A stretch of 32,000 nt of DNA from the NCBI GenBank assembly GCA_048886185.1, contig JBHLKY010000005.1:201520-233519 (forward strand). The letters run 5' to 3'. The translations under genes and the position numbers were made by a program. This stretch comes from Candidatus Hermodarchaeota archaeon (GTDB lineage: Archaea > Asgardarchaeota > Heimdallarchaeia > Hodarchaeales > Hodarchaeaceae). Below the pieces are notes generated by a model. It made no database searches. It saw nothing but the letters and a program-made list of their open reading frames with translations, and had not been told where the DNA came from. Shown here in pieces: positions 1 to 32,000 of the stretch (positions are counted from its first letter, which is position 1; each line of letters opens with the position of its first letter).

Positions 1-1737
1 AGAAGCGTACAACCGATCGTATTCAACCAATTGAGTATGTGTACCCTGCTCACTGATCTGTCCATTTTCTAACACGAATATCCTATCTGCATTTCTGATT
101 GTAGATAATCTATGAGCAATTATAATAGTTGTACGACCGACAATTATCTTCTCCAATGAACGTTGGATAGCAGCTTCCGTTTCATTGTCCACACTACTAG
201 TAGCTTCATCCAAGATAAGTATTGGAGGATCTTTCAAGATAGCACGAGCAATGGCAATACGTTGTCTCTGGCCACCGCTTAATTTTTGACCTCTTTCCCC
301 AACAAGAGTATCGTAACCATTTGGGAGACTATTGATAAAACTGTGAACTTCAGCAACCTTTGCAGCGTTAATAATATCACTAATTGGTGTATCTGGCTTA
401 CCATAAGCGATATTTTCTCTTACAGTCCCATCTATTATGAAAGTATCTTGTTTAACTAATCCAATCGCCCTTCGTAAGTCTTGGAGATCAAAATCTTTGG
501 TATCAACTCCATCAAGCATTATCTTACCCTCCTGTGGATCATAAAACCGTAAGAGAAGCTTGACAATCGTTGATTTCCCCACTCCCGTACTACCAACAAA
601 TGCAATGGTTTGGCCTGGCTCTATATCTACTGTGAGATTCGTAAAGGTTGGATTTCGTCCTTTATATCCGAAATGGACATTTTGAAAAGAAATTCCACCC
701 GAGATTGAAGATAATGAAAGATCCTTATTTCCGTTCGTAATCTGACTTTGAGTATCCAATAAATTCATAATTCTCGTTGTTGAAGCCATTGCTCTTTGAT
801 ACTGATCAAGGGTCTCTCCAACTCTTGTTAAGGGCCATAGAAGTCGTTGAGTCAGAAATATCATCGCACTATAAGCTGCAACTTCTAACTGCCCATTTAT
901 TGTTTGTAATCCCCCAAAAATTAGCATTGCAGTAAACCCAACAACAATGATCATTCGAATAAGTGGGGAGAAGGCTGAACTATACTTGATTGCTTCCCGA
1001 TTACTCTCTCTGTAAGCACTTGAAGATTGAAAGATCCTACCCTCCTCATATTCTTCAGTTGTATAACTCTTGATAGTTGCGATTCCAGTCAGATTATTGG
1101 ACAATTGCCCATTTAATACTCCTACTCTTTCCCTAACATCAGCATATCGCGACTCGAGACGTTTCTGGAATTTAATCGAGAATAGGAGAATAAAGGGCAT
1201 TGGAACTGCAGCCATCCAAGCAACTTCAGGTGAAAGAAGAAAGAATGCCGTTAAAATCGTAAGAGCTGTCACTGTTACCTGAATGAGATCATTTGCACCT
1301 ATATCTAAGAACCGTTCAAGCTGATTAATATCATCATTCAGGATGGACATTAAACCACCTGTTTGACGATCTTCAAAGTATTCCATGTCTAAGTGTTGAA
1401 GATGTCTGTACGCATCGAGACGTAATTCGTGTTCAATGGTCTGGGCTAAATTTCTCCAAAGAATCTTGTAGATATATTCAAAAAGTGATTCTAAGGCCCA
1501 AATGACGAATGTTATTAATCCAAGAAAAACTAGTTGTGTTGGAACATCTACAATTCCAATGTATCCGAAAATAGATCCTTCTCTTCGAACAGCTATATCC
1601 ACTGCTGCAGCAATTAAGAATGGGGGCGCAAGGTCAAACCATTTATTGAGTATTGAAAAAAGAGTGGCTAGTGACATTGTTATACTATGTGATCGTGAAT
1701 AATAGATCAATTGTAAGAGGGGGCGATCATATTTCAT
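1..1737 (-). CDS. ABC transporter permease/ATP-binding fusion protein (MsbA/ABCB-like exporter), 3' end runs off the window
   Basis: Not in the ORF track. Manual translation from ATG 1737 (MKYDRPLLQLIYYSRSH...) reaches position 1 in frame. TM region followed by Walker A GSTGVGKST, signature LSGGQRQRIAIAR, Walker B ILILDEATS and IIIAHRLST. Confidence 0.93.
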   Translation of the reverse strand, partial: MKYDRPLLQLIYYSRSHSITMSLATLFSILNKWFDLAPPFLIAAAVDIAVRREGSIFGYIGIVDVPTQLVFLGLITFVIWALESLFEYIYKILWRNLAQTIEHELRLDAYRHLQHLDMEYFEDRQTGGLMSILNDDINQLERFLDIGANDLIQVTVTALTILTAFFLLSPEVAWMAAVPMPFILLFSIKFQKRLESRYADVRERVGVLNGQLSNNLTGIATIKSYTTEEYEEGRIFQSSSAYRESNREAIKYSSAFSPLIRMIIVVGFTAMLIFGGLQTINGQLEVAAYSAMIFLTQRLLWPLTRVGETLDQYQRAMASTTRIMNLLDTQSQITNGNKDLSLSSISGGISFQNVHFGYKGRNPTFTNLTVDIEPGQTIAFVGSTGVGKSTIVKLLLRFYDPQEGKIMLDGVDTKDFDLQDLRRAIGLVKQDTFIIDGTVRENIAYGKPDTPISDIINAAKVAEVHSFINSLPNGYDTLVGERGQKLSGGQRQRIAIARAILKDPPILILDEATSSVDNETEAAIQRSLEKIIVGRTTIIIAHRLSTIRNADRIFVLENGQISEQGTHTQLVEYDRLYAS

Positions 1738-1922
1738 ATTTAACGTAAAAATAAGATTAATTTATCTACTATTTGATAATAAAAATGAAAGAAAATATAA
1801 TGCTCAGATAATTAACTTTATTTGTATAGAAAAGGTAAAAATTATCACGAAGAGAGATATTATCAATAACTACTATATATCTATAGATGTAAAACTTCTG
1901 TCAAAATTTGGAAATCACCATT

Positions 1923-2450
1923 ATGAAAGAGATTCCCCCTGGTCCAGACTCCCCTAGAATAGTTTATGTCCGTATTGAAATACCTTTAGGTTCCAAGGTT
2001 AAGTATGAATTCAATAAGGAATTTGATACCATTTTTGTAGATAGGATTCTTCATTCGTCCGTTGTCTATCCCACTGCCTATGGATTCATACCCCAAACCC
2101 TCTGTACGGATGGTGACCCCTTGGATGTGTTGATTTTACTCAGTACGGGAATTGAACTTGTACCAGCCTGCATTGTTTCAGCAAGACCGGTGGCTGTCTT
2201 GAAAATGGAAGATGAAAAGGGGGAAGATGACAAAATCATTGCTGTGCTAGTTGATGATCCCAGGATGGAAGAGATCCAATCATTGGAATCAATTCCAAAA
2301 CATTCATTACGTGAAATAGAGGAGTTTTTTAACACCTATAAACACTTAGAAAGAGGGAAAACAACGCATATAGTGGGTTGGGCTGACAAAAAAACCGCAT
2401 TAAAAATAATTGAAGATGCAATTGACTATTTCAAGCAACACAATCATTAA
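1923..2450 (+). CDS. ppa: Family I soluble inorganic pyrophosphatase
   Basis: IEIPLGSKVKYE, DRILHSSVVYPTAYGFIPQTL, DGDPLDVL and EDDKII motifs. ATG 1923 preferred over TTG 1908. 3' end overlaps the convergent aminotransferase by 20 nt. Confidence 0.95.
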   Translation: MKEIPPGPDSPRIVYVRIEIPLGSKVKYEFNKEFDTIFVDRILHSSVVYPTAYGFIPQTLCTDGDPLDVLILLSTGIELVPACIVSARPVAVLKMEDEKGEDDKIIAVLVDDPRMEEIQSLESIPKHSLREIEEFFNTYKHLERGKTTHIVGWADKKTALKIIEDAIDYFKQHNH

Positions 2451-3555
2451 TGGCTTTTACAATGCATTGAAGTCCGCCCTCAAGTTCCTGTCTACTTGGA
2501 TAACCATACCCAATTCGCATGAACCGTTTATCGACTTCAAACCAGTGACCAGGAGCAACAAAAGTTTTATAGGTCATCTTGAGAGTCTTGTAGAATTTAT
2601 CAATGTCAATAGTAACGCTTGGTTTTATTCTCGGAAAACAGATGACCCCTCCAGATGGTTTTACCCATTCTAGATATCTAGAATTATCCATCCATTTGGT
2701 TAATATTACTTTGTTTCCCCTTACGTGATTATGAACTCGAGAAAGGAATTCCTGCTTGTTTGCTAGAAAATGTGCTGCAATTTCTTCATCGACAATAGAA
2801 TTGCATATAAATATTAATTCCTTTGCAGCTAAGAATTTCTCCATCAATACATTATCTTGATTAATCAACCAACCTATGCGGAGGCCAGGTAATCCATACG
2901 CCTTGGAGAACGAGGAAACACTGATTGCATTTTCACTCAATGATCCAACTATTGGAAGAGGATCTGGGGTCATTTCTCTGTATGTTTCATCGAATAATAA
3001 GTAAATTCCTTTTGACTCTACCATCGTAATGATTTCGTTCAATTCAGATTCAGTAATCATGGTTCCAGTGGGATTTTGCGGATATGTAAGACTAATAAGT
3101 CGTGTATGAGGTTGAATCAACTGTTCAAGTTTATTAAGGTTAAATCGAAAATGCTTTTCCATTGTTAATTTGAGATAATCTACCTGACAACCAATAGCTC
3201 GGGGGGACTCTAGATTAGCAACGTAGTTTGGATGTAAAATCACAACATGATCACTTGGTTTGAGTAATGAAGTAGTAATGATGAATAATGCCCCTGCAGC
3301 TCCTGTAGTAATTAAAACATGTTCTGGATTAACCTCTTCTTCTGCAATGTATCGTCTAAGTTGAGGATTACCTAAGTGATCAGTATAACTAAGAGCAAGA
3401 TCACTTAAATCTATCTTCAGCGTGCCAAAAACGAAATCAGGAACAGAACTTTCTGCAAGATTGTACTTAATTCGTTTATAACCAAATTCTTCCGGGGATT
3501 CCTTTTCTATTGGAGTTCTGCGGTAAGAAAGATGGCCTTCTCTTTTGTTTTCCAT
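2431..3555 (-). CDS. PLP-dependent aminotransferase class I/II-fold enzyme, substrate unknown
   Basis: TTGAAGAL, YPQNPTG, FDETY and the PLP-lysine motif SFSKAYGLPGLRIGW. Confidence 0.9.
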   Translation of the reverse strand: MENKREGHLSYRRTPIEKESPEEFGYKRIKYNLAESSVPDFVFGTLKIDLSDLALSYTDHLGNPQLRRYIAEEEVNPEHVLITTGAAGALFIITTSLLKPSDHVVILHPNYVANLESPRAIGCQVDYLKLTMEKHFRFNLNKLEQLIQPHTRLISLTYPQNPTGTMITESELNEIITMVESKGIYLLFDETYREMTPDPLPIVGSLSENAISVSSFSKAYGLPGLRIGWLINQDNVLMEKFLAAKELIFICNSIVDEEIAAHFLANKQEFLSRVHNHVRGNKVILTKWMDNSRYLEWVKPSGGVICFPRIKPSVTIDIDKFYKTLKMTYKTFVAPGHWFEVDKRFMRIGYGYPSRQELEGGLQCIVKAINDCVA

Positions 3556-3641
3556 TTTAATTCAACTGTATCAATAATTATCTTACATAAAAAATCATAT
3601 CTTCTAACTATGAAATTTCTGATCTGGAGCTAATATTCCTC

Positions 3642-4337
3642 ATGGGCTTTCTTGAAATCTTCATCCTTTCTTTTCTAGTGGCATTATCAGGAGCGATGTC
3701 ACCTGGCCCTTTACTCACCTATACAATATACAAGGCGCTTCAATCAAAAAGAAAAGCGTATTTTGCTGGGATTCTCATTTGGATTGGACATGCTATTTTA
3801 GAATTCTTATTAATGCTTATCCTGCTTATCGGCTTCTCTTCTTTTATTACTAACAAATCCGTTATTATCATAATTGGACTGTTAGGGGGTGGTGTGCTGA
3901 TTTTTTTCGGGGGGAGTCTCTTGAGAGACATATGGTTGAATAGTATTGATTTCAGCTTTTTATCACCAGAGGGAGGAATCAGTGAGACGCCTGAAAGTTC
4001 CCAAAACAAGATAGACCTACTAAACCAACCCACCCTAGGAGGGGTGTTAGTATCAATGTCGAATCCATATTGGTGGATCTGGTGGGCGGTTATTGGATTG
4101 AACTTTATGACACAGTTTTCAGTTGGGTTATTGAACCTAGAATTTTGGAGTTTTTTTCTGGGACATGAGCTAGGGGATTTTTTATGGTATGTGTCGATAG
4201 CTGGGATCCTTGGTTTTACTAATAAGTTATTAACGAGAAGGATCTATCTTGGTATTATTATTATTTGCAGCTTATTCATGATTTTTTTTGGCATATTCTT
4301 AGCTATTTCACCTATTCTCACAGTAGGAGACCTATAA
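3642..4337 (+). CDS. LysE/RhtB family translocator
   Basis: N-terminal ALSGAMSPGPL, SMSNPYWWIWW, FFLGHELGDFLWY and about six hydrophobic segments. Confidence 0.88.
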   Translation: MGFLEIFILSFLVALSGAMSPGPLLTYTIYKALQSKRKAYFAGILIWIGHAILEFLLMLILLIGFSSFITNKSVIIIIGLLGGGVLIFFGGSLLRDIWLNSIDFSFLSPEGGISETPESSQNKIDLLNQPTLGGVLVSMSNPYWWIWWAVIGLNFMTQFSVGLLNLEFWSFFLGHELGDFLWYVSIAGILGFTNKLLTRRIYLGIIIICSLFMIFFGIFLAISPILTVGDL

Positions 4338-4610
4338 GCTCTGTCCTGGTTGATAATCATCTACATCATCAAAAGCCACACATTTCTTTTCTGCAGCTAG
4401 TCTCATAAAATTGTTGTTGCCATTGATAGAAATAATCATATGAGAAGTAGATAACGGAATCTCAGCAATTTCTTGTATGAGTTTCATTTTTTTCATGAGG
4501 AGTTCGTTGTCATCAAAAGCAACTAAAGTAAGTTGAATTTCACTGTTTGCTATTGAAACAAATAAAACTAGCAGCAATAAACAAAAGAATAATGATTTGT
4601 AGTAGTTCAT
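4332..4610 (-). CDS. Putative small secreted hypothetical protein
   Basis: 92-aa ORF filling the gap between two genes, with a signal-peptide-like N-terminus (MNYYKSLFFCLLLLVLFVSIANS). No family recognised. Confidence 0.4.
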   Translation of the reverse strand: MNYYKSLFFCLLLLVLFVSIANSEIQLTLVAFDDNELLMKKMKLIQEIAEIPLSTSHMIISINGNNNFMRLAAEKKCVAFDDVDDYQPGQSL

Positions 4611-4739
4611 TTCATATAATGAAGAATAATAATTCTACTGATTTTTTCGTGCAATGAAGAGTCGGAAAATTGATTTAGCTAAAATAACTCAGAAGTATTA
4701 GGAAAAATTTTACTAATTTTAATGGAAATAAGTTGAGGA

Positions 4740-5702
4740 TTGAAAAAGGTTCTACTAATGAATTTCTATGAAGAAAGAAATCCACCAAATATATCCTTAT
4801 CAAAAGTATTGAATTTAATCCAACCATTTTTTCCAGAACTTAAAGCAGAGGAAATAAAGTTTTTATACCATGGCTCTTATAACGTTTACGAGATTAAAGA
4901 TGAGTTCATTTTTCGTTTCCCTGACAAAGTGTTTTTTGATAAAAAAGGATATGATTTAATTCAACGAGAACAGAAAATATTAATGTTAATCCAAGAGGAT
5001 ATTTCTATACAGATTCCTAAACCTCTCTATATGTCCTCTGATCCTACTCATCCATTTATTGGATATAAAAAGATAAATGGAACATCATTATCAAGGTGTT
5101 TTCATAAAACCACTCTTGATGATCATAAACACATTACAAAACAACTTGGGAAATTTCTATCTGAACTTCATTCTCAGAAAGTTTTCCAAAAAGTCTGTAT
5201 GGCTTTCAAAACTGAACAGGATTTTAATTCTTCTCAATATCAACATAATTGGCGAAATTATTTTGAAAAGGTAAAGAAAAAGGTATATCCGCTTCTAAAA
5301 TCAAAGCAAAAGCAGTGGGTGTCTCAAATTTTTAGTAATTTTCTCGAAAATGAGAGGAATTTTGATTTTATTTCTTGTGTCGTTCATCGAGATTTTGATG
5401 TCACGAACATACTTGTTGATCCTAAAACATTTTATGTGTGCGGGATAATAGATTTTGAGGATACTGGAGTTTATGACCCAGCTGCAGATTTTATATTCTA
5501 CAATGAAGGTGATCTGTTTCTGGATCATCTACTTGCAAATTATTCTAGAAGTAAGGATCTTTATTTTAGAGAGAGAATGAAATTTCTATACTGTCGTTCT
5601 GGGTTAGAATATATTTTAACTGGATTAGAATATAATGTTCCTAAAATGGTTGAATATGGACTCCAAATGACTAAAAAACGAATGAAGAGATTTCCAAGTT
5701 GA
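4740..5702 (+). CDS. Aminoglycoside phosphotransferase (APH)/choline kinase-like protein
   Basis: GSYNVYEI..FIFRFP N-lobe, Brenner-type VHRDF...NIL and metal-binding GIIDFED. Alternative start ATG 4758. Confidence 0.85.
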   Translation: MKKVLLMNFYEERNPPNISLSKVLNLIQPFFPELKAEEIKFLYHGSYNVYEIKDEFIFRFPDKVFFDKKGYDLIQREQKILMLIQEDISIQIPKPLYMSSDPTHPFIGYKKINGTSLSRCFHKTTLDDHKHITKQLGKFLSELHSQKVFQKVCMAFKTEQDFNSSQYQHNWRNYFEKVKKKVYPLLKSKQKQWVSQIFSNFLENERNFDFISCVVHRDFDVTNILVDPKTFYVCGIIDFEDTGVYDPAADFIFYNEGDLFLDHLLANYSRSKDLYFRERMKFLYCRSGLEYILTGLEYNVPKMVEYGLQMTKKRMKRFPS

Positions 5703-5737
5703 TAACTCATATCAATTTTCTTCTCTGTTTCCCATTA

Positions 5738-6646
5738 CTAAAAATTATAAAAATATTCTCCATCAGGAGTAAGATTGGTAATTGTTTTATTTTCAATGGG
5801 GTCTAAACTCCATTTAGCAGTCTGGTGGTTACTCTCAAAATGGTCGATGACTGTAGAAGAGCCTACTACACGAAAATCTTCTCTTTTTCCTAAAAATAAC
5901 TGATAATATGGCATAAAATTCCTTGATTTCTCACTTAAAGCAGAACATACGATTAAATGTGGCTTATTCTCTACTATTTCCAAGATTATTAGTTGCATCT
6001 GATAATTTATATCTTGTTTTTGATGTTGATCAATAACTTCTTGTAAAACAGGAATCCAAAAATCCTTAATATTGTGATTAGCGAACTCTCTTGCCTCTTT
6101 CAGTTTCTGAGATATATACCATGTTAGGATTTGAGTATCAGAAAATTCTCTAAGTTGGATTGTGTTTAATTGATATTCTGTCTTTAATATCCCATTTATA
6201 ATATTTGAATCAACAGTTCCATTATGAACAATGTATATCCTTTTTGAATTCTTATTATCATGAATAACTAATGGTTGAACTTGCTGAAAATCTACTGGCA
6301 TATTTACACTTGCTCTTCGTGCATGCGCTACTAAGATCTGGTTTGATAACTTAAGTAAAGGAGGTAACAAAAATGATCTGCTTAAACTAGTCGCTTTATA
6401 AGAGAATGCTGCATTTAAGTTTAAATTAGTCTGTTCCCACTCTATCTCATAATTCTCTTTAGTACCAATAGTCACAACACCCCATCCATCCTTATGAACA
6501 CAACTTTTCTTCGGTACACCATACACTTGGTTTAAATAATGATCATCCTTTGTGGATTTCAGCCAAGCTACAATCCAACTCTCCATTAAATGCCGAGAAG
6601 TCCGGCCCTTTTCCTGTTTAACCCAAAAAGACAATAAACGACACAT
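5738..6646 (-). CDS. Class II glutamine amidotransferase-like Ntn hydrolase (YafJ/DUG3/EgtC-like)
   Basis: N-terminal MCRLL (Cys2 nucleophile), HKDGWG, VAHARRAS, VHNGT and FSDTQ match the GATase-II motif order. Confidence 0.85.
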   Translation of the reverse strand: MCRLLSFWVKQEKGRTSRHLMESWIVAWLKSTKDDHYLNQVYGVPKKSCVHKDGWGVVTIGTKENYEIEWEQTNLNLNAAFSYKATSLSRSFLLPPLLKLSNQILVAHARRASVNMPVDFQQVQPLVIHDNKNSKRIYIVHNGTVDSNIINGILKTEYQLNTIQLREFSDTQILTWYISQKLKEAREFANHNIKDFWIPVLQEVIDQHQKQDINYQMQLIILEIVENKPHLIVCSALSEKSRNFMPYYQLFLGKREDFRVVGSSTVIDHFESNHQTAKWSLDPIENKTITNLTPDGEYFYNF

Positions 6647-6649
6647 AGT

Positions 6650-7030
6650 TTATTTGTTCCCATACTGTTTTATGAGTCCTTTTGAGGGATAATATGTATA
6701 AGTAGAAAATTTTATACCCTTTGGAATTGTTTTTACTTCTACAAGCATTCTGTGGTATAAAGAACCCTCTCCCTCAACTAAATCAATTTGTGTCCAATGA
6801 GCTTGAGTTAACTGAAAATAAATTTCTCCCAGAACATCAGACTGGCTATCTTCGACTATGAATGGAAATCCTAGCTCTGGAGGGGCAACTTTCCGATAAC
6901 CTACTAAAATCGCTTTCTCAAATTCTAACCCATGAAGAAGATAATTTCGACTAAACCCAGATTGTAGGGTTCCATATGTAAATAATCGATCACACTTCTC
7001 CTTAATAGGCTCAATCTGCTTTTCTGTCAT
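6650..7030 (-). CDS. Gamma-glutamylcyclotransferase (GGCT/AIG2-like, GGACT-like) family protein
   Basis: LFTYGTL motif, FPFIV..VLGEIY and IDLVEG (catalytic Glu position); 126 aa. Confidence 0.9.
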   Translation of the reverse strand: MTEKQIEPIKEKCDRLFTYGTLQSGFSRNYLLHGLEFEKAILVGYRKVAPPELGFPFIVEDSQSDVLGEIYFQLTQAHWTQIDLVEGEGSLYHRMLVEVKTIPKGIKFSTYTYYPSKGLIKQYGNK

Positions 7031-7068
7031 TTTATGACAATTTCTCCCTTTGAAAGATCATTTTTTTG

Positions 7069-8526
7069 TTAAAATCCAAATCCACCAAATAAGCTTCGTG
7101 ATAAGTAATCTGACCTGCTTAAGGCAACTAGAATTCGATCATTATCATCTAAAGGGATTTTTATACCTTGAATATCCAGGGTATTCGTAATTTTAATCCC
7201 TTGAAAAGTAGAAACAATATTGTCTTTCTCTTGATAAGTGAGCTTATAATCCACAGATAATATTCCTTGAACCTCTGTTCCGCGGGAAATGCCATATTTT
7301 CTACCCCGTTGATCAGTGATTGTCCTAGATTTATTCAATTGTACTACTGCATATATCTTTCCCTGCTGTCTTAGCTCTTCAATTTGTCTTGTCGTAAATT
7401 CAACTTCTAATTCATCCTGCTCAAAGTCAGTTCTAATTTTGGGAAGTTTTTGAATTTTAATCCCTAGAATGTCTTGATATTTTTCAGTTTCAACTATCCA
7501 GCGAGTAATACTATCTTGTAATGACTCCTCTTTGGTTTCACGAACGAAGCGGGCATTAACACCATAATAAACAGCCCTTTCCATATTAATTCGATGATTG
7601 GGATCAGGAATAATTTTATTTGCTGTGTACAAGTGAATTGCATGCATCGCTGAGACACAACACAAGTAAATTAAATCTAAGAGATATTCAACATCCTGTT
7701 GAACATCAAAAATACGCACTTCAACTCGATTTGTCATAAGAGAGGAGTCCTCATCCTCACCTATATTTGTCAATGGCCCTCTAGGTGTAATATCAACAAG
7801 TCTATCACCTCTAGGATTAGTTATTACCTTCTTCACAGTTTCTCCCGCTAAGCGTAATGTATATCGCATCTGTCCGTAGTATTGCATGGGAACTAATGCT
7901 GCAGCAGTTCTGGGAATTTGAATTTGTGAAAATCCATTTTCTTTTAAAACAGTTGAATTAGAGATTCGATTACTCGCAATATTTGTCCGAGTTCCTTGAA
8001 ATATTGGAGAATTTGCTGATAATGCAATTAATTCTGGAAGATAATTCCATAGATAGTCATGTACTGTAGCTAACTCATCTACATTCATGAATCCTCCAAT
8101 TCTTTGCACTGACACGTTAATATGTGTTCCACACATAGGATTGGGATCACTTTGAATTGGATGGATACTTTGAGAGAATATTTTGTATCCTAGCTGACTG
8201 GCAGCATCAGAAAGAAGTTTTCGGCCAGCATATACAGCCTCAGCAACATCCTTAGGGGGAAGGGGCAAGGTGACGTATTCGATTTGAGTAGGGGATGGTT
8301 CAGCATCTAATCCCCGAATTTTTAGTTGCAGAAAATTTAATCGTTTTGAATCCCGTTCTAGAATCTCTGCAGCACGTACCATCAATTCGTCCGCAGCATC
8401 CACTAAAGTGCCTTCTTTTGTAATAATCAAAAACTCTTCTTCAATACCACAGAGAACTTGATAATTTTTCCAAGGATCAGGATCCAAATCAGGATCTATT
8501 TTCTTCGATTTTCGATGTAAAAACAT
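7069..8526 (-). CDS. Glutamate--cysteine ligase family 2 (GCS2/YbdK-like carboxylate-amine ligase) with C-terminal extension
   Basis: CGIEEEFLII, QIEYVT, CGTHINV, LPELIALSANSP, DITPR and VEVRIFD are colinear with GCS2 motifs. About 118 extra C-terminal residues. ATG 8526 follows a GTGAT motif (track start TTG 8532). Confidence 0.85.
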   Translation of the reverse strand: MFLHRKSKKIDPDLDPDPWKNYQVLCGIEEEFLIITKEGTLVDAADELMVRAAEILERDSKRLNFLQLKIRGLDAEPSPTQIEYVTLPLPPKDVAEAVYAGRKLLSDAASQLGYKIFSQSIHPIQSDPNPMCGTHINVSVQRIGGFMNVDELATVHDYLWNYLPELIALSANSPIFQGTRTNIASNRISNSTVLKENGFSQIQIPRTAAALVPMQYYGQMRYTLRLAGETVKKVITNPRGDRLVDITPRGPLTNIGEDEDSSLMTNRVEVRIFDVQQDVEYLLDLIYLCCVSAMHAIHLYTANKIIPDPNHRINMERAVYYGVNARFVRETKEESLQDSITRWIVETEKYQDILGIKIQKLPKIRTDFEQDELEVEFTTRQIEELRQQGKIYAVVQLNKSRTITDQRGRKYGISRGTEVQGILSVDYKLTYQEKDNIVSTFQGIKITNTLDIQGIKIPLDDNDRILVALSRSDYLSRSLFGGFGF

Positions 8527-8801
8527 AATCAATCACAGATACTTCTAATACACAAAATAAGAGATTTTATTTTTTCCTCTAAATTTAAGCTTGATTGGTA
8601 ATTATTCATAAATTTTTATACTAAGGGCTTTATTAAATTGAATCAAGAGTACATTTATTCTACACTATTTATTTGTCTCCTATTGCCATTGAATGATTCT
8701 TTTTCTTTAATTGATAATAATTTATTTGGTCAGCCTTTTATAGAGCGATCATTTTTTCCAAGTAGATACTATGAAGACAATTTTATTGATAGTTGATGAT
8801 T

Positions 8802-10676
8802 ATGAAGCAGAATAGAAAAGGATTAATCGTACTGATAATCTCATTATTAGTACTTTCACTTCTAAATTTTTCCTCAATAACAGCCCCATTTTTTGGTCCC
8901 TATGATGTCAATCCAGACTATTATACTACTAACGTGGATTCTGGTGATTCACGAACGTATATATTTGATAGAATACGATTTCAGGATCATATGAGCGAAT
9001 TTGAGGAACGAGAGATGATGGTCATGATACCTTTCGAAGGAGAGGACATTGACATTAGTGTTTCTGAAGGTAGCAAAGTAACTATTGCAGTTATCAATGT
9101 TAATGACACTCACATTGAATCCCAGTGGGTATGGTCTCTTATCAATGGTAGCGTTTTCAATTGCGATCCAATATATTTCGATAAATCTTCCCTTCTAATC
9201 GATGACCATCAAGGATATGGTCCTAGGATGGTTTTTACCACCAATGTTTCTTTGATTGAAGAAGTGTATAGTAGCACATCTTGGAATTATGAGATCAACA
9301 TGGACCGAGTACGGATTTTCAATGAATCATGGGAAGATCCTTATAGCTCCCGAGAAGAATATGAATATGACCTGTCAACAGGATTTCTAACAAATCTGCG
9401 GATTTCATTTGAAGGTCCTGATTCTCGAATGGAAATTGAAATACGTGAGACTGAAACATGGAATCCTGATTGGTTTGAACTTGGTGTAAATGTTGGTGAT
9501 ACTAATACATACGTCCTCAGTAAGATGACTTGGTATGATGGATATGATGGTACTTACCATCATGACACCTATTTCCTTGTTGTTGTTGATGGAAATCCAA
9601 TATTTTTACTTCTTCATCAAGGAGACGAGATAGTCGCCGAAGTAATTAATACAGCTGGTGATTTCGTCGAATTACAGTTAACTTTCAAACAACTCAAAGA
9701 GGACAAAGTAACTATTGATGAAAATCCCTATAGGATTGATAAAAGCACATTTTATGCTCCTAGAGATCTCGGAGCACCATTACTAATGACTACTAATCGA
9801 ACAACTTGGGAATATGCTGCTCCCGGTGATGTTGTATTAGGGGAAGATGTAGTAAAGTTTCATAATGAAAACACTTCTTCAGATGGTCAATGGTTCGATA
9901 TGATGGAAGGCGCGTGGAATCTCACGACTGGGTGGTTACAACGCTTTTACACTGTGAAGATTGAAGACCCAGAAGGCGACAAAATAATTCAACACGAAAT
10001 GGAAATATTGGATGTTGATTTAATTAAACCAGAAGGACCAGCAGAATTTATAAGTGTTTCCACAGGGGATTCTATAACTTATGAGTTTAAAGAGATCCAA
10101 ACAGCTGATAACGATAAAATAAATATGACATTTCCCGATCAACAGATCTGGATTCAAGCTGGTGATACAATGACCGTAAAAATCAAAGGTGTCCAGGGTT
10201 CTTTTGTTACAGTTGAATTGACAATTGATTCAGCAATAGATGGAGAGGTAGTGGTTGATCCAATTACTTTTGATATCACAAAATTTGACGAAGGACCACA
10301 ATTCCTTCTACCTACTGAAAAACAGATGATAGAAGATTTTTTCAAAGACACACCAGATGTTGAATTAATTTTCGATGATACTAAAAGTGCTACTATCACA
10401 ACCAAATTTACGAACGGTGATAGGGAATATCATCAAAAACGTGTTTTTGATCTTGAAACAGGATGGCTCATCGAATACAATCAAACCGTTTTCGAAAAAG
10501 GGGATCTTGTTGAAAAAGTCTATGCTATTTCTACTGACATTTCCATTGACACATCAGAACCAGAGGCAACAGGAACAGGCCCAGAAGATATCGTAGAGCT
10601 TACTCCAATTCCACTCTTCCCAGTGATTCTTTCCCTGATAATAGTTGTGGGGTTACTTCGGAAGAAGAATGGGTAA
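8802..10676 (+). CDS. Secreted, C-terminally membrane-anchored surface protein with three ~185-aa repeats
   Basis: Signal peptide MKQNRKGLIVLIISLLVLSLL; three units starting (V/S)xxGDxxTY; C-terminal hydrophobic helix and basic tail (LRKKNG). Start could be 8793, 8796 or 8802. Confidence 0.85.
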   Translation: MKQNRKGLIVLIISLLVLSLLNFSSITAPFFGPYDVNPDYYTTNVDSGDSRTYIFDRIRFQDHMSEFEEREMMVMIPFEGEDIDISVSEGSKVTIAVINVNDTHIESQWVWSLINGSVFNCDPIYFDKSSLLIDDHQGYGPRMVFTTNVSLIEEVYSSTSWNYEINMDRVRIFNESWEDPYSSREEYEYDLSTGFLTNLRISFEGPDSRMEIEIRETETWNPDWFELGVNVGDTNTYVLSKMTWYDGYDGTYHHDTYFLVVVDGNPIFLLLHQGDEIVAEVINTAGDFVELQLTFKQLKEDKVTIDENPYRIDKSTFYAPRDLGAPLLMTTNRTTWEYAAPGDVVLGEDVVKFHNENTSSDGQWFDMMEGAWNLTTGWLQRFYTVKIEDPEGDKIIQHEMEILDVDLIKPEGPAEFISVSTGDSITYEFKEIQTADNDKINMTFPDQQIWIQAGDTMTVKIKGVQGSFVTVELTIDSAIDGEVVVDPITFDITKFDEGPQFLLPTEKQMIEDFFKDTPDVELIFDDTKSATITTKFTNGDREYHQKRVFDLETGWLIEYNQTVFEKGDLVEKVYAISTDISIDTSEPEATGTGPEDIVELTPIPLFPVILSLIIVVGLLRKKNG

Positions 10677-10710
10677 CTTAATTCCTTTTCCCCTTTTTTT
10701 TTAATTTCTG
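10677..10710 (+). terminator. Putative intrinsic T-tract terminator
   Basis: TTCCTTTTCCCCTTTTTTTTTAATTT immediately after the stop codon, between convergent genes. Confidence 0.55.
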
Positions 10711-10726
10711 TTATACCTTATGAGGA

Positions 10727-12472
10727 CTAACTATTTATTGATTTCTTTCTGCCTGCCTTCTTCCATTCCAGATCTCTCAATTCACGATGAAGAACCTTAC
10801 CAATAGCACTTTTGGGCAATTCATCAATGAACTCAACATGTCGTGGTATCTTATATCTAGCAATTCGTCCCTTACAGAATTCGATCAACTCCTCTTCAGA
10901 CGCAGTCTCATCATCTCGTAATACAACAAAAGCCTTAACAGTTTCCCCTCGAATTGGATGGGGAACACCAACCACAGCCACTTCTTGAACAGCAGGGTGC
11001 TCGATAAGTTCCTCTTCAACTTCCCGTGGGTACACTTTAAGACCACTGACATCTATCATATCCTTCTTCCGACCAGTGATGAAAAAGAATCCATCTTCAT
11101 CAATGTAACCAATATCACCAGTTAAGAAGTAACTGTCACTATTATACGCGTTTTTAGTTTCTTCTATTTTGTTCCAGTAACCTTTCATCACTTGAGGACC
11201 TCGAATACCGATTTCGCCTTCCTCACCTTGAGGGAGCTCTGTATCTTGACCCCCTTCTTTAGGATCGAAGATTTTTACCTCAGTATCGGCAATTGGAAGA
11301 CCTATACTACCTGGGCGTTTCAATCCAGGGACTAAAGGATTCACATGTGTAACAGGACTTGTTTCAGTCAATCCGTACCCCTCTACTACATTGGCTCCTG
11401 TTAACTCTTCAAAATTATACATTACCTGTTCAGGTAAGGGAGCAGCTCCAGAAAGACAAGCCCGAATCGAAGTTAAATCATAATCTTTAATATCCTTATG
11501 AAAAAGAAGACCCACATACATTGAGGGAACTGCATGAAAGAAAGTTGGTTTATATTTATAAAGAGTTTCAAGTAAATCCTGCAGCATTGGTCTCCCAGCA
11601 AGTGGGTCTGTTATCAGAACCATCGGAGAGGCAGCGTTAATAGCTGCTAACATAATACAGTTCAAGGCAAATATGTGGAATAAAGGTAAAGCACAGATAA
11701 AGCATTCCCCCCCTTGAACGACTGGTGGATACATTACATTTGTTAGCTGTAGCTGGTTACTCACGATATTATAATGGGTAAGCATTGCTCCTTTACTTAC
11801 TCCTGTTGTCCCACCAGTATATTGTATGAGGGCTAAATCCTCCTTAGGGTCAATGTGAACCTCTGGAACTTCCTTAGGATTACCTTCAGCAACCATCTTT
11901 TTAAATGACAAGTCTTCTGTATGAATTCTTTTTCCAAGAGGAACCTTTCCGAAAAGAGTTCCAAACAACCGTTTGGAGAAAGTCATTTCCTCTCTAAGAG
12001 AAGTTACAATTATATGATCTAAATTAACTTTCTTCTTGTCGCGAAGCCTTCTAACCCGCTTATAGACTATATCCACGCATATAATGATTCGTGCTCCTGA
12101 ATCATTGGTTTGATACTCCAGTTCATGGTCAACGTATTGTGTATTAAATGGTACAATCATAGCTCCTAAGCGATTGATAGCAAAAAAGGAAATAACAAAC
12201 TGTGGACAGTTAGGGAGATAAATTCCTATTCGATCTCCCTTCTTTACCCCCAATTTATGCAGAGAATGTGCGAACCGTAATACTCTGTCCCAGAGCTCTC
12301 CGTATTTCATTTTTTTGTCAAAAAAGATGGTTGCCACATTGTTAGGTGATAATTCTGCAGCTTCCTCTAAAAATTTATAGATTGGATAGTCATCAGGATA
12401 CTCCATGGTACGTGGAATCTCTTCTGGCCAACTTTTAAGCCAAGGTTTATCCAGTAATTTAGTCTGTTCCAT
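10727..12472 (-). CDS. fadD: Long-chain-fatty-acid--CoA ligase (AMP-binding, FadD/LcfA-like)
   Basis: YTGGTTGVSKG (P-loop), EGYGLTETSP, FLTGDIG, GRKKDMI and ELPKSAIGKVL. Confidence 0.93.
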   Translation of the reverse strand: MEQTKLLDKPWLKSWPEEIPRTMEYPDDYPIYKFLEEAAELSPNNVATIFFDKKMKYGELWDRVLRFAHSLHKLGVKKGDRIGIYLPNCPQFVISFFAINRLGAMIVPFNTQYVDHELEYQTNDSGARIIICVDIVYKRVRRLRDKKKVNLDHIIVTSLREEMTFSKRLFGTLFGKVPLGKRIHTEDLSFKKMVAEGNPKEVPEVHIDPKEDLALIQYTGGTTGVSKGAMLTHYNIVSNQLQLTNVMYPPVVQGGECFICALPLFHIFALNCIMLAAINAASPMVLITDPLAGRPMLQDLLETLYKYKPTFFHAVPSMYVGLLFHKDIKDYDLTSIRACLSGAAPLPEQVMYNFEELTGANVVEGYGLTETSPVTHVNPLVPGLKRPGSIGLPIADTEVKIFDPKEGGQDTELPQGEEGEIGIRGPQVMKGYWNKIEETKNAYNSDSYFLTGDIGYIDEDGFFFITGRKKDMIDVSGLKVYPREVEEELIEHPAVQEVAVVGVPHPIRGETVKAFVVLRDDETASEEELIEFCKGRIARYKIPRHVEFIDELPKSAIGKVLHRELRDLEWKKAGRKKSINS

Positions 12473-12791
12473 ACTGTTTTTTCCGCCTAATTAATTATTG
12501 GATAGAATTCTTCTATATTGAAATGATCAATTTAAATACTTAATATACATTTCTTAAAGCTAATTAGAAGTCATACTTAATTTTAGATGTATTCGTCCTA
12601 TTAGATATTAGTATCACTTTTGATTGACACCTTGTATTTAACTTTTATCACTCATAGTTTCACCAAGTCACCAATTTATCGCTATATCCGACAACTTTAA
12701 CCTAGCTAAAGTTAAACGCCCTCTTGCTAAGAAATAATTGTGTATAAAGGAACTCCGCTAGAATTGAAACATTCTGATCACTTTCTTACAA

Positions 12792-12806
12792 CGGAAGATT
12801 TATAAT
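12792..12806 (+). promoter_or_regulatory. Possible archaeal BRE/TATA element for the liv operon
   Basis: Purine-rich CGGAAGA directly followed by TTTATAA, about 95 nt upstream of the SBP start. AT-rich context makes this weak evidence. Confidence 0.3.
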
Positions 12807-12898
12807 AATTATCACAACATTAAATGGAAGTGTGGGCAACAAATATCTTTTTTGTTCCTATCAAAAAAATAGAGTAATGAGTTGCATCCAAGAGAAAA

Positions 12899-14596
12899 GT
12901 GAACAAAATGTTAAGAAAAAAACCCTTGTTATTTATCTTAGTTATTTTAACCCTATTTTCAGTTTACTCGGTGAGTATAGGGGTAGCGACTCCTAATCAG
13001 CGGCCAAAAATTAAGATTGGCGCCTTAGGACCTTTAGCAATCACACCAGGTAACGATATGAAAAATGGGGTCGAAATGGCTGTGGATGAAATAAATTCTG
13101 GAGATGGAGTAAATGTTGGTGGAGTCATATACGACTTTGAATTAATCACTCGAACAACCTCAGGGGATCTTGGAATTCCAGATCCATCTGTTGGTGTTGC
13201 ATCTGCCGTCCAACTGATAGATAGCGACAATGTGACTGCAATTATTGGGGGATTTCGCACAGAAGTGGTTCTCGGAGTCCAAATGTCAACATCAGTTTCG
13301 TTAGACAGACCCTTTTTAGGTATTGGAGCCAGTGCTCCCATCGTGTCGCCTCACTTTTGGAGAATTGGCCCTAGTAACGTCAGCGGTCTTGCACGTAATG
13401 TTATTGATTTCTATGCTTATGGTTTAATACCAGATGAAGGTGTCAGAAACATTACAATTATTCGTGAAAGTGCAGCATGGACTTTGGCGATGGCTCTCGG
13501 TATTAAACAAGCTTGTATTGGATTAGCCGCTGCAGGTTTTTATGGCGCAGGTGTTACTGTCAACTTCACTGATGACATAATAATCCCAGTTGATTATCAA
13601 CAAGATGAAGTTACAAATGCTTTTTCTGTGCTTACTGGAGATACTTATCAAGGATTGGAGCTAAATGCCCTGTGTACCATCTTCTCAGGACCCGTTGGTG
13701 GATATGTCCCAGTTGCATGGGCTGCTCATGATTTACCTATGTTTCTAGCTGGTATAAATGTCGAATCTCAAGTTAGCACCTTCTTTGATGAAACTGAAGG
13801 AGCTTGCTATGGTGAAATCGAACTTGAAACATGTCCACCTGATGTTGAACCAAATGAAAATACCGCTCCCTTCAGAGCTAAATATTTCTCCCTCTATGAC
13901 GAACAGCCAACATATACAGCCTTTGCTTCCTATGATGCAGTATATGTACTAAAAGCTGCCATTGAAGCTGCTAATTCCCTCAATTATGCTGATATCGAAA
14001 CAGCTTTGGCTAATATCGAAGTTCAAGGAACAGCGTATACAATTAAGTTCACAAGCGAACCTGGTCCTCATTGGACTGTAGCGGAAAACACAACTACAGG
14101 TTTACCATATTACGTTCCCATTCTTACAAGTGCAGAATATCCTGAAGGAGTTCCTATTGGAACATTCTTGGTCCATGACCTTTACACTAATGCATCCTAT
14201 GGAATGAGCGGACGACCATATAACGTTGGTTATTGGGCTCAATGGCAACAAGGCGGTATTAAGAAAACTATTTGGCATGATCCAACAAAGGATGCTCCAG
14301 GTTATCTAGATGTATATAGTCCTATGGATAATCAGAGAAATCTCACTGCTGGTAACCTTGTATGGCCGATTAATCACGCGGAGCATGGATGGGAACCCGA
14401 GCCTGAGCCGACCACTGAAGTAACAACAGGAGTTACAGAGACAATAACAACAGAGGGCACAGAGACAACAGAAGAGGAAACAACAACATCCGAGGAACCA
14501 GTTGTAGAAGTTCCAGGATTTGATTTACAGATTGCTTTGTTTGTAATGTGCTCTGTAGCAGTGATATTCTACAAACAGAAACAAAAGAAACGCTAA
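12899..14596 (+). CDS. Liv/HAAT-family ABC transporter substrate-binding protein with Thr/Glu-rich linker and PGF-type C-terminal anchor
   Basis: IKIGALGPL...GVEMAVDEIN, AIIGG, ASYDAVYVLKAAIEAA; signal peptide; ends with T/E-rich linker, VPGF, TM helix, KQKQKKR. Confidence 0.9.
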   Translation: MNKMLRKKPLLFILVILTLFSVYSVSIGVATPNQRPKIKIGALGPLAITPGNDMKNGVEMAVDEINSGDGVNVGGVIYDFELITRTTSGDLGIPDPSVGVASAVQLIDSDNVTAIIGGFRTEVVLGVQMSTSVSLDRPFLGIGASAPIVSPHFWRIGPSNVSGLARNVIDFYAYGLIPDEGVRNITIIRESAAWTLAMALGIKQACIGLAAAGFYGAGVTVNFTDDIIIPVDYQQDEVTNAFSVLTGDTYQGLELNALCTIFSGPVGGYVPVAWAAHDLPMFLAGINVESQVSTFFDETEGACYGEIELETCPPDVEPNENTAPFRAKYFSLYDEQPTYTAFASYDAVYVLKAAIEAANSLNYADIETALANIEVQGTAYTIKFTSEPGPHWTVAENTTTGLPYYVPILTSAEYPEGVPIGTFLVHDLYTNASYGMSGRPYNVGYWAQWQQGGIKKTIWHDPTKDAPGYLDVYSPMDNQRNLTAGNLVWPINHAEHGWEPEPEPTTEVTTGVTETITTEGTETTEEETTTSEEPVVEVPGFDLQIALFVMCSVAVIFYKQKQKKR

Positions 14597-14637
14597 TTTT
14601 TGGCGTTTCCCCTTTTTTTATTTTTTACTTTTTTTAT
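14597..14637 (+). terminator. Putative T-tract terminator/attenuator after the SBP gene
   Basis: TTTCCCCTTTTTTTATTTTTTACTTTTTTT directly after the stop codon. Confidence 0.55.
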
Positions 14638-14784
14638 CAATAAGAGGAATATCCGCTTAATCAACGTAAATCTATGTAGAAAATTTGATAAACACCATTA
14701 AAAGTGTTAAGCTACCTTCATAATCTTCACTATATCCACGAACTTAGTTATCTAATGTTAAAGGAATAAAAAAGGAGAGTACTT

Positions 14785-16374
14785 ATGAACGATCAGACGA
14801 AAACAAGGCTTTTTGAGTTCTTACAAGAAGAATTTTGGCTTTTGATTAGTTTAATTATACTTTTTATTTTCTTTTTAGTATTTCCTTTTGTATTAAATTT
14901 AAGTCAACCCGTTATCGGTCTACAAATTGTTTTAAATGGCATTGTGGTCAGTGTTCTATATGCAATCTTAGCGATGGGATTTTCCTTGATATATGGGACT
15001 GCTAAACAGCTCAAACTTTCACTAGGAGGATATTATGTAATAGCCGCTTATGCAATGTATTTCTTACTTGAAGCTGTTAAGATAAATGTTCCAGTTAAAT
15101 CTCCTATTCTTAGAATAACAGCTACCAAAGTTAATATAGATGGTTTTCTATTCTGGGCGATAGCCTTACTCCCAATAATAGTCTCAATGATTATTTTACT
15201 GTTTATGTGGACTGTGTTTGAAAAACGTGCATTTTTCCTTGTGTTAATATCAACTATAATCTCTGGAGGAGGTTATATACTCGTTAAGGTGCTTGGAGGA
15301 ATTATAATAGAGAAAGATCTCGGAACTTTAATAGAGAAAAACCTTTTAGAAGTTAATATAACAAAATTACTTGAGAGAAACCTTGTAGATGGATTCTACA
15401 TTAGTTTGGCTGTTATTCTTCTTAGCCTTGCAGCTTGGTATTTGGAACTCCCAAAACGAGAAATAGCAGTTGGTACTGCAATACTTGGTTTGATCGTTCC
15501 ACTCATGATAATAGTCGATCTTACCTATGAGGAATTTGGTATAAACAAGCTTTTAGAAGTAGTACCTCTATTCGGATCATTGATTGGAAAGTTAATTACT
15601 TTACCAGTTGTTTATCTGGCTTTAATGGTTGTAGCAGTAATGTTGACTGCTTGTTTGGCTATGATGTCAGACCGCTATTTGCTAGAGAAGGTTAGGAAGT
15701 CTCATGTTAATGTAATGATTGTTACATTTGCTGTTGCACTATTTGTTCAGAATTTTATCCAGATAATTTATTATCCACACAATGGAAAGAGACTTCTCCC
15801 ATTCGGCCCAGAGGATCGTACCCTTCATGGAATTGTACCTTTAAATGATATAATAGTCTTTTTCGGAGCCCGAATATCATTTCTTCGAATTATTTCAGTT
15901 ATTTTTTCTATTCTATTACTTTTCCTTTTATACGCATTTATCTGGTTTACTAAAATGGGAAAGGCTCTACGGGCTGTTTCACAAGATGAGGAAGCTGCAG
16001 CACTCGCTGGTGTTGACATTCGGAAAATTACAGCCATAGTTAGTGGTGTTGGAATGGGTATAATTGGATTTGCTGCTGTTTTGACGTCATCATTTAGCGC
16101 TACTCCCCAATGGAGCCCCTATATGGGTTGGTGGGTGCTGATTACATGCATTGCGGTGGTAACTCTCGGGGGAATGGGCAGTCTCCCTGGAAGTATTATC
16201 GCAGCCTTCATAATAGGTTTTGCAGAAACTGTTGTTGGTAGTATGACAACCATCATACCTGTTCTCAATGTACCTTTTAATAATCTCTCCCCAGTTATTC
16301 CATTTGCTGCTATCTTGTTAGTGCTGATCTTCAAGCCAGAAGGACTACTAGGAACTAAGGAGGAACTGGAATAA
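14785..16374 (+). CDS. livH: Branched-chain amino acid ABC permease, LivH-like, with a large membrane insertion
   Basis: LNGIVVSVLYAILAMGFSLIYG, TKMGKALRAVSQDEEAAALAGVD, VVTLGGMGSLPGSIIAAFIIG and FKPEGLLG. GGAG RBS upstream. 529 aa against roughly 290 for the canonical protein. Confidence 0.9.
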   Translation: MNDQTKTRLFEFLQEEFWLLISLIILFIFFLVFPFVLNLSQPVIGLQIVLNGIVVSVLYAILAMGFSLIYGTAKQLKLSLGGYYVIAAYAMYFLLEAVKINVPVKSPILRITATKVNIDGFLFWAIALLPIIVSMIILLFMWTVFEKRAFFLVLISTIISGGGYILVKVLGGIIIEKDLGTLIEKNLLEVNITKLLERNLVDGFYISLAVILLSLAAWYLELPKREIAVGTAILGLIVPLMIIVDLTYEEFGINKLLEVVPLFGSLIGKLITLPVVYLALMVVAVMLTACLAMMSDRYLLEKVRKSHVNVMIVTFAVALFVQNFIQIIYYPHNGKRLLPFGPEDRTLHGIVPLNDIIVFFGARISFLRIISVIFSILLLFLLYAFIWFTKMGKALRAVSQDEEAAALAGVDIRKITAIVSGVGMGIIGFAAVLTSSFSATPQWSPYMGWWVLITCIAVVTLGGMGSLPGSIIAAFIIGFAETVVGSMTTIIPVLNVPFNNLSPVIPFAAILLVLIFKPEGLLGTKEELE

Positions 16375-18083
16375 TGGATTGGAAAGAACTAGCTGAAGAT
16401 TTATGGGATGAGGTGAAAGATCGCGGATATTACATTGTAGCTATAACAATTCTCATTCTAGCTCCTCTCATTTTAGTTGCTCCCCCCACAACTTGGCCAC
16501 CTTTCAATGTGATTTTTAATGGCTCAGAAGTACCCATTTTGAGCGATATTTATGCTATAGGTCGAAAAGCTGGTCTGTTCGGGGGGAATACATGGATCCT
16601 TAAAGTTCTCTCTTTATGTGCAATATGGGCAATATTTGCAGCAAGCTGGGATTTCCTCTCAGGTTATAGTGGACAAGTTAGTTTTGGACATGCTGCATTC
16701 TGGGGATTTTCAGCCTATGTGGCTTTCTGGGTCGCATCAGGTTTTCATCCAGGTTTCCCTGTGATGGAATTTGGAATCCCAATCGTTGATGACATCCTGT
16801 TTGTCATTGTGTCTCTTCTTAATGATATTCTCTCTTTTGTTTTGAGCTTAATCGGTTTGGAGGAAAAGTTTGTACTTGATCCTTTACAAGCTCTTGTTTT
16901 TGGGGGAATAATTTCCGCAGTACTTGCAGTGTGCATTGGAATGATAGCTCTTCGTGTGAAAGGTTTCTATCTTGCCTTAGTAACGTTAGTAGTACCTCTA
17001 ATCTTCAATTCATTGGCAAATACCTTTAAAGAACTAACAGGAGGCAATAATGGCCTCTCAAGCGATGTAACCCGCGTTGTTCCTCTACCTGATATGTTAA
17101 ATCCTAAATTTCGTGAGATTTTTGCCTTGAACTTCTATCTTTTCACACTTGTGATATTTTTAATCGCGATTGGGTTAATGATGCTAATAGCATACTCCCG
17201 AATTGGTCTTGCTTTTCAATCAATTCGAGAAGATGAGGATGCTGCTGAATCTCTAGGAATTAATGTTCGGAATTACAAGATTCTCGCTTTTACACTAAGT
17301 GCTTTCTTTGCAGGGATCGCAGGGGGATTGTATGCCCAATGGTATAGTTATGTTTCTCCAACCTATCTGGAAAGTGCAGCCTCCTTTAATGTAATAATAA
17401 TGTGTGTGATAGGTGGCATCGGTACCATTACTGGTGGTGTGGTAGGGGCCTTTGTGTTAACTATCCTTGTGAACATTTTTTTGAGAAATGTTTTTGAGGG
17501 TGTGCATGGACTGGATATGCTTGCATTTGGTATCTTACTTATCATCACTCTAAGGTATATGCCATTTGGTCTTACCCGTGCAACAAAAGATCAGAAGAGA
17601 GCTTGCGTTCTAGGCACTCTATTTGCACTTGCTTGGGCAATTCTTCCTTCTAGTAGTAAAGGGTGGGGAGTTGACATCTTTTCGTCCATTCTTCCAAGTA
17701 CTGAACAGACAACAAATCCAATTGGCAAAGCATTATCAATTACAGTCACATCAATACTTACTTTGGTAGGAAAAGTTGATTCTCTAGGTCAGATGGCCAC
17801 CTCTCTCACTACTGAAAACTTTTTAACATTCTTAGGTCTAATTATCATGTTTATCTTATGCATTCCTGTTATTCTCGTTTTCTTAATAAGTGAGATTATT
17901 GGGTTGTTTCTCCTTGAAGGGATCTTGGGAATGCAACTGGGGGAGACTCTAATCAAAGCCAAATTTTTAATTTATATTACTGTTGGTATCCCTTTTGCTT
18001 TTTACCTTCCTAAAATATTTAAGTTAATTAGATTAAAATATTGGGGTATTTGGCCATCTGTTGGCCGATATGAACCCGATTGA
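16374..18083 (+). CDS. livM: Branched-chain amino acid ABC permease, LivM-like, with C-terminal extension
   Basis: GYSGQVSFGHAAF, GFYLALVTL, TGGNNGL, SRIGLAFQSIREDEDAAESLGIN and IGGIGTITG. Translationally coupled to livH (TAATG overlap). Confidence 0.9.
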   Translation: MDWKELAEDLWDEVKDRGYYIVAITILILAPLILVAPPTTWPPFNVIFNGSEVPILSDIYAIGRKAGLFGGNTWILKVLSLCAIWAIFAASWDFLSGYSGQVSFGHAAFWGFSAYVAFWVASGFHPGFPVMEFGIPIVDDILFVIVSLLNDILSFVLSLIGLEEKFVLDPLQALVFGGIISAVLAVCIGMIALRVKGFYLALVTLVVPLIFNSLANTFKELTGGNNGLSSDVTRVVPLPDMLNPKFREIFALNFYLFTLVIFLIAIGLMMLIAYSRIGLAFQSIREDEDAAESLGINVRNYKILAFTLSAFFAGIAGGLYAQWYSYVSPTYLESAASFNVIIMCVIGGIGTITGGVVGAFVLTILVNIFLRNVFEGVHGLDMLAFGILLIITLRYMPFGLTRATKDQKRACVLGTLFALAWAILPSSSKGWGVDIFSSILPSTEQTTNPIGKALSITVTSILTLVGKVDSLGQMATSLTTENFLTFLGLIIMFILCIPVILVFLISEIIGLFLLEGILGMQLGETLIKAKFLIYITVGIPFAFYLPKIFKLIRLKYWGIWPSVGRYEPD

Positions 18084-18101
18084 GTTAACTGGTGAAAACT
18101 A

Positions 18102-18881
18102 ATGTCAACAGATACATCTCAAGTTAAATCTAATAGCGAGGAAAGAAATATTCTCCTAGAGGTAAAGAATCTGAGTAAACACTTTGAGGGATTGAAAGCT
18201 GTGAATGAAGTCAGCTTTTCTATACATGCTGGTGAACTTATCGGAGTTATCGGCCCTAATGGTGCGGGGAAAACGACTCTCTTTAATTTATTGACTGGGT
18301 TCTTGAAACCAACTGAAGGTGAAGTCTTTTTTGATGGAAAAAATATTACAGGATGGCCCACTTTTAAAATAGCCAAACTCGGGATTTCACGCACCTTCCA
18401 GCTAGTACGTCCTTTTCGATTCTTGGACGCGTTAGAAAACACTATGGTGCCTCATATTCCCAAAAACTTTTTTGCAAAGTCATCCACACTTCGAAATAAA
18501 GCTATTTGGTCATTAATTACTGTTGATCTAGCGGAAAAGAAGAACTATCCTGCATTCATTTTACCTCATGGAGATTTAAAAAGACTTGATATTGCTAGAT
18601 CCTTTGCAATGCAACCCCGAATTTTATTATTGGATGAACCTTTTTCTGGGCTTAGCTATGAAGAAGCCTTTCGTGTACAACGTTTAATTCGTGATGCTCA
18701 TGAAAAAGGAATGGCGATTGTAATTGTTGAACACAAACTCAAAATATTGATGAAACTGGTTGAGAGAGTCCTAGTTCTTCACCAAGGGAGGTTGATAGGA
18801 GAGGGATCACCAAAAGAAATTGCCAACAATCAAGAAGTTATTAATGCATATTTGGGAACTGAGGCGATGGAATATGCCTAA
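18102..18881 (+). CDS. livG: Branched-chain amino acid ABC ATP-binding protein LivG
   Basis: GPNGAGKTT, RTFQLVRPF, LPHGDLKRLDIAR, LLLDEP and C-terminal VINAYLG. GGTGA RBS. Confidence 0.93.
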   Translation: MSTDTSQVKSNSEERNILLEVKNLSKHFEGLKAVNEVSFSIHAGELIGVIGPNGAGKTTLFNLLTGFLKPTEGEVFFDGKNITGWPTFKIAKLGISRTFQLVRPFRFLDALENTMVPHIPKNFFAKSSTLRNKAIWSLITVDLAEKKNYPAFILPHGDLKRLDIARSFAMQPRILLLDEPFSGLSYEEAFRVQRLIRDAHEKGMAIVIVEHKLKILMKLVERVLVLHQGRLIGEGSPKEIANNQEVINAYLGTEAMEYA

Positions 18882-19656
18882 AAAATCCAACCTATCTCAA
18901 TTACACCTCCTTGAACTTCAAGAAGCAAGTGTTCATTATGGCCGTGCAATTGTACTTGCATCTGTTTCTCTTACGGTTGATACAGGAGAATTAGTTGCAA
19001 TCATTGGCCCAAATGGAACTGGAAAATCAACTCTTCTACGAGCAATATCAGGACTTGTAGAGCTAGAGAGAGGAAAGATCTTTTTTGAAGGAAAACTTGT
19101 AGCAGAGTCCACTAAAAGCGAATTTCGTGTTATGGGTCGAAATAAGTCTTTGAAACCTCATAAAATCGTTGAACTGGGCATTATCCATTGTCCTGAAAGA
19201 CGAAGACTGTTTTCCGAATCATCAGTCAGAGATAACCTTGAGTTAGGTGCATATACTATTAAAGATAGTGAAAAAATTGAAAAAACTATGGAATGGGTCT
19301 TAAAGTTATTCCCTTTTATTGAAGACCGTCTTGATGAAAAAGCTGGTGTATTTTCTGGTGGTGAACAACAAATGATAGCTATTGGTCGTTCTCTCATGGG
19401 AGACCCCAAACTTCTTCTTTTAGATGAACCAAGTTTAGGTCTCGCACCTATGGTTAAACTGAGCATTGTTGATGCAATTAGGCAAATTCAGAAAGCAGGA
19501 ACAACAATTTTGCTAGTTGAGCAAGATGCTAGCATCGCCTTAGAAATGTGCGATAGGGGGTACTTACTTGAAGACGGTAGGATAGAGTTAGAGGGCACAA
19601 GTGAAGAACTGTCAAAAAATGAACATATTAAAGAAGCTTATCTAGGAATCGCATGA
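18874..19656 (+). CDS. livF: Branched-chain amino acid ABC ATP-binding protein LivF
   Basis: GPNGTGKST, CPERRRLF, FSGGEQQMIAIGR, LLLDEPSLGLAP and IKEAYLG. ATG 18874 overlapping the livG stop is preferred over the track start 18820. Confidence 0.93.
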   Translation: MPKKSNLSQLHLLELQEASVHYGRAIVLASVSLTVDTGELVAIIGPNGTGKSTLLRAISGLVELERGKIFFEGKLVAESTKSEFRVMGRNKSLKPHKIVELGIIHCPERRRLFSESSVRDNLELGAYTIKDSEKIEKTMEWVLKLFPFIEDRLDEKAGVFSGGEQQMIAIGRSLMGDPKLLLLDEPSLGLAPMVKLSIVDAIRQIQKAGTTILLVEQDASIALEMCDRGYLLEDGRIELEGTSEELSKNEHIKEAYLGIA

Positions 19657-19792
19657 ATTTCTCTTCTCTTTAAATATGGGATTATATTCAAAAAGCCTTC
19701 AATGGTAATAAAAACTTCATTATATTTTGATTAGCCTTTAATAAGGAAATATCATATATTTCAAATCTATACTAGATTTTAAGGTGAAACTT

Positions 19793-21415
19793 ATGAATTA
19801 TGATCTAATTATTCATAATGGCAGTATCATAGATGGAACGGGAAATCCTCCTCATTTTGCTGATGTGGGTATTCAGGCTGGAAAAATTAGCAAGATTGGT
19901 CAGTTAGGTAAGAATGCTGATAAGAAAATTGATGCTCAGGGTTTAATTGTTTCACCAGGATTTATTGATCCACATAACCATTCAGATTTCGTTATTCCCT
20001 TTGATCCTCGCTTGGAGTCATCTATTCGACAAGGAATCACAACTGCAGTGATAGGTAACTGTGGAGACTCCCTTGCACCGATAAACAAAGAGAGAATTGA
20101 ACTGTTTGAGAAACTGGCAAATATGTTCTCACCGCCAGGAACAAGATTGGACATTACATGGGAAACTTTCAAAGAATATTTGGTAACAATTGAAGCAAGA
20201 GGATGTTCCACAAACATTGTACCACTTGTTGGATTCGGAACTATACGTATAGCTGGTGGTCCAGGATTTGAGGATCGTCCACCTACTTCAGAAGAACTTG
20301 AGTATATGAAACTATATGTCGAAGAGGCCATGGTATCAGGGGCATTTGGAATGAGTACAGGATTAATTTATACTCCCCAAATATACGCTAAAACGAAAGA
20401 AATTGTTGAATTGGCAAAAGTGGTTGCAAAATATGGAGGTACCTACTTCTCTCATATTAGAGGTGAAGGAGCGAATGTTGTTAATGCTGTAAAAGAATTG
20501 ATATATATCGTTGAAGAATCTGGTTGTGTTGGAGGGCAGATTGCACACCACAAAGTCTCGGGCCAACGTTATTGGGGAGCTAGTAAAGAGACATTATCAC
20601 TTATAAAAAAAGCAAATATTAGAGGGATCAATATAAGTTGTGATCAATACCCTTATAATAGAGGTATGACATCCTTAATAACCGTACTTCCCCCCTGGGT
20701 TCATATTGGAGGTATTGATAAAATATTAGAACGTATTAAGAACCCCAAAGAACAGGAGCAAATTAAAAAAGACATTAGTGAAGGTATAGAAGGATGGGAG
20801 AATTGGATTAAAGATGTAGGTTTTGATCGCATTTATATTTCTGCTGTTAAGACACAGAAATGGAAGGAAGTTGAAGGGAAAAGCATTACAGAGATTTCGA
20901 AAATTAAAAATTCAGATGAGTTTACGACATTATTCAATCTCATATTAGAAGAGAAAGGTGAAGTCTCTATTCTTATCGAAAGCATGGGAGAGGACGATAT
21001 TCTGCGAATTATGACAGGAACTTATACAATGGTAGGAACCGATGGATGGGGGGTTGCCCCTACTGGTATTCTAAGCTATGGTAAACCTCACCCACGTTTT
21101 TATGGTACTTACCCTCGAATTTTGGGTAAGTACGTTCGTGAAGAGAAGCTTCTCACCTTGGAGGATGCAATTCGAAGAATGACATCCTTTCCTGCACAAC
21201 GGTTAGGCCTAAAAGATCGAGGGCTAATTAAAGAGGGTATGGCGGCAGATGTTGTTGTTTTTGATAAGAATACAGTAATTGATAAAGCAACATTTAAGAA
21301 TCCACATAGATTCCCGGTTGGTATAAAACATGTCATTGTAAACGGGGAAGTTGTTGTAGAGAGCGAAAAGCAAAAATTATGTCTTCCTGGACAAGTATTA
21401 AGACATAAAAAGTAG
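19793..21415 (+). CDS. N-acyl-D-amino-acid deacylase (D-aminoacylase) family amidohydrolase
   Basis: PGFIDPHNHSD, GITTAVIGNCG, SHIRGE, AHHK and PHPRFYGTYPR. GGTGA RBS 5 nt before ATG 19793. Confidence 0.92.
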   Translation: MNYDLIIHNGSIIDGTGNPPHFADVGIQAGKISKIGQLGKNADKKIDAQGLIVSPGFIDPHNHSDFVIPFDPRLESSIRQGITTAVIGNCGDSLAPINKERIELFEKLANMFSPPGTRLDITWETFKEYLVTIEARGCSTNIVPLVGFGTIRIAGGPGFEDRPPTSEELEYMKLYVEEAMVSGAFGMSTGLIYTPQIYAKTKEIVELAKVVAKYGGTYFSHIRGEGANVVNAVKELIYIVEESGCVGGQIAHHKVSGQRYWGASKETLSLIKKANIRGINISCDQYPYNRGMTSLITVLPPWVHIGGIDKILERIKNPKEQEQIKKDISEGIEGWENWIKDVGFDRIYISAVKTQKWKEVEGKSITEISKIKNSDEFTTLFNLILEEKGEVSILIESMGEDDILRIMTGTYTMVGTDGWGVAPTGILSYGKPHPRFYGTYPRILGKYVREEKLLTLEDAIRRMTSFPAQRLGLKDRGLIKEGMAADVVVFDKNTVIDKATFKNPHRFPVGIKHVIVNGEVVVESEKQKLCLPGQVLRHKK

Positions 21416-21425
21416 TTTCGGGTCT

Positions 21426-22412
21426 ATGGTAGTGAAGACGATGAATATCAGGTTGGATATGAATGAAATACCTTATCCTCCCCCTAAGAATGTGATTAAG
21501 GCCGCTGAAAAGGGTTTAGCATCATTAAATAGATATGCTTCCCTTGAAGAACGAGAATTGATAAAAAAGCAGATTGCAAAGTATTCAGGGATACCCAAAA
21601 AAAACATTATTGCTTACCCTGGTTCAGACCTGATATTAAGAGAAATTGTTCACATCTTTTCAAAGGAGAGGAAGGTGATCATGGTATATCCTACATTTTT
21701 TCCTACCTATTACGCAGCAAAGCAATTTGGTAAGGAAATGACTGAAATTTCACTCGAGCCACCAGAATTCAACCTGAATACAGAGCTACTTTTCAATGAA
21801 CTGAATGAACCCTCTTTGGTGATTATTGATAATCCTAATAATCCAACAGGTAAAATTTTACTTGATAAAATTACTGTTGAAACCATTCTAGAGAATACAA
21901 ACTCTATACTTGTAATTGACGAGGCATATTATGAGTTTACTAATTTTTCTTTCGTGCACTTCGTAAAAAAATATCCAAACCTCGCCATTGGAAGAACAAT
22001 CTCAAAAGCTTTTGGTTTAGCGGGTACACGAATTGGATATATTATTGGAGGGGAGATCTTTATGGATGTCTTTTCCTCTGTGTCTATAATGCTACCACAG
22101 GTAAGTTTATTAGCAGCAATCGAGGCTTTGAAGAATCCTGAATATATTCAGAAGAATATTGAAATTACAATAAAGGAAAGGGAAAGGGTAAAAAGAGAAT
22201 TAGAAGAAATTGGTATCCAGGTTTATCCTAGTACTACTAATTTTCTTCTGATCAATACTAATCTACCCGATATAGGACCACAACTGATTAAATACGGTAT
22301 ATTAGTGTTTGATCTTTCCAACCGTTGGCACTCGGGGTTTATCCGAGTTACAATCGGGACAGAACAGGAAAATGACATTTTTTTATCAACAATGAAAAAA
22401 ATATTACATTGA
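21426..22412 (+). CDS. Histidinol-phosphate aminotransferase (HisC/CobD) family PLP enzyme
   Basis: RLDMNEIPY, PNNPTG, IDEAYYEF, TISKAFGLAGTRIGY, TNFLL and IRVTIG. Alternative start 21441. Confidence 0.88.
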   Translation: MVVKTMNIRLDMNEIPYPPPKNVIKAAEKGLASLNRYASLEERELIKKQIAKYSGIPKKNIIAYPGSDLILREIVHIFSKERKVIMVYPTFFPTYYAAKQFGKEMTEISLEPPEFNLNTELLFNELNEPSLVIIDNPNNPTGKILLDKITVETILENTNSILVIDEAYYEFTNFSFVHFVKKYPNLAIGRTISKAFGLAGTRIGYIIGGEIFMDVFSSVSIMLPQVSLLAAIEALKNPEYIQKNIEITIKERERVKRELEEIGIQVYPSTTNFLLINTNLPDIGPQLIKYGILVFDLSNRWHSGFIRVTIGTEQENDIFLSTMKKILH

Positions 22413-22435
22413 ATAGCTGTAAGGAGTGGTAGGTC

Positions 22436-23191
22436 ATGGGAATAAGAGTAGAAAAAAAGAAGGTTCTTTGGACTATTATTATAGACAATCCTGAGGTTAA
22501 AAATGCTGTTGATGGCCCAACAGCAGCAGTCTTAACTAAAGCATTTAAAGATTTTGAAGCTGATAAGGAAGCTCGGTCAGCTGTACTTTGGGGAGACAAT
22601 GGATGTTTCTGTTCTGGAGCAAATCTGAAAGCTATTCACACAGATCTTGGAAATCGAATTAATAAAACAGGGGACGGACCAATGGGTCCAACTAGGTTGT
22701 TTTTATCGAAACCTGTTATTGCAGCTGTAGCTGGTTATGCAGTTGCAGGAGGGCTTGAGCTAGCCCTTTGGTGCGACCTACGAGTAATTGAGAAAAATGC
22801 AGTTTTTGGAGTTTTTTCAAGGCGTTGGGGTGTCCCATTGATTGATGGGGGTACAGTACGTTTACCTCGATTGATTGGATTAAGTAGAGCACTCGATATA
22901 ATTCTTACAGGACGACCTGTGTATGCTGAGGAAGCCCTCGCAATAGGTTTAGCAAACCGAGTTGTCGATGAAGGCCAATCGAGAGTGGAGGCCGAAAAAT
23001 TAGCACTTCAGATTACTAAATATCCCCAAACGTGCCTTAGAGAAGACCGACTTTCTACTTATGAACAGAGTAATTTGAATATGAAGAATGCCTTAAAGAA
23101 TGAGTTCGATCATGGATTAAGATCTCTTAAAGAAGCATCAGAAGGAATAAATAGATTTATTAATGGTGAGGGACGCCATGGTCAATTCTAA
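22436..23191 (+). CDS. Crotonase/enoyl-CoA hydratase superfamily protein
   Basis: PEVKNAV, FCSGANL, KPVIAAVAGYAVAGGLELALWCDLR and GGTVRLPRLIG. Confidence 0.92.
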   Translation: MGIRVEKKKVLWTIIIDNPEVKNAVDGPTAAVLTKAFKDFEADKEARSAVLWGDNGCFCSGANLKAIHTDLGNRINKTGDGPMGPTRLFLSKPVIAAVAGYAVAGGLELALWCDLRVIEKNAVFGVFSRRWGVPLIDGGTVRLPRLIGLSRALDIILTGRPVYAEEALAIGLANRVVDEGQSRVEAEKLALQITKYPQTCLREDRLSTYEQSNLNMKNALKNEFDHGLRSLKEASEGINRFINGEGRHGQF

Positions 23192-23222
23192 GTCTTTAGA
23201 GTGAAATCAACTTATTTTACTT

Positions 23223-24092
23223 CTAATCTTGAAGGAATTTTACTAGGAATGGATTCACTATATCTGGATGTGTATATTGAGGCATATGCCCACATTCTTT
23301 AATCGAATGAAATTTTATTGATGGAATGGCTGCACGCACCTTTTGACTTGTTGAATAAGGGATAGTTTTATCCTGTTCCCCCCAAAAGAGCTGTATTGGC
23401 AATTTCCGTTTTCCAAGCCTCTTGTATGTCTCCTTCAGATTGTTGAAGGGTGTATTCAATGTAGTAGATTGTATTGCTTGAAGAAAACCTTTATATTTCA
23501 TCTGTTCCATGTATTTCTCGAGATATCCCTCTATATTTTCAGACTCAAAGAAGTCTTCCTTTTGGGCATTAATTATCCTATTGTGATTAAGATAGAATCT
23601 TAACATTAATTTATTTAAAACTGGTATCTTCAAGATTGATAACAGAAAGTTTCTGCTAATTGAAAAACCGATTGGATCTACCAATGACACTTTTTTAACT
23701 AGTTCTGGATATTTATCAGCAAATACAACACATATCCCCCCTCCCATTGAGAGTCCAACAAGATTGATCTTCTTATTTGTCAGATCAAGCTTATGGATTA
23801 ATTCATGAAGTTGTTGAACGAAAAATTCCATATTATATTTAACTTGAGGACGATCAGAATAACCACGACCATATAAGTCATATCTTAAGACCTTAAATCC
23901 TTCTTCAACTAACTTATCAAATGTGAAATCCCAAACAAACAACGGGGATGAGAACCCATGCACTAATACGACAATATCAGCATCAACAGGTCCATTTAAT
24001 TCGTAATGTACAAATCCATTTGATAATTGAATAAATTCTCCCGGAAGTGATTCTCTTGTCTTACTATCTAACTCCATATATTCATAGTTCAT
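23223..24092 (-). CDS. Alpha/beta-fold hydrolase
   Basis: LVHGFS, YDLYGRGYS, nucleophile elbow GLSMGG, WGEQD and CGH. Confidence 0.92.
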   Translation of the reverse strand: MNYEYMELDSKTRESLPGEFIQLSNGFVHYELNGPVDADIVVLVHGFSSPLFVWDFTFDKLVEEGFKVLRYDLYGRGYSDRPQVKYNMEFFVQQLHELIHKLDLTNKKINLVGLSMGGGICVVFADKYPELVKKVSLVDPIGFSISRNFLLSILKIPVLNKLMLRFYLNHNRIINAQKEDFFESENIEGYLEKYMEQMKYKGFLQAIQSTTLNTPFNNLKETYKRLGKRKLPIQLFWGEQDKTIPYSTSQKVRAAIPSIKFHSIKECGHMPQYTHPDIVNPFLVKFLQD

Positions 24093-24147
24093 ATTTTATA
24101 ACACTCATTTCTTGTATTTTACCTTTTCTAAGGATTTTTCTCCTTGA

Positions 24148-24966
24148 TTATGGGTTTTTTGCTTTGATTATCATTGAAAAGGGAATTATTCTAATCACAC
24201 GTACAAATTTCTTGATGTATTCTTCATATATGTCATTTACTACAGAGATGTAGGGGATCTTCAAGGATGCTTCTTCATCCATACTAGCTAGATCAAAGGC
24301 TTGAGGTTCCTCTATTCGTAGTATTTGTAATCCGGTTTCAATACAACCGTTAATAATCTCAGATATTGACCAATTCCCTTGATTAAACGTAGCAGTTGTT
24401 CCATCAAAGCAAAGCCAATCCCATACATCTCGACTTTTATTAAAATAATTTCCTACTTTATTTAAATCTCCCTCTTCTAATGCTGGTCCTACAGTCAACC
24501 AGATTGGATGTTCAAAACAGAAAACTAAAAATCCTTTAGGTTTTAAGACACGAGCAGTTTCCTTGAACACCGCTCTCAAATCATCTGCATAACCAATAGC
24601 ATGCGATGAAATTACAATATCGAAAATATTACTCTCAAATTGTCCTAAATCTTCCATTCTTCCCTGTACAAACTTGGTTTTTACCCCTTCCTTTTTTGCT
24701 AGTTTTTTTGCATATTCTAGTTGAATTTCCGATATATCTAATCCGATTACTTCTGCTCCCCATTTGGTTAAAACAATCGAGTTCTGACCTCCTCCACATC
24801 CGAGTTCTAAAATTTTTTTGCCCTTTACATTACCAAGTAAATTTAAATCTCTTTCACCAGGAGCAACAGGGCCATAATGAACATCCTCTAATGAAATTCG
24901 CTTCTCATCTTGATATGATTTTGAAATAGCGTTCCAACTTTCTCTATTTTGAATATTTTTCACCAA
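24148..24966 (-). CDS. Class I SAM-dependent methyltransferase
   Basis: Motif I ILELGCGGG, GLDISEIQL, FDIVIS and RVLKPKG. Start TTG 24966 or GTG 24963. Confidence 0.9.
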   Translation of the reverse strand: MVKNIQNRESWNAISKSYQDEKRISLEDVHYGPVAPGERDLNLLGNVKGKKILELGCGGGQNSIVLTKWGAEVIGLDISEIQLEYAKKLAKKEGVKTKFVQGRMEDLGQFESNIFDIVISSHAIGYADDLRAVFKETARVLKPKGFLVFCFEHPIWLTVGPALEEGDLNKVGNYFNKSRDVWDWLCFDGTTATFNQGNWSISEIINGCIETGLQILRIEEPQAFDLASMDEEASLKIPYISVVNDIYEEYIKKFVRVIRIIPFSMIIKAKNP

Positions 24967-25593
24967 GAAGACCTCTGAATCTATTCGACTAGTTTAAATA
25001 AGAATCTTTTGAAATACTTCCCAAGTTTCAACACTGTCAATTTCTGATCTTTGCTAAACGCTTAGTTCTTGTAAAATTACAGTTCTTGAATAGATATTAT
25101 GCTACTGTACACTATCTGATTGAAAGGCAGAAATGCCAATTTAGGTATCTTCAGTACCAACCCGAATAACTGGATAGAGTTGTGGTAGTACAAAAAGAGT
25201 CATAGCTTCTATTGTCAAAAGTGATATAACAATACTTCCAATATATTCTGTTCTAGACATATTAATTAAATCTTGTTATTTTAATTGAGAGAAAAATGAT
25301 TCTTAATGTTAGGATTACTATTAAATATAGAATTTTTTAAGCATTATCTAATCTAACTACAATTTATCTGCTCTATTTCATTAGTTATCCTTTATTACCC
25401 AACTATAGAAAGAAAAATAATTACCTAACGCCTGCAAAGATTATAAAGTTAAAATCTACTACCTTTTCACACGAACCTCCTTTTTTTCCCATAATGTTAA
25501 ATTTGCCCTATATTTCAACACTTAAGAATTTTCAAGGATTAGAATCCCATATCTTTTTAAAAGTAAGATAATAAAAATATAGTAAATTAATCA

Positions 25594-26166
25594 ATGGCGG
25601 TTTATTCTATGAAATCATCATTTCAGGGCTATTCTGAAGAACCACTTGTAATCTTAAAACCCAAATACCTAAAATTAATTGCATTGTTAAAATCAATACC
25701 TATAGCTGTCTTTCTGGGATTATTTGGGGGAATAGGTGTCTTGATGGTGACCTTAATAGCGAGTAGTGAGCCAACCATTAGTGGAACTGTGGATTCTACC
25801 TCGACAATGATGCTTTTTGGGGGTACCGTTGGATTTTTTTTGTTAGGAGCAATTCTATCAATTTGGTATCGAAATACCTCGATTAGTCATATCGAGTATC
25901 GAATTTTTCCTAATCGTATCGAATACTTTGAGGGACTCTTTACTGTGGAACAAAAAACCATCAAATTTGACGATGTCTCTGAGATCTATTTACGTAAAGG
26001 GGTATTACAAAAGCGATATAATTTGGGTTCTATTTTTTTAATGACAAAAGGCTTGATGATTCCCATGGTTGGGATGCGAGGAAATCTTGGGGGAATGATT
26101 CTCCGTGATATTGAAGATCCCGATGTGATTTACCAACAGCTCAAACAACTCAAAGACACAGGGTAA
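25594..26166 (+). CDS. Membrane protein with bacterial PH (bPH_2, YdbS-like) domain
   Basis: Two TM helices, then EYRIFPNRIEYFEGLF..EQKTIKFDDVSEI....LQKRYNLGSI. Confidence 0.8.
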   Translation: MAVYSMKSSFQGYSEEPLVILKPKYLKLIALLKSIPIAVFLGLFGGIGVLMVTLIASSEPTISGTVDSTSTMMLFGGTVGFFLLGAILSIWYRNTSISHIEYRIFPNRIEYFEGLFTVEQKTIKFDDVSEIYLRKGVLQKRYNLGSIFLMTKGLMIPMVGMRGNLGGMILRDIEDPDVIYQQLKQLKDTG

Positions 26167-26686
26167 GTCTAACATCATGATTCAGTGAGTGATATTGTCG
26201 TTTATTAATGTAGTTGCTTCATATCATTCTTTATGAATTACGGTGAAATTTTTTCCCATCAAATATATAATGAAAAAAGTATCGTCGTTTATTGCATAGC
26301 TGTTATATAATTCTTTGAAATACGTGTATGATTCACAAACAACTGTTTTTCAGAACAAATGAGTTATCTTTAATTTACTACATTCCTCATTCCTAATTTT
26401 ATTAAACTCAAAAAAATTTACTCAATTTAATTTTTGGGATTAATTTGATTGCTAAAAAAGGAATTGGAAATGAAATGGCTGATTATTTCTTCAGAATCAT
26501 TATGATCCTCTATATTGTTGTTTTAGGTCTCATACTATATTTTTTTGGTCAAAAATCCCCCAAATTATATAATACGGATCCTCAACGATATTTAACAACA
26601 TTTAACAAACATCTTCAAACGACACTTTGACGACATTAATGTTTGAAAATAAAAGATATCACAGAACGAAATAACTCTTTTAGTTG

Positions 26687-27748
26687 TTAACGAAAGAATT
26701 GTTTCATTACTGTAATCATCTGTTGAGTACAGAAGTCAATATCTTCCTTTACAATACTATAATGAGTAACTAAACGAATTTTATTTCCCTTATTTAGAAC
26801 TAAAACACCGTTCTTTGCCAATATTGTCACCAATTTTTCCATTGGCGTAGTTGTTGGAAATTCTACCCAAATTATATTTGTTTCTGGCATACAAACTTCT
26901 ATTGGAAGTGATTCTTCCTTCAATACTTGCGCTAATCGAGTTGCATTAACATGATCTTCTTCAAGACGGTTTATCCAATTCTCCTGTAATGCAACAAGCC
27001 CCATGATAGCAATAATTCCGGCTTGGCGCATACCTCCACCTAACATTTTTCGAAATTTCCTCGCTTTGGTAATAAACTCTTGAGGTCCGACAACAATTGA
27101 CCCAATTGGACATGAAAGGCCTTTCGAAAGGCAAAATGTCATACTATTGACATATTGAGAAAATTCGGTAACTGGTGTTTTCAATGCCACTGCTGCATTA
27201 AAAATTCGAGCACCATCCATATGAATTCTCATCTCATTATTTCTGAGAGCAAAATCATTAAGATCTTTCAAATATGAAGGCGGAATGACAGTGCCACCAT
27301 GATTATTGTGTGTGTTTTCAACACAGATCAATGTTGTCCAAGCTTGATGATCATCATCCCGAGGACGAATTAATGGTTGTAAATCATCATTTATAGAAGC
27401 TATCCCTTTATTAGAAGAGTATGCCCTTGGTGTTAATCCACCAACTCGAGCAGCACTCCCCACCTCATAGAATAAGATATGACTTGCAGATTCTACCAGT
27501 ATTTCATCCCCAGGGCAAGTAGAACTAAGTAAAGACACTAAATTTCCTTGAGAGCCAGATGTGACTAATAATCCAGCTTCCATGCCTGTAACTTTTGCTG
27601 CAGTTTCTTCTAGCTCATTAACAGTTGGATCCTCACGAAAAACATCATCACCAATCTTTGAATCATCCAATGATTTTAATGCTTCCCACATCTCAGGAGA
27701 GGGTTTTGTTACAGTATCAGATCTAAGATCGACTATTTTGTTTTGCAT
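26687..27748 (-). CDS. ltaE: Low-specificity L-threonine aldolase
   Basis: DLRSDTVTKP, GDDVFREDPT, ENTHN, HMDGARIFNA, CLSKGL and GGGMRQAG. ATG 27748 preferred over 27760. Confidence 0.93.
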   Translation of the reverse strand: MQNKIVDLRSDTVTKPSPEMWEALKSLDDSKIGDDVFREDPTVNELEETAAKVTGMEAGLLVTSGSQGNLVSLLSSTCPGDEILVESASHILFYEVGSAARVGGLTPRAYSSNKGIASINDDLQPLIRPRDDDHQAWTTLICVENTHNNHGGTVIPPSYLKDLNDFALRNNEMRIHMDGARIFNAAVALKTPVTEFSQYVNSMTFCLSKGLSCPIGSIVVGPQEFITKARKFRKMLGGGMRQAGIIAIMGLVALQENWINRLEEDHVNATRLAQVLKEESLPIEVCMPETNIIWVEFPTTTPMEKLVTILAKNGVLVLNKGNKIRLVTHYSIVKEDIDFCTQQMITVMKQFFR

Positions 27749-27945
27749 TTTTTTACACATCCAATAATTCAGTTAGGTGAGGCAATAACTAAAGTATTGT
27801 GATAATAAAGAGTGTAATGAGAATAATTTCAATCACAATGAGAAAATTTACCAATTTTTACACTGATTCAACCTAGAGAAGAGACAAATAAAATGATTAT
27901 TATTTAGAAATAAATTCAAAATGAGTATTCAATTGATATTGATAT

Positions 27946-28452
27946 GTGATGAACATCATGAGAGATATTCGTCGTAAAGAAAAAGCTATCACAGATGAAA
28001 ATGAAATGAAACAAATACTTCAAAGCGCCCAATATATTACCATTGCCATGTGTAAAGACAACCAACCTTATCTTGTTACTCTAAGTCATGGATATGATCC
28101 AGAAAGAGGACTACTCTTTTTTCATTGCGCATCAGATGGGAAAAAGATAGATTATTTAACCTCAAATAACGTTGTTTGGGGACAAGCCCTGATTGATCTC
28201 GGATATGCTCAAGGGGCTTGTGACCATCTTTATGCAACTACTCAATTTAAGGGAAAAGTGTCTTTTATTCAGGATTTGGAAGAGAAAAGACAGGCTCTAA
28301 TCAATATGATTCAAAAACTTGATGAAAAGCCTCAAATGATTATTAACAAGCAACTCACAGATAAATCGATAGCAAAAGTAACAATTGGTCAGATAGATAT
28401 CGAGGATATGACTGGAAAAAAGCAGAAAACCGTAGAAATAACGATGTTTTAA
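27946..28452 (+). CDS. Pyridoxamine 5'-phosphate oxidase-like flavin-binding protein (NimA/NimC-like)
   Basis: IRRKEKAI, PYLVTLSHGY, FFHCASDGKKIDYL..N and MTGK. Alternative starts 27949 and 27958. Confidence 0.88.
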   Translation: MMNIMRDIRRKEKAITDENEMKQILQSAQYITIAMCKDNQPYLVTLSHGYDPERGLLFFHCASDGKKIDYLTSNNVVWGQALIDLGYAQGACDHLYATTQFKGKVSFIQDLEEKRQALINMIQKLDEKPQMIINKQLTDKSIAKVTIGQIDIEDMTGKKQKTVEITMF

Positions 28453-29020
28453 CAAAATAAGGCAAATTTTATCCATTTTCTTTTCCTGAAAATGAATCTT
28501 TCCAAGGCTCTTTGATTCTCTATTGTGATTTGAGGATAAATAACGAAGTTCTGATAGTTGGGTTTATAGCTAAATAAGAAGACTGTGGTCTGAGATAGAT
28601 TTGATTGAAGCAAAGTGTGAAATTAATTCTTTGGAAAAGGTCTATAAAGACATTCTCTGTTACTGTAATTACAGTAAATTCCGAAGCCGCTTGAGATGCA
28701 TACTGTGCCGCTAATGTTCGGTTTGGGGTTCAAATTAATGTTCTGGTTCAGTATTTGTATCATTGTCTGGTATAGAGAGGTTATTTGTACAACCAGACAA
28801 TAATAAAAAACGGATTAGAACTAAAAATGCTTGAATAGATCTTAAGTATTGAATTGAAATCACCCCCATTGATTTTGCAGTTATTGAGAGAATTATTATA
28901 ACTTACTTGTGTTGTAATTTATTAAATATATTGTAGTAATGTATTAATTTTTCCCTTTTTAGGGGCTTAAAAGATTATTTCACTTGGATTTCCTAATAAA
29001 AGGTCTAATTAGTGATCGAA

Positions 29021-30805
29021 ATGGTTGAGTCAAAAGAAATCGCCTGGGATCTAACACTAATCTTCAAATCTGACGAAGAAATTCAGCAAACAATTCAAAA
29101 AGCTCGAATTGAGGCAGAAATGATTGAAAAAGATTACCGGGGTAAGATAAATTCTGAGAAAACAACCGAGAGTGATCTTCTTCGTTTGTTTAAACACTTA
29201 GAAAGCTTGAGAGAGAAATCAGAGGGATTATTCTTTTATGGTAAGTTAAAGGTCAGCGCAGATCAGACCAAGAAAGAAGCATTAGAACTATTCAATACTG
29301 CGAAAAATGTTCTACTAGAGGTTAAGACAAAAATTGCCTTTGTTGAAATAGAACTGGGAAAATTGTTAGAGAGTAAAGGGAAATACATACAATCGCCAAC
29401 TTTAAAGAATTATAAACACTATATGGAACGAATAAAACAAAAGCATAAGCACACTCTATCTGAAGCTGAAGAGCAACTAATTCTTGAGAAAGATCTAAAT
29501 GGGGTAATGGCTTGGTCACAATTTCGCGCAGAGTGGCTTGGAAAGAAATTATTTCGAGCAATTATTGATAACAAAGAGAAAACGTTTTATTGGAGTGAAG
29601 CTCAAGGTTTAATGAGATCTACAAATAGACTTAATCGAAAAAATACTATTATTGCAGTCATGGAGGCCTTAAAAGAAGATGGGGACATATTTTCAGCTAC
29701 ATTACGCAGCATTTGTACTAATCATGTAATGATGGCAAGACGTAGAAATTATGATACGATGGCCTCTAGTTTGATAACTAATGACATCACTCAAGAAATG
29801 ATTGATAATTTATATGCAGCAATAGAATCCAATTTAGACATCTTTCATGATATTTTACTTTTAAAAGCAAAGGTATTAGGTACTGAAAAATTGTTAGGGG
29901 AGGATCTTTGGGCCCCTATTCCTCAAGAGGGAGAAGAATCTGAAAAGATAACTTGGGATGATGCAAAAAAAATTGTTACTGAGATTTTGAAAGATTTTGA
30001 TGTTGAATTCGGGAGAATTACCACCAAAATGTTTAAAGAAAATCATATTGATGCCTCTCCTAGGAAAGGAAAACGAGGAGGAGCATTCTGTTCGGCTAAT
30101 GATTACGCAAAAGAATGTTTCATCCTCCAATCCTTTAATCATACTTTCGATGATTTAAGTACGTTAGCTCATGAGATGGGTCATGCAATACATGGTTATT
30201 TAACCCTAGGAGCACAAACCCTGATTAATAGGGATATCTCGTATTGCATCGCTGAATGTGCTTCTGAATTTGTAAGATTTCTTTTAATAGATAGAATGAA
30301 AGAAAAAGTGGCTGATTTTCAGAAACGTATTATCTTATTTAACCATTTGGAAGATCTAGCAATTTCTATATTTGAAGTGGGATCAAGAACACAATTTGAA
30401 AAGAGTCTATATCAGGCCATTAAAGCAGGGGAATACTTAAATACCGAAAAGATTTCAGATTTGTTTCTAAAGTCTAGAACAAATTATTTTGGAGACTCTA
30501 TTCAATTTTTACCACAACAGAAGTATGATTGGATGTGGAAACCTCATTATTTTAGAATAGATTTACGCTTTTACAATTACCCTTATGTATTTGCAGAACT
30601 AATAGTCCTTGCTTTATATAATAAGTTCAAAAGTGAAGGTGATTCGTTTAAACTCAATTTTAAAGCTTTTCTCGCAGCTGGTTCCTCCAAATCACCACAA
30701 GAACTAGTTAAAGATATGGATATGGATCTCACTACAAAAGAATTTTGGCAATTGGGATTAAACGAAATGAGAGCGATCCTGAGAGACATAAAAAACCTAT
30801 TCTGA
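29021..30805 (+). CDS. pepF: M3B family oligoendopeptidase F
   Basis: N-terminal WDL, GKRGGAFC, zinc motif TLAHEMGHAIH, AECAS and HYF...FYNYPY. ATG 29021 follows GTGAT. Confidence 0.93.
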   Translation: MVESKEIAWDLTLIFKSDEEIQQTIQKARIEAEMIEKDYRGKINSEKTTESDLLRLFKHLESLREKSEGLFFYGKLKVSADQTKKEALELFNTAKNVLLEVKTKIAFVEIELGKLLESKGKYIQSPTLKNYKHYMERIKQKHKHTLSEAEEQLILEKDLNGVMAWSQFRAEWLGKKLFRAIIDNKEKTFYWSEAQGLMRSTNRLNRKNTIIAVMEALKEDGDIFSATLRSICTNHVMMARRRNYDTMASSLITNDITQEMIDNLYAAIESNLDIFHDILLLKAKVLGTEKLLGEDLWAPIPQEGEESEKITWDDAKKIVTEILKDFDVEFGRITTKMFKENHIDASPRKGKRGGAFCSANDYAKECFILQSFNHTFDDLSTLAHEMGHAIHGYLTLGAQTLINRDISYCIAECASEFVRFLLIDRMKEKVADFQKRIILFNHLEDLAISIFEVGSRTQFEKSLYQAIKAGEYLNTEKISDLFLKSRTNYFGDSIQFLPQQKYDWMWKPHYFRIDLRFYNYPYVFAELIVLALYNKFKSEGDSFKLNFKAFLAAGSSKSPQELVKDMDMDLTTKEFWQLGLNEMRAILRDIKNLF

Positions 30806-30865
30806 TCTTTCTACGATTTTAATACCAACAGATTTATGTATCATCATAATAGAGTGTATTTCAAG

Positions 30866-31282
30866 ATGAATTCTACCTTAAAAAAATCTGAAAATGAGTG
30901 GAAAAAAACTCTTACAAAAGAGCAATTTTGGATACTGAGAGAAAAAGGTACAGAACGACCTTTCACTGGAAAATATTGGAATTACTTTGAAGAAGGAACC
31001 TATACCTGTGCAGGTTGTGGAAACACACTTTTTTTATCAGAAGAGAAATTCAAATCAAATTGTGGCTGGCCTAGTTTCTCTAATCCAGTTAAAGATTCAA
31101 TTGAAGAAGAAAGAGATACTTCTCATGGAATGGTTAGAACAGAAGTACTATGTTCTGCATGTGGTGGACACTTAGGACATGTATTTAATGATGGTCCTAA
31201 AGAGGAAGGCGGATTACGCTATTGCATTAATTCTGCTGCATTAAAATTCAAAGAAACTGATATGCGTTTCCAAAATAAATGA
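30866..31282 (+). CDS. msrB: Peptide-methionine (R)-S-oxide reductase MsrB
   Basis: [39 protein letters not shown] and RYCINS. ATG 30866 preferred over 30836. Confidence 0.96.
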
Positions 31283-31565
31283 AAAATCGTTCAAAATAGT
31301 GATAAATTTTCCAAAAATAATGATAATTAATCATATTAGATGTTGGAAAACTCATATCCATAGAATTACATAATCCATATCGATACTAATCAAAATTTCT
31401 TAGATGGTTTGTAGGCTGAAATATAAGGTTATTTTCTATTAAATGAGATTAAAAGATCACATAAATGAAAATGTTAAAGCCAAAAGACGTTGATTCTCAC
31501 ATTACCAATTTAGGTAGAGAAGCCCATCCAAAACTCAAAGAAATGCTAAAATTCAAAGTCCAATT

Positions 31566-32000
31566 TTAGACCCTTAGCGAGCCACGGAACGCCCTAACGC
31601 CATAGAAAGAAGGCGCACTGTTATGATACACGAAGACATGACCGTAACGGCGATCAGCAAAGATGGCGCCGCCGAGTTTTCTAATATCAGAAGGTGTTTT
31701 CACCCAGCTCGACGTCTTCGTATCGAAATTTCCAAGTTTCTGCAACTCTCGATATTGTTCTTCAGTTAAAAGCTCAATGCCCATGGCAGTTGCCATATCA
31801 ATAACATTACCTCCTGGATGCACCCCTCGCTTTTCCCTTGCCTCCTGCCCTTCACGGTCGTAACAAACATTTCTGCGGCCTTTAGGACTTTCTGCTGAAC
31901 AATCATAAAAAATGTATTCACCTGTCTTTTTATCATGACCAACAACATCCGGTTCACCGCCAGTTCTTTCCATTTCATTGAGTGACCACAGTTTTTCAGT
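31566..32000 (-). CDS. DUF4256-like protein, 5' end outside the window
   Basis: Frame open from the window edge (TEKLWSLNEMERTGGEPDV). CSAESPKGRR..CYD, TSSWVKTP and LGGAIFADRRY resemble the DUF4256 family as I recall it. Confidence 0.8.
   Translation of the reverse strand, partial: TEKLWSLNEMERTGGEPDVVGHDKKTGEYIFYDCSAESPKGRRNVCYDREGQEAREKRGVHPGGNVIDMATAMGIELLTEEQYRELQKLGNFDTKTSSWVKTPSDIRKLGGAIFADRRYGHVFVYHNSAPSFYGVRAFRGSLRV

Follow-up and report, generated by a model that had tools for sequence, protein, structure and literature searches.

The locus described here raises the question of why an archaeon encodes a putative carboxylate-amine ligase side by side with two chemically different enzymes that may each remove what the ligase adds, and whether the three enzymes act on a common gamma-glutamyl compound. 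The locus lies in a window of 32,000 nucleotides (nt) from contig JBHLKY010000005.1 of a Candidatus Hermodarchaeota archaeon, in which an initial annotation had described three co-oriented genes with intact catalytic motifs and gaps of 38 and 3 nt. This description is borne out by the open reading frames (ORFs), the sequence and the alignments, and Pfam matches above the cut-offs to GCS2, GGACT and GATase_6 confirm the three family assignments.

A Three-Gene Unit of a Ligase and Two Candidate Removal Enzymes

The gene encoding the GCS2/YbdK-fold ligase is located at positions 7069..8526 on the minus strand and encodes 485 amino acids (aa) from the ATG at 8526. At its full extent the ORF spans 7069..8532 and encodes 487 aa from a TTG, and the ATG start is supported because the homologues begin with MLFH or MFLH. 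Downstream are the genes encoding a GGACT/AIG2-type cyclotransferase (GGCT; 6650..7030, minus strand, 126 aa, Pfam PF06094) and a stand-alone class-II (Ntn) glutamine-amidotransferase-like hydrolase (5738..6646, minus strand, 302 aa, Pfam GATase_6) with Cys2 as the predicted nucleophile. Reading of the sequence places 38 nt (7031-7068), which contain a GGGAG-like stretch, between the ligase stop codon and the GGCT ATG, and 3 nt (6647-6649) between the GGCT stop codon and the Ntn ATG. The AT-rich intergenic region between the ligase gene and a divergent gene for a 627-aa protein (8527..8792) is a candidate promoter region of the three-gene unit, where a TATA-like tataaaaa at 8620-8613 and a ttaaattt at about 8588-8581 are found on the minus strand by the same reading. 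The sequencing runs that contain the stretch are all DNA runs of sediment metagenomes. Convergent with the Ntn gene is a gene encoding an APH-family phosphotransferase (4740..5702, plus strand; Pfam APH at 2.2e-18), homologues of which are found convergent behind the Ntn gene in six of the seven Ntn-type loci. The phosphotransferase is a possible accessory gene of the unit, of uncertain membership; the synteny is perhaps plain because all Ntn-type loci come from close kin.

GCS2 (PF04107) is the sole family returned for the ligase by a Pfam scan at E ≤ 0.01, in which Amidoligase_2 gave no match, and the GCS2 match (E 1e-10, 41.9 bits, cut-off 21) is confined to residues 132-187. The core of the ligase, at about residues 20-365, adopts the GCS2/YbdK carboxylate-amine ligase fold in an AF2 model (pLDDT 84), whose best Foldseek matches are YbdK 1tt4/1r8g (E 3e-14, TM 0.63, about 365 columns) and which is also matched to the Pup ligase PafA (4bjr, E 1e-7). 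Residues E29, E31, E76, Q81, E83, H122, H135, R187, R249, R267, E269 and R271 are invariant in an alignment of 31 family members, and this acidic/His/Arg set covers the metal/ATP-type residues. The scores of the ligase are nevertheless below the cut-offs of the curated YbdK/GshA models (NCBIfam TIGR02050 and NF010039-45; 59.4 vs 176.4 and 51.2 vs 371 bits), and a drop from E 1e-118 to 1e-19 in the profile search separates its family from generic GCS2 proteins. Because only about 55 residues match the GCS2 profile and the scores are far below the YbdK/GshA cut-offs, the chemistry of the ligase may differ from that of these enzymes. The family is small, tight and nearly restricted to Asgard archaea, with a patchy distribution that includes four of the 10 genomes of the host genus.

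The ligase core is followed by a beta-rich C-terminal domain of about 120 aa (7072..7434, minus strand; about residues 365-485), which is a small SH3/Sm-like barrel with an aromatic-Gly tail, LFGGFGF. This domain aligns in all 31 family members and is predicted with a pLDDT of 86 when modeled alone. Foldseek returned nothing for it from the PDB at E ≤ 0.001, a search of the protein atlas with the domain gave no usable match, and the wide VIA-align search matched it to generic SH3/Sm-like barrels (SH3b and the C-terminal domains of TrmB and BirA) with a best Z of 4.9. As modeled, the barrel is without a clear structural relative, and no function is readable from its matches.

The GGCT matches PF06094 with an E-value of 2.6e-13 (51 bits, cut-off 22.8), and its YGTL (Y19-L22) and E86-G-E88 motifs are conserved at 90% or more among 42 ligase-linked homologues; its closest PDB sequence, the AIG2-like protein 2jqv, is a weak match (4e-4). 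Enzymes of the GGACT fold require a free alpha-amine for 5-oxoproline formation, and GGCTs of the GGACT/AIG2 type prefer gamma-glutamyl-amines over alpha-amino acids. The Ntn protein matches GATase_6 (PF13522) with an E-value of 1.5e-7 (31.9 bits, cut-off 27), and M1-C2, AHARRAS (R110), HNG (141-143) and SDTQ (D170) show little or no variation among 19 sequences. R110, N142-G143 and D170 presumably correspond to R73, N98-G99 and D123 of GlmS/PurF, which bind glutamine at its alpha-carboxylate and alpha-amino groups. The nearest protein-atlas clusters are archaeal GATase_4/6 proteins, and a PDB sequence search gave PurF as a weak match (0.056). To judge from their conserved residues, both the Ntn enzyme and the GGCT would fit a free L-gamma-glutamyl head group. 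Complex prediction for the ligase and the Ntn protein gave a score of 0.00, which was counted neither for nor against association.

Two known contexts for such genes were considered and rejected. Ergothioneine biosynthesis likewise pairs a GCS2 ligase, EgtA, with a class-II (Ntn) amidohydrolase, EgtC, that trims the glutamyl handle later, and the initial annotation had named ergothioneine as an explanation that would do away with its proposal. This explanation did not hold: the Ntn protein scores 19.8 bits with the EgtC model TIGR03442, whose cut-off is 218.65, and the unit is not an ergothioneine cluster because the EgtB (TIGR03440) and EgtD (TIGR03438) families were not found in the 96%-complete host genome; moreover, the ergothioneine pathway is without a GGCT, which the Asgard operon has. 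An anti-phage defence or phage auxiliary module was also rejected, given that PADLOC gave no matches and the PHROG match, to the GGCT only, is to a generic phage GGCT family.

Exchange of Ligase Partners among Asgard Archaea

The gene neighborhoods were compared for 68 full-length ligases, which come from 67 species loci and the window. A GGCT and/or an amide hydrolase is encoded within two genes of the ligase in 67 of the 68 loci, where the partners are a GGCT in 40, a class-I GATase in 38, an FGase-like hydrolase in 18 and an Ntn hydrolase in 7. The exact ligase-GGCT-Ntn trio in the same order is found in seven loci only, all in one monophyletic Hodarchaeales/Heimdall clade. Thus, of the co-conservation that a survey of the trio was to examine, the theme of a ligase with a GGCT or amide hydrolase is nearly universal in this sample, but the exact trio is limited to a single clade. 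In genomes of the Loki type the place of the Ntn hydrolase is taken by a class-I GATase, whose Cys-His-Glu triad is intact, while in Sif/Borr, Njord and Baldr genomes the Ntn hydrolase is replaced by an FGase-like hydrolase, one of which has a weak match to poly-gamma-glutamate hydrolase. At Njord- and Baldr-type loci the FGase-like hydrolase is accompanied by an ATP-grasp ligase, and the genes of Njord-type loci overlap. The FGase partner of Sif/Borr genomes carries a fused archaeal histone fold, which matches PF00808 at about 1e-9 and the archaeal histone model of NCBIfam with 53 bits (cut-off 50); this fusion is confined to two families and missing in the clade of the window.

The partner types track the ligase clades, and the adjacency of ligase and partner persists over lineages at 31-80% ligase identity, despite the changing fold of the partner. 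Because the same ligase adjoins four unrelated kinds of enzymes that cut gamma-glutamyl bonds across Asgard archaea, we consider the module real, though uncharacterized. The Ntn family itself is rare: a search of 5.8 billion proteins yielded 25 homologues. Of 201 sampled Asgard genomes only two gave a match, both copies being directly beside the ligase, and in at least 10 cases a homologue and a ligase match come from contigs of equal length, which substantiates the functional linkage of the genes claimed in the initial annotation.

The same annotation had noted the lack of a gene that would define the substrate. This is true of the window and untrue of its relatives: GlcD/GlcF-like redox genes are found directly upstream and co-directional in the close relatives of the window, as are HgdCAB-like genes in Loki-type relatives. 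Redox and dehydratase genes in such positions fit a protected intermediate that is modified and then deprotected.

Relation to Known Gamma-Glutamyl Systems

In bacteria, carboxylate-amine ligases have a thiol peptidase of the GATase-like kind or an Aig2 GGCT as gene neighbors, and these neighborhoods were predicted to yield a peptide or glutathione-like metabolite (Iyer, Burroughs and Aravind, 2008; PMC2588565), which agrees with the bacterial precedent named in the initial annotation. The logic shared with the Asgard loci is that of a ligase of the GS/GCS fold with a GATase-type hydrolase and/or a GGCT and without a tag protein, whereas the Asgard ligase is archaeal and belongs to a different family, of the GCS2 type, GGCT and GATase are found in one operon, and FGase/ATP-grasp variants occur. 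These bacterial amidoligase neighborhoods were reportedly surveyed on an expanded scale by Iyer et al. in 2009. Our literature search found no characterized archaeal version of a GCS2-type ligase with a removal enzyme, and nothing relevant on a module of FGase, ATP-grasp and GCS ligase or on MJ0043.

Among single enzymes, E. coli YbdK (PDB 1r8g), haloarchaeal GshA and EgtA share the fold and the acidic/His/Arg active-site pattern of the Asgard ligase, from which they differ in that the latter carries about 120 additional aa as a beta-barrel, belongs to a tight family of its own and matches the Pfam model over 55 residues only. Functional parallels are AtdA1/AtdA2 and NpaA1/A2, which act on aryl amines, and PuuA/PuuD, which act on putrescine, in which an amine is gamma-glutamylated by a ligase co-encoded with a GATase-fold hydrolase, as would be the case here. 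In the aniline and 1-naphthylamine systems the GAT-like enzyme hydrolyses the very gamma-glutamyl compound that its partner ligase makes, and in the aniline system this direct action limits the level of that compound (PMC11335346). Unlike the GCS2 ligase, however, the Atd, Npa and Puu ligases are relatives of type I GS, and their operons, from aerobic bacteria, include an oxygenase or dehydrogenase for the glutamylated intermediate and no GGCT. Pupylation by PafA and Dop also uses an enzyme of the GS/GCS fold with an extra C-terminal domain and follows a write-and-erase logic on a gamma-glutamyl isopeptide, but the similarity is at the level of the fold only: the Asgard loci lack both a Pup-like ORF and a link to the proteasome, and their candidate eraser is not a paralogue of the ligase.

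Proposed Function and Alternatives

We propose that the operon serves to gamma-glutamylate a small amine at the expense of ATP and then to remove the glutamyl group via hydrolysis or cyclisation, and we regard this reading as somewhat probable. In an ATP-dependent step, the ligase would activate a carboxylate, for which the gamma-carboxyl group of free L-glutamate is the most likely candidate, and couple it to an amine, so that the predicted product is a glutamyl amide, for the removal of which four unrelated kinds of enzymes are predicted to have been recruited. The Ntn enzyme would hydrolyse the gamma-glutamyl amide and return glutamate, while the GGACT-type enzyme would cyclise the same group off as 5-oxoproline without water. 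A Hydantoinase_B (oxoprolinase-type) gene is found elsewhere in the host genome (E 1.4e-191), where PxpA-type 5-oxoprolinase was not found, and its product could recycle the 5-oxoproline. The glutamyl group might serve as a temporary handle, a protecting group or a buffered store of the amine, for which the routes of aniline, putrescine and ergothioneine, each with a GS/GCS-fold ligase and a GATase-type hydrolase, are precedents. Beyond the folds, the conserved catalytic residues and the close, repeated linkage of the genes, all of which are observed, we infer glutamate as the donor, a small molecule as the acceptor, the order of the steps and a cycle that is self-contained and reversible. Against the proposed cycle, transcribing a ligase together with two enzymes that break down what it makes would seem futile without an intermediate step, and the window encodes none; FGase-type enzymes, furthermore, classically cleave N-acyl-glutamate rather than gamma-glutamyl amides.

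The class-I GATase partner also argues against the cycle, as it reaches 62-72 bits with glutaminase subunits (GMP synthase A) but 27-34 bits with Peptidase_C26, and its best curated matches, to GMP synthase, CPSase and anthranilate synthase, are to the glutaminase subunits of these enzymes. These matches would suit a glutamine-dependent amidoligase (R-COOH + Gln + ATP -> R-CONH2 + Glu), in which the Ntn or class-I GATase is a glutaminase subunit that passes ammonia to a carboxylate-amidating ligase; ammonia is classically supplied by GATases of class I or class II, the two interchange in orthologous operons here, and the full glutamine pocket is retained in the Ntn protein. We nonetheless judge this alternative unlikely, since in 35 loci (28 with class-I and 7 with Ntn partners) the genes for ligase and GATase are separated by the GGCT gene, which would have no role in amidation, and the FGase-like metallohydrolase of other clades is not a glutaminase. 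To our knowledge, no ligase of the GS/GCS fold acts with a glutaminase subunit. The conserved C-terminal barrel and the FGase-histone fusion could point to a macromolecular target, such that the ligase reversibly adds glutamate to proteins or peptides or links the side chains of Glu and Lys, the barrel recognises the macromolecule, the Ntn, class-I GATase and FGase enzymes are erasers and the GGACT recycles gamma-Glu-epsilon-Lys, its classical substrate, after proteolysis. The presence of the Pup ligase PafA within the same fold, the conservation of the aromatic tail of the ligase together with its barrel and weak TTL/RimK-type matches of the Njord-type ATP-grasp partner are consistent with such modification, for which we see a low probability: no small tag-like ORF (<100 aa) is conserved near the ligase among the loci inspected, the structural matches of the barrel are all weak (Z ≤ 4.9), both removal enzymes resemble small-molecule enzymes suited to a free gamma-glutamyl head group, the histone fusion is found outside the window's clade, and the analogous bacterial neighborhoods were judged to be metabolite pathways (PMC2588565). 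Its most specific form, in which the ligase writes a protein gamma-glutamyl mark, the barrel reads the target and the eraser is tethered to chromatin by the histone fold in Sif/Borr, is quite improbable.

Ordinary thiol metabolism, in which a divergent GshA makes gamma-Glu-Cys, from which a ChaC-like GGCT and a Dug3-like Ntn enzyme release cysteine, would have in its favor that GCS2/GshA-type models are the only sequence matches of the ligase and that eukaryotes use all three enzyme types on glutathione or gamma-Glu-Cys. The Pfam family of the ligase includes haloarchaeal GshA, and GshA-like InterPro matches in Asgard archaea are on record, though not studied (PMC7278568). Every GshA equivalog cut-off is, however, far above the scores of the ligase, whose family is well split from generic GCS2, and occurrence in four of 10 genomes within a genus suits an accessory function better than the main redox buffer. 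With a GGCT of the type described above as preferring gamma-glutamyl-amines, we consider this explanation very doubtful. That the three genes are neighbors without a common pathway is the least credible reading and was already disfavored: synteny alone could account for the exact trio in one narrow clade of close kin, but not readily for an adjacency kept while the fold of the partner changes, for an Ntn family not seen away from the ligase in the sampled genomes (two of two copies), or for gaps as short as those here and the overlaps in Njord-type loci.

The ligase thus represents a defined, uncharacterized enzyme family nearly restricted to Asgard archaea, and the label "Glutamate-cysteine ligase family protein" on these Asgard genes carries no evidence for gamma-Glu-Cys or glutathione synthesis. 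The acceptor, once identified, could reveal a new archaeal metabolite or show that anaerobes use protecting groups in their amine metabolism. A protein mark is a less likely outcome and a far more important one, which, if true, would mean that the archaea most closely related to eukaryotes modify proteins by a reversible system. For either outcome, the exchange of partners among Ntn, class-I GATase, FGase, ATP-grasp and histone-fold fusion provides a natural set of variants for biochemical comparison.

Gene Organization and the Ligase Family

The window spans positions 201520-233519 of contig C5 in a 4.84-Mb, 75-contig and 96%-complete Asgard MAG. On its minus strand, three adjoining ORFs encode a 485-aa GCS2/YbdK-fold ligase (8526-7069; Pfam GCS2, 1e-10, residues 132-187 only), a 126-aa GGACT/AIG2-type cyclotransferase (GGCT; 7030-6650; Pfam GGACT, 2.6e-13) and a 302-aa class-II amidotransferase-like protein (Ntn; 6646-5738; Pfam GATase_6, 1.5e-7), with spacers of 38 nt between ligase and GGCT and 3 nt between GGCT and Ntn. 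An automatic ORF call starts the ligase upstream, at TTG 8532; the ATG at 8526 chosen in the initial annotation is preferred, because the homologues begin with MLFH or MFLH. A 266-nt AT-rich spacer separates the ligase gene from a divergent 627-aa ORF (8793-10676, plus strand) without a Pfam or NCBIfam match. Downstream, a gene for an APH-family phosphotransferase (4740-5702, plus strand) is convergent with the Ntn gene. An APH-like kinase is found in this arrangement in six of the seven Ntn-type loci; because these loci are close kin, its recurrence may be plain synteny.

The nearest homologues of the ligase (~80% identity) carry the labels Hodarchaeales, Hodarchaeota or Heimdallarchaeota. 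Across 31 aligned family members mean column identity is 55%, and E29, E31, E76, Q81, E83, H122, H135, R187, R249, R267, E269 and R271 are invariant, a pattern of acidic, His and Arg residues to be expected in GS/GCS-fold ATP-dependent ligases. The AF2 model (pLDDT 84) best matches YbdK (1tt4/1r8g; E 3e-14, TM 0.63, ~365 columns), followed by glutamine synthetases, gamma-glutamylmethylamide synthetase and PafA. Orthology to YbdK or GshA was rejected, as all curated NCBIfam models are missed widely (e.g., 59 vs. 176 bits). When 1.84 billion representative proteins were searched with a profile, ~11 full-length 50%-identity clusters were recovered at E < 1e-118; the next matches are generic GCS2 proteins at ~1e-19. 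The whole family shares an extra C-terminal domain (residues ~365-485). Modelled alone (pLDDT 86), this domain is a small beta-barrel of SH3/Sm-like type with a helix after it, and none of its structural matches is convincing (best Z 4.9; no match with Foldseek).

Screening one genome for each of 185,579 species yielded 75 ligase loci, nearly all of them with an Asgard label (Promethearchaeota, Hod-, Heimdall-, Thor-, Sif-, Borr-, Njord- and Baldrarchaeota). Among the ligase-bearing MAGs labelled Nitrososphaerota or Crenarchaeota, several are identical in their contigs to ones that GTDB assigns to the phylum of the window. The ligase is an accessory gene, given its patchy occurrence in 30 of 201 genomes sampled from the phylum, in 11 of 59 genera and in four of ten genomes of the window's own genus. 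No characterization of this family was found in the literature; a review notes GshA-type InterPro matches in Asgard archaea and nothing further (PMC7278568).

Partner Genes of the Ligase

ORFs were called in the window and 72 of the 75 loci and labelled with HMMs built from the first neighbour set, and partners were counted for 68 full-length ligases among genes no more than two positions away. The partners are a class-I GATase with GGCT (28 loci) or alone (10), an ATP-grasp protein with an FGase (11), GGCT with Ntn (7), FGase alone (6), GGCT alone (4) and FGase with GGCT (1); the one locus with no partner lies on a contig of only 1.5 kb. In the maximum-likelihood tree of the ligases, the GGCT-Ntn loci form a single clade (support 99/94) nested among GGCT-only relatives and sister to the Loki-type class-I GATase clade, and FGase-type ligases branch deeper. 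The exact trio of the window, initially suggested to be a self-contained system, is therefore a local variant confined to seven loci of one clade; what holds family-wide is a ligase accompanied by GGCT and/or an amide hydrolase, in which unrelated folds have replaced the hydrolase.

Catalytic residues are retained in the class-I GATase (Cys-His-Glu), GGCT (YGTL and Glu) and Ntn (Cys2, Arg, Asn-Gly and Asp) partners. In a 5.8-billion-protein collection the Ntn family has just 25 homologues; for at least 10, the contig is equal in length to that of a ligase match. Both Ntn genes in the 201-genome sample adjoin the ligase. The ESM Atlas version of the window's Ntn protein starts at residue 5, taken as Met, which would remove the Cys2 nucleophile, contrary to the MCRLL start conserved in 17 of 19 aligned sequences.

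Further architectures were observed at other loci (L-numbers, with locus-internal coordinates). In Sifarchaeum and Borrarchaeum MAGs, an FGase-like hydrolase with a C-terminal archaeal histone fold (PF00808, ~1e-9; NCBIfam archaeal histone, 53 bits against a cut-off of 50) is encoded next to, and divergently from, the ligase (L044:6960-7859, L046:446-1303 and L047:6951-7862, minus strand; L048:9632-10477, plus strand). A weak MTH865-like domain takes the place of the histone fold in a Heimdall MAG (L043:9566-10486), and one metagenome contig has a stand-alone histone gene between FGase and ligase. At the species loci L073 and L114, which lack an adjacent hydrolase gene, a GH77 4-alpha-glucanotransferase gene (PF02446, E 1.8e-182) sits between ligase and GGCT (4207-5754, minus strand, in L032, the same contig as L073). 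The archaeal MAG locus L061 (4739-8927, plus strand) shows another architecture of the module: the ligase is preceded by a TIGR00375/MJ0043_C-family protein (384 bits) and followed by Amidohydro_2 and FGase genes.

Proposed Function

For class-I and class-II GATases, the bond hydrolysed is a glutamyl gamma-amide whose alpha-amino and alpha-carboxyl groups are free, and GGACT-fold enzymes release 5-oxoproline only where the alpha-amine is free; one FGase partner has a weak poly-gamma-glutamate-hydrolase match. From such family knowledge, the substrate feature shared by the partners is probably an L-gamma-glutamyl amide, which the GCS2-fold ligase would make from glutamate, ATP and an amine. We propose ATP-dependent gamma-glutamylation of a small amine, followed by removal through hydrolysis or cyclization. 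The product of a hydantoinase-B/oxoprolinase-type gene in the source genome could reopen 5-oxoproline. A precedent for a ligase encoded together with an enzyme that hydrolyses its product exists in the aniline and 1-naphthylamine systems, where a GAT-like enzyme hydrolyses gamma-glutamylanilide and holds its level safe (PMC11335346). In bacteria, Iyer et al. described carboxylate-amine ligases beside a GATase-like peptidase or Aig2 GGCT, with glutathione-like metabolites as predicted products (PMC2588565). The ligase-GATase-GGCT logic is already known from bacterial predictions and characterized gamma-glutamylation pathways; new are the ligase family with its extra domain, its confinement to Asgard archaea plus a small number of allied MAGs, and the four-way displacement of its partners.

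The exchange of class-I for class-II GATases, and a class-I partner that scores like a glutaminase, would also suit glutamine-dependent amidation, which however leaves the GGCT and FGase variants unexplained. Modification of a macromolecule is kept as a live alternative: the extra C-terminal domain, the classical substrate of GGACT, the FGase-histone fusions and an ATP-grasp partner with weak TTL/RimK-type matches all leave room for it, whereas no tag gene was found and the structural matches of the C-terminal domain are weak. Plain turnover of gamma-Glu-Cys is possible but less favoured, as the ligase is distant from GshA in sequence and patchily distributed. An ergothioneine operon was excluded, and a defence or phage role found no support.

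For gamma-glutamylation of a small amine, the window itself holds no clue to the acceptor, and both gene sets seen beside its relatives are absent there. In four of the seven Ntn-type loci a GlcF-like Fe-S/CCG protein is encoded directly upstream and co-directionally, and three of these add a further CCG protein and an FAD oxidase resembling GlcD. Genes of this set lie at L067:398-3956 (plus strand), L068, L070 and L069. At about 22 Loki-type loci, this position and orientation are taken by HgdC/HgdA/HgdB-like genes of the 2-hydroxyacyl-CoA dehydratase type (e.g., L038:4488-7886, plus strand). Both sets act on 2-hydroxy-acid-type substrates, which would fit, as a lead only, a route that starts with gamma-glutamylation of an amine-bearing acid, goes on to transform it and ends with its deprotection.

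On another contig of the window's genome, C15, GCS2 is matched weakly (22.4 bits) by a 989-aa protein (L142:3211-6180, minus strand). It is encoded co-directionally with a 463-aa protein that has no family assignment and a protein with VWA and CDC48_N domains, a gene run that may represent a second, unrelated ligase system.
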